Positions 1 through 37,014 of a stretch of 37,014 nucleotides of DNA are shown here, one piece after another. The notes below the pieces were generated by a model that saw only the letters and a list, made by a program, of their open reading frames with translations, ran no database searches and had not been told where the DNA came from. The position numbers were made by a program, and so were the translations under genes. Every line of letters starts with the position of its first letter. The stretch's first letter is position 1. The stretch covers positions 1-37,014 of the IMG/VR virus record IMGVR_UViG_3300033183_000049; one strand, 5' to 3'. The stretch comes from a virus.

Positions 1-141
1 GATTACCTTAGACGACCTAATGACCTACATCAACATAGCCACAGCAGTAGTTGCCGTGGCTTCAACCATAGCAAGCATGACGGATACACCAAAGGACGAT
101 GAGATCATTGGTAAAGTCTATAAGGTGCTTAACGTCTTTGC
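1..141. repeat. Terminal identical repeat, copy 1 (same as 36874..37014)
   Basis: I compared the first 141 nt (gattaccttagacgacc...aacgtctttgc) with the last 141 nt of the window and they match base for base. Confidence 0.95.
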
Positions 142-169
142 GTTGAACTTTGGTAAGTTTAGGAACTAA
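1..169 (+). CDS. Small single-pass membrane protein, holin-like candidate (3' part; the ATG is at 36872 in the duplicated end)
   Basis: Reading from ATG 36872 across the junction gives 56 aa, MITLDDLMTYINIATAVVAVASTIASMTDTPKDDEIIGKVYKVLNVFALNFGKFRN, with stop TAA at 167-169. It has one hydrophobic helix then an amphipathic tail. From memory, the TDTPKDDE...LN..A.N.GK pattern recurs in small phage membrane proteins. Confidence 0.55.
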   Translation, partial: ITLDDLMTYINIATAVVAVASTIASMTDTPKDDEIIGKVYKVLNVFALNFGKFRN

Positions 170-171
170 CT

Positions 172-411
172 ATGGCAATGGATACTCTTTGGAACTTACT
201 CCTTAGCGGTGCATTAGCTCTAGTGGGGTATCAATTTAAAGTTCACATCCAAGACCTCAAGCGTGTTGAACTCCTAGTGAACAAAACACGTGAGGAAGTT
301 GCTAGGGACTACGTGACTAAGGCTGAAGTCCATGCCGACATCAATAGAGTCCTAGACAGACTTGAGAGACTTGATGAGAAACTAGATAGGATGCTTGAGA
401 GGAACAAGTGA
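172..411 (+). CDS. Membrane-anchored coiled-coil protein (79 aa)
   Basis: ATG 172 lies 3 nt after the upstream stop. An N-terminal hydrophobic helix (WNLLLSGALALVGYQF) is followed by a charged helical tail (RLERLDEKLDRMLERNK). No family recognised. Confidence 0.6.
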   Translation: MAMDTLWNLLLSGALALVGYQFKVHIQDLKRVELLVNKTREEVARDYVTKAEVHADINRVLDRLERLDEKLDRMLERNK

Positions 412-1034
412 TGCGCTACGTGCTACTGGTTAGCCTTTTGTTTGCTTTAGTAGCACAAGCACAGAACGAACAAATAGGTGACCTAAATAGTGCCGAGGTT
501 AACACCAACAGCACAGTCAATAGTAACAACAAGACGGACAACAAGACATACAACGGAGCAGGAAGCTCAGGGATGCCGGTGACAACTGCCGTTGCTCCAT
601 CACTTATGTCCTCTGGTAACGATAGTTGCCTAATGTCTCAGACAGTGGCTACACAGTTGTTTGTCTTTGGTAGCTCAGGTGGTAGATACATACAAGACCC
701 TGAGTGTAACCGTAGGAAAGACGCAAAGACCCTAAAGGAACTTGGGTTAACTATTGCTGCAGTAGCCGTCATGTGTACGGACAGAACAACGTGGAGGTCA
801 ATGTTCATTAGCGGAACACCCTGTCCCATGATAGTAAACGCTAGGTTAGTGGTTGGTCGTGTTGCTTACACAGCAATGCGCCAGAACCCAGAGTTATACA
901 TTCCAGACTACAACGAAGACAAATACTATTATGATGCCGTCTTAGGTATTGGCAAGGAGACAACCAGTGAACAAATTGATAGCGACTCTAAGCGTAGTAT
1001 TAGTGAGCGTTTCAGGACAAGCGTCAACCCTTGA
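411..1034 (+). CDS. Secreted protein with cleavable signal peptide (207 aa)
   Basis: ATG 411 overlaps the upstream TGA (TGATG); the ORF track starts at GTG 408. The N-terminus MRYVLLVSLLFALVAQA|QNE looks like a Sec signal peptide with an AXA site. An N/T/S-rich linker is followed by a four-Cys domain. Confidence 0.65.
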   Translation: MRYVLLVSLLFALVAQAQNEQIGDLNSAEVNTNSTVNSNNKTDNKTYNGAGSSGMPVTTAVAPSLMSSGNDSCLMSQTVATQLFVFGSSGGRYIQDPECNRRKDAKTLKELGLTIAAVAVMCTDRTTWRSMFISGTPCPMIVNARLVVGRVAYTAMRQNPELYIPDYNEDKYYYDAVLGIGKETTSEQIDSDSKRSISERFRTSVNP

Positions 1035-1806
1035 TGACCTAGTGAACACCTCAGGTTCTATTGTCAATACATTTGACACGGGTATCAAAGCTGTCGCAGG
1101 TATGCAAAGCTACTCAAATGTTGGTGGTATTGCTCCAGACGGAACTGTGAACGGTGGTATTATTACTCAGGAACAAGCTGATGCTTACAACTTAGCTTTG
1201 AGTAACCTCAACACCACAGTGACAGCTCAGGCTTACTTTGATGCTCAGGCTGAGTCTGCACGTCAAGACCTAGACACAGCCATTAGTAGCTTCGTAGGAG
1301 CTGCAGGGGCAATCATAGAGGTTACCGTAGTTAACAACATGGCCAGTGAAGCACAAGCCTCTGGAGACACTGCACAGGCCGCTGACGTTGAGGCTTACGT
1401 TACGGAAAACAACGTAACTTTGGAAACTCAGGAACTTGACGCATACAATGAAGCACTTACAAACGTTGAAGAGGTGGCTCAAGCCACAGCAGCTTTTACA
1501 GCCGTTGCTCTTAATGCAGACTTGGTTGCTGCTGCAGACCAAGCAGCTCTGGACGCAGGGGCAAGTTATTCCTACGCCAATGAAGCGTACTTTGATAGTG
1601 CTAGTGGTATTGTATCTGTTGACTTTAGTAACTCTGTTGCTTCAGTACAGTTAGACGTATTGTCTTACTTTAAGACTGTTGATGAAGTATTCCTTGAAGG
1701 TGAACAAAATAGTTTTTATCTTACTAGCCCTACTGCTAACCCATGCTTCTTTGAAGCTCCTGAGTTATACGAGCAGTGTGCAATTGACAACAACTTGGTG
1801 TTTTAA
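967..1806 (+). CDS. Secreted Ala/Thr/Asp-rich protein (279 aa)
   Basis: The ORF-track start at 949 is TTG. GTG 967 is preceded by AAGGAGA (954-960, 6-nt spacer) and gives NKLIATLSVVLVSVSGQA|ST, a signal-peptide-like N-terminus. This start overlaps the upstream gene by 68 nt. Confidence 0.6.
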   Translation: MNKLIATLSVVLVSVSGQASTLDDLVNTSGSIVNTFDTGIKAVAGMQSYSNVGGIAPDGTVNGGIITQEQADAYNLALSNLNTTVTAQAYFDAQAESARQDLDTAISSFVGAAGAIIEVTVVNNMASEAQASGDTAQAADVEAYVTENNVTLETQELDAYNEALTNVEEVAQATAAFTAVALNADLVAAADQAALDAGASYSYANEAYFDSASGIVSVDFSNSVASVQLDVLSYFKTVDEVFLEGEQNSFYLTSPTANPCFFEAPELYEQCAIDNNLVF

Positions 1807-2333
1807 TGTCAGGCAAACGTACTACAGACAGCATTGACGACCAGATACAAATGGTCAAGGAAGGCATAGGTAACACTATGCGTAATGCATATATTGCTGC
1901 AGCAATCACTATTGTATCTACGGCGTCGGGTGGCATATGGGCAGCCTCAGAACTCTTTGGTCGCTTTAACGCACTTGAGGCTAACGTTGATGCTGCATTA
2001 GGTGCTGCAGATGTAATCAATGAGAGAGCCAATGGTCTTGCTGAACGACTTAAGGTCATGGAACAACAAATGCAGGACAATGACGTAGGCCAGCTACAGG
2101 GTCGCCTTAGTGAACTAGGTACAAACCTTAAGACCATCATGGACAACCAAGTTCAACTATTGGCTCTGAAGGACAAAGTAGCTGACGTTGAGAAACTAAC
2201 CAGTGAGAATAACATTACTGTTACTACAAAAGTGGAATCTCTAGGTGACGTAGATAAACGCGTAACACGCATACAGACAGAGATTAATGACATTTGGAAG
2301 GCTATGGATGCGTTAAGCAATCCATTGAAGTAA
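1806..2333 (+). CDS. Single-pass membrane protein with long coiled coil (175 aa)
   Basis: TAATG overlap with the upstream gene. One hydrophobic helix (AYIAAAITIVSTASGGIWAA) is followed by about 120 aa of heptad-like helical sequence. The topology fits an i-spanin or a membrane-inserting virion protein, but no lipoprotein partner was found. Confidence 0.6.
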   Translation: MSGKRTTDSIDDQIQMVKEGIGNTMRNAYIAAAITIVSTASGGIWAASELFGRFNALEANVDAALGAADVINERANGLAERLKVMEQQMQDNDVGQLQGRLSELGTNLKTIMDNQVQLLALKDKVADVEKLTSENNITVTTKVESLGDVDKRVTRIQTEINDIWKAMDALSNPLK

Positions 2334-2346
2334 CGAAGAGGTTGTT

Positions 2347-2694
2347 ATGTGGAATTTATTAATAGCTCCTTTGGCTGACCTTGCGAAGCAACACTTTGCA
2401 AATAAAGCTGAAGAGAAACAAGCTAAACATCAGGCAACCATTAAGCGTATTGAAGGCGAGCAGTCTTGGGATGAAACTCAGGCAGCTAACTCAGGTAACT
2501 CTTGGAAGGACGAATGGTTTACCTTGGTGCTTAGTGTACCTCTTATTGGTGCCTTCTTTCCAACTGTAGTTCCATACATTGAGGAAGGCTTTAGAGTGCT
2601 TGACGGTATGCCTGACTTTTACAAAGGTTTCCTAGGTGCAGCAGTAGCTGCTTCCTTTGGTATTAAAGCATTAAGTAACTGGGGTGGTAAATAA
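2347..2694 (+). CDS. Membrane protein, holin-like candidate (115 aa)
   Basis: ATG 2347 with GAAGAGG upstream. A charged N-terminal helix is followed by two hydrophobic helices (FTLVLSVPLIGAFFPTVVPYI and FLGAAVAASFGIKAL). It loosely resembles GTA/phage 3TM-type holins from memory; unverified. Confidence 0.5.
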   Translation: MWNLLIAPLADLAKQHFANKAEEKQAKHQATIKRIEGEQSWDETQAANSGNSWKDEWFTLVLSVPLIGAFFPTVVPYIEEGFRVLDGMPDFYKGFLGAAVAASFGIKALSNWGGK

Positions 2695-5588
2695 TGGGTT
2701 TGGTCAACTTAGACGGTAGTCCTCTTAATTTTACAGCAGTTAACCCGTTGTCTACAGGTCAACAACAGCAGAACACACTTCCTGACTATAGTTGGATGAC
2801 TCCTGCAGCACAGCCTATGTTTGAAACAGCTCCTGTGGTTGACTTGGGTATTGAAACTATTCAACCTATTGAAACTGTCGTTGACCCGTTTGCTGATACT
2901 ACTGTAGACGCAGCTCCTGTTTATGACACCCCTACCTATGTAGCTATAGGGCAAGACGAACAGTTGATGGGTAGTGACCTTGATACTATCTGGGGTAACT
3001 TACGCTCTAATGAAAACCAATACGCCAACACCTATGGAGGCTCTGAAGCAGAGCAACGTATGGCGTACTACGCAGACCCCACTGGTTACGATGCGGGTAT
3101 TCGGGATTTAACCAGCGGTATTCGCCAAGGTGAGCAGGATTACTTAGATTGGGCTACTGAGAATGAAGTGTCAGCTTTTAATTACACAGGTGACCCTAAC
3201 AAGTTTCAAGCTGAAAAAGTATTCTTAAACACCACTGATTTATCAAAAGACCAAGCAATGCGTTTGTTTCAGTTGCAAGACCCTGAGATGTACAGTTACT
3301 TGTCAAGCAAAGGTTCTTGGGTTGACTCCGATGGTGGTGTTCGTTTTGAGTGGGATAACCCTAGCTTTGCTGAACAGTACGCAATTCCATTAGCTAACCT
3401 TGCCTTAAGCTTAGGAAGCTTAGGCACTGGCGGTGCTTGGAATCTTGCTAATACAGCAATAAGCTTAGCTACTGGTGAACTGTCAGTAAAGGACTTCATC
3501 AAGCAGGTGGCAATAAACATCGCCGCAGGTGAACTTGGGGATATGTTGGGTGAAGCAGCAGCTACCTCAGAAACCTATAAGATGGTCAGAGACGCTGTGT
3601 CGGACGTCACTGGTTTAGACACACTTAGCACCGAAGCTATCCTTAATGATGTAGCAGGTAATGTTGCCGTTGGTAACACAGACTTAGAGAGTATTGCTGT
3701 AAGTGCCATTGATACATACAATAAAGCCAATGCCCCTGTGGCTGAATCTAAAGTAGAGGCTCAACAACAGCAAACATTAGTAGACCCTAATGCAGGTCTT
3801 TTATTTACTACTGGTTCAGACGCTCGTGCACCTGTGGCTAGTATTGAGACTGCGCCTTTAGTTGATGACCCTCTGGGTACTACTGAGGCTGCACAAAACT
3901 TTGTAGCAACTCCAGATGTAGTACCAGAAGAAACTGTTGTTACTGATGTAGCTTCACCTTCAGGTATGCTTACAGACACTACCGCACCTACACTAAGTTA
4001 TGACAAATGGTATAACGAAGTTAACTCTCTAGGGGAAGTTCAGTATCTAAAAGACGCTAACGGCAATACGGTCGAAGGTGTCTATGTTAAAGATGGTAAG
4101 ATAGTTGCAGACCCCTTGCTTAACGATCAAATGAGCGCAGGGTCTAAGTTATTGTTGGAAGAGTACGTCCCTGCAATGCAAGAGAAATTAGACAGTGGTG
4201 AGCTATTTACAGGGTCAACTGTTGAAGTATCAGCAACTGAGCATTCTAAAATTGCTGACATGGTTATGGATGAAACAACCTATTTAGATAACCTAAGTGA
4301 CTTGTTTACACCGATTGATAAGCCAGAAGAGGTTGTCGTCACAGCGCAGCCTGAGACTCCACAAGACACTACTTATGATTTAGCTGAGACTTCTCCTTTA
4401 GATTTACAAGACCCCACGTTGGTCTTTACACCCCCTACGCAACCAGAGCCTGTAGAACCTACGCCTACAGAACCTACTCAAGACACAGGAGGTCAACAAG
4501 GAGGTCAACAAGGAGGTCAACAAGGAGGCGGCATGATGCAACCTACTGTACCAACTCCAGTAGAACCTGCTCAACCACGGCAACCAGAGCCTACGCAACC
4601 AACACCAGTTGACCCTACTAAGTCAGAAGAATACAAGGCTTTACAAGGTGACCTAGAAAAAGCCAATGAAGCTAAAAGTGGACTTGAGTCAGAACTAGAA
4701 GACACCAAAGCTGCTTTGGATGACGCTAAAGCTGAGTACGATAACTTGCTTGATAAGTCCAGTGATGAAGCTAAAGGTTTACAAGAAGACATAGACGCAC
4801 TTGAGTTAGGTTTAGAGGGTGTACAGTCAGACCTTGATGCTGCCAATGCTACTGTCTCTGCTAAACAAGGTGAACTAAACGTAGCTAAAGAAGACTACGC
4901 AGCTCTACAGGAACAAGGTAAAGCAGATGTAGCTGAAGCTAAAGCTGAAGGTGAAAAAGCCGTAGAAGCTGCTAAGGCTGAAGGTGAACAAAACGTCAAG
5001 GACGCTGTAGCTGCAGGTGAACAAGCCGTAGCAGACGCCAAAGCCGAAGGTGAGCAAGCTGTTAAAGACGCAGTAGCTGAAGGTGAAGCCGCTGTTAAAG
5101 CTGCAGAAGCTGAAGGTGAAGCTGCTGTTAAAGCTGCTAAAGAAGCTGCAGACAAAGCTGTAGCAGACGCCAAAGCTGCAGGAGAGAAGGCTGTCAAGGA
5201 TGCTGAGGCTAAGGCTGCTTCAGATGCTAAGGCTGCTAAGGAAGCCTCTGACAAAGCTCTAGCGGACGCTAAAGCTGCAGGACAAGCTGCTGTAGATGCT
5301 GCAGTTGCTGCAGTTGCTGCAGGTATTGCTGCTGCAGGTGAAGCAAGAGCTGAAGGATTTGGAGAAGGTAAAGAAGAGGGATATGGTGAAGGTTATGGCG
5401 AGGGTCTTGGAGAAGGTAAAGCCCAGGGATATGGTACTGGGTTATTAGCAGGACAACAAAGGGCAGGTGGTCAGGCATTTACACCATACACAGGAAATAT
5501 TAATACACAGCTTACTCGCGTAGAGTACCCACAACAACAAACAGCAATGGATTACGTAGACCAATTATTAGCGAGATTTAGACAATGA
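2694..5588 (+). CDS. Large virion-associated protein with several low-complexity repeat modules (964 aa)
   Basis: TAATG overlap with the upstream gene and the long uninterrupted ORF. It contains a P/T/Q-rich linker, (GGQQ)3, a coiled-coil stretch, 12 hendecad repeats and G-aromatic-G-E repeats. It sits directly upstream of the putative tail genes. Confidence 0.7.
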   Translation: MGLVNLDGSPLNFTAVNPLSTGQQQQNTLPDYSWMTPAAQPMFETAPVVDLGIETIQPIETVVDPFADTTVDAAPVYDTPTYVAIGQDEQLMGSDLDTIWGNLRSNENQYANTYGGSEAEQRMAYYADPTGYDAGIRDLTSGIRQGEQDYLDWATENEVSAFNYTGDPNKFQAEKVFLNTTDLSKDQAMRLFQLQDPEMYSYLSSKGSWVDSDGGVRFEWDNPSFAEQYAIPLANLALSLGSLGTGGAWNLANTAISLATGELSVKDFIKQVAINIAAGELGDMLGEAAATSETYKMVRDAVSDVTGLDTLSTEAILNDVAGNVAVGNTDLESIAVSAIDTYNKANAPVAESKVEAQQQQTLVDPNAGLLFTTGSDARAPVASIETAPLVDDPLGTTEAAQNFVATPDVVPEETVVTDVASPSGMLTDTTAPTLSYDKWYNEVNSLGEVQYLKDANGNTVEGVYVKDGKIVADPLLNDQMSAGSKLLLEEYVPAMQEKLDSGELFTGSTVEVSATEHSKIADMVMDETTYLDNLSDLFTPIDKPEEVVVTAQPETPQDTTYDLAETSPLDLQDPTLVFTPPTQPEPVEPTPTEPTQDTGGQQGGQQGGQQGGGMMQPTVPTPVEPAQPRQPEPTQPTPVDPTKSEEYKALQGDLEKANEAKSGLESELEDTKAALDDAKAEYDNLLDKSSDEAKGLQEDIDALELGLEGVQSDLDAANATVSAKQGELNVAKEDYAALQEQGKADVAEAKAEGEKAVEAAKAEGEQNVKDAVAAGEQAVADAKAEGEQAVKDAVAEGEAAVKAAEAEGEAAVKAAKEAADKAVADAKAAGEKAVKDAEAKAASDAKAAKEASDKALADAKAAGQAAVDAAVAAVAAGIAAAGEARAEGFGEGKEEGYGEGYGEGLGEGKAQGYGTGLLAGQQRAGGQAFTPYTGNINTQLTRVEYPQQQTAMDYVDQLLARFRQ
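4488..4528 (+). repeat. Perfect 12-nt tandem repeat (ggaggtcaacaa x3.4) encoding (GGQQ)n
   Basis: Units at 4488-4499, 4500-4511 and 4512-4523 are identical, followed by a partial unit ggagg. Confidence 0.9.
4938..5333 (+). repeat. Twelve in-frame 33-nt (11-residue) repeats, consensus A-[KV]-A-E-G-E-x-A-V-x-D
   Basis: The translated stretch AKAEGEKAVEA...AVAAVAAGIAA partitions exactly into 12 x 11 residues. Units 5076-5108 and 5109-5141 are near-identical at the DNA level. Confidence 0.8.
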
Positions 5589-6232
5589 CATATCTACAAT
5601 TAGTAAACAAAGTACTCATACGTCTCCGAGAGGACGAAGTAGCTACCGTTAATCAAACAGCTTACTCCAAGCTTATTGGTGAGTTTGTCAACGATGCGTT
5701 ACGTCAAGTCGAAGACGCTTGGGATTGGTCAGCATTACGTACAACACTAACTATTACAACAAGTGACAATATTTTTAATTATAGCTTGACAAATAGTCAA
5801 AATCGTGTTAAACTATTAGATGTAATCAATGACACCTCTAACTTTTTTATGCAGTACAGAGGTTCTTCTTGGTTTAATAACATCTATCTTAACGCTGACC
5901 CTGCCTCTGGTTCACCTCAGTACTTTACGTTTAACGGTATTGACTCCAGTGGTGACAGTATGGTTGACCTGTATCCTAAGCCTGACGGTGTGTACTCTTT
6001 ACGTTTTAACGCCATACTACGCACTGGAGAGTTAACTGCAGATGCCGATGAGATTGTCATACCAACGTTACCTATTGTTCACTTAGCGGTTGCTTTAGCA
6101 ACACGTGAGCGTGGTGAGTCTGGTGGTAATATGACCCCTGAGTTATTCGCAAGTGCTAGTCAAATGCTTAGTGACGCTATTGCTCTTGACGCAGGTAAAC
6201 ACCCAGAAGAAACTGTCTTTGAGGCTGTATAA
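5585..6232 (+). CDS. Virion structural protein, head-tail adaptor / tail tubular A-like (215 aa)
   Basis: ATGA overlap with the upstream gene. Its position just upstream of a larger structural gene and internal-protein genes parallels the T7 gp11/gp12 order. The assignment rests on position and remembered N-terminal similarity only. Confidence 0.45.
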   Translation: MTYLQLVNKVLIRLREDEVATVNQTAYSKLIGEFVNDALRQVEDAWDWSALRTTLTITTSDNIFNYSLTNSQNRVKLLDVINDTSNFFMQYRGSSWFNNIYLNADPASGSPQYFTFNGIDSSGDSMVDLYPKPDGVYSLRFNAILRTGELTADADEIVIPTLPIVHLAVALATRERGESGGNMTPELFASASQMLSDAIALDAGKHPEETVFEAV

Positions 6233-6234
6233 CG

Positions 6235-7752
6235 ATGGCACAACCACTACAGAACATTAACATTGCTGCTCCTGCATTCAAAGGGTTAAACACTCAGGAT
6301 AGCCCTTTGTCTGGAGACCCGCAGTTTGCTTCTGTAGCTGACAACGTAGTTATTGACTCCTATGGTCGTATTGGTTCACGTAGAGGGTTGACATTATTAA
6401 CTACTGACGCTACAGAACTTGGAAGTGATAAACCTCATGCTCTTCACGAGTACGAGGACGCTGCGGGTAATCTCAAGGTATTCTCCGTTGGTAACAGTAA
6501 AATCCTATCGGGTACAACAACACTAGTTGACGAGACACCTGCAAGTTACACTATTACCGATGAGCATTTTCAGATTGTCAACTTTAATGACAACTGTTAC
6601 TTCTTTAACGCTAGTCACGAACCTTTGGTTTACAACACGACCTTGGGTGCTGTCACTAAGATGTCAAGCATTACAGGTTACTCAGGCACTGCTCCTCAGG
6701 GTTTTATAGCTCTAGGAGCTTTTGGTCGTCTTTGGGTCAGTGGTGTACCAAGTGCTCCAAACATGGTTTACTGGAGTGACTTATTAAGTGGTCATAAGTG
6801 GGACACAGGCACGTCTGGTTCACTTAACTTAGACAAAGTATGGCCTGATGGTAGCGACAGGGTTACTGGTCTTGCTGCATGGAATAACCATTTAGTTATC
6901 TTTGGGTACAACTCTATTGTCATCTACCAAGGTGCTGAGTCTCCTTCAACGATGTCCTTGGCTGACACCATTAGCGGCATTGGCTGTGTAGCTCGTAACA
7001 CCATCCAAGGTACTGGTAGTGACTTATTGTTCTTAAGTGCTCGTGGTGTTATGTCCCTTGGTCGTACCATTCAAGAGAAGTCAGCTCCTTTACGTGACGT
7101 GAGTATGAATGTACGTGATGACCTAATTGCTCTTTGGAAGCTACAGGACGAAGAAATCTATAGCTGCTACTCAGCTCGCTATGGGTTCTACTTGTTGGTC
7201 TTGCCTACAAACAGTGTTGTCTATTGTTTTGACGTAAGGGCATCACTTGAGAATGGAGCATTTAGGGTTACACGTTGGACTACGGACAAGCATTATAGCT
7301 TTGCTGTACGTCAAGACGACACAATCCTTGTGGGTAACTCTAACGGTATCTCAACGTACTCAGGTTACTTGGACAATGGTGACACTTACACAGCTCGGTA
7401 CTTTAGTAATCCATTGAGCTTTGGTGACCCAAGTCACATTAAGTTCCTTAAAAAGATTAACCCTACGTTTATTGGTGGTGCTACAACAACGTTCTCCGTT
7501 AAGTGGGCATATGACTTTGGTAGTGACTACAAAGCACAGACGTACACCTTAGGTGGTTCTACTATTGCATACTACAATGAGTCTGAGTACAACGATGCAG
7601 AGTACACAGCGGGTACACAGGTGTCTGCACCTAAGATTAACTGTACGGGTTCAGGTAACCTAGTAACCATAGGCATGGAGGCAACCATTAACGGTGCTCC
7701 AATATCAATTCAAGAGTTTAATATACAAGCAACGATAGGACGGATGTACTAA
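6235..7752 (+). CDS. Virion structural protein, tail tubular B / nozzle-like (505 aa)
   Basis: ATG 6235 lies 2 nt after the upstream stop. The sequence looks beta-rich. The call is positional (following the gp11-like gene) and was not confirmed by a search. Confidence 0.45.
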   Translation: MAQPLQNINIAAPAFKGLNTQDSPLSGDPQFASVADNVVIDSYGRIGSRRGLTLLTTDATELGSDKPHALHEYEDAAGNLKVFSVGNSKILSGTTTLVDETPASYTITDEHFQIVNFNDNCYFFNASHEPLVYNTTLGAVTKMSSITGYSGTAPQGFIALGAFGRLWVSGVPSAPNMVYWSDLLSGHKWDTGTSGSLNLDKVWPDGSDRVTGLAAWNNHLVIFGYNSIVIYQGAESPSTMSLADTISGIGCVARNTIQGTGSDLLFLSARGVMSLGRTIQEKSAPLRDVSMNVRDDLIALWKLQDEEIYSCYSARYGFYLLVLPTNSVVYCFDVRASLENGAFRVTRWTTDKHYSFAVRQDDTILVGNSNGISTYSGYLDNGDTYTARYFSNPLSFGDPSHIKFLKKINPTFIGGATTTFSVKWAYDFGSDYKAQTYTLGGSTIAYYNESEYNDAEYTAGTQVSAPKINCTGSGNLVTIGMEATINGAPISIQEFNIQATIGRMY

Positions 7753-7985
7753 TGTCAAACTATACAAAAGCAACCGACTTTGCCTCTAAGGACAGTTTGC
7801 CTACAGGTGACCCGTCCAAGATTATCAAAGGCGCAGAAATTAACACAGAGTTCGCTAACATTCAGGTGGCTTGCAATAGCAAAGCTGACGCAGCCAGTGC
7901 AACTCTTACAGGAACAACAACTGCAGAGACGCTAACGGTAACAGGTACGCTCACAGCAGGAACTATTGATGGAGGCACTTACTAA
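7752..7985 (+). CDS. Short tail-fibre-like protein (77 aa)
   Basis: TAATG overlap. The N-terminus (YTKATDFASKDSLPTGDPSKIIKGAEINTEFANIQ) has the pattern I associate with phage tail-fibre N-termini. The C-terminus TIDGGTY matches the end of the 326-aa fibre (TIDGGTF). Confidence 0.55.
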   Translation: MSNYTKATDFASKDSLPTGDPSKIIKGAEINTEFANIQVACNSKADAASATLTGTTTAETLTVTGTLTAGTIDGGTY

Positions 7986-8848
7986 TGGCTATGGATTTGA
8001 GTACACTAGGTGGCTTAGGTTTATTATATGGGGCATACAAGACACAAAAAGATGCGTTGTCTGATTATGCTAAAGGTGTTGGCGCATCTACTGAAGCTGC
8101 AATGAGCAGGTATATGCCTAACTTAGAATTTAAACCATTTACTGTAACAACTACAACAGGTGCTACATCTGGTTATGGTGCTGATGGTTTAAAAATGACA
8201 GCTTCTCCACAAGAACAAGCACTACAAAATCAGTTGTTTCAACAAGCACAACAACAATATGGTATTGCAGGTCAAGATATTGGAGGACGTACGCAAGATA
8301 TCTACGGGATGATGCGAGCTGCACAAACCCCCCAAGAAGAACGTGACCGTCTTGCTATGGAGGAACGTTTGGCTGCACAAGGTCGTCTTGGTGTACAAAC
8401 TGCACAATACGGTGGTACTCCCGAACAACTAGCATTTGCTAAAGCTCAACAAGAAGCACAGAATCAAGCTTACCTTGGTGCTAGACAAGCTGCTTTAGGT
8501 GAGCAACTTCAAGCAGCTAAATTGGGTGGTAGTATGTTTACTGAGGCTTACTTACCTCAAGCACAAATGCTTAATGCCTATCAGCAAGGATTATCAGGTG
8601 CTCAGCTTGAACAGCAAGCACGTCAGCAATATGGACTGTCTGGTCTTGAAACTTCGTTGTCTGCAGAAGATGCAAGACTACAAGCTATGCTTGGTCAAGC
8701 TAATCTAACTGGTGGTGCTTTGACTGGATTAGCAAATGTTGTTATGCCACAAATTAATCCACAAACAGGGCAGCCAATTGCAAATACAGGATTGTTTGGC
8801 AGCTATACCTTAAGCGATTTGTATAACGACATTAAGAGTTGGATTTAA
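7985..8848 (+). CDS. Gln/Ala-rich putative internal virion (ejection) protein (287 aa)
   Basis: TAATG overlap. The composition is Q/A/G-rich and helical. Its position matches T7 gp13/14-type genes between the tail tube and the large internal protein. Confidence 0.45.
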   Translation: MAMDLSTLGGLGLLYGAYKTQKDALSDYAKGVGASTEAAMSRYMPNLEFKPFTVTTTTGATSGYGADGLKMTASPQEQALQNQLFQQAQQQYGIAGQDIGGRTQDIYGMMRAAQTPQEERDRLAMEERLAAQGRLGVQTAQYGGTPEQLAFAKAQQEAQNQAYLGARQAALGEQLQAAKLGGSMFTEAYLPQAQMLNAYQQGLSGAQLEQQARQQYGLSGLETSLSAEDARLQAMLGQANLTGGALTGLANVVMPQINPQTGQPIANTGLFGSYTLSDLYNDIKSWI

Positions 8849-8859
8849 GGAGAACAGTT

Positions 8860-9771
8860 ATGGCGTTTAATAGAAGTATAGGTATGCTATCAGGTGACCC
8901 ACGGTATGACTTAGGTGCTCCTACAACATCAATGCAAGTAGGTCAACAACTAGGTAGTATGTTTGGTCGTGGTTTAGGCATAGCTGCGGGACGTGATGTA
9001 CGCAGTGCTGAGCAGATACAAAAAGCAGCTACAGGTGAAGCAGTTCAAAAAGCATTAGCGTCTAATGACCCTGCTCAAGTCAGAGCTATAGCAGGTCAAT
9101 TGGCTAGTGTTGATTCTACGTTGTCTTTAAAACTTCTTGATATTGCTAAGAAGATGGAAAGCGATAAAGCTGAAGCTGACAAAATTAATGCAAGACAATC
9201 TGTCATTTTAAATTCAGTTCAAGCAAGTGACTTAGATAATAAAGAAAAAGCAGAGTTAATGAAACTGTATGCTACTGGTGCAATCAATGAAGAAGAGGTT
9301 TTGAAGCGTACGGGTTTTATTAAACAAGAGGGTAAAGGCTTTACGCTAAGCCCCGGTGAGGTTCGTTATGACGCTGAAGCTAATGTCATTGCTGAGGGGA
9401 AGCCAAAAGAAAAAGAACCTAGAATTGTGTCACAACCTTCTGTTAGTAAACGTGATGTTGAAACTTTAAACACAATCATTAAAGATAATCCTGATTTAGA
9501 AAAAGAATTTACATCTGAAGGAATTTTCTTTGATAGTTTTGATAGCGAAAAAGTTAAAGCTAAAGCTGCTGACATCTACTTAGAACAGAAAACTAATGGT
9601 GGTACTTTAGCAGATGCGGCTCGTCGTGTATTAGGTAAAACAACATCTTCTTCTACTTCTAAAGCTGAAGATGATTTCTTAGCTACTTTAAATTCACAAG
9701 AAAAAGATGCTTATTTAAATAAAATGTCAGAAAGTGAAAAAGCAGCAGCACGTAAGGAAAGAGGATTTTAA
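8860..9771 (+). CDS. Putative internal virion protein (303 aa)
   Basis: The ORF-track start at 8839 is TTG. ATG 8860 is preceded by AAGGAGAA (8847-8854). The protein is Lys/Glu-rich and helical. The function call is positional only. Confidence 0.45.
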   Translation: MAFNRSIGMLSGDPRYDLGAPTTSMQVGQQLGSMFGRGLGIAAGRDVRSAEQIQKAATGEAVQKALASNDPAQVRAIAGQLASVDSTLSLKLLDIAKKMESDKAEADKINARQSVILNSVQASDLDNKEKAELMKLYATGAINEEEVLKRTGFIKQEGKGFTLSPGEVRYDAEANVIAEGKPKEKEPRIVSQPSVSKRDVETLNTIIKDNPDLEKEFTSEGIFFDSFDSEKVKAKAADIYLEQKTNGGTLADAARRVLGKTTSSSTSKAEDDFLATLNSQEKDAYLNKMSESEKAAARKERGF

Positions 9772-9773
9772 TA

Positions 9774-12527
9774 ATGCCTTCAGTGTTTGATAAGTATATA
9801 GAACCACAAACAACACAGGATACTACTAACGATAATGTAGAAGTATCTTCTGCTTCTATGTCTGACAAACAAGAAAGTGTATTTAATAAATATGTAGATT
9901 CTTCTCCTTCTGTGTTTGATAAGTATGTTAAAAGTGAACAGTCTGCTTGGGATGAGTTTACATACGCTTTTAAAAAACAAGACAACATAACTACACTGGC
10001 CTCTGATATTTTAGAATCTTACTTTCCATTAGGCGATATAGATTTTAATCTTGACAGCGGTTTTGATTACATCTCTCCAACTGAAAAGTATGGAGAAGAT
10101 TATATATCAGCATCTCCTGAACAACGTCGTGACATGATTGCACAGCGTCGTCTTACTAACTTAGCTGAGGAGTACGGTGTTGACTTTCAACCTGGCGACG
10201 GTGCAGCTAATATGCTAGGTAGTTTTGCAGGTGCGGTAGCTGACCCAGCTTCATTGATTCCTGTCGGTGCAACTATGAAGACAGCAATCCCTGCTTTGGC
10301 AGGACTAGGCGGCGGGTTTAGTGTCTTGGAAGACGTAGCTAAAAATGAAGAAGTTGACCCTGCAAAAGCTGCTACTTATGCTGCAACCTCTGCAATAGGT
10401 GGGGCTGCTTTAATGGGAGGGGCTAAAGCTGTAGGAGTGGCTGCTTCTAAAATATCTGATAAAGCTGCTAAAGGTCTTACAGAAAAGGCTCAAAAGATTA
10501 TTGATGCTCCTGCTCCTGAAGGCATAGCAACTACTGATATTGTAGGTAAGTTACGTGCAGCAGGAATGAATGATAAGCAAATATTAAAAGTAGAACAAGC
10601 GTATCAGCGTCTTGGCACTAAGCCTAAACTTCGTATGGCTTCAAATGCTGAGAAAGAGTTTGATGATTTAATTACTAAGCATTCTGCCGTTGCACGTTCT
10701 AAAGACAAGACCATTGACAAACTTCTTGGTAGTATGTCTACACGTTTAAAGGAACTAGACGAAGGTATTTTTGGTCGCGCTCAAAAGTTTGAGTTTGATA
10801 CTAAAGTTAAAACTAGTAAGTATTTGAACATCGCTGAAGGTTTTACTAAGAAATTCAACAAACTTCCTGAGCCTATGCGTCAACGTATTGGTTTCTTTTT
10901 ATCTAATGGTGAGTTTAAAGCTGCTGAATCCGTCATGTTAAAACACGACCCTGAGTTAGCGTCTTCTTTCCAAGGTATTAAAGATGTTGTAGATACATTG
11001 GGTAGAGAACTTCAAGAAGCAGGACATACGTTTGAACTTATGGAAAACTATTTCCCACGTCTTATCAAAGATAAGCTTGGGTTGTGGGAATCGCTAGGTA
11101 AAGAAGAACGTAGTGCTATTGACCAAGCTATTGTTGAATACGCTAAGAAGCAGAAAATAAAAGCAGAAAACGTACCAGAAGAAATGCAAATTAAAATAGC
11201 TAATCAAGTATTGAGAGGTTATCGCATTACTGTTGATGGTCATAAACCTAGCTTTGTAAAAGACCGTAAGCTACAGCGTCTAACTCCAGAGCAATTTAAA
11301 ACATTCTATGCAGACCCTGCCGAAGCCTTGCATAAATATATTAGCGGTGCTGTTAATGATATTGAAAGACGTAAGTTTTTTGGACGGTCTGGTGTTGATG
11401 ACGACGTCGTAAGCTCTATTGGTAAGTTAGTTAAGGATGCTAATCTATCTCCAGAAAAAGAAGCACAGCTTGCTGACATCCTTACAGCTAGGTTTGTAGG
11501 TGGTGAAGCCAGTCCTCACGCTGCTATACGTACTTTACGTGAGCTTGGGTATATGGGCACTATTGCTAACCCGTTCACTGCTATTAAACAGCTTGGTGAT
11601 TTAGCAAACTCCGCAGCTCTTAATGGGTTTAGGAATACAATCTCCGCAATGTTTAAAGCAGATGCAAAAGAAGCAAGGCTGATAGATTTAGGATTGGATA
11701 ATACAATACTGCATGAGATTGTACAAGACCGTGGTAAATTAGCTACTACTCTTGATACAATGTTAAAAGGTACAGGCGTTCAAAGAATTGATAGGTTTGG
11801 TAAAGAAACTTATATCAACGCAGCTTTACAAAGACTACGCAGTCAAGCAAAATCTTCTAAAGGTATTGATAAAATACGTGAGAAGTGGGGCGGTGTATAT
11901 GGTGATGAGTTTGATGTGCTTGTTAAAGACATTCAATCAGGACAAATGACACCTTTGGTCAAGCAACATTTGTTTGCAGAGCTTGCAGAAGTACAGCCAA
12001 TAACAATGTTGGAACAACCAGAAGCATTTGCTGCTAATCCTAATGCTCGTATTATGTATATGCTAAAATCCTTTACATTAAAGCAATGGGATATAGTACG
12101 TAAAAACATTATACAAGAATGGCAAAAAGGTAATAAGAAAGAAGCTGCTGCAAAGGCCGCTATAATGGCAGGTTATTTGACTACTGCCAACGTAGCGACA
12201 CAAACTGTAACAGATTTAATGCTTGGCCGTGAAGTTAAACCAGACGATTTACCGACTAAAGCAATGTGGGCATTAACTGGTGTATATGGTTTTGGTCAGT
12301 ATTCAACAGAACGTTATCTATCACGTGGTGATGTTAAAGGTTTTGTAATGAATGTTATAACCCCTGCTACTCCAGTGATTGATGCTGCTTTTGCAGGGGT
12401 TACAGAACCATTCAAAGAAGACCCTAACTATGGTAAAGTTGTTAAAGGAGTTCCAGGAGTAGGTAACTTTATTTACAGTTGGTTTATGGGAGGAGCTGAA
12501 AAATATAATGAAAGGCAAAACGACTAA
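9774..12527 (+). CDS. Large internal virion / ejection protein candidate (917 aa)
   Basis: It is the last and second-largest gene of the late arm, positioned like T7 gp16. The N-terminus carries three SVF[DN]KY[IV] motifs. I did not recognise a transglycosylase motif. Confidence 0.5.
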   Translation: MPSVFDKYIEPQTTQDTTNDNVEVSSASMSDKQESVFNKYVDSSPSVFDKYVKSEQSAWDEFTYAFKKQDNITTLASDILESYFPLGDIDFNLDSGFDYISPTEKYGEDYISASPEQRRDMIAQRRLTNLAEEYGVDFQPGDGAANMLGSFAGAVADPASLIPVGATMKTAIPALAGLGGGFSVLEDVAKNEEVDPAKAATYAATSAIGGAALMGGAKAVGVAASKISDKAAKGLTEKAQKIIDAPAPEGIATTDIVGKLRAAGMNDKQILKVEQAYQRLGTKPKLRMASNAEKEFDDLITKHSAVARSKDKTIDKLLGSMSTRLKELDEGIFGRAQKFEFDTKVKTSKYLNIAEGFTKKFNKLPEPMRQRIGFFLSNGEFKAAESVMLKHDPELASSFQGIKDVVDTLGRELQEAGHTFELMENYFPRLIKDKLGLWESLGKEERSAIDQAIVEYAKKQKIKAENVPEEMQIKIANQVLRGYRITVDGHKPSFVKDRKLQRLTPEQFKTFYADPAEALHKYISGAVNDIERRKFFGRSGVDDDVVSSIGKLVKDANLSPEKEAQLADILTARFVGGEASPHAAIRTLRELGYMGTIANPFTAIKQLGDLANSAALNGFRNTISAMFKADAKEARLIDLGLDNTILHEIVQDRGKLATTLDTMLKGTGVQRIDRFGKETYINAALQRLRSQAKSSKGIDKIREKWGGVYGDEFDVLVKDIQSGQMTPLVKQHLFAELAEVQPITMLEQPEAFAANPNARIMYMLKSFTLKQWDIVRKNIIQEWQKGNKKEAAAKAAIMAGYLTTANVATQTVTDLMLGREVKPDDLPTKAMWALTGVYGFGQYSTERYLSRGDVKGFVMNVITPATPVIDAAFAGVTEPFKEDPNYGKVVKGVPGVGNFIYSWFMGGAEKYNERQND

Positions 12528-12537
12528 GTAAAATAAA

Positions 12538-12563
12538 GGGGACAACTAAGTCCCCATTTTTTA
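12538..12563. terminator. Bidirectional intrinsic terminator at the convergence of the two arms
   Basis: Stem GGGGAC (12538-43), loop AACTAA, stem GTCCCC (12550-55), then ATTTTTTAT. The upstream AAAATAAA provides a T-run on the other strand. It lies between the stops at 12527 (+) and 12566 (-). Confidence 0.8.
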
Positions 12564-12565
12564 TG

Positions 12566-14434
12566 TTAGATTTCGCAAGCTCCGCCAGTACACGCTAAGG
12601 TCTGAGCACCTTCAGTATTGTCCTCCTGTTCATTGATGTCCCAGTTAAACTCTTGAGGCATCGTCTTAAGCCCCTCTAGGTACTCTTCCTCCGTAATGGC
12701 CTCATAAGGTGCTTGCTGATACGTATGGTCACTGTACGGCAAGAAGCTAACCCCTGAGCAACTATCAAAGTTATTGTATAACCACTGACCAATACTAAGA
12801 AACTCAGAGTCACGATAGTAAACAGTAATACTTGGCTTATGTTCACACCAATGTTTCTGATACATATCCCACAGCTCAAGCTGCTCCATACCCGTTTGAT
12901 TACCTGCAATGATTGCTCCTTCAGGTGACTTCTTGTAGAAGCTAAACACCTTGGTTGTTGGTGACGTAATATCTACTTCCCAAGGTACTCCTGCTTGCTC
13001 CAAGACAGCGCACAGAGGGTCACGAGAATCAGCGCGAACTCTACGGATGTAATGCGGAGCAAATCGCCCATGGATGCCTGAGGCAGAATCAACCAATTGT
13101 GAAACAGTGCCGCTAGGCTTAACGCAAGTGATGGCAGCAGATTGATTGATACCAAGTCGATTAGCCCATTCAGCATTTGTTTTAATTGCAACATCTTTTA
13201 AGTCCTCTAGTAGTTGTGGTAACTTAGGATTAGTCAAGTCCGACATAATCTTATTGTCTAGAATACCAGTTAAGGATACTCCCAAAAGAGCTTCCTCTTC
13301 CGTGTTGTCCTTCCACTTCTTACGTAGGTAACGGAAGTCCGTTAGAGTTGCTTGGAGAGTTCCCAAGATAGCCGCAAGTCGAACTTTCCGTTTGAGGTCA
13401 TCAACTCCATCTCCTGCTCTGACGACAACTTCTGAGAGGTTACAGAACTGGTTAGGACGGAGTATGATTTCGGAGCATGGGTTAGTTCCAAAATCCCATT
13501 CAGAATCACGTCTTCCATTCTTTGCAGCCTGTTTCTGACTAGCGACTCGGCTGAACATTCCTCGCTCTCCTGAGCGTGACTCATATAAACTTCTCCATTC
13601 TTCTAGGAAAGCCTCGAAGTCAGGCTTCTCCGTGTAACAAGCACTATTGTTTGCTAAGCCACGATGAGGTGTCTCTACCCACCATTGTCCATGTTTGGCT
13701 CTACGTATGCGGTCGTCAGTAAGGTTACTTAAGCTGATGAGTGCAGAGCGTCTAACGCCTCCAACAACGACAATCTGAGCAATCTTACAGCAGAGGTCGT
13801 GGCACTCAATTGATGACAGCTTACGTCCTTTTGCGTTTCTAAAGACATCAACTGTAAATCTAAACAAATCCACAAGCGGTTCACTTCCTGATGCTCGGCC
13901 ACCAAACGTTTTAAGAGGAGCTCCTGCGGGACGCACACCTGAGACGTCCCATGTTGGTACGTGCCCTGAATACAACAGGGAGATGAGTTCTCTATAGGCT
14001 TTAGCCCATCCGATCTTACTGTCAACGACATGGATTACTGTCTCCGTTGGGTGCATATCCTCAGCCACTTCCGGCAACTTGCTTACGTACTGGCGTTCCA
14101 CTGAGAAGCCCACGCCAGTGCCACACATAAGTACGTACATCATCTCGTCAAAGGCACGTGGGTGGTCAATGGGCATATAACTACAGTTAAACCCTGCTAC
14201 GTTGTCTCGGTCTAGGGCTTCACCTGCGGTCATCAACGCTCGCATAGAGGGCATTACCTCGTGCTTATGGATAGCATTGAACAACTCCGTAGCTTCATCA
14301 TCGTTTATTTTACCTTGGTCTTGAAAGTAATTAACGTAACGTAATACTGTCTCTTCCCAATTCTCCCTACGATTCTCTTTAGGTAAGTAACGAGCATAAC
14401 GTGACTTGTGTATGTATTCCTGATAGCTATCCAT
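12566..14434 (-). CDS. nrdJ: Ribonucleotide reductase, class II-like (622 aa)
   Basis: It has the catalytic-loop motif TNPCSEIILRPNQFCNLSEV and a C-terminal redox Cys pair (CTGGACEI). No beta-subunit-sized gene exists anywhere in the genome, which favours the B12-dependent class II. The class assignment is an inference. Confidence 0.85.
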   Translation of the reverse strand: MDSYQEYIHKSRYARYLPKENRRENWEETVLRYVNYFQDQGKINDDEATELFNAIHKHEVMPSMRALMTAGEALDRDNVAGFNCSYMPIDHPRAFDEMMYVLMCGTGVGFSVERQYVSKLPEVAEDMHPTETVIHVVDSKIGWAKAYRELISLLYSGHVPTWDVSGVRPAGAPLKTFGGRASGSEPLVDLFRFTVDVFRNAKGRKLSSIECHDLCCKIAQIVVVGGVRRSALISLSNLTDDRIRRAKHGQWWVETPHRGLANNSACYTEKPDFEAFLEEWRSLYESRSGERGMFSRVASQKQAAKNGRRDSEWDFGTNPCSEIILRPNQFCNLSEVVVRAGDGVDDLKRKVRLAAILGTLQATLTDFRYLRKKWKDNTEEEALLGVSLTGILDNKIMSDLTNPKLPQLLEDLKDVAIKTNAEWANRLGINQSAAITCVKPSGTVSQLVDSASGIHGRFAPHYIRRVRADSRDPLCAVLEQAGVPWEVDITSPTTKVFSFYKKSPEGAIIAGNQTGMEQLELWDMYQKHWCEHKPSITVYYRDSEFLSIGQWLYNNFDSCSGVSFLPYSDHTYQQAPYEAITEEEYLEGLKTMPQEFNWDINEQEDNTEGAQTLACTGGACEI

Positions 14435-14685
14435 TAGTGCATTGTCTCCTCTTTGAATGAGTATGGGTTCATAATTAAGTTTAGCTTAGCTGCCTCCATG
14501 AGGAACACTGCGTCAGCTACCGTGGTGTCCGTAGAGATAAGAATCTCATCGTCACCAACGTCAAGCAATAGGATGAAGTTACCCTTGGTCTCCTCGTCTA
14601 TCATCCCTGCCAAAGACATCATAATCTTTTCAGCTAAAGATATTTCTTCAGCTTCTTCCTTCTTTTTAAAGTCAACGACTTTCAT
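14434..14685 (-). CDS. Hypothetical acidic protein (83 aa)
   Basis: ATG start, with TAATG overlaps to both neighbours. No recognisable motif. Confidence 0.6.
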   Translation of the reverse strand: MKVVDFKKKEEAEEISLAEKIMMSLAGMIDEETKGNFILLLDVGDDEILISTDTTVADAVFLMEAAKLNLIMNPYSFKEETMH

Positions 14686-15029
14686 TAGCGTTCTCCTCCG
14701 TCACCCTTTAGCACTCCACGTTCAGCACGGGACTCTAGTTTACGTAAGTTATAACGTGCTACGTTGTCCAAAGACAAACCACACTCGTCTAAAATTGCCA
14801 CTAAGTTCCATAGGACGTCTCCTGCTTCCGACATAACCTTGTCTCGGTCAATGGGCTTGTCGTCTCCTCGCAACCATGGTTTGACAAAGAGGTCTGCGAG
14901 TTCCGCTGACTCCACCATGAGAGACGCGACTGGGTAGAACTTCTCCTGATAGACCGCAGTTTTTGATGCTTGTATTTGGTATTCATTTAGTGTCATTTGT
15001 CTTTTACCTGTCTCTTCAATTACTTTCAT
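14685..15029 (-). CDS. mazG: MazG-like nucleotide pyrophosphohydrolase
   Basis: Motifs seen: MTLNEYQ...TAVY, ESAELADL, EAGDVLWNLVAILDECGLSLDNVARYNLRKL..R. The ORF-track start at 15035 is TTG. ATG 15029 or ATG 14996 (MTLNEYQ) are alternatives, so the start is uncertain. Confidence 0.8.
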   Translation of the reverse strand: MKVIEETGKRQMTLNEYQIQASKTAVYQEKFYPVASLMVESAELADLFVKPWLRGDDKPIDRDKVMSEAGDVLWNLVAILDECGLSLDNVARYNLRKLESRAERGVLKGDGGER

Positions 15030-15228
15030 CTTCAAAGTTAGTTAGCCATCGTGCTTCTTCATCACCATCCATTAGGACAAGTCCATTATCCATAGCATCA
15101 AAGTAACACCCTTCACAGTAGTGGACATAAGAGATGGCACGTCTACTAAAGGCATCGTAGTCTTTGATAGCCGCATCACAAGCATAGTCTATGTCGTGTA
15201 TCTCATGTCCACAGGATAGCTTAATCAT
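15016..15228 (-). CDS. Hypothetical Cys/His-rich protein (70 aa)
   Basis: ATG start with an ATGA overlap to the upstream gene. CGHEIH...C...YCEGC suggests metal binding. Confidence 0.55.
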   Translation of the reverse strand: MIKLSCGHEIHDIDYACDAAIKDYDAFSRRAISYVHYCEGCYFDAMDNGLVLMDGDEEARWLTNFEDESN

Positions 15229-15452
15229 ACTGCCCTATCTCCTGTTAGAGTCTTGTCGTACTCCAAAGCACTTGCCTTCTCTTCCCAGTATTTAAGGTCA
15301 GACAATGCTTGCTCTAAGCACTCGTTCAATTCATCAATACGTTCTTGTTGATGATTCCATGCGGCACTAGCAATCTTAATCAAGTACTCTTGGTCTACTT
15401 CATCCTCATCATGCCAGTACATATAGCCGTCATACCATGTTTCAAATGTCAT
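15225..15452 (-). CDS. Hypothetical protein (75 aa)
   Basis: The ORF-track start at 15455 is GTG. The adjacent ATG 15452 is preceded by AAGGAG with a 7-nt spacer. Confidence 0.55.
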   Translation of the reverse strand: MTFETWYDGYMYWHDEDEVDQEYLIKIASAAWNHQQERIDELNECLEQALSDLKYWEEKASALEYDKTLTGDRAV

Positions 15453-15657
15453 CACTCTTCTCCTTCACCTCAGTGCAGTGCTTCATGATTAGGTCTTGAA
15501 GACAATATAAGCAGAAGTTACGGTCGAACGCCTTAGGTAAAGATACTCGTAATACGCTTGTGCCAATGTCGTTATGTATTGGACATACGTATTCAGTTTC
15601 CTTAGTCCATTTTAGTTCTGTGTGTTCAATCTCTATACTGTCCATAACTACACCCAT
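15442..15657 (-). CDS. Hypothetical Cys-rich protein (71 aa)
   Basis: ATG start with a TAATG overlap to the upstream gene. CPIH...CLYC motif. Confidence 0.55.
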   Translation of the reverse strand: MGVVMDSIEIEHTELKWTKETEYVCPIHNDIGTSVLRVSLPKAFDRNFCLYCLQDLIMKHCTEVKEKSDDI

Positions 15658-15980
15658 TAACGTCCATTACTACAATCCATCTTGTGTTGACCATTTGACA
15701 ACCCACACTGAGGACAAATGACAGGGTACTCACGCATCCTCTCTAGCTCACGTCCACGCTCAATACCTTCCTGTATTCCTGCATTACGTACAATTTCAAG
15801 GTCAGTCTCACAATACTCACGACCACGATTGTAGCCACACAGCTCACCATCTTCCCAACCCTCACGCCATCCAGCAGTGAAGGCATCTAGCATAATAGTC
15901 TCTAAATCAAGGGCATCGTTGATAAACCTATCAGTATTCCTGTAGGCTTCTACCCATTCTCTAGCTTGTACAAGTTTCAT
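15657..15980 (-). CDS. Hypothetical protein (107 aa)
   Basis: ATG start with a TAATG overlap. C-terminal CPQCG...H..DC zinc-knuckle-like motif. Confidence 0.55.
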   Translation of the reverse strand: MKLVQAREWVEAYRNTDRFINDALDLETIMLDAFTAGWREGWEDGELCGYNRGREYCETDLEIVRNAGIQEGIERGRELERMREYPVICPQCGLSNGQHKMDCSNGR

Positions 15981-16336
15981 TATTCATACCTCAAAAACTT
16001 ATTAAACTCTTTAAACAACTTCTGGAACTTAAGACCATACAACTGACTGAGATTCAGTAACATCTCAAGGTGCATACGCTTATTCTCTCCAGACTCCATA
16101 GCATCTGCTAGTAGTTGAAGGTCTTCAATGATACACCAACAAGACATGATAGCTTGCTCTAGTTCAAAGGGGTCATGTTCTTCTTGAGTATCAAAGATGC
16201 ATTCTTTGTTACATTCATCGTCTAACAGTTCAACTAGGGTCTTCTTACCAAAGATACGTTCCCAGTTACTCTCAAACTTATCTTGGTCAGCCCCTTTGCG
16301 AGAAGCCGAACCTTTGCCGCCATGCCATTTTGTCAT
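15980..16336 (-). CDS. Hypothetical protein (118 aa)
   Basis: ATG 16336 is preceded by GGAGAG. The N-terminal GGKGSASRKGADQDKFESNWERIFGKK resembles a small conserved phage protein type from memory. Confidence 0.6.
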   Translation of the reverse strand: MTKWHGGKGSASRKGADQDKFESNWERIFGKKTLVELLDDECNKECIFDTQEEHDPFELEQAIMSCWCIIEDLQLLADAMESGENKRMHLEMLLNLSQLYGLKFQKLFKEFNKFLRYE

Positions 16337-16475
16337 TCTTTACTCTCCATAACCAGTATCCATAGCCCCATCGGTTACATGGGTATGTCTTCAAACCTTT
16401 AGCGTCTGAACCTATAACTAACATTAGGTGCTTACGTTTACGCTCTGTTGTCTTTAGTTCCCATTTAAGGTTCAT
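16287..16475 (-). CDS. Possible small basic protein (62 aa)
   Basis: ATG 16475 overlaps the upstream stop (ATGA). The ORF overlaps the next gene by 50 nt and has no recognisable motif, so coding status is uncertain. Confidence 0.35.
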   Translation of the reverse strand: MNLKWELKTTERKRKHLMLVIGSDAKGLKTYPCNRWGYGYWLWRVKNDKMAWRQRFGFSQRG

Positions 16476-16798
16476 CACTCTTGCTCCTCAACCATACGCT
16501 GCAAGTACCACTGAGCTTTCTCCAGGTCTTCCTTCCCGTTCTTGTAACGCCACCGGTGTAGATACTTTAGAACATTCCCCTCACAGTACTCCACAAAACC
16601 CGTGCCAAGTTGTTGACGTATGTAGTTAATCGCTTCAATGCTGCCCTGGTTGTAATGCGGAGGTTTAACCACCATATCGTCAGCCATACCTCTATACCAA
16701 TCAGCTTCCTCTTCAAATATATTTTCGTCGATTGTTTTAACATAAGATTCTCGCAAGTTATTCCATTCTTCTGGTGTTGCATCATTCAATCTTTTCAT
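16475..16798 (-). CDS. DUF3310-like protein (107 aa)
   Basis: The ORF-track start at 16822 is TTG. ATG 16798 is preceded by GGAGGA. The motif KPPHYNQGSIEAINYI...GNVLKYLHRWRYKNGKEDLEKAQWYL matches my memory of the DUF3310 signature. Confidence 0.7.
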   Translation of the reverse strand: MKRLNDATPEEWNNLRESYVKTIDENIFEEEADWYRGMADDMVVKPPHYNQGSIEAINYIRQQLGTGFVEYCEGNVLKYLHRWRYKNGKEDLEKAQWYLQRMVEEQE

Positions 16799-16952
16799 AT
16801 AATTCCTCCAACTCTTCTTCAAGATAGTCTCGCTTATCTTCTATCTTATCTTGAAACTTGTCAACTATTTCTTCACTATTTATTTCCAATAGTTCAAGTA
16901 GTGACACTTCATCAATAAGAATAAGTCTATCACATAAATCTTCAAATGTCAT
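16782..16952 (-). CDS. Small acidic protein (56 aa), not in the ORF track
   Basis: I translated this by hand: MTFEDLCDRLILIDEVSLLELLEINSEEIVDKFQDKIEDKRDYLEEELEELYEKIE. ATG 16952 overlaps the upstream stop (ATGA). It fills an otherwise unexplained 126-nt gap. Confidence 0.6.
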   Translation of the reverse strand: MTFEDLCDRLILIDEVSLLELLEINSEEIVDKFQDKIEDKRDYLEEELEELYEKIE

Positions 16953-17455
16953 AAAACTTCCTCAAGAACTGCAGCAGCATCTGCAGGGTCGCATTTAAAC
17001 CATTCATTACATTGCTCAAACCTATTACCTAATTCTTTGTGCGCGGTCTTCTCTGCCTTTGTCCTGTTCTTTGTGCTGAATATAGTGAACAGTTTGTAGT
17101 CACGGTGTGGTGAGTATGTTTGGTAGCTAGGCAGTCTGCCGTTCTCCTCGGCTGACTTGCCAACCTTAACCCAACCATCCCAAGCATCGTTAATTATTAT
17201 ATATACATACCCTTGTTGATTGGTCTTGTAATTAGGTAGCTTGCTGAAGGCAGCTTCTTCAAAAGTTTTATATCTTCCTGGGGTATGGAGTGGATGTGAT
17301 TTAGATATGTAGTTTCCATTGACATACATACGTTCTTTGTTGTGAGAATCTCTACAAGCTATACAATATCCGTCATGTTTATCTACTTGTACGTTGTCTT
17401 TATAGAAAGCAATTAATTCTTTTGTTTGCTTGCATTTAATACATTGCTTATTCAT
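16949..17455 (-). CDS. T5orf172 / GIY-YIG-superfamily nuclease-like protein with N-terminal Cys4 finger (168 aa)
   Basis: N-terminal CIKCK...CIACR finger. The core GYVYIIINDAWDGWVKVGKS...RL.SYQTYSP...EWF matches the T5orf172 domain pattern as I remember it. Confidence 0.65.
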   Translation of the reverse strand: MNKQCIKCKQTKELIAFYKDNVQVDKHDGYCIACRDSHNKERMYVNGNYISKSHPLHTPGRYKTFEEAAFSKLPNYKTNQQGYVYIIINDAWDGWVKVGKSAEENGRLPSYQTYSPHRDYKLFTIFSTKNRTKAEKTAHKELGNRFEQCNEWFKCDPADAAAVLEEVL

Positions 17456-17816
17456 TTTTCCTTGCCTCTCGTTCTTTTTTTGTCTTGGCTTTATGACAAT
17501 CTTTACACAACACTTGAAGATTATCTGTCTCGCAAAACAAATTAGCTACAAAGCTAGGTAGGTCTTCATACTTCTTCAATGACCCTGCAGGATGTATGTG
17601 GTCAACCTGAACTTCTGTATCCCTGTAAGTGCAATTACACGACGCACAAATATACTCATATCTATGTCGCTTACCCTCTACAACAATCCTAGCTTCAAGT
17701 TTAGCGTCAAACTTTGGTGGGTATTTGTTGAACGCTGCTCGTAAAGCAGAGCGAATGAACGAGAAGTATTTTGATTCTGTCCAACGCTCTCCTGCTCTTT
17801 GCTTAACACCTCTCAT
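17448..17816 (-). CDS. HNH endonuclease (122 aa)
   Basis: CASCNC...VQVDHIHP...NLQVLCKDCHKAKT is a clear HNH/beta-beta-alpha-metal motif with flanking Cys pairs. Confidence 0.85.
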   Translation of the reverse strand: MRGVKQRAGERWTESKYFSFIRSALRAAFNKYPPKFDAKLEARIVVEGKRHRYEYICASCNCTYRDTEVQVDHIHPAGSLKKYEDLPSFVANLFCETDNLQVLCKDCHKAKTKKEREARKNE

Positions 17817-18499
17817 TTATTTCTTTCCATCGGAGGATACCACCAGTCATCTTTACTACGTAGCATATAAAGTAACCTGGCATTCTCCGTCATCTCTTCT
17901 ACATTACCATCATAGGCTTTGAGAACTGCATCGTACATCTCCTGCTCTGTTTTACAATCAGCTAGAATCTTGTCTGCTTTCTTCTCTCCAATGCCTTTGA
18001 CACCTCGTATGTTATCTACCCTGTCTCCTGTTAACATCTGATGATATAAGTTGTATAGTCCTGTAAACTTGTCAATAATTACCATCTTGTCTTTAGCGAA
18101 GTTATAGTGCTTACCTTCAACTTGTAACAAGTCTTTGTCAATAGACACGACCACACAGCCTAGCCCTAGTTCCGTAGCCTTAATAGCCAAAGCATCGTCA
18201 GCTTCCATACCTTCTATGACAATAGCGTCCCACTGGTTCACTAAGTAGTCGCGAAGGGCTTGGTAATGTTTTGGCTTTTCTTTCTTACGTGTGCCTTTGT
18301 AAGGTTGGATAGTGGCTAGTTCTTTGCGGAAGTTACCACCACCAGTAAGGTAGAGCTGATAAGGGTCAGCATCGCTGCCAACCCCTATCATTATTTCAGC
18401 GAGAAGGTTGTCCATGTTTTGATAAGCATATTCAACAGAGTCTTCTTCGCATCCGAAGGCTATACGGTAGACCAGAATGTCTGCATCTACCAGAATCAT
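17813..18499 (-). CDS. 5'-3' exonuclease / flap endonuclease (FEN, RNase H-like) (228 aa)
   Basis: N-terminal acidic PIN-like motif (ILVDADILVYR), central EADD, and an H3TH motif (GDRVDNIRGVKGIGEKKADKIL). Confidence 0.85.
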   Translation of the reverse strand: MILVDADILVYRIAFGCEEDSVEYAYQNMDNLLAEIMIGVGSDADPYQLYLTGGGNFRKELATIQPYKGTRKKEKPKHYQALRDYLVNQWDAIVIEGMEADDALAIKATELGLGCVVVSIDKDLLQVEGKHYNFAKDKMVIIDKFTGLYNLYHQMLTGDRVDNIRGVKGIGEKKADKILADCKTEQEMYDAVLKAYDGNVEEMTENARLLYMLRSKDDWWYPPMERNK

Positions 18500-18913
18500 T
18501 TACAATACCTCGTCGTCGATTAATACTTCACTGTCTTCTTCAGTACCGTAGATAGCAAGGTCTGTAATACGCATCTTCTTAATAGATGCTGAGCGACCTT
18601 TCTTACCACGAAACTCCCAGTCATAGTAGCCAATAGCTACGTTAGCTTTAGTTCCGTTGCCAATCATAGAGCTATCTACTGCATCGGTATTAGTAAATTC
18701 AGGTTCAATTGGGAAATTAGATTTCACAGTTATGAAATCAGCACGGTCATCGCCTTTGTTGTTTACGCTTAAGCCTAACATCTCAAGGGCATTGACAGCT
18801 TTCTCAGACAGATTACCTAAATCAACTTGATACTTTCCTGACATCTCGTTCTTACGTGCCAAGTTAGCCCAGTATACAGTTGCAGCTACAGGTACAATGT
18901 TTGCATTTGCCAT
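18500..18913 (-). CDS. ssDNA-binding protein, T7 gp2.5-like (137 aa)
   Basis: It sits between the polymerase and the exonuclease and has its own consensus promoter. It has an acidic C-terminal tail (EEDSEVLIDDEVL), the hallmark of gp2.5-type SSBs. The body resembles DUF2815 from memory. Confidence 0.6.
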   Translation of the reverse strand: MANANIVPVAATVYWANLARKNEMSGKYQVDLGNLSEKAVNALEMLGLSVNNKGDDRADFITVKSNFPIEPEFTNTDAVDSSMIGNGTKANVAIGYYDWEFRGKKGRSASIKKMRITDLAIYGTEEDSEVLIDDEVL

Positions 18914-18945
18914 AATGTTTTCCTCTTTGGTTACATTGTATAAAT

Positions 18946-18974
18946 ATTATACTCTTATTTAAGGAGTATGTCAA
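18946..18974 (-). promoter_or_regulatory. Consensus sigma70-type promoter (TTGACA-17 nt-TATAAT) on the minus strand
   Basis: Plus-strand tgtcaa at 18969-18974 and attata at 18946-18951, with a 17-nt spacer. It lies in the 74-nt gap between the polymerase stop and the SSB start. Confidence 0.75.
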
Positions 18975-18987
18975 GGGTTAAATTAAA

Positions 18988-20628
18988 TTAATGGGTGTCT
19001 GCCCATGACGTTCCAATTTTAAACTCACCGTCTTGTGGACAGCGCATATTAAAATGTAAACCCGCGTCAATAATGGATTGTTTAGCTATTAATCCAACAG
19101 CCTTACCAAACCGTGCAGGTGTTTCAAATTGAAACTCATCATGAACTTGTGCGACAAGTTTAAATGGGATGTCGTTTTGTGTCAAGCGTGTATGCGCGAG
19201 CACGACGGCCTTCTTCATAACAATAGCACCGCAGCTTTGTAGCAATCGGTTGAGTGACTTATAATCCTCGTCAACCCACACACGTCTGCCATCAAGACCA
19301 GGTACTGATTTGTTATTCTCTGCAATCCTTTTGACTTTGTCAATCAGTTGCTTTAATGCGGGGGTCTTACGTAGGAATGTATCGCGTATACGCTTACCAT
19401 CTTTCGCACTACCATCCACAATAGTTCCAAGTTTAGCATCACCTGCACCATAGATAAGACCGTATATCATTGTCTTAGCCATGTTACGTTCTGGTAATCC
19501 TGCTGCTTGTTGGTTGTAGGTGTGAATGTCACCATCTAATATCTGCTCCGTATACTTATCGTCTTGCATATAATGTGCTAAGCAACGTAGCTCAAGCCCA
19601 CTGGCGTCACAGCCTACTAACACGTTACCCTCGTCAACGGTAAAGCATTCACGTGCTGTCTTTAACGATGGTATTTGTGCTAGGTTAGGTGAGCTATGTG
19701 TCATTCGTCCTGTGATAGCACCGCACGTATTGACTCGACCGTGTATGCGATGGGTAGTAGCGTCGCAAGAATCAATCCAAGAAGTAACCATTCCGTTGAG
19801 CTTAACAAGTTGTAGATACTCAGAGCAGAGCTGTGCTTCTTCCTTGTTAATTGAAGCCAACGTGTCTTCATTGATGACAGGCGTACCGGTCGGTGTAAAT
19901 TTATTAAACTTGACACCAAGGCTCGAAAGTCTCTTAGCAATCTGCTGCCTACTCCCAACATTGAAAACTTCAACATCATCCTTCAACCTCTTACCTGTCT
20001 TCTCGCTCCACCGTTCTGTGACAATAGGTGGGAAGCGTTGTTGTAAATCATCTTCAATAGCTTGCATACGATTAGTCATGTCTGTTTGCCATTGTACAGC
20101 TAACGGAAAGTCAAGTTTGAATCCATTGATTTCTTGCTGCTTAGTTATACGGGCAACATCATGCTCCAGTTGTATAGATTCCTGGCTAAACTTCATCTTG
20201 TCTGCTTGGTTAATCAAATGATGGTATAGCTTAGCATTAACCATAACGTCACGTTTACAATATGTACCCATCTCTTCAGTGTATCCACCGTCGAAGTCTT
20301 CAACTTCAAAGTCCATCTTGGGATAACCAAGCCTAATACCCCAGGCTTTAAGTGAATGCCCACCATCACGCATAGGGGCAAGCAAACGAGACAACGTCAA
20401 CGTGTCGAACTGTCTATGCTCAGGTATGCGAATACCCCACACACGTTCCAACACAGGGAAGTCGAAACCTATTCCGTTATGTGCCACTACAACACCATCG
20501 TCGAGGTCTAAGAGACGCTGAAGCTCATCTGCGTCAAACACCTCTACAACAGGAATGTCGTTAACTTTAACACATACAACCCATATCGTGTCATGCGCTA
20601 AGTTGGTTTCAATATCTAATACAATCAC
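18988..20628 (-). CDS. Family A DNA polymerase with 3'-5' exonuclease domain
   Basis: Exo I (VLDIETN), motif A (DASGLELR), motif B (RNMAKTMIYGLIYGAG) and motif C (QVHDEF). The ORF-track start at 20634 is TTG; GTG 20628 has AGAGGA 6 nt upstream, so the start is uncertain by 2 codons. Confidence 0.9.
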   Translation of the reverse strand: MIVLDIETNLAHDTIWVVCVKVNDIPVVEVFDADELQRLLDLDDGVVVAHNGIGFDFPVLERVWGIRIPEHRQFDTLTLSRLLAPMRDGGHSLKAWGIRLGYPKMDFEVEDFDGGYTEEMGTYCKRDVMVNAKLYHHLINQADKMKFSQESIQLEHDVARITKQQEINGFKLDFPLAVQWQTDMTNRMQAIEDDLQQRFPPIVTERWSEKTGKRLKDDVEVFNVGSRQQIAKRLSSLGVKFNKFTPTGTPVINEDTLASINKEEAQLCSEYLQLVKLNGMVTSWIDSCDATTHRIHGRVNTCGAITGRMTHSSPNLAQIPSLKTARECFTVDEGNVLVGCDASGLELRCLAHYMQDDKYTEQILDGDIHTYNQQAAGLPERNMAKTMIYGLIYGAGDAKLGTIVDGSAKDGKRIRDTFLRKTPALKQLIDKVKRIAENNKSVPGLDGRRVWVDEDYKSLNRLLQSCGAIVMKKAVVLAHTRLTQNDIPFKLVAQVHDEFQFETPARFGKAVGLIAKQSIIDAGLHFNMRCPQDGEFKIGTSWADTH

Positions 20629-20822
20629 GACCAATCCTCTTCCGTACTCGGGTCAACACAGTCTAATACATCTGTATAATCTGTGTCAATCTCATCATCT
20701 AAGCAGTCGAACGAGTGTCGATAGCACGTTGTACACAAGTCTGCAAAATGATTTGTTTCGGGAGTACGGAAACGCAGCTCCGCATCGCTTAATATCTTGT
20801 CACAAGCTACACACCTACTCAT
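20625..20822 (-). CDS. Small Cys4 zinc-finger protein with acidic tail (65 aa)
   Basis: ATG start with an ATGA overlap to the primase-helicase stop. CVAC...CTTC motif. Confidence 0.55.
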   Translation of the reverse strand: MSRCVACDKILSDAELRFRTPETNHFADLCTTCYRHSFDCLDDEIDTDYTDVLDCVDPSTEEDWS

Positions 20823-22408
20823 AGAAACTCCTCGTCAACATCATGTAGTTCCTTAAGCCTACCAGTTTCAAGGTCAAAAAGCAAGTGGGTTGCTAATCCT
20901 GTTTCACCACTAAATCTATTCTTCAAGACCCTAACTTTCAATGTGTTTCTAGCTATGTCGTCAATAGCCTGGCCGTTACGTTCAAAGCCAAACACCATAT
21001 CACTTAGCTGTGCAATCGAAGCACTGCCGCGTAGGTCTGCTAAACTAGTTGACTTACCTTCTTCATGTCCTTGTCCCTGCGGTCGTCTTAGATGCGACAC
21101 TAAGAAGAGTGTCACGCCTGTTTCTTGTGTCAACATACGCAAACGTGTCATAACTTCGTCGATTGCCTTACGTTCGTCGTTGTTCTCCTGCGAAGATACA
21201 ATGATAGACAAGTGGTCAAGGAATATATAACGACAGTCATGTGCCTTAGCTAAGTAACGTACCTGAGCCACAATATTCTCTACACTGGTCGAGCCGAAGT
21301 GGTCATAGAAGAAAAGCCTGTCTGTCCCCATGATAACATCGAAGGCATCACGACGTTCTTCTTCTGTTGATTGTATGTTAGGTAAGTGTAGGCGTTTGTT
21401 CAGGTGCAAAGACATGAGAGACTGTGCAGTCTTCTTCATAGCTTCTTCTAAGAAGATTAAGCCTATGTTGTATTGCGTATTTAAAATTAAATCATATACA
21501 AGTTCACGCATTACAGCAGACTTACCGACACCACTACCTGCAGTCAATGTCACCAGTTCAGTGGGTCGTATCCCGTGTGCAATTGCGTTTAAACCAGACC
21601 AAGGATAATACGCTGTCGGCTGCGCGTCAGGCTCGTTAACTAACGACCACAATGAACGACCTGCAACGATACCGTCAGGAGTAAATAGCTCAGCTTGCCA
21701 AAAAGATTCGGTAAATTCCTTGACACGTCCATGCTCTAGCAATTCGTTAGCATCTTTGAAGCCGTGGGGCATTTTCATTATACGTGCCTTACCTGCAAAC
21801 AACGCAGCCACTTCCTTGGCAGCCTGTTGCCCTGCTTCGTCAGCATCGAAGCACACCACCACCTTTTCAAACGAGTCGAGCCATTCGTAATTACGTTTAC
21901 AATCTTTTAGCGCAGCCCTTGCACCATTCTTAACAGACACGACAGGGTATTTACTACCAAACATTTGATACGCTGCGGCAGCATCAAACTCACCTTCAGT
22001 TATCGTGACCGTTAAACCCCCACGATTAAACAAGTGTTGTCCGAATAACGTAGCATCTGACCATAGTCCCTCTGTGTACTGATTCTCTTTACTACCTGCT
22101 CGAACCTTCCTGGCTGTTATCATGCCTTCGCTGTCACGGTATTCAAAAATTGTTCTATCACCGTTTAAACGTATACCATAACGTTCACACGTCTGCTTAG
22201 TTAACGACCTGGTCATTCGGTGGTCACCTTCACCAATGACAAACTCGACCACATTATCAAGGTTAATATCTGCTACCACTGTTTGACCTCCATCACTCCA
22301 CCGTTGTTCACAACTAAAACACGTCCACCAACCATCTTGATTCATCGACGCAGCGTCACTTGACCCACATTTAGGACAAGGTTTATGACGTAAAGCCCAA
22401 TCACTCAT
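20819..22408 (-). CDS. Bifunctional primase-helicase (T7 gp4-like) (529 aa)
   Basis: N-terminal zinc finger (CPKCGSSD...CFSCEQ), a TOPRIM-like acidic region (EGEFDAAA...CFDADEAG), and a DnaB-type Walker A (GSGVGKS) and Walker B (IFLDHL). Confidence 0.9.
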   Translation of the reverse strand: MSDWALRHKPCPKCGSSDAASMNQDGWWTCFSCEQRWSDGGQTVVADINLDNVVEFVIGEGDHRMTRSLTKQTCERYGIRLNGDRTIFEYRDSEGMITARKVRAGSKENQYTEGLWSDATLFGQHLFNRGGLTVTITEGEFDAAAAYQMFGSKYPVVSVKNGARAALKDCKRNYEWLDSFEKVVVCFDADEAGQQAAKEVAALFAGKARIMKMPHGFKDANELLEHGRVKEFTESFWQAELFTPDGIVAGRSLWSLVNEPDAQPTAYYPWSGLNAIAHGIRPTELVTLTAGSGVGKSAVMRELVYDLILNTQYNIGLIFLEEAMKKTAQSLMSLHLNKRLHLPNIQSTEEERRDAFDVIMGTDRLFFYDHFGSTSVENIVAQVRYLAKAHDCRYIFLDHLSIIVSSQENNDERKAIDEVMTRLRMLTQETGVTLFLVSHLRRPQGQGHEEGKSTSLADLRGSASIAQLSDMVFGFERNGQAIDDIARNTLKVRVLKNRFSGETGLATHLLFDLETGRLKELHDVDEEFL

Positions 22409-22429
22409 ACATAAACACCTCTATATAAA

Positions 22430-22481
22430 TACATAGAGTATATAAAATATAATTATTAATAATATTAATAAACTCTATGTA
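22430..22481. repeat. 10-bp inverted repeat enclosing a 32-nt stretch with no G or C
   Basis: tacatagagt (22430-39) is complementary to actctatgta (22472-81). The loop 22440-22471 is entirely A/T. Confidence 0.85.
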
Positions 22482-22488
22482 TACAAAG

Positions 22489-22504
22489 TTAACTATATAG
22501 TTAA
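22489..22504. promoter_or_regulatory. Perfect 16-bp palindrome TTAACTATATAGTTAA (operator-like)
   Basis: The sequence is self-complementary. It abuts the -10 element of the minus-strand promoter at 22504-22532, so it covers the predicted transcription start. Confidence 0.6.
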
Positions 22505-22532
22505 TTCTATCATAAAAATTCCGTCATGTAAA
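22504..22532 (-). promoter_or_regulatory. Sigma70-type promoter (TTTACA-17 nt-TAGAAT) upstream of the primase-helicase gene
   Basis: Plus-strand tgtaaa at 22527-32 and attcta at 22504-09, with a 17-nt spacer. It lies in the 126-nt AT-rich gap. Confidence 0.55.
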
Positions 22533-22534
22533 CA

Positions 22535-22747
22535 CTAACGACAAAATAATTTATCATATTCTTTCCGTATTGCTTCCGTCGTGAGCATATCATACTCTTT
22601 TTCGATGTTGTCGTGTAACAGCGTCAGAAGCTCTCTGAGCGACGTTGACTCAACCCTATACTCACATAGCTGTTTTATCATTAAACGTCTTATACGGGCT
22701 TCTGAGGGCTGCTCAGCATCATTTAAATAATAATCTTTGATTTTCAT
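22535..22747 (-). CDS. Hypothetical protein (70 aa)
   Basis: ATG start with a TAATG overlap to the upstream gene. No motif recognised. Confidence 0.55.
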   Translation of the reverse strand: MKIKDYYLNDAEQPSEARIRRLMIKQLCEYRVESTSLRELLTLLHDNIEKEYDMLTTEAIRKEYDKLFCR

Positions 22748-23442
22748 TATGAATTAGCCTCATAAACAGCTAACGCAAATCCCCTCGGTGTCGCGCTGCG
22801 TATATTTTTTGTTTTTAACGATTTACCACCGAGCTTGCTAAATTGTTTGCTTTTACCAAATGATTCACACTCGACAGGGTCTAACCTGGGTTGTTCAAAA
22901 TCAGAGCTACACCATATACCCGTCTTTTTGCTGTAAGCGTCACGCGGGGCAATGTAATCAGGCCAAATAGGATGTTCAGCCTCTGCCTCTGGAATGTACC
23001 CACCATATTCAAACGGATGAAAATAAAAGTTAGGTTTACGCCATAGCGTAGACAGCCTACCTACTGGATTCTCAATCATGTAAGGTGCTTCTATCTCATC
23101 TGCGAAATCAGCAATACGCATAGCGTGCTGTGCAGCTTCATGCTGAAAGTGTTTGTTTTGTTCTAACTTCTTAGCCCAATGCACTGCACCGCTGACTGCC
23201 AAGTCTGTGCAGACGGGAAAACCCATAACCAAGACAACGTCCTCATCTTTAAACTCATCAACAAGGCGTGTCCACGTATCATCAGAATGTAAGTCAGCGT
23301 TAACGTAAACGATCCAACCGTCGCCATGCTCAATAGGCAGCTCGCCCTCATGCTGAATGTCAAAGCAATAACAAACATACCCCTGTTCAGCCCACGGTTT
23401 AACCGCTTCTCCTGTATAATCATAGAATGATAAAATAACCAT
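22747..23442 (-). CDS. Divergent C5-cytosine-methyltransferase-like protein (231 aa)
   Basis: The ORF-track start at 23466 is GTG. ATG 23442 (TAATG overlap, GAGGTG upstream) gives MVILSFYDYTGE. Motif-like strings: I (SFYDYTGE), II (CFDI), IV (GFPVCTDLAVSG), VI (ENPVG), X-like (RSATPRGFA). All deviate from the canonical motifs. Confidence 0.5.
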   Translation of the reverse strand: MVILSFYDYTGEAVKPWAEQGYVCYCFDIQHEGELPIEHGDGWIVYVNADLHSDDTWTRLVDEFKDEDVVLVMGFPVCTDLAVSGAVHWAKKLEQNKHFQHEAAQHAMRIADFADEIEAPYMIENPVGRLSTLWRKPNFYFHPFEYGGYIPEAEAEHPIWPDYIAPRDAYSKKTGIWCSSDFEQPRLDPVECESFGKSKQFSKLGGKSLKTKNIRSATPRGFALAVYEANS

Positions 23443-23639
23443 TATACCCACCTCGCTATTAACCACTTGTTATAAACAACATCATCACCACACCGATGAT
23501 GAAACCGTTTAGCCTTGGCAGCGTTAGCACGACTCATCAACGATTTTGTTTTACATTTTATACATTGCACTTCAACATATTTCCTGTTTTTCTTTCCGTC
23601 GTGTTTCATCACTTCACGTAATACATTAAACGTTTTCAT
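23442..23639 (-). CDS. Hypothetical basic protein (65 aa)
   Basis: ATG start. CIKC...H.RC motif. No family recognised. Confidence 0.5.
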   Translation of the reverse strand: MKTFNVLREVMKHDGKKNRKYVEVQCIKCKTKSLMSRANAAKAKRFHHRCGDDVVYNKWLIARWV

Positions 23640-23704
23640 ATCACAACCACCATAAACGAATAAAATAAACCCAAACCAATATAATAAAAACCCATTCCAA
23701 ACCT

Positions 23705-23866
23705 TTAATATACATTCTCAACCTCTCTTATCGTTGCTTTTACACGACCATCATTAAACTGCTTCTTATACTCCCGCAGAAAATCTTCAGCGTCGAGCCA
23801 CGACGCGAAGCGTACAACGTCGGTCTTTTTCTGCGTCTCTATGTTTTCAATTGTTAGAATATACAT
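23705..23866 (-). CDS. Small hypothetical protein (53 aa), not in the ORF track
   Basis: Hand translation gives MYILTIENIETQKKTDVVRFASWLDAEDFLREYKKQFNDGRVKATIREVENVY. ATG 23866 overlaps the upstream stop (TAATG). Confidence 0.5.
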   Translation of the reverse strand: MYILTIENIETQKKTDVVRFASWLDAEDFLREYKKQFNDGRVKATIREVENVY

Positions 23867-24114
23867 TACATTCTTTTCCCTTTCATAACATCATAATCAT
23901 AAACAGACTGCAGCACGTCACGCCATGCCCAGGCGTTACCACTGGCGAGGCCGTCGGCTATGTCGTCCACTAAATCACCCTCATTAATCCGATGACAAAC
24001 AATAAAAACAACGTCACTATCTTTTATATCGTCTATTAATTTATAACCTGCGTAATCGTCAAGGTCACCATCTAAAACAGCATTTACAATATCTCTATAA
24101 TCACTATAACTCAT
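23866..24114 (-). CDS. Hypothetical acidic protein (82 aa)
   Basis: The ORF-track start at 24168 is a GTG lying inside a terminator-like hairpin. ATG 24114 (MSYSDYRD...) with GAGGGT upstream is the more plausible start. Confidence 0.55.
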   Translation of the reverse strand: MSYSDYRDIVNAVLDGDLDDYAGYKLIDDIKDSDVVFIVCHRINEGDLVDDIADGLASGNAWAWRDVLQSVYDYDVMKGKRM

Positions 24115-24145
24115 AACTACTCTACCCTCGTTGTCTAATTGAACC

Positions 24146-24177
24146 ACAAAAAGCCCCTGGAGTGTCACACAAAGGCT
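24146..24177 (-). terminator. Possible intrinsic terminator after the gp88-like gene
   Basis: The minus-strand RNA AGCCUUUG...CAGGGGCU forms 8 bp (2 G.U) with a 10-nt loop, followed by UUUUU (plus-strand A-run 24148-24152). Confidence 0.4.
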
Positions 24178-24190
24178 TTTAATTGTTGCG

Positions 24191-24889
24191 TTATGCCATA
24201 GCTATCAAATCATCACTGTTAACAACAAATCCTGTTGTGTCATGTTTAGCCTGGCCTTTGGCCTTCAACGCTACCACAACACGACCGGCGTTAACATTTA
24301 CCCAATCGCTTACATCCCCGTCGATAACTGGGCGGTTTAAGAATGTTTTAGGAAACTTACCACTAAACACGACCGCAATCGGTGCATTACTAGGCGCTGC
24401 AATGTCGACTTGCTTAGCGTATTGTTTACGCGCACTATAACTAAACATTAAGTGATAGTTTGCCGGTAATTCCTTGCTAAGTCTGTTGGCGCGTTTGGTG
24501 TAATCATAAAATTGCAGCGTAGGAAATTCTTGCGGTATGTTGTAGTCTTCCCATGCTATGTCGCTTAATACATTTAAACGCACTATACCTTGTTTGTTAT
24601 GTTTGCTGCAATACTTCGCCAGTGTTGCTAATTCTTTCTTTAGTTGAACTATGAAACCATCCCTATCATTAACCCAGTAATCTGTTTTAGCTTGCCTAGC
24701 TTTATTAACACTAGTGTATACAGATGCTAAACCTGCAGACTTTAAACAAGCTTCGAAGCATCCTGCAGCCTTACTAGCGGGGCATAATTCATTTGTTGGC
24801 ATTAACGACAATTGAGCAAATACACTGTTGTCTGTTGCTTTCATTGTCTTATCTACTTTAGTGTTACCATTTCTAGCTAATAGTTTCAT
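24191..24889 (-). CDS. GP88-family-like phage protein (232 aa)
   Basis: N-terminal NGNTKVDK...LMP...CPAS..AGC...CLKSAG and C-terminal VVALKAKGQAKHDTTGFVV resemble the mycobacteriophage Gp88 domain pattern as I remember it. Function unknown. Confidence 0.55.
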   Translation of the reverse strand: MKLLARNGNTKVDKTMKATDNSVFAQLSLMPTNELCPASKAAGCFEACLKSAGLASVYTSVNKARQAKTDYWVNDRDGFIVQLKKELATLAKYCSKHNKQGIVRLNVLSDIAWEDYNIPQEFPTLQFYDYTKRANRLSKELPANYHLMFSYSARKQYAKQVDIAAPSNAPIAVVFSGKFPKTFLNRPVIDGDVSDWVNVNAGRVVVALKAKGQAKHDTTGFVVNSDDLIAMA

Positions 24890-24900
24890 AATCTAAACCC

Positions 24901-24996
24901 CTATAAAGTTAACATATTTACAATTGTGTCAGCTAATGCCCATAGTGTAAACACCGCCAGGCATAACATAATATTTTGTTTGTCTTGTTTGCTCAT
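24901..24996 (-). CDS. Possible 31-aa hydrophobic peptide, first early ORF, not in the ORF track
   Basis: Hand translation gives MSKQDKQNIMLCLAVFTLWALADTIVNMLTL. GGAGATAGG lies just upstream of ATG 24996, and the stop TAG is 11 nt before the next ATG. Confidence 0.4.
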   Translation of the reverse strand: MSKQDKQNIMLCLAVFTLWALADTIVNMLTL

Positions 24997-25040
24997 CGTC
25001 CTATCTCCTACTTAATGTGTTGTTTGCTTCGATGTTTCAC

Positions 25041-25069
25041 ACTGTATACATGGCGATATTAAATGTCAA
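25041..25069 (-). promoter_or_regulatory. Candidate early promoter (TTGACA-17 nt-TACAGT) with upstream A/T tandem repeat
   Basis: Plus-strand tgtcaa at 25064-69 and actgta at 25041-46. Immediately upstream (in the minus sense) the unit aattattttc is repeated twice (25070-25089), which looks UP-element-like. Confidence 0.5.
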
Positions 25070-25182
25070 CAATTATTTTCAATTATTTTCAAATTAATTT
25101 ATGAATTCCTTTAAAGTCAATAACTTAGCTATGTAATTATTTTGTATTGATTGGCAATATAATACAATACAGTTGTTATTGT

Positions 25183-25594
25183 CTGTATAGTGTGTGCTAT
25201 GTTGTGGCTGTATAGTATAGGCTGCTACACAGTCCCCCACACTGACTACACAGCACAACACAGCCTGGCACAGACTACGCAGCTATTACTGGTGTTACTT
25301 AACTACACAGTTGTTACCAAACTACACAGTGTAAAGTGTAACTGTACAGTTTACAGAGGGGCGGGGAGGGGGGGTTGGCTGTGTAGTTTTTATGTTGTAG
25401 CCTCTTAGACACAAAAAGGGGTGAATTAGACTACTACACAGCCACTAGCGTAGGCAATGTAACTAATTAATTATAAAAAAGAAACTAAATTAACTACACT
25501 ACTGTACAAGCATACAGTATAAGGACAGGTTATATAGAACTACACAGTCATAAAAACTATGAATACTGTACACCGGCCTTCGAAACTACACAGT
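25183..25594. repeat. Iteron array: 8 copies of CTACACAG (7 direct, 1 inverted) plus degenerate copies
   Basis: Exact copies at 25225-32, 25246-53, 25303-10, 25322-29, 25379-86 (inverted), 25434-41, 25540-47 and 25586-93; seven extend to ACTACACAG. Variants: actacgcag at 25274-82, actacact at 25493-500, and ctgtatagt at 25183-91 and 25208-16. Confidence 0.85.
25358..25378 (+). other. G-rich tract GGGGCGGGGAGGGGGGGTTGG (potential G-quadruplex)
   Basis: G-runs of 4, 4 and 7 are separated by single nucleotides. No comparable tract stood out elsewhere in the window, though I did not scan exhaustively. Confidence 0.6.
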
Positions 25595-25650
25595 CAACAC
25601 AGCGTACACAGGCCAATAAAGAATAAATTAAAAGAAATAATAAATATTAC

Positions 25651-25679
25651 TTGACTTTTTAATAAAAGTATGCTATACT
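25651..25679 (+). promoter_or_regulatory. Late-arm promoter, TTGACT-17 nt-TATACT with TGn extended -10
   Basis: -35 at 25651-56, TGC at 25671-73 and -10 at 25674-79. It shares the 14-mer TATGCTATACTATT with the promoter at 30705. Confidence 0.7.
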
Positions 25680-25860
25680 ATTCATATAATGAACGCTTCA
25701 TACTATGAAGCCAAGACACACTATTAACATAAACCATCTATTATTCATAAAACATAAAAATAAAAACCAACTCTTATAACAATATACATACCAATATATC
25801 AATATTACCAATTTACATAACAATATAACTATATAGACAAACCCTAAGGGAGAATTTGTC

Positions 25861-26274
25861 ATGTCAAAAGACAACAATGAAAGTGGTCGTGTAAAAGGAA
25901 GACCAAGAAAAGAAGCTATAGCTGCTAAAACCACAGGTAAAAGAGTTGGTCGGGGACGTCCGAAAGGAGATGCAGGTATAATTAACGAGTATAAAGCTCG
26001 TATGTTAGCATCTCCAAAAAGTAGAAAAGTTCTTGACTCTATATTTGATGCTGCTTTAGACAATGACCATAAGAATCAAGCAGCAGCGTGGAAACTCGTC
26101 ATGGATAGAATACTTCCTGTAGCTGCTTTTGAAAAGGATGTAATATCAGGAGCATCAAGAAACGCTATTCAGATTAACATAACGGGTGTACCTAACGTTA
26201 ATGTTGGTAGTAGTGATTCTAAAGAGGATGAAGCAATAGATGGAGACTATGTAGATGTTGACCACAATGACTAA
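25861..26274 (+). CDS. AT-hook DNA-binding protein, possible small terminase subunit (137 aa)
   Basis: SD AAGGGAGA. There are two AT-hook-like motifs (GRPRK, GRGRPKG), then a helical domain and an acidic tail. It is the first gene of the late arm, two genes upstream of terL. The TerS role is a positional inference. Confidence 0.45.
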   Translation: MSKDNNESGRVKGRPRKEAIAAKTTGKRVGRGRPKGDAGIINEYKARMLASPKSRKVLDSIFDAALDNDHKNQAAAWKLVMDRILPVAAFEKDVISGASRNAIQINITGVPNVNVGSSDSKEDEAIDGDYVDVDHND

Positions 26275-26632
26275 AGAAGACTGGGAAGCTATAAAATACT
26301 TTAAGAAGGCTGAGTTTGATTGTCAACATACAGGTAACAACGAAATGAAGCTAGAGTTCCTAAGAGCTTTAGAACTGCTTAGAGAAGCCTGTGGTTTCCC
26401 CTTTGTTATCACCTCAGGCTATCGTGACCTTTCGCACCCTGTGGAAGCCAAGAAGTCAACCGTAGGCACTCATGCCCAAGGTATTGCCTGTGACATAGCG
26501 GTCAATGGTGGTAACCAACGCTACATTATAGCCCGTGAAGCAGCTAAATTAGGCTTTAATGGCATAGGTGTAGCCAAAGGTTTTATGCACGTAGACATTC
26601 GTGAGTCTACTCCAGTGATGTGGGTGTATTAA
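26267..26632 (+). CDS. Peptidase M15-family cell-wall hydrolase (endolysin candidate)
   Basis: Motifs SGYR, H..G.A.D (THAQGIACDIAV) and HVD match the Zn-ligand pattern of M15 (VanY / T5 L-Ala-D-Glu peptidase-like) enzymes. The start is either ATG 26267 or ATG 26255. Confidence 0.8.
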   Translation: MTKEDWEAIKYFKKAEFDCQHTGNNEMKLEFLRALELLREACGFPFVITSGYRDLSHPVEAKKSTVGTHAQGIACDIAVNGGNQRYIIAREAAKLGFNGIGVAKGFMHVDIRESTPVMWVY

Positions 26633-26633
26633 T

Positions 26634-26975
26634 ATGCAATATTCAGTAGGTGTTAGCTTAGATGCTTCCGGTGGTGCTATTAGTGCTCAGGAAGTCTTTA
26701 GAGTACCCGTAGGACATAAAGCCAAAGTAACCATGTTCTTCATGTCAAACGTAGGAGGCTCTACAACCACCGTAGGAGCTTCTTGGCATGACGGTGCTAC
26801 CATACCATTCCTAGGGGCTAAATCGTTAAGCTCAGGAGATCATGTGCAGTTTGGTGGTGGGTCAGGTCTTTACATGATGATGGCTGAGGATGACTACATT
26901 ACTGTAGACGTAGCGTCAGGTGGTGAGTGTAGTCTTATCGTCAGCTATGAACTCATTAGGGTTGATAGTCAGTAA
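26634..26975 (+). CDS. Hypothetical beta-rich protein (113 aa)
   Basis: ATG lies 2 nt after the upstream stop, with a TAATG overlap to terL. No motif recognised. Confidence 0.55.
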   Translation: MQYSVGVSLDASGGAISAQEVFRVPVGHKAKVTMFFMSNVGGSTTTVGASWHDGATIPFLGAKSLSSGDHVQFGGGSGLYMMMAEDDYITVDVASGGECSLIVSYELIRVDSQ

Positions 26976-28222
26976 TGGAGTTAAACATTGAACTCCTTGA
27001 GTGGCAAAAGGAAGTATGGAACACTCCTGTACGCTTTAAGGTTGTAGCTGCAGGAAGACGTTGTGGTAAGTCTAGGTTAGCTGCTTGGTTACTTATTGTT
27101 AATGCTCTACAAGCAGACAGAGGCCATGTGTTCTATGTAGCACCCACACAGGGTCAGGCTAGGGACATTATGTGGGGTCTACTCCTAGAGTTAGCACACC
27201 CTGTAGTTAAATCTAGTCATGTCAACAATATGCAAATTACCTTGGTCAACGGTGCTACCATTAGCCTCAAGGGTGCTGACAGACCCGATACTATGCGTGG
27301 TGTATCTCTTAAGTTCCTTGTGCTTGATGAATACGCTGACATGAAGCCCTCAGTATTTGAGGAGATTCTACGTCCTGCCCTAGCTGACCAAAAGGGTAGC
27401 TGTTTGTTCATTGGTACACCTAAAGGTCGTAACCACTTCTATGAACTCTACAAATACGCAGACCTCAGTGACGATGAAACCTATGAAGCATGGCATTTTA
27501 CGTCTTATAACAATGAAACTTTAGACCCAGAAGAGATTGATGTAGCTAAAAAGTCCATGTCTAGCTATGCGTTTCGTCAGGAGTTCATGGCAAGCTTTGA
27601 AGCTAGAGGCTCTGAGTTATTCAAAGAGGATTGGCTACAGTTTGCTGAGGAAGACAAAGAGGACGGTGATTACTACATAGCCGTTGACCTTGCAGGTTTT
27701 AACGAAGGTAGCAGTAAGAAGAACAAAAGACTTGACAATAGCTGCATAGCGGTAGCTAAAGTCAATGAACATGGATGGTTCGTAGAGAACATGATTGTAG
27801 GCCGTTGGACTTTGGACGAAACAGCACGTAAAATCTTTCAAGCCGTTAGGGACTATCGCCCAGTCAGCGTAGGTATCGAAAGAGGTATTGCTAAACAAGC
27901 TGTTATGTCCCCTCTTACGGACATGATGAAACGCCATAGCTTCTTCTTTCGCGTTGAGGAGCTCACGCATGGCAACCAAAAGAAAACTGACCGTATCGTA
28001 TGGGCACTTCAAGGCCGATTTGAGAACGGTTTGATTACAATTAAGCAAGCTGAGTGGAACTCACAGTTCATTGACGAGATTTCACAGTTCCCAGACCCAT
28101 TAACACATGACGATATGATAGACGCTCTAGCCTACGTAGACCAATTGGCTAAAGTTGCTTATGCAGGTAACTTTGAAGAGCTTGACGATTACGAAGAACT
28201 AGACGAAGTAGCAGGATATTAA
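26975..28222 (+). CDS. terL: Terminase large subunit (415 aa)
   Basis: Walker A-like VAAGRRCGKS, Walker B LVLDEYAD, and a C-terminal nuclease-like acidic motif (AVDLAG...DD). It lies directly upstream of the portal gene. Confidence 0.85.
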   Translation: MELNIELLEWQKEVWNTPVRFKVVAAGRRCGKSRLAAWLLIVNALQADRGHVFYVAPTQGQARDIMWGLLLELAHPVVKSSHVNNMQITLVNGATISLKGADRPDTMRGVSLKFLVLDEYADMKPSVFEEILRPALADQKGSCLFIGTPKGRNHFYELYKYADLSDDETYEAWHFTSYNNETLDPEEIDVAKKSMSSYAFRQEFMASFEARGSELFKEDWLQFAEEDKEDGDYYIAVDLAGFNEGSSKKNKRLDNSCIAVAKVNEHGWFVENMIVGRWTLDETARKIFQAVRDYRPVSVGIERGIAKQAVMSPLTDMMKRHSFFFRVEELTHGNQKKTDRIVWALQGRFENGLITIKQAEWNSQFIDEISQFPDPLTHDDMIDALAYVDQLAKVAYAGNFEELDDYEELDEVAGY

Positions 28223-28224
28223 CT

Positions 28225-30279
28225 ATGGTTAAAGTATACGACATTAACGAAGGTGCTGAAGAGCCTATCATCATCGAAGAATCCCTTGATGAATGGGTAC
28301 AATTTAAGTGTGACGAGTGGCGTGACCACTTTGAGGCCAACTACAGTCAAAAGTTTGATGAATACTATCGTCTTTGGCGTGGTATTTGGGCTGCTGAGGA
28401 TAAAACTAGGGAGTCGGAACGCTCTCGTATCATCTCCCCTGCCCTACAACAGGCCGTAGAGTCCTCTGTAGCGGAGATGGAGGAGGCTACCTTCGGAAGA
28501 GGGCAGTGGTTTGACATACGTGATGACTATCAAGACCAAGAAACTGGTGACATTGCGTACCTTAAGCGTCAACTTACGTATGACTTTAAGAAAACTAAGA
28601 TACGTAAAGCAGTAGCTGAATGTCTCATTAACTCAGCGGTCTTTGGTACTGGTGTTGCAGAGGTTGTCCTTGAGGACGTTAAGGAGATGAAACCTGCTAC
28701 GCAACCTATTATGGACGGACAAATGCAAGCCGTGGGTGTCAACATTAGTGACCGTACAGTAGTTAAATTACGTCCAGTAATGCCTCAGAACTTCCTTATT
28801 GACCCTGTAGCTACGTCCATTGACGAAGCCTTAGGTGTAGCTATTGATGAGTTTGTGTCTCGTCACCTTGTGGAGCAACTACAGGAACAAGGCGTATATC
28901 GTAATGTTTACCTTGGTAATGCCGCTGAAGACTTTGACATTGAGCCAGACAACGACCTAACAATGTACCAAGACGACAAGATTCGGTTAACTAAGTACTA
29001 CGGTCTTGTCCCTCGTCACTTGTTGATGGAGGAAGCTGAGGAAGGTGAAGCTACAGAACCCAGTGACAGCGAAAGTTACTACGTAGAGGCCATTGTTGTC
29101 TTAGGCAACGGCCAACTCTTGAAGGCCGAAGAAAACCCATACATGATGCAAGACCGTCCAGTAGTGGCATTCCCTTGGGATGTAGTTCCAAGTCGCTTCT
29201 GGGGTCGTGGTATCTGTGAGAAAGGCTACAACTCCCAAAAGGCGTTGGACGCTGAGATTAGAGCACGTATTGATGCTCTTGCCCTAACTGTTCATCCTAT
29301 GATGGCTATGGACGCAACACGCATTCCCAGAGGCTCTCGACCAGAAGTCAGAGCAGGGAAACTCTTACTTACCAATGGAGACCCCCGTGAAGTTTTACAC
29401 CCATTCAACTTTGGACAAGTTGGACAAATTACATTTGCTCAAGCACAAGCACTACAGGGCATGGTACAGCAAGCAACTGGTGCTGTGGATAGCACAGGGC
29501 TTGCAGGGCAGGTTAATGGAGAAGCTACTGCTGCTGGCATCTCTATGGGTCTTGGGGCAGTCATTAAGCGTCATAAGCGCACCCTTATAAACTTCCAAGA
29601 GTCATTCCTAATACCCTTCGTTGAGAAGGCAGCATGGCGTTATATGCAGTTTGAACCTGAGCTATATCCAGTTAAGGACTACAACTTCTGTGCTACAAGC
29701 ACCTTGGGTATCATTGCACGTGAGTACGAGACTACACAGTTGGTACAGTTGTTACAAACTATGTCCCCAGAGTCACCTGCGTACCCTGTGTTAATCCAGA
29801 GCATTGTGGACAACATGAACTTGAGTAACCGTGAAGAGATACTCAATGTGTTGCGTCAAGCACAACAGCCTAATCCTGAAGCACAACAGGCTCAACAGGC
29901 AATGCAACAAGCTCAGATGGCCTTCCAAGCAGCTCAGACTGCTACCCTACAGGCACAAGCTCAAGAGTCTCAGGCACGTGCTCAGAAGCTCTCAGTAGAG
30001 GCTATGCTTGCACCACGTGAAGTTGAGATTGACAAGATTAGAGCCGTTGGTACGTCTATGGACTCCAATGACGGTGACGAAAGAGAATTCCAACGTAAGC
30101 TTAAGATAGCTGAGTTGGCACTTAAAGAAAAAGCAATTGACAATAAACAAGGAGCTACCAATAATGGTAATAACTCAGCGAGAATTCAACAAGGCAATGG
30201 AGGAAATCAACCTCAGCTACAGCAACCTGTACAAGCGAGTGCAAACCCTAGAGTCCCAACTCAAGGAGGTATCCAATAA
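28225..30279 (+). CDS. Portal (head-to-tail connector) protein (684 aa)
   Basis: Called from its size, its position just after terL and before the scaffold and capsid genes, and its Gln-rich C-terminal tail. Not confirmed by a search. Confidence 0.75.
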   Translation: MVKVYDINEGAEEPIIIEESLDEWVQFKCDEWRDHFEANYSQKFDEYYRLWRGIWAAEDKTRESERSRIISPALQQAVESSVAEMEEATFGRGQWFDIRDDYQDQETGDIAYLKRQLTYDFKKTKIRKAVAECLINSAVFGTGVAEVVLEDVKEMKPATQPIMDGQMQAVGVNISDRTVVKLRPVMPQNFLIDPVATSIDEALGVAIDEFVSRHLVEQLQEQGVYRNVYLGNAAEDFDIEPDNDLTMYQDDKIRLTKYYGLVPRHLLMEEAEEGEATEPSDSESYYVEAIVVLGNGQLLKAEENPYMMQDRPVVAFPWDVVPSRFWGRGICEKGYNSQKALDAEIRARIDALALTVHPMMAMDATRIPRGSRPEVRAGKLLLTNGDPREVLHPFNFGQVGQITFAQAQALQGMVQQATGAVDSTGLAGQVNGEATAAGISMGLGAVIKRHKRTLINFQESFLIPFVEKAAWRYMQFEPELYPVKDYNFCATSTLGIIAREYETTQLVQLLQTMSPESPAYPVLIQSIVDNMNLSNREEILNVLRQAQQPNPEAQQAQQAMQQAQMAFQAAQTATLQAQAQESQARAQKLSVEAMLAPREVEIDKIRAVGTSMDSNDGDEREFQRKLKIAELALKEKAIDNKQGATNNGNNSARIQQGNGGNQPQLQQPVQASANPRVPTQGGIQ

Positions 30280-30575
30280 TGCCAACCAAGAACAAGAAAG
30301 ACAGTCGTCTGGAACGAGCAGGAGTAAGCGGGTACAACAAGCCAAAGCGGACTCCTAATCATCCTAAGAAATCTCATGTAGTAGTTGCCAAGGAAGGTGA
30401 CAAAGTTAAAACCATACGCTTTGGTGAACAAGGAGCTAAAACAGCAGGTAAACCAAAAGCAGGTGAATCTGAGGCAATGAAGAAGAAACGTAAGAGCTTT
30501 AAGGCTCGACACGGTAAGAACATTGCTAAAGGTAAGATGTCTGCAGCGTATTGGGCTGATAAGGTGAAATGGTAA
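30279..30575 (+). CDS. Highly basic small protein (98 aa)
   Basis: TAATG overlap. It is Lys/Arg-rich with the strings GYNKPKRTPNHPKKSHVVVAK..IRFGEQG...RH.KN...SAAYWA, a pattern I recall from other phage genomes. Function unknown. Confidence 0.6.
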   Translation: MPTKNKKDSRLERAGVSGYNKPKRTPNHPKKSHVVVAKEGDKVKTIRFGEQGAKTAGKPKAGESEAMKKKRKSFKARHGKNIAKGKMSAAYWADKVKW

Positions 30576-30703
30576 TGCCAGTACATAAGTGCAAAAGTGG
30601 TTACAAATGGGGTAAATCAGGGAAGGTTTACAAGACCAAGGCTGAAGCAGAGAAACAAGGTAAAGCTATATATGCCTCAGGTTATAAAAAAATTAAGAAA
30701 TAG
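30575..30703 (+). CDS. Small basic protein (42 aa), not in the ORF track
   Basis: Hand translation gives MPVHKCKSGYKWGKSGKVYKTKAEAEKQGKAIYASGYKKIKK. TAATG overlap with the upstream gene; stop TAG at 30701-03. Confidence 0.55.
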   Translation: MPVHKCKSGYKWGKSGKVYKTKAEAEKQGKAIYASGYKKIKK

Positions 30704-30704
30704 C

Positions 30705-30733
30705 TTGACATTTGGCATAATTTATGCTATACT
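30705..30733 (+). promoter_or_regulatory. Internal late promoter, TTGACA-17 nt-TATACT with TGn extended -10
   Basis: -35 at 30705-10 and -10 at 30728-33, preceded by TGC. It shares the same 14-mer TATGCTATACTATT as the promoter at 25651. Confidence 0.7.
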
Positions 30734-30778
30734 ATTAATATAATTAACCTACTGTCCACTTAAGGAGAAACAGTAAAC

Positions 30779-31033
30779 ATGACTCAAGATGTAAAAGAAA
30801 CTGAAGCTTATTTCCGTAGTTTAAACGAGATGGTTCGTTCAGAAGGTTGGAAGAACTTTCTTAATGAGATTAACGCTACGGCTAATCAAGCCAACTCAGT
30901 AGAACAAACTAAAGATGCTAATGACCTCTACTTCCGTAAGGGTCAACTAAACATCTTAGCAGGTATTCTTAACTTTGAAACTCAAATAGCTAATGCTCAA
31001 GAAGAGTTTGAAAGTAATGAGAGTTCTGAATGA
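30779..31033 (+). CDS. Hypothetical head-module protein (84 aa)
   Basis: SD AAGGAGAAA upstream of ATG 30779. Helical, with no motif recognised. Confidence 0.6.
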   Translation: MTQDVKETEAYFRSLNEMVRSEGWKNFLNEINATANQANSVEQTKDANDLYFRKGQLNILAGILNFETQIANAQEEFESNESSE

Positions 31034-31250
31034 TTTTGAGTGTCCTTCGGGACACATTACAGAGCACTTTGTAGACTCCGAGGCCACAACTGTTAGGTGC
31101 GAGTGTGGTCTTGAAGCTACTAAGCAAATGAGGGCAGTCACCTTTAAAGCCGACATTGGTAAGAATGCGACTACTAAGTCAATCTTACAGTGGGCTAAGA
31201 AGCGTGAACGTAAACTCAAACAAGAACGTAAAGCCTCTTACGCGGAGTAA
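31017..31250 (+). CDS. Zinc-ribbon-like protein (77 aa)
   Basis: The ORF track starts at 30993. ATG 31017 (MRVLNDFECPSGH...CECG) overlaps the upstream gene by 17 nt. It has a CPxGH...CxCG motif and a basic tail. Confidence 0.5.
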   Translation: MRVLNDFECPSGHITEHFVDSEATTVRCECGLEATKQMRAVTFKADIGKNATTKSILQWAKKRERKLKQERKASYAE

Positions 31251-31298
31251 CCTTTACATAATACCCATCTCCATAACTGAACACAGCGGAGTTTAATA

Positions 31299-32111
31299 AT
31301 GGCAGCAGTAATACTCGAAGAGCGTCCTGAAGACGATAACTCAGAAGACAATCAAGAAACTATAGAACAGGAAGCTCAAATAGAGCCAACCCCTTCAGAA
31401 CCCCAAGAACAAGAACAAACTGAACAAGAAGACGACATTCCCGAGAAGTACCGAGGCAAATCAGCCAAAGAACTTGCGAGGATGCACCAAGAAGCTGAGA
31501 AGCTCTTAGGGCGTCAAAGTAGTGAAGTTGGGGAGTTACGCAAGGTTGTTGATAGTTACATTCAGACACAACTCTCAAACCAAGCACCACAACAACAACA
31601 AGAAGACGAGGATGTAGACTTCTTTGTTGACCCAGATAAAGCCGTAGCAAGAGCTATTGAGCGACATCCCAAGATTCGCCAAGCTGAAGAAGTGACGCAG
31701 CAATATAAGAAACAAAATGCTTTGTCTCAACTACAGCAAAAGCACCCAGATATGCAACAAATCTTAGGTGACCCTAAGTTTGCTGAATGGGTAAAGGGGT
31801 CTAATGTACGCACAAAGCTATTTGTTGAGGCAGACCAACAGTATGACTATGAAGCAGCCAATGAGTTGTTTGATATGTGGAAAGACCGCCAAGGTGTTGT
31901 TAATCAGACCTTAGCTGTAGAGAAACAGGAACGCAAACAACAAGTCAAAGCAGCTTCCACTGGTAATGCTAGAGGTAATCCTGATGGTCAAGTTAGAAAG
32001 ATATATCGTCGCGCTGATATTATTAAACTAATGAAAACAGACCCAGATCGCTATATGGCTATGTCCGATGAGATTATGCAAGCGTATCAAGAGGGTCGTG
32101 TTAAGAGCTAA
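31299..32111 (+). CDS. Scaffolding protein (270 aa)
   Basis: The N-terminus is very acidic and Gln-rich, and the body is helical. It sits immediately upstream of the capsid gene, which is the typical position. Confidence 0.6.
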   Translation: MAAVILEERPEDDNSEDNQETIEQEAQIEPTPSEPQEQEQTEQEDDIPEKYRGKSAKELARMHQEAEKLLGRQSSEVGELRKVVDSYIQTQLSNQAPQQQQEDEDVDFFVDPDKAVARAIERHPKIRQAEEVTQQYKKQNALSQLQQKHPDMQQILGDPKFAEWVKGSNVRTKLFVEADQQYDYEAANELFDMWKDRQGVVNQTLAVEKQERKQQVKAASTGNARGNPDGQVRKIYRRADIIKLMKTDPDRYMAMSDEIMQAYQEGRVKS

Positions 32112-32125
32112 TCTAGGAGATTATA

Positions 32126-32194
32126 ATGGCTACTTCAACTTTTCCATCAATGACCGGTGCGGTCGACAACACTAGCGCAGCTAAGTTTATCCCT
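32126..32194 (+). CDS. Major capsid protein, exon 1 (23 codons)
   Basis: SD AGGAGA (32115-20) and ATG 32126, encoding MATSTFPSMTGAVDNTSAAKFIP. The unspliced frame stops 3 codons later (TAA 32201-03). The last exon base, T32194, pairs as U.G in P1. Confidence 0.75.
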
Positions 32195-32767
32195 AACCTT
32201 TAATTTTTTTGGGGATGTAAAACCTTCTCTGAATAACTGGAAACCTACGGGTAATCAGAGGGAACACGACAGACTAACACACGCAGTTCGGAGGATTCCA
32301 TGAAGCGTATCAGTTGGAAGTATTTAGCAGGATTGGTAGACGGTGAAGCCTGTATTGACGTTCAAATCACTAAAGGTGTTTATGTGCGTCCAAGACTTAG
32401 AATAGGAATGGCACAGAACGCCATAGCTCTTTTGGGTTTATTACAGAATTCATTAGGTGGACATATAGAACACCGTGAGTCTAAGAACGAAAACTGGCAA
32501 GACAGTGCCACAATATCTTGGTCGGGCTACAAACAAGCCTGTCCAGTTCTTAGAAACATAGTCAACCATCTTTTCCTGAAGAGGGAGCAAGCCAGATTTT
32601 GTCTTTGGATGGAGACAAACATCAAAGGACGGCAGGTCAGCACAGAAGTGCGAGACGCTATCCGACAAGAGCTTAAGCTAATGAAGCGTGACCCGCACAG
32701 ACTAAGTGAGAAGGCCCAAGAGCGTATTCTTGGGATGCTATAGTCGGGACTCTTGCAATAGAGTTGG
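32195..32767 (+). mobile_element. Group I intron (573 nt) carrying a homing endonuclease gene
   Basis: P1 atccct (32189-94) pairs with ggggat (32211-16). P3 ccttctc (32223-29) pairs with gagaagg (32708-14). P7 gacta (32700-04) pairs with tagtc (32741-45). P8 cccaaga (32715-21) pairs with tcttggg (32728-34). P9 gactct (32748-53) pairs with agagtt (32760-65). The terminal G is at 32767. The CACAGACTAA and CTATAGTCGG strings resemble the conserved R and S core elements. Confidence 0.8.
32300..32743 (+). CDS. LAGLIDADG homing endonuclease, single-motif type (147 aa)
   Basis: The motif KYLAGLVDGEACI lies near the N-terminus, and the size is typical of homodimeric LAGLIDADG enzymes. The ORF lies wholly inside the intron, and its 3' end overlaps the P7/P3'/P8 core. 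Confidence 0.85.
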   Translation: MKRISWKYLAGLVDGEACIDVQITKGVYVRPRLRIGMAQNAIALLGLLQNSLGGHIEHRESKNENWQDSATISWSGYKQACPVLRNIVNHLFLKREQARFCLWMETNIKGRQVSTEVRDAIRQELKLMKRDPHRLSEKAQERILGML

Positions 32768-33625
32768 GAAATTTGGAGTGACGAGGTTATCGCTGCTTAC
32801 GAGAAGAACTTGGTTCTTGCTCCTTTGGTTAAAAAGCTATCTATGCAAGGCAAGAAAGGTGATACTATTCACATTCCTAAGCCTACTCGTGGTTCAGCTA
32901 ACGCTAAAGTAGAAAACCAAGCAGTAACCATTCAGAATGCTGTTGAAGACGAAGTAATCGTCACTATCAACAAGCACTTTGAATACTCACGTCTTATCGA
33001 AGACATCACTGAAGCTCAAGCATTAGCTTCTCTTCGCCAGTTCTACACTAGCGATGCAGGTTATGCCTTGGCTAAGCAAGTCGATGACGACATCTTTGCC
33101 TTAGGTAAGTCTTTCGGTGACGGTGATGGTTCTGACTGGACTAACTCAAACGTATACGAGTTGGGTACTGGCGGTGCTTTGGCTGCTTACGATGGCACTG
33201 TGTCTGCTAACGCATTCACTGACTTGACCATGCGTGAACTAGTACAAGCTATGGATGACGCTGACGCTCCTATGGACGGTCGTTCACTTGTTATCCCACC
33301 TGTACTACGTAATGCTATCCTTGGCATCGACCGTTACACTAGCTCAGACTTCGTTGCAGGTCGTGCGGTTAACAACGGCCAAATCGGTAACATCTACGGT
33401 GTAGACGTGTACGTAACTTCTAACTGCCCATCTTTGGAATCAAACGCTGCTCGCGTAGCTATGCTGTTCCATAAAGACTCTATGGTCTTGGCTGAGCAAA
33501 AAGGTGTTCGTTCACAGACTCAATACAAGCAAGAGTTCTTGGGTACTTTGTACACTGCAGACCGTTTATACGGTACTAAAGTTGTACGTCCTGAGACTGG
33601 CTTCGCAGTCGTAGTTGGTGCATAA
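32768..33625 (+). CDS. Major capsid protein, exon 2 (285 codons)
   Basis: The frame is open from 32768 (EIWSDEVIAAYEKNLVLAPLVKK...), whereas the ORF track only offers TTG 32810. Support comes from its position after the scaffold gene, the strong terminator downstream, and the remembered ...FIPEIWS...KGDT..IP N-terminal pattern of HK97-fold capsid proteins. Confidence 0.8.
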   Translation, partial: EIWSDEVIAAYEKNLVLAPLVKKLSMQGKKGDTIHIPKPTRGSANAKVENQAVTIQNAVEDEVIVTINKHFEYSRLIEDITEAQALASLRQFYTSDAGYALAKQVDDDIFALGKSFGDGDGSDWTNSNVYELGTGGALAAYDGTVSANAFTDLTMRELVQAMDDADAPMDGRSLVIPPVLRNAILGIDRYTSSDFVAGRAVNNGQIGNIYGVDVYVTSNCPSLESNAARVAMLFHKDSMVLAEQKGVRSQTQYKQEFLGTLYTADRLYGTKVVRPETGFAVVVGA

Positions 33626-33640
33626 GCACTAACGTTCTAA

Positions 33641-33670
33641 GGGGATTCTACGGAGTCCCCTTTCTCTTTT
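33641..33670 (+). terminator. Intrinsic terminator after the capsid gene
   Basis: Stem ggggattc (33641-48), loop tacg, stem gagtcccc (33653-60) with one G.U pair, followed by tttctctttt. Confidence 0.75.
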
Positions 33671-33706
33671 CTTTATTCGTTATCTTTCTTAGTAGGGGAC
33701 TTACTA

Positions 33707-34687
33707 ATGCCATTATACAGGGGCAGCGGAGGCGCAGGAGATTCATCTACAGATGCTTATGCGTCAACTATCTCTACGTACGCACAGACTGCTACTAACA
33801 AAGCTAATGAAGCATCCGCTAGTGCAACTGCGGCTTCTACGTCAGCAACTAATGCAGCCACTAGCGCAACTGCAGCTTCTACTTCAGCAACTAACGCAGC
33901 AACTTCAGAAACCAATGCATCCACATCGGCCTCAGGAGCTGCTACAAGCGCAGCTAACGCTGCCAGTAGTGCCACTGCAGCAGCCGCTAGTGAAACAGCA
34001 GCAGCAAGCTCTGAGAGTGCTTCAGCGACATCGGCTACTAATGCTGCTACTTCAGCAACTAATGCATCTACAAGTGAAACTAATGCAGCAACTTCAGCAA
34101 CATCAGCAAGTACCTCAGCAACTAATGCAGCTAATTCAGCAAGTGCAGCAAGTACGTCTGAGAGTAATGCGTCAACTTCTGCTACAAACGCTGCTACAAG
34201 TGAAACTAACGCAGCCACAAGTGCTACAGCAGCACAGGCAGTCTTAGACAACATTGAAGGTTTCTTTCTAGGGGCACAAGCAAGTAATCCTACAGTTGAC
34301 CTTAATGGCAATGCGTTGACTGCGGGCGACTGGTATCTAAACACTACTAACAACTCTACGTACATCTATGACGGTAGCAGTTGGAACACAATGAACCCAG
34401 ACCTCATTGGTGACACAACGCCACAACTAGGCGGTACATTGGACGCCAATGGTAACTCCATTGACATGGGTACTAACACCATTACTGACACTAAGGTTGG
34501 TAACTGGGATACAGCTTATGGATGGGGTGACCACGGTGCTGTAGGGTACATCACAGGATACACAGTTACTGAGGGTGACGTAACGGCACATCAGGCAGCC
34601 CTAAGTATCACTGAGTCACAAATAAGCGATCTACAAACATATTTAACAACAGTTGACGGTTTAACTATTGACGGAGGCACATTCTAA
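33707..34687 (+). CDS. Tail fibre protein with Ala/Ser/Thr heptad-repeat shaft (326 aa)
   Basis: There are about 20 heptads of the A[AS]TS[AE]TN type, followed by FLGAQASNPTVDLNGNALTAGDWYLNT...YIYDGSSW and LGGTLDANGNSI motifs that are common in phage fibres. It ends in TIDGGTF. Confidence 0.75.
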   Translation: MPLYRGSGGAGDSSTDAYASTISTYAQTATNKANEASASATAASTSATNAATSATAASTSATNAATSETNASTSASGAATSAANAASSATAAAASETAAASSESASATSATNAATSATNASTSETNAATSATSASTSATNAANSASAASTSESNASTSATNAATSETNAATSATAAQAVLDNIEGFFLGAQASNPTVDLNGNALTAGDWYLNTTNNSTYIYDGSSWNTMNPDLIGDTTPQLGGTLDANGNSIDMGTNTITDTKVGNWDTAYGWGDHGAVGYITGYTVTEGDVTAHQAALSITESQISDLQTYLTTVDGLTIDGGTF

Positions 34688-36595
34688 ATGGCGACCACGA
34701 TTAAACATAAAAGAGGAACTGCAGCTCCTACTGGTGGTGATTTAGCCGCAGGAGAACTTGGCCTCGACACAACAAACAAAAGAATCTACACCAGTACTAA
34801 TGGTACAGACATTATTGAAACTGGTGTAAACCCTGCCGCAGAAATCCAAGCAAACGCAGGTATTGCCTTACCAGATTCACAGAAGGCTACCTTTGGTGCT
34901 AGTGATGACTTGCAGATTTATCATGATGGTAGCAATAGTCGCATTGTTGATACAGGCACTGGGTCGCTGATACTGCAATCCAATCAGCTTGTATTTAAGA
35001 GTGCCGATGATTCAGAGATATTAGGTTATTCTGATGAAAACGGGGCATTTAATCTTTACTACAATGGTAGTCCCAAACTATCCACAACCTCCACAGGCAT
35101 TGACGTAACTGGTACTGTTACTGCTGATGGGCTGACTGTTAGTAAGCCTGGTTCTCAACAGATTTACTTTGATCGCAATGGTAGTTCTATAGGCTCAGGA
35201 AGTATTGGCGCTGATGTTAGCCAGGCTATGGGCATATGGGATACTGACGACAACAAAGTTGCAACTTTTTATCAGAATCAAGATGTAGCCTTCTACGAAG
35301 ACACTGGCACAACTGCTAAGTTCTTCTGGGATGCGTCTGCGGAGTCTTTGGGTATTGGTACTAGTAGTCCTAGCTATCCTTTACATATTTTAGGTTCACA
35401 TACTATTTATGGAGCAGAACTAGCCACAAGCTCTACAGCTACTACTAGCTACAACGTCATGCGATTCACACAGGGTACAGGTTCTGGTGCGCCTATAGGT
35501 TATGTAGGTACTGGTGGCAGTGCAACAAGTAACTCAGGCTTCGCAGGTGCTTTTGGTATAGGTACGCAGACATCAGCACCAGTTACGTTCTTGACTAACG
35601 ACGCAGAACGTATGCGTATCGACAGCAGCGGTAACTTGCTTGTTGGTAAGACTACAGCAAATAACACCACAGTCGGATTTACAGTGTATAACGACAATGG
35701 CTATTCGGTAGTTCGTGACAGTAACCCAGTAGGCATTTACAACCGATTGACAACCGATGGCGACATTGCAGTATTCCGCAAAGACGGCACAACTGTCGGG
35801 AGTATTGGTACTTATGATGGTCGTCCTTACTTAGCATCTACTACTTTAGGCATCCGTGTTTCAAATGCTTTGTTTCCGTCAAATACGTCAGGCGTAATTA
35901 CAGACGGTGCTTGTGATATTGGTGGGGCATCGGGACGCTTCAAAGACCTCTACCTATCAGGCGAGGCTAAGGTGACTTCATCAGGTGTAGACGGCACGTA
36001 TTCACCAATCTTACGGGGCATTTACTCTGGTAATAGCAACGAAACTAATACCATTGAAACAACAGTATCATCAGCTGCAGCAAACTCAGGCTTTAAGTTT
36101 AATGTATCAAACGGTGGCGGCTCTTCTGGCCAAACAGAAGCATTACGTATTACACGAGCAGGTACTTATGCGCCCTTGGGTATTCACTTAGGTGGCACAG
36201 GTTCGGCTAATCACTTGGATGATTATGAGACTGGGACGTTTACTCCTACATTAACCAACATATCAGGCGGTGCTATTACATATACTACCCAAACAGGACG
36301 CTACGCAAAAGTTGGTGATTTGGTAACAGTAGAGTATAAGATAACAGTTAATACCAATACACACACAACAGGAAATGTTGCAGTAGGGCTTCCATTCTCA
36401 AGTGGGTATAGTGGCGTTGTTGGTAACGGTTCTGTAGTTATAAACACAACAACGGTAAGCGATTTAACAGGGCATTCGTTCTTCTCTACTGATGCTAGTT
36501 CTCAGCTAACACGCTCAGGTGGTAACTATGTTACAGCAACGCAAATAACTAACGGCATTACTTTATCAGGATTTATTGTATACAGAACAGCTTAA
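34688..36595 (+). CDS. Tail fibre / receptor-binding protein (635 aa)
   Basis: The N-terminus IKHKRGTAAPTGGDLAAGELGLDTTNKRIYTS matches the conserved fibre N-terminal motif (Mtd-N-like, from memory). The body is Gly/Ser/Thr-rich and beta-type. Confidence 0.7.
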   Translation: MATTIKHKRGTAAPTGGDLAAGELGLDTTNKRIYTSTNGTDIIETGVNPAAEIQANAGIALPDSQKATFGASDDLQIYHDGSNSRIVDTGTGSLILQSNQLVFKSADDSEILGYSDENGAFNLYYNGSPKLSTTSTGIDVTGTVTADGLTVSKPGSQQIYFDRNGSSIGSGSIGADVSQAMGIWDTDDNKVATFYQNQDVAFYEDTGTTAKFFWDASAESLGIGTSSPSYPLHILGSHTIYGAELATSSTATTSYNVMRFTQGTGSGAPIGYVGTGGSATSNSGFAGAFGIGTQTSAPVTFLTNDAERMRIDSSGNLLVGKTTANNTTVGFTVYNDNGYSVVRDSNPVGIYNRLTTDGDIAVFRKDGTTVGSIGTYDGRPYLASTTLGIRVSNALFPSNTSGVITDGACDIGGASGRFKDLYLSGEAKVTSSGVDGTYSPILRGIYSGNSNETNTIETTVSSAAANSGFKFNVSNGGGSSGQTEALRITRAGTYAPLGIHLGGTGSANHLDDYETGTFTPTLTNISGGAITYTTQTGRYAKVGDLVTVEYKITVNTNTHTTGNVAVGLPFSSGYSGVVGNGSVVINTTTVSDLTGHSFFSTDASSQLTRSGGNYVTATQITNGITLSGFIVYRTA

Positions 36596-36647
36596 TTACC
36601 GCTAGTGGATTCTATCGGTGGACATTTAACAACAAGAGGATTTAACA

Positions 36648-36875
36648 ATGGCACTTACTAAAGAACTAATCGTAGATAAAATTGAGATTGTCGCAGGTAC
36701 AGACGAAGACGGTAACACTGTCAACCATGTACAAGTACGCACAGCTACACGAGTCTTAGAAGACGGTGAGGTACTCAGCAGCTCTTATCACCGTCATGTG
36801 GTTAGCGAAGGTGATGACTACAGCAACGAAGACGCTAAAGTACAAGCAGTGTGTGCAGCGGTATTCACATCATGA
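36648..36875 (+). CDS. Hypothetical protein (75 aa)
   Basis: SD AAGAGGA upstream of ATG 36648, with an ATGA overlap to the next ORF. No motif recognised. Confidence 0.55.
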   Translation: MALTKELIVDKIEIVAGTDEDGNTVNHVQVRTATRVLEDGEVLSSSYHRHVVSEGDDYSNEDAKVQAVCAAVFTS

Positions 36876-37014
36876 TTACCTTAGACGACCTAATGACCTA
36901 CATCAACATAGCCACAGCAGTAGTTGCCGTGGCTTCAACCATAGCAAGCATGACGGATACACCAAAGGACGATGAGATCATTGGTAAAGTCTATAAGGTG
37001 CTTAACGTCTTTGC
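36872..37014 (+). CDS. Small membrane protein (holin-like candidate), 5' part; continues at window position 2
   Basis: ATG 36872 overlaps the upstream TGA. The ORF runs off the window end inside the 141-nt duplicated segment and closes at 169. Confidence 0.55.
   Translation, partial: MITLDDLMTYINIATAVVAVASTIASMTDTPKDDEIIGKVYKVLNVF
36874..37014. repeat. Terminal identical repeat, copy 2 (same as 1..141)
   Basis: Base-for-base identity with 1..141. Confidence 0.95.

Follow-up and report, generated by a model that had tools for sequence, protein, structure and literature searches.

The origin oriV of plasmid RK2 combines iterons and DnaA boxes with G+C-rich and A+T-rich segments. The ori and crr regions of phage P4 contain type I iterons, TGTTCACC octamers that are bound by the alpha primase-helicase, a protein with a dedicated C-terminal DNA-binding domain. 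Arrays of recognition sites are also used by terminases, as in the cosB R sites of lambda, the pac hexamers of P1, and the pacL and pacR sites of SPP1; the boxes of P1 pac lie on both sides of a central element, and cos overhangs are G+C-rich. Arrays of DnaA boxes phased by 2-bp gaps have been described in E. coli oriC (PMC4451416), and the basal unwinding system of bacterial origins is recognized by a DnaA box with three or more NAN trios no farther than 16 bp away (PMC8287927). About the start of replication and the host-factor needs of the abundant uncultured marine podoviruses, almost nothing is known.

The window analyzed here is a stretch of 37,014 nucleotides of viral DNA (IMG/VR record IMGVR_UViG_3300033183_000049) from an uncultured marine podovirus-like phage. 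The two ends of the window share 141 bp, so the assembly is circular and the genome measures about 36.9 kb. The phage belongs to a family of more than 5,000 metagenomic members, and no cultured relatives were found, TerL being at most 42% identical to that of any isolate; the DNA polymerase is 42% identical to that of pelagiphage HTVC103P and 38% to those of roseophages. TerL relatives were found in more than 600 IMG/VR stretches, from which 80 loci were kept for comparison (75-92% identical, mostly 75-79%). The genes form two divergent blocks, a leftward early block with ribonucleotide reductase, DNA polymerase A, a gp4-like primase-helicase and an HNH nuclease, and a rightward late block with an AT-hook protein, endolysin, TerL, portal and further late genes. 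They are separated by the only long gap of the genome, about 864 bp of noncoding DNA between a small leftward ORF (24901-24996) and the ATG at 25861, for which no DNA match exists in INPHARED. The sequence-only reading had located an array of short repeats in this sole long noncoding stretch, between divergent promoters, and the extent of the gap and its two outward promoter-like sites bear this placement out (Table 1).

In the near-identical strain L320 the -35 element TTGACA of the leftward promoter and the sequence downstream are kept, with one base change in the TACAGT -10 element, and the rightward promoter is identical in L320 and in the 87%-related phages L321-L324 and has equivalents in L002, L086, L109 and L141. 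The array lies upstream of both outward promoters and is thus transcribed from neither. From left to right, the region consists of the leftward promoter, A+T-rich DNA, the left boxes, a G-run, a 23-nt core, the right boxes, and A+T-rich DNA with the rightward promoter. The flanks of the array have 15-27% G+C, and these same flanks also hold the promoters and the 5' UTR; the left one is a candidate DNA-unwinding region or UP element, as judged from its composition. Both gene orientation and cumulative GC skew switch at the array, the skew being confounded by the switch of coding strand. The AT-hook protein that opens the late block was kept in every relative examined and has at least 5,392 homologues, none of them with a functional name. 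Its gene directly precedes TerL in L002, a synteny that makes it a possible small terminase subunit (TerS); the protein had no sequence match to a TerS family, Pfam or PDB, and its structure model is of low confidence (mean pLDDT 55.6).

Table 1. Features in and around the noncoding gap of the window (positions as in the window)
Feature	Position	Strand	Detail
Leftward (early) sigma-70-like promoter	25041..25069	-	TTGACA-17-TACAGT; promoter scan, 10/12 matches
Left A+T-rich flank	25050..25170	.	18-20% G+C, tandem AATTATTTTCAATT repeat; composition profile, repeat family D13
Left box array	25183..25329		Inverted CTGTATAG at 25183 and 25208
Left array, direct boxes	25225, 25246, 25256, 25275, 25303, 25322		CAACACAG at 25256, CTACGCAG at 25275
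G-run	25358..25374	+	GGGGCGGGGAGGGGGGG; same place in 37 of 37 detected loci, any box type
Inverted box	25379..25387	-	CTGTGTAGT as read on +; 4 nt past the G-run
Core, 23 nt	25397..25419	+	GTAGCCTCTTAGACACAAAAAGG; invariant or near-invariant columns in a 35-sequence alignment
Right box array	25433..25611	+	ACTACACAG at 25433, 25539 and 25585
Palindrome	25500..25519	.	TACTGT-N8-ACAGTA, LexA-box form
Right array, tandem end	25595, 25604		CAACACAG at 25595, GTACACAG at 25604
Rightward (late) promoter	25651..25679	+	TTGACT-17-TATACT with TG extension; promoter scan
AT-hook protein	25861..26274	+	ORF, 137 aa; GRPRK and GRGRPKG motifs; first gene of the late operon

The 9-mer ACTACACAG occurs eight times in the window, where shuffled sequences give an expectation of 0.87 copies and none of 100 shuffles reached eight; seven copies fall within positions 25245-25593 (six on the + strand, one on the - strand) and one lies at 29731. 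The 8-mer CTACACAG is present in 11 copies, 2.46 being expected, and eight of these (seven direct, one inverted) are clustered in the roughly 370 bp of positions 25225-25593, the remaining ones lying at 649, 6984 (- strand) and 29732. AACTACACAGT is present four times, at 25301, 25320, 25538 and 25584. One-mismatch copies of the 9-mer were located at 25183 and 25208, both inverted, and at 25224, 25255 and 25274, and such copies of the 8-mer also at 25595 and 25604, giving 14 boxes in positions 25183-25611 when one mismatch to the 8-mer is permitted, eight of them exact. The exact 8-mer is 215-fold denser in positions 25170-25620 than in the remaining genome, and no other 451-bp window comes near this value. 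The recount agrees with the sequence-only reading on its eight clustered copies, on the seven that reach the 9-mer and on at least five one-mismatch variants, including two inverted ones at the left edge, and a genome-wide count, proposed there as a check, found that the motif is not spread through the genome. Its cluster stands with the right end moved to 25611 and the motif core set as the 8-mer CTACACAG, just before which an A is preferred, and the outlying copy that it mentioned at 29731 is present but is accompanied by those at 649 and 6984. The spacings between boxes are 9, 9, 10, 19, 19, 21, 25, 28, 46 and 106 bp. As regards the palindrome of the right array, its half-sites are kept in L322 and L323 with a varying spacer, and L320 has one half-site change; it lies in a CTGT/ACAG-rich region and may have arisen by chance.

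In an alignment of the window with L320, L322 and L323 that begins immediately past the G-run and ends at the late promoter, no variation occurs in any of the 40 box columns, as against 32 variable columns among the 221 others (Fisher p = 0.0067), a pattern which indicates that purifying selection acts on the boxes. The left array of L320 differs from that of the window by the expansion of a 12-bp GGCTATGTTGTG unit to eight copies and by two extra boxes. Such a change in copy number between near-identical strains, together with the frequent breaking of assemblies in the array region, would be expected of a functionless, hypervariable tandem-repeat region produced by replication slippage. This explanation is scarcely credible: the 8-mer persists in phages with as little as 60% TerL identity, the columns that vary are those of the flanks, and the copies are dispersed with unique spacers between them and do not form a simple tandem repeat. 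We infer that the ACTACACAG copies serve as boxes at which a protein binds double-stranded DNA in a sequence-specific manner.

Conservation of the motif, another check that had been proposed, is found in relatives. Arrays of CTACACAG lie upstream of the AT-hook gene in L086 (TerL 60% identical), L109 (70%), L141 (73%) and L094, as well as in L320 and in L321-L324; a scan of IMG/VR for the same triple CTACACAG pattern added no new relatives. At least five copies of the DnaA-box core were detected at the homologous spot in 14 of the 80 TerL relatives, with 7-14 boxes each when one mismatch is allowed, and relatives with TerL 77-79% identical carry 5-14 perfect DnaA boxes, TTATCCACA, mostly in 11-bp phasing. 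Over 149 sites of this kind TTATCCACA is almost invariant, and what variation there is falls mainly on position 5, the 'N' of the DnaA consensus. Among 110 spacings between same-strand neighbors, 78 are multiples of 11 bp, including 61 of exactly 11 bp, and the 11-bp spacing has the same 2-bp gap as the oriC arrays. The perfect matches imply that the protein bound in these sister phages would be the host initiator DnaA. No report of their DnaA-box arrays was found in the literature searched.

Other lineages contain CRTGCCAAC units, AGTCTAAC units or a unit of 31-bp period that includes AGTCTAACTGTTG, one lineage has an GAGACACTC-like unit, and the composite region of L063 joins GTTGGCA/TGCCAAC repeats to three DnaA boxes that adjoin the G-run. 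The box types do not differ in G+C content. Orientation of the CTACACAG-type boxes varies, being mostly + in the window and in L086 and mostly - in L141 and L109. Chi-like sites were considered and rejected because of this lack of a conserved orientation and because of the DnaA boxes that stand at this position in relatives.

Every lineage has its arrays on the flanks of the G-run and the core GTAGCC..AGACACAAAAAAG. As a family element, these two read as GGGGnGGGGnGGGG for the G-run and, about 24 nt further on, GTAGCCnCYYAGRCACAAAAAAG, in 37 of the 37 loci in which the stretch was detected, these loci having been picked by the rule that a G-run stands beside an ACAAAA-type motif. A box-like element at the position of the inverted box after the G-run is present in other lineages too. 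RNAalifold predicted 0 pairs on 35 sequences and Rfam gave no hit at E <= 1, and because of this absence of conserved pairing and of an Rfam match the core is read as a DNA-level site. A conserved hairpin after the G-run, the stems of which co-varied by eye, was discarded on the same two results. A G-quadruplex was likewise rejected as a conserved feature: the run of the window allows four G3 tracts, and many relatives have only two or three. Many relatives show TTGACA after the G-run, where the window has TTGGCT and the promoter scan reports no promoter; a central sigma-70 promoter at this TTGACA was dropped, as no acceptable -10 element follows at 16-18 nt. The element was also compared with the bacterial basal unwinding system, which it does not fit because the G-run, of 15-20 nt, is too long and only isolated TAG trinucleotides, no trios, come after it.

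No canonical DnaA box (TT(A/T)TNCACA with at most one mismatch) was found in the array of the window, and the sole one-mismatch hit near its boxes, TTAGACACA at 25405, lies inside the conserved core. The boxes could still be DnaA boxes that have diverged to low affinity, to which host ATP-DnaA would bind cooperatively, as AACTACACA keeps the TNCACA of TTATNCACA, that is, 6 of the 9 positions; such boxes would leave the origin model standing in a variant form whose binder is known. In oriC, low-affinity sites carry two or more deviating bases and stand in phased arrays (PMC4451416), the spacings of the window are mostly 9-10 or 19-21 bp, and variant units CTGTGTGTAAC occur in register within the true DnaA arrays of L002 and L063. 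Positions 1-3 of the boxes are nevertheless AAC instead of TTW, with C at position 3 in 47 of 48 sites; the A and C of positions 2-3, the A-C with which ACTACACAG starts, show a conservation of their own, and this C is as conserved as the core, which argues for a distinct specificity and not for decay. The array of the window also lacks a high-affinity anchor box, and the boxes of other lineages (CRTGCCAAC, AGTCTAAC) are unrelated to DnaA. Divergence from DnaA boxes is therefore quite improbable on these comparisons, and DnaA itself is unlikely to bind the boxes of the window.

Box type is independent of TerL, of the AT-hook protein and of the primase-helicase. The TerL of the window is nearer to those of DnaA-type phages (77-79%) than to those of phages with its own box (60-73%), and its primase-helicase is 45% identical to that of L024 (another type), 43% to that of L012 (DnaA type) and 35% to that of L141 (same type). 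AT-hook proteins of phages of all box types share 51-74% identity. Both the AT-hook protein, kept at this level in phages with entirely different boxes, and the primase-helicase, whose similarity between phages does not follow box type, were thus rejected as determinants of specificity. GP88 and a putative methyltransferase, which are encoded next to the array, were excluded by their absence from L320, which has the same boxes, and a 65-aa zinc-ribbon protein, the sole small early protein common to the window and L141, was excluded by its presence in every box type. Neither an initiator or helix-turn-helix family among the early ORFs nor an early protein specific to CTACACAG-type phages was found. 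With no phage initiator gene found, the array does not qualify as one of iterons in the strict sense, which implies an element-encoded Rep.

Since TTATCCACA is a DnaA site, the simplest reading is one in which host proteins are recruited by the cassettes, the window employing one other than canonical DnaA. From the sister arrays, the binder of the window is probably also host-encoded, and it may otherwise be a very small, fast-evolving phage protein. A search of 185,579 bacterial genomes for CTACACAG triplets (three copies within 30 nt of each other) gave no oriC-like cluster among the matches listed. These consisted of microsatellites or tandem repeats, coding repeats and Pseudomonas REP-like elements, and the tight spacing demanded makes the scan too restrictive to be informative.

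One role suggested by the sequence-only reading was that of packaging or terminus-proximal repeats. In such a role the boxes would bind the AT-hook protein as the small terminase subunit, and the G-run and core would serve as the cleavage site. The region is directly upstream of the putative terS-terL block, its boxes flank a conserved central element on both sides in the manner of P1 pac, and its G-rich run recalls the G+C-rich cos overhangs. Moreover, four contigs of the 87%-related phages have an end that lies 0-80 nt rightward of the G-run, and other metagenomic contigs also break in the array region. These ends are, however, scattered over about 300 nt and do not share a single coordinate, and perfect DnaA boxes hold the same position in relatives. 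Entirely different box types accompany AT-hook proteins and TerL that remain 51-79% identical; a site read by a terminase would be expected to co-vary with it, and the boxes are thus disfavored as a packaging site. Packaging is therefore improbable and is the weakest of the three roles that had been put forward, the others being an origin with initiator iterons and binding sites for a regulator of an early/late switch. For any part in packaging, a pac or cos site would be more plausibly placed in the conserved G-run and core than in the boxes.

The origin role is the best supported of the three, through the phased DnaA boxes and the composite of L063, and it loses the phage initiator that the term initiator iterons calls for. 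A replication origin is favored by the perfect DnaA-box arrays of sister phages at the same spot, and also by the layout, which follows the overall scheme of theta-type origins that use DnaA, alone or together with iterons: A+T-rich DNA, boxes, a G+C-rich segment, boxes and A+T-rich DNA, placed where transcription and GC skew diverge. An iteron origin should have at least four copies of one short motif kept in relatives, of which 14 boxes are present here, and a cognate Rep or initiator gene on the element. As this Rep gene was not found, the region is not a classical iteron origin, and as the window has no DnaA boxes, it is not a DnaA-box cluster. The array could be the variable initiator-box cassette of a replication origin or central control region, where the bound protein would help to open the DNA for the phage helicase-primase, and this proposal is given an even chance. 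The box-binding protein would oligomerize as it loads onto boxes that are separated by about one or two turns of the helix, and the loaded complex would help to open the adjoining A+T-rich DNA. The T7 gp4-like primase-helicase of the phage and its DNA polymerase A would then start bidirectional replication, with forks co-oriented with the two divergent gene blocks. Two observations count against an origin: varying box orientation is unusual for a directional unwinding system, and arrays made only of perfect DnaA boxes also fit titration or sensing.

A regulatory, sensor or decoy array that binds a host regulator, DnaA in the sister phages and another protein here, would not be an origin. It might time the two divergent promoters, early and late, by the physiology of the host or couple them to it, or else titrate a protein off the host chromosome as phage DNA amplifies. 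The position between divergent promoters suits such a role, and the lack of conserved orientation agrees with binding as such over directional unwinding. In relatives the arrays are built almost exclusively from perfect DnaA boxes of high affinity, which is more like a titration locus than like the mixed-affinity oriC (PMC4451416), and in T5-like phages eight conserved DnaA boxes lie in noncoding DNA that is not regarded as an origin (bioRxiv 10.1101/866236). The boxes are nonetheless located 115-550 bp from the -35 elements of the promoters and not over them, and the constant G-run, core and A+T-rich flanks, along with the L063 composite, resemble the architecture of an origin. An array of this kind in place of an origin is considered fairly unlikely. 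Regulatory and origin roles are not mutually exclusive.

A broader form of the origin proposal is that the G-run and the 23-nt core constitute a fixed platform beside which box cassettes for different proteins can be swapped, and that in the window the CTACACAG-binding protein replaces DnaA as the organizer of the origin; from the comparison of lineages, this is put forward tentatively, as a possibility that we hold to be less than probable. The cassettes would comprise the phased DnaA boxes and the CTACACAG, CRTGCCAAC, AGTCTAAC-containing and GAGACACTC-type units.

If this is true, the noncoding center of these genomes records the use of host factors, some lineages being DnaA-dependent and others not, and the swapping of cassettes would be a way to switch host-factor dependence. 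The DnaA-box arrays of the sister phages would be a clear case of a lytic phage that recruits or titrates the host initiator. The box of the window offers a ready 8-9-bp bait with which to find its binding protein and perhaps the host, and the conserved G-run and core could serve as an annotation landmark for the origin or control region in thousands of metagenomic contigs.

Compared with known systems, the locus resembles the terminase recognition arrays in having repeats on both sides of a central element and immediately upstream of the putative terS-terL genes, and differs from them in that its boxes do not co-vary with the putative TerS or TerL. It shares with phage P4 the arrays of 8-bp boxes in a phage origin, here a proposed one, and a phage primase-helicase; unlike in P4, a DNA-binding domain was not detected in the gp4-like protein, and the similarity of this protein does not follow box type. 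The iss (injection-stop) region of T5-like phages (bioRxiv 10.1101/866236) is likewise a large, repeat-rich noncoding region of a lytic phage with conserved, ordered host DnaA boxes. In T5, however, the eight boxes form pairs 3 bp apart inside inverted repeats of the terminal repeat and have been proposed to arrest the injection of DNA (bioRxiv 10.1101/866236), whereas the arrays of the present family have a divergent promoter on either side and give way to other motifs in related lineages. With respect to the bacterial oriC and datA, the 7-14 consensus TTATCCACA boxes of the sister phages mostly follow the 11-bp phasing of oriC low-affinity sites, and the window motif differs in matching the TNCACA part only. 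The basal unwinding system of bacteria has a GC spacer of about 4 bp, unlike the G-run of 15-20 nt, after which no run of DnaA-trios is found. In comparison with the theta origins of plasmids and plasmid-prophages (RK2 oriV, P1 oriR and pSC101 ori), no element-encoded Rep was found around the repeats, the window is without a DnaA box, the boxes are of 8-9 bp instead of 17-22 bp, and their orientation varies among relatives. As in those origins, clusters of short direct repeats lie in a noncoding region of a few hundred bp, together with a G+C-rich segment, A+T-rich flanks and, in relatives only, DnaA boxes, and the composite of L063, in which these are combined with other repeats, resembles the oriV of RK2.

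In 14 of the related phage loci, the site homologous to the array of repeated boxes in the window (25183-25611) is occupied by 7-14 perfect host DnaA boxes (TTATCCACA) per phage, spaced mostly at exactly 11 bp. No account of such DnaA-box arrays in these phages was found in the literature searched. Independent of the box type, that is, of the motif repeated at this position in a given lineage, a G-run followed by the core element GTAGCC..AGACACAAAAAAG is kept family-wide (37 loci). No conserved secondary structure was found for the G-run and core. Candidate roles for the element are a pac/cos site, an origin core, and recognition by a conserved phage protein.

Comparison of the window with its near-identical strain, locus L320, revealed that a 12-bp unit, GGCTATGTTGTG, has been expanded to about eight tandem copies in L320, and that two further boxes come with a 20-bp insertion there, so that it is by whole units that the array's left half varies. 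Further to the right lies a palindrome, TACTGTACAAGCATACAGTA, which matches CTGT-N8-ACAG, the form of the gamma/beta-proteobacterial LexA box. Two of the 87%-related loci, L322 and L323, retain its half-sites and differ in the spacer. The palindrome is possibly a host clue or a link to the SOS response, or it could be a chance match in surroundings rich in CTGT and ACAG. A 72-aa ORF with a GTG start, running across the array and the G-run, is almost certainly spurious; relatives have unrelated repeats there.

The 5' leader of the late operon, the rightward genes beginning with the AT-hook gene, is about 180 nt long and includes a stem-loop and a tandem pair; the equivalent leader of loci L002 and L007 contains CTTAAG-rich repeats. 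In phages of the CRTGCCAAC box type, an identical leader, AACACAAGGA(A/G), precedes each early gene shortly upstream of the ATG; this recurring motif, which serves translation initiation or regulation, is separate from the box array.

Many independent metagenomic contigs terminate close to the G-run or the array, no more than about 250 nt away, at differing bases. These scattered ends could be ragged physical ends, or breaks in assembly at a microdiverse repeat or poly-G region. The window starts and finishes with the same 141 bases, which shows it to be a circular (or terminally redundant) assembly; the genome itself measures about 36,873 bp. Assemblers run at k = 141 typically leave an overlap of this length.

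Coordinates of features in the window and in related loci (L-numbers)
Feature	Position	Strand	Remark
DnaA-box arrays	L002:1500-1660, L006:1460-1700, L023:185-375		and 11 other loci
G-run and core	25358-25419
12-bp unit	25195-25207		L320:3225-3320
LexA-like palindrome	25500-25519
72-aa ORF	25190-25408	+	almost certainly spurious
Late-operon leader	25680-25860
Stem-loop GCTTCATAGTATGAAGC	25695-25711		in late-operon leader
29-nt tandem pair	25777-25834		in late-operon leader
Early-gene leaders	L038:2780-3350		CRTGCCAAC type
Contig ends			starts of L321-L324, L390/L392/L393, L004/L056
Identical ends	1-141, 36874-37014
Zinc-ribbon protein	20625-20822	-	65 aa, CxxC...CxxC, acidic tail; between primase-helicase and DNA polymerase genes
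Clustered 8-mers	4940-5330, 33700-33900
CRP-4/CRP-207 matches	30495-30575, 35075-35112

Among the proteins, the small zinc-ribbon protein is kept in all box types of the family. Clustered 8-mers elsewhere in the window (GAAGGTGA and CCTTCAGC; AGTTGCTG and ACTAATGC; 5-6 copies each) indicate tandem coding repeats in a 964-aa and a 326-aa protein. Short nucleotide matches were obtained to two roseophages, CRP-4 (85% over 81 nt) and CRP-207 (97% over 38 nt, within a tail gene), faintly hinting at a gene pool common with phages of marine Rhodobacteraceae.

Follow-up and report, generated by a model that had tools for sequence, protein, structure and literature searches.

A probable group I intron with a LAGLIDADG endonuclease gene in the major capsid gene of a podovirus-like phage

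Group I introns in phage capsid genes have been published for LittleE and Tuc2009 (PMC3706429). In the mycobacteriophage LittleE, a 109-kb siphovirus of a high-GC host, the major capsid gene is interrupted by an intron of 819 bp, the splicing of which was established by RT-PCR and N-terminal protein sequencing (Pope et al. 2013; PMC3706429). A DNA-polymerase intron has been published for the podovirus LUZ24 (PMC10914365), and a citation within PMC10580990 points to a further published DNA-polymerase intron in the T7-like phage phiL7.

The DNA analysed here (the window) comprises the 37,014 nucleotides of IMG/VR virus record IMGVR_UViG_3300033183_000049. The genome looks complete, with an exact terminal overlap of 141 nt, and an intron-bearing genome therefore circulates. 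Judged from the sequence and its relatives, positions 32195-32767 very probably constitute a compact, self-splicing group I intron that lies in the major capsid gene and contains an endonuclease ORF (Table 1). As in LittleE, it is the major capsid gene that is split, exon 1 ends in U and the intron in G, and the intron encodes an endonuclease akin to I-CreI, a LAGLIDADG enzyme. In LittleE, however, the endonuclease gene is on the opposite strand and carries an HNH-like tail, whereas the ORF in the window runs in the sense direction and shares sequence with the catalytic core, and sequence similarity between the two systems is not detectable. A blastn search of positions 31300-34700 against 50,697 phage records gave matches in the tail-fibre region only, with none to the intron or the capsid gene. 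Given the LittleE precedent of a spliced intron in a capsid gene, with an I-CreI-like endonuclease, the intron in the window is of a known kind. An earlier interpretation made from the letters alone (the sequence-only reading) had called such an arrangement uncommon; this holds for the podovirus-like type of phage considered here, but not more widely, given the capsid introns of LittleE and Tuc2009 and the polymerase introns of podoviruses. The intron belongs to a large, previously uncatalogued family in many aquatic phage capsid genes, of which no report was found in the literature; the kind of selfish element is itself known.

Other well-described group I introns share parts of this architecture. 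The T4 td and nrdB introns are likewise self-splicing introns in essential phage genes, in which the endonuclease ORF loops out from the P6 region, and in T4 introns the ribosome-binding site of the endonuclease sits in a hairpin, as it does in the window. T4 introns encode GIY-YIG or HNH enzymes and possess the extra P7.1/P7.2 helices of subgroup IA2, whereas in the window P3' leads directly into P8 and P2 is absent. In the Tetrahymena LSU rRNA intron (IC1), P7 and its neighbours presumably read CACAGACUAA...AUAGUCGG as in the window, with a bulged A beside the G-binding G-C pair; in contrast to that intron, the one in the window is without P2/P2.1, P5abc and P9.1/P9.2.

Table 1. Features of the interrupted capsid gene and its probable intron (window coordinates).
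Feature	Position	Strand	Description
Shine-Dalgarno of capsid gene	32112..32117	+	AGGAGA, 8 nt upstream of ATG 32126; same in intron-less L001, L002, L163
Capsid exon 1	32126..32194	+	23 codons, MATSTFPSMTGAVDNTSAAKFIP, last base U32194; N-terminus shared with intron-less homologues
P1 hairpin	32189..32216	+	AUCCCU 32189-94 with guide GGGGAU 32211-16; L1 32195-32210; U32194.G32211 at 5' splice site
Probable group I intron	32195..32767	+	573 nt; missing in L001, L002, L163; structure backed by covariation
P10 guide	32207-10	+	UUUU, pairs with GAAA 32768-71 of exon 2
P3 5' strand	32223..32229	+	CCUUCUC, pairs with 32708-14, 7/7; upstream J1/3 GUAAAA 32217-22
P4 enclosing P5	32237..32258	+	P4 CUGG 32237-40/UCAG 32255-58; P5 ACC 32243-45/GGU 32250-52, UACG loop; A-rich J4/5 and J5/4
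P6 5' strand	32260..32262	+	GGG, pairs with CCC 32692-94; weakest helix
Endonuclease RBS hairpin	32290..32299	+	GGA-GGAU-UCC, contains Shine-Dalgarno GGAGG, abuts ATG 32300
Single-motif LAGLIDADG homing endonuclease gene	32300..32743	+	147 aa, motif YLAGLVDGEA; stop TAG 32741-43
P7 5' strand	32698..32704	+	CAGACUA, A32699 bulged; pairs with 32741-46; J6/7 GCA 32695-97, J7/3 AGU 32705-07
P3 3' strand	32708..32714	+	GAGAAGG; basis: comparative covariation test
P8 hairpin	32715..32734	+	CCCAAGA, loop GCGUAU, UCUUGGG; 32715-21/32728-34, 7/7
P7 3' strand	32741..32747	+	UAGUCGG; upstream J8/7 AUGCUA 32735-40
P9 hairpin and intron end	32748..32767	+	GACUCU 32748-53/AGAGUU 32760-65, then GG; terminal G 32767
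Capsid exon 2	32768..33625	+	285 codons and stop; Pfam Phage_capsid_2, 51.2 bits; homologues collinear

The uninterrupted frame that opens at ATG 32126 is an ORF of only 25 codons, closed by a TAA at 32201-32203, and the sole start offered for the capsid body in the ORF list is TTG 32810. Joining position 32194 to 32768 keeps the frame (69 + 858 nt) and yields a protein of 308 aa that reads ...AAKFIP|EIWSDEVIAAYEKNL... This product is collinear over its full length with hundreds of intron-less homologues of 307-319 aa (coverage 99-100%, identity 71-91%), which have an unbroken MATST..FIPEIWSDE N-terminus and run uninterrupted across FIP|EIWSDE; one of them, P0001, has the same length of 308 aa and an identity of 91%. 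The capsid sequence matches PF19821 (Phage_capsid_2) with 51.2 bits against a cut-off of 25, and by sequence the protein is of the HK97-like 'N4-gp56 / Phage_capsid_2' type, its JGI name being 'N4-gp56 family major capsid protein'. A search of the protein collection for the identical spliced sequence returned no entry. At the DNA level, BLAST alignments with the intron-less L163 and L001 end at 32193 and restart at 32768, and comparison with intron-less relatives assigns 32195-32767, to within 1 nt on either side, to the insert, which lies between the codons for Pro23 and Glu24. On these comparisons the split in the gene is real. The sequence-only reading had described a strong Shine-Dalgarno sequence and start codon, a short ORF that stops soon after exon 1, a TTG as the only listed start of the capsid body, an in-frame join to 308 aa and a restored FIPEIWS-type N-terminus; all of these were borne out, as was the alignment with intron-less capsid homologues that it had proposed as a check. 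The predicted exon-junction peptide is AAKFIPEIWSDEVIAAYEK, also given as FIPEIWSDEVIAAYEK.

Removal of the insert at the level of protein or translation, as an intein or by ribosomal bypassing, would suit an insert whose 573 nt are a multiple of 3 and whose endonuclease frame is the same as that of both exons, and LAGLIDADG domains do also occur in inteins. Nevertheless, this reading is so improbable as to be negligible, because in-frame stops at 32201-03 (TAA) and 32741-43 (TAG) separate the ORF from the exons. In addition, a protein of 147 aa with one motif has no space for an intein splicing domain, and 573 nt far exceed the ∼ 50 nt that are bypassed in T4 gene 60.

Within the putative intron RNA, the core without the ORF amounts to ∼ 185 nt, and the insertion in the P6 loop is made up of a P6 extension, the hairpin with the endonuclease ribosome-binding site and the ORF itself. 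The sequence CAGACTA occurs twice, at 32270 and at 32698. The first copy was rejected as P7, there being no P3' after it; the second lies directly 5' of P3' and is the P7 strand. A P6 stem formed by CACGC 32279-83 and GCGUG 32686-90 was likewise rejected, as relatives do not keep the pairing. Folding of the single ORF-deleted RNA recovered P1, P8 and P9, with a stability that is not unusual for a single sequence (z = -1.09), and favoured over P3 a pairing of CCUUCUCUG with CAGAGGG. This pairing was rejected because the P3 strand varies while CAGAGGG stays invariant.

Related inserts in the capsid genes of other phages were collected from > 50 contigs, 40 ORF-deleted sequences were aligned (alignment A3), and in 48 relatives the junctions were fixed from the reading frame alone. 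RNAalifold applied to the ORF-deleted alignment found P1, P3, P4, P5, P8 and P9 unaided. When the structure also includes P6 and the pseudoknotted P7, 98.0% of the cells pair, compared with 80.4% for shuffled alignments and 38-42% for slid partners; double (compensatory) changes are present in 31 of the 49 pairs, and the observed values were reached by none of 500 shuffles. The core order P3-P4-P5-P6-P7-P3'-P8-P7'-P9, with the P3/P7 pseudoknot, is present across the 40 relatives. It is this covariation, and not the single-sequence fold, which would be insufficient alone, that establishes a real structure beyond chance.

The individual helices contribute unequally. Double changes affect five of the six pairs of P1, in which the U.G pair is invariant across the 40-sequence alignment, five of the seven pairs of P8 and five of the six pairs of P9. 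In P3, compensatory changes occur in 5/7 pairs, with 99.6% of cells paired, and all four pairs of P5 covary. P4 is invariant save for G.U/G-C exchanges and is therefore uninformative for covariation. P6, with 3 bp (GGG/CCC), is 100% paired, its sole double change being GAG/CUC in L009. P7 is also 100% paired: two of its six pairs vary with pairing kept (three relatives have G-C in place of A-U, and one has G-C in place of C-G), and the G-C pair beside the bulged A32699 is invariant in 40 sequences. In the hairpin around the endonuclease ribosome-binding site (helix 5), the inner four pairs covary across relatives, and the outer two pairs in the covariation table are an artefact of the ORF deletion. 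In many relatives AGGAGG falls within the hairpin loop and the 3' arm; in the window copy the hairpin has only 3 bp. The sequence-only reading had drawn P1 with its U.G pair at the 5' splice site, a perfect P3 and P8, P9 and the terminal G at the positions in Table 1, and each of these elements stood. Its P7 also held and is refined here to the second of the two CAGACTA copies; its P10 is present next to the guide, but as 4 bp (GAAA/UUUU) and not as 6 bp with AAUUUU.

In all 48 relatives with a frame-fixed junction, P1 has 5-6 of 6 bp plus the U.G pair, and the intron ends in G. For 41 of the 48 only two junctions keep the frame, and just one of these combines a U at -1, a G at the intron end and 6/6 P1 pairs. 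The P10 pairing runs for a mean of 4.6 contiguous bp, compared with 1.7 for mismatched partners, and tracks exon 2 (CAG/CUG, CUG/CAG, GAAGU/AACUU and GAGAU/AUCUU).

Relatives occupy four insertion positions within 10 nt of the capsid gene, and at each the guide sequence matches the new exon, with the U.G pair at the 5' splice site and the terminal G retained. At the site after the Pro codon P1 is ATCCCT/GGGGAT or ATTCCT/GGGAAT; at 6 nt downstream it is GAGGTT/GNCCTC, at 7 nt AAATCT/GGATTT or ATCTCT/GGAGAT, and at 10 nt TTTGGT/GCCAAA. Further P1 variants among relatives are ATACCT/GGGTAT and TTGCCT/GGGCAA. Together, the compensatory changes in the flanks of the ORF and the guides that track their exons are explained only by an RNA that recognises its own splice sites.

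The search of Rfam Intron_gpI (RF00028) that the sequence-only reading had proposed gave a different answer. The model had no match on the whole window at the gathering score, none at E ≤ 10 on 32100-32850 or 32670-32790, and none at E ≤ 1 in 20 relatives. The T4 td intron, run as a control, scored 40.3 bits (E 2.7e-8), below the cut-off of 50; RF00028 is thus able to pick up a phage intron with an ORF, but misses the one in the window. Support for the group I assignment is thus mixed, in that the model search fails and the comparative test, the stronger of the two, passes, and on balance the assignment appears supported. Searches for ORF-less copies of the intron with the pattern AATAACTGG..CAGAGGGAAC gave only ORF-bearing introns and chance matches, and with AGAGGGAAC..CAGACTAAG chance matches only.

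The missing covariance-model match would fit an insert that is not spliced at all, i.e. a free-standing endonuclease gene, with the capsid protein made from an internal start (TTG 32810 or ATG 32852) or with a defective genome. In the source database, gene calling yielded no more than a capsid fragment of 260 aa (P0002), which also agrees with this reading. It is nonetheless very improbable: intron-less homologues show conservation of exon 1 and of the 14 codons that open exon 2, which is unexpected if these are untranslated, the same layout recurs in > 50 contigs, and neither the helix-by-helix compensatory changes in the ORF flanks nor the guides that follow the exons are expected of such a gene. 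If the insert is a spliced intron, as is preferred here, gene callers shorten the capsid protein of intron-bearing phages and Rfam-based pipelines miss the intron entirely, so that capsid phylogenies and abundance estimates of a widespread group mis-handle intron-bearing genomes.

The sequence-only reading had also placed a 147-aa ORF with the motif YLAGLVDGEA inside the intron and had its 3' end overlapping the P7-P3'-P8 core; the coordinates agree on both counts. The last ∼ 18 endonuclease codons double as P6', P7, P3', P8 and J8/7, and the P7 3' strand begins with the stop codon. The protein matches Pfam PF00961 (LAGLIDADG_1) with 28.9 bits against a cut-off of 23.1 and has 370 homologues; a profile of the family matches the solved LAGLIDADG enzymes I-CvuI, I-MsoI and I-CreI. 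The AlphaFold2 model (pLDDT 81, pTM 0.76) has these same enzymes as its best PDB matches in Foldseek (TM 0.60-0.67; I-CvuI and I-CreI 0.63-0.66, probability 1.00). Pfam, profile and predicted structure agree that the ORF is a LAGLIDADG endonuclease, with a fold modelled as I-CreI/I-CvuI-like. I-CreI, I-CvuI and I-MsoI are homodimers from group I introns of green-algal chloroplast rRNA genes, and the window enzyme resembles them in having one motif within ∼ 150-170 aa, a predicted alpha-beta-beta-alpha-beta-beta-alpha core and a gene inside a group I intron. It differs in that identity is only 16-23%, the host gene encodes a phage capsid protein instead of rRNA, and the coding sequence of its C-terminal helices is also the ribozyme core. 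Among phage records, tblastn found only ∼ 32% identical genes of Gordonia and Mycobacterium phages, beside methylase genes. The family also provides compact I-CreI-like endonucleases whose targets are related, though shifted.

A plausible course of splicing can be outlined. The late capsid transcript would fold such that AUCCCU, the last six bases of exon 1, pairs with the guide GGGGAU as P1, so that cleavage falls at U32194.G32211. In P7 (CAGACUA/UAGUCGG) a free guanosine would be bound and would attack after U32194; with exon 2 held by P10, the terminal G32767 would take the place of the cofactor and the exons would be ligated, producing the mRNA for the 308-aa capsid protein. The most abundant structural protein of the phage would then depend on efficient RNA self-splicing. 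As the 3' end of the ORF overlaps P6', P7, P3' and P8, translation and ribozyme folding should exclude each other on any one RNA. In a co-infection the endonuclease, most likely a homodimer, would most likely cleave capsid alleles that have no intron, around ..AAGTTTATYCCA|GAGATTTGGAG.., and repair of the break off the intron-bearing genome would copy the intron in. The sequence-only reading spoke of an active homing element, which overstates the case, homing being something that we infer.

Taken as a single claim, a wider reading of the family is possible, albeit tentative. It holds that the intron represents a large, uncatalogued and minimal group I lineage, undetected by Rfam and specialised on the part of aquatic podovirus capsid genes that codes for FIPEIWSDE, and that this lineage may, through changes in its guide, have moved repeatedly among four or more splice positions that lie within 10 nt. 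Two introns may sometimes be stacked 3 nt apart, with L010 as the tandem case, which would impose an order of splicing, and the overlap of the ORF with the catalytic core would mean that each transcript is translated or spliced, but not both. The intron endonuclease of PhiPA3 has been shown to be a weapon between co-infecting phages (PMC11620839), and the present element could likewise be such a weapon, beyond a passive parasite. With at least four insertion sites, matching guides and candidate tandem introns, the family provides natural covariation data on the joint retargeting of ribozyme and endonuclease.

It might instead be that the ribozyme works and the element is no longer mobile, the 147-aa protein being inactive or a maturase only and the intron a fixed passenger. 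The protein has Ala at position 17, directly after the catalytic Glu16, where Gly is nearly invariant in the family (≥ 90% of aligned relatives), and LAGLIDADG proteins of organelle introns can double as maturases. Against this, the ORF is intact, its identity to many other full-length copies is 85-89%, and 25 diverse members share 42 invariant residues, among them E16 of the motif, K94 and the C-terminal helices. Moreover, the endonuclease P0147 shares the Ala, so that more than one lineage tolerates the replacement, and the spread of the family over many capsid genes and four nearby sites requires repeated mobility. Loss of mobility is accordingly considered rather unlikely for the family member in the window, and a mobile intron remains the preferred reading.

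Sites at which such an enzyme could act are available. An uninterrupted ..ATCCCTGAAATTTGGAG.. site was found in 39 metagenome contigs, of which the best are ∼ 67-72% identical to the window at the DNA level. That these contigs might be spliced RNA of the window phage was considered and rejected, because at this identity they are distant intron-less alleles; by the same token, they represent potential target sites across distantly related capsid genes. Together with L163 and L001, the 39 contigs make up the candidate target sites, and the intron-less site of L163 reads GCAGCTAAGTTTATTCCAGAGATTTGGAGTGACGAGG.

The major capsid gene is truly split, as its homologues are uninterrupted and BLAST matches to intron-less relatives break at the insert. 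An ORF begun at ATG 32126 reaches a stop after 25 codons, and in the ORF list the earliest start in the capsid-like frame is a TTG at 32810. The sequence-only reading had joined 32194 to 32768; this join keeps the frame and gives a product of 308 aa, and all coordinates of that reading proved correct against the sequence and the ORF list. The joined protein has thousands of homologues, many of them named 'N4-gp56 family major capsid protein' by JGI, and the best 120 are 307-321 aa long, the sole exception being a 260-aa fragment called from the window's own contig. In an alignment of 15 homologues MATST..FIPEIWSDEVIAAYEKNLVLAPLV is unbroken over the proposed junction, and one homologue, P0001, is exactly 308 aa and 91% identical to the joined protein. 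The order portal, scaffold-like gene, capsid gene is common to the contigs of P0001 (L001 and L002) and to L163, a third contig (37,012 nt) from an intron-less relative. Aligned by BLAST to L163 and L001, the window matches up to 32193 and again from 32768, which defines the insert. Its ends carry a 1-nt ambiguity, since two junction choices, CC/U..UUG/G and CCU/..UGG/, both keep the frame; both have a G before the 3' junction, and the second alone has a U before the 5' junction.

Coordinates of the split capsid gene, its insert and associated features in the window
Feature	Position	Detail
Terminal overlap	1-141; 36874-37014	exact, 141 nt
Capsid Shine-Dalgarno	32112-17	AGGAGA, upstream of ATG 32126
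Capsid exons	32126-32194; 32768-33625	
Insert	32195-32767	573 nt
CAGACTA(A) copies	32270-32276; 32698-32704	first copy in P6 extension
GCAGUUC	32283-89	followed by CAC in many relatives
Endonuclease ORF	32300-32743	147 aa, motif YLAGLVDGEA
9-mer ATGAAGCGT	32300-32308; 32682-32690	ORF start; 53 nt before ORF end, just upstream of P6'/P7
Candidate terminator	33641-33674	GC-rich hairpin GGGGAUUCUACGGAGUCCCC and U-rich run, 16 nt past capsid stop codon
Ala/Ser/Thr-rich ORF	33707-34687	long low-complexity repeat region (ATSATNAATSETNA...)

An endonuclease search led to 52 viral contigs and a conserved-motif scan added more, giving 56 distinct intron copies with both flanks; no ORF-less copy was found in the motif searches of the contigs. 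Splice sites were set solely by the capsid reading frame. Of 48 copies that could be resolved, 41 have only two in-frame junction pairs, exactly one of which has both U(-1) and a terminal G, and this junction gives six of six P1 pairs with a guide defined as the hexamer that ends two nt upstream of a conserved AAAAC. The family occupies four insertion positions: one immediately follows the Pro codon and is the site used in the window, and the others lie 6, 7 and 10 nt further downstream. The guide differs at each site and is complementary to its own exon, with a U.G pair at every cleavage site: exon ends ATCCCT, ATTCCT, ATACCT, TTGCCT, GAGGTT, AAATCT, ATCTCT and TTTGGT face guides GGGGAT, GGGAAT, GGGTAT, GGGCAA, GNCCTC, GGATTT, GGAGAT and GCCAAA, respectively. 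The bases immediately 5' of the guide change in step with the first bases of exon 2, as P10 (CAG with CUG and CUG with CAG at the +10-nt site; elsewhere GAAGU with AACUU and GAGAU with AUCUU), and the contiguous P10 run averages 4.6 bp, against 1.7 for mismatched partners.

The group I helices proposed from the sequence were borne out by an alignment of 40 distinct ORF-deleted relatives. Unaided, RNAalifold recovered P1, P3, P4, P5, P8, P9 and a hairpin before the ORF; P6 and the pseudoknotted P7 were added by the author before pairs were counted. Paired cells amounted to 98.0%, compared with 80.4% in shuffled alignments and 38-42% when partners were slid by 1-3 columns; both-sided changes occurred in 31 of 49 pairs, and none of 500 shuffles matched any observed measure. 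Compensatory changes are abundant in P3, P5, P8 and P9. P7 is nearly invariant, and pairing is kept at both positions that vary (A-U to G-C, n=3; C-G to G-C, n=1). P6, which is GGG/CCC only with one double change, is the weak point of the structure. The two outer pairs of 'helix 5' were discarded as an artefact of joining the flanks after ORF deletion.

From the 5' end the intron comprises P1, J1/3 (GUAAAA, without P2), P3, J3/4 (UGAAUAA), P4/P5 with A-rich internal loops and a UACG tetraloop, and P6, which encloses a conserved extension, the RBS hairpin and the ORF. These are followed by J6/7 (GCA), P7, J7/3 (AGU), P3', P8 (without P7.1/7.2), J8/7 (AUGCUA), P7', P9 and the terminal G. This helix order, with its P3/P7 pseudoknot, is that of a group I intron. 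The P6 extension holds a second CAGACTA(A). GCAGUUC, with the CAC that comes after it in many relatives, resembles the Tetrahymena P6'-J6/7 directly 5' of P7, which might mean that an ancestral intron, then without an ORF, gained one beside its J6/7.

A match to Rfam Intron_gpI (RF00028), put forward as a check in the sequence-only reading, was not obtained. The Rfam 15 model gave no match on the window at its gathering score, on 32100-32850 and 32670-32790 at E<=10, or on 20 related loci at E<=1. The T4 td intron, also ORF-bearing, scored 40.3 bits (E 2.7e-8) as a control, under the cut-off of 50; for phage introns the model is thus on the conservative side, although it detects td and misses the intron of the window.

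The ORF matches Pfam LAGLIDADG_1 (28.9 bits; cut-off 23.1) and has 370 homologues in public data, mostly of 147-158 aa. The acidic motif residue E16 is invariant in 25 of 25 diverse members, as is a C-terminal K-R-D-P-H-R-L-S-E stretch. The family profile matches LAGLIDADG enzymes of known structure, among them the single-motif I-CvuI, I-MsoI and I-CreI, and an AlphaFold2 model (pLDDT 81, pTM 0.76) superposes best on I-CvuI and I-CreI (TM 0.63-0.66). One motif in about 150 aa implies, by analogy with these three enzymes, that the protein would act as a homodimer. Taken together, the insert is very probably a group I intron carrying a LAGLIDADG endonuclease gene, as first interpreted. With less confidence, the window's own copy is probably still mobile; a caveat for endonuclease activity is that its residue 17 is Ala, against Gly in at least 90% of aligned relatives.

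The repeated 9-mer may reflect only conserved MKR peptides or may trace entry of the ORF into the ribozyme; ATGAAGCG is repeated at both corresponding places in a related contig (L042). The nearest cultured-phage relatives of the endonuclease (H71-H87, about 32% identity) are from Gordonia and Mycobacterium phages and adjoin or sit inside DNA methylase genes (e.g. MH976507.1 2844-3131), identical sequence being labelled LAGLIDADG or HNH endonuclease depending on the annotator.

The last ~18 endonuclease codons double as P6', P7, P3', P8 and J8/7, with the stop codon inside P7'. This stretch (GACCCGCACAGACTAAGTGA) is nearly invariant at all codon positions across relatives, a pattern that fits a double constraint. 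A ribosome translating the ORF would have to unfold the ribozyme core, so that each transcript would be either translated or spliced. The endonuclease Shine-Dalgarno sits in a covarying hairpin immediately 5' of the ATG; a similar arrangement limits endonuclease expression in phage T4 introns, and may do so here.

The exact terminal overlap indicates that the genome, about 36.9 kb, is probably complete, and was either assembled as a circle or is terminally redundant. Its gene content includes ribonucleotide reductase, family A DNA polymerase, primase-helicase, terminase, portal and tail-fibre proteins, and the tail fibre is similar to its counterparts in pelagiphages, roseophages and OM43 phages. 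Among cultured phages, the cyanobacterial podoviruses A-4L and Pf-WMP3 have the nearest capsid homologues (31-36% identity). An uninterrupted ..ATCCCTGAAATTTGGAG.. site occurs in 39 metagenome contigs, and even the best matches among them share only about 67-72% DNA identity with the window; conservation of the target sequence therefore extends far outside this phage. Targeting a widely conserved sequence is the usual strategy of homing endonucleases.

Endonuclease-bearing group I introns are common in phages. Published capsid-gene introns include those of lactococcal phage Tuc2009 and mycobacteriophage LittleE (PMC3706429); like the insert in the window, the LittleE intron carries an I-CreI-like LAGLIDADG gene, and its splicing has been proved (PMC3706429). 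Among podoviruses, LUZ24 has a DNA-polymerase intron (PMC10914365), as does the T7-like phiL7, as cited in PMC10580990. Searches of open-access text turned up no description of the family in capsid genes of aquatic podoviruses. Its interest lies in its size, its invisibility to Rfam, its retargeting among neighbouring splice sites and its tandem-intron relatives.

One such relative, L010 (IMGVR_UViG_3300021962_004332, 1306-2920), has two group I introns 3 nt apart in its capsid gene, in the layout ..CCCGAAATCT / intron A / GGT / intron B / CTGATGAAATT.., whose joining gives back FIPEIWSDEII. Intron A, with a single-motif ORF, is of the same family as the intron in the window. Intron B is built on a core of its own (CACAGACTAAGTGATAAGG...TAGTCGG), and its ORF region is larger and shows two LAGLIDADG-like motifs. 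Intron B P1 would span the junction left by removal of intron A, which suggests ordered splicing. In L069 (IMGVR_UViG_3300022562_000499, ~8240-9000) a family intron occupies the same site as in the window, just past the Pro codon, and about 37 nt into exon 2 there is a second, related one (AATAACTGGAACCGCGAGGAACCAGAGGGAAC), whose LAGLIDADG ORF is different.

Downstream of the capsid gene, the hairpin and U-rich run, read by eye, look like an intrinsic terminator of the capsid transcript. Within 31300-34700, DNA similarity to cultured phages is confined to the Ala/Ser/Thr-rich ORF beyond, the matches being to pelagiphage, roseophage and T5-like phage tail-fibre genes.
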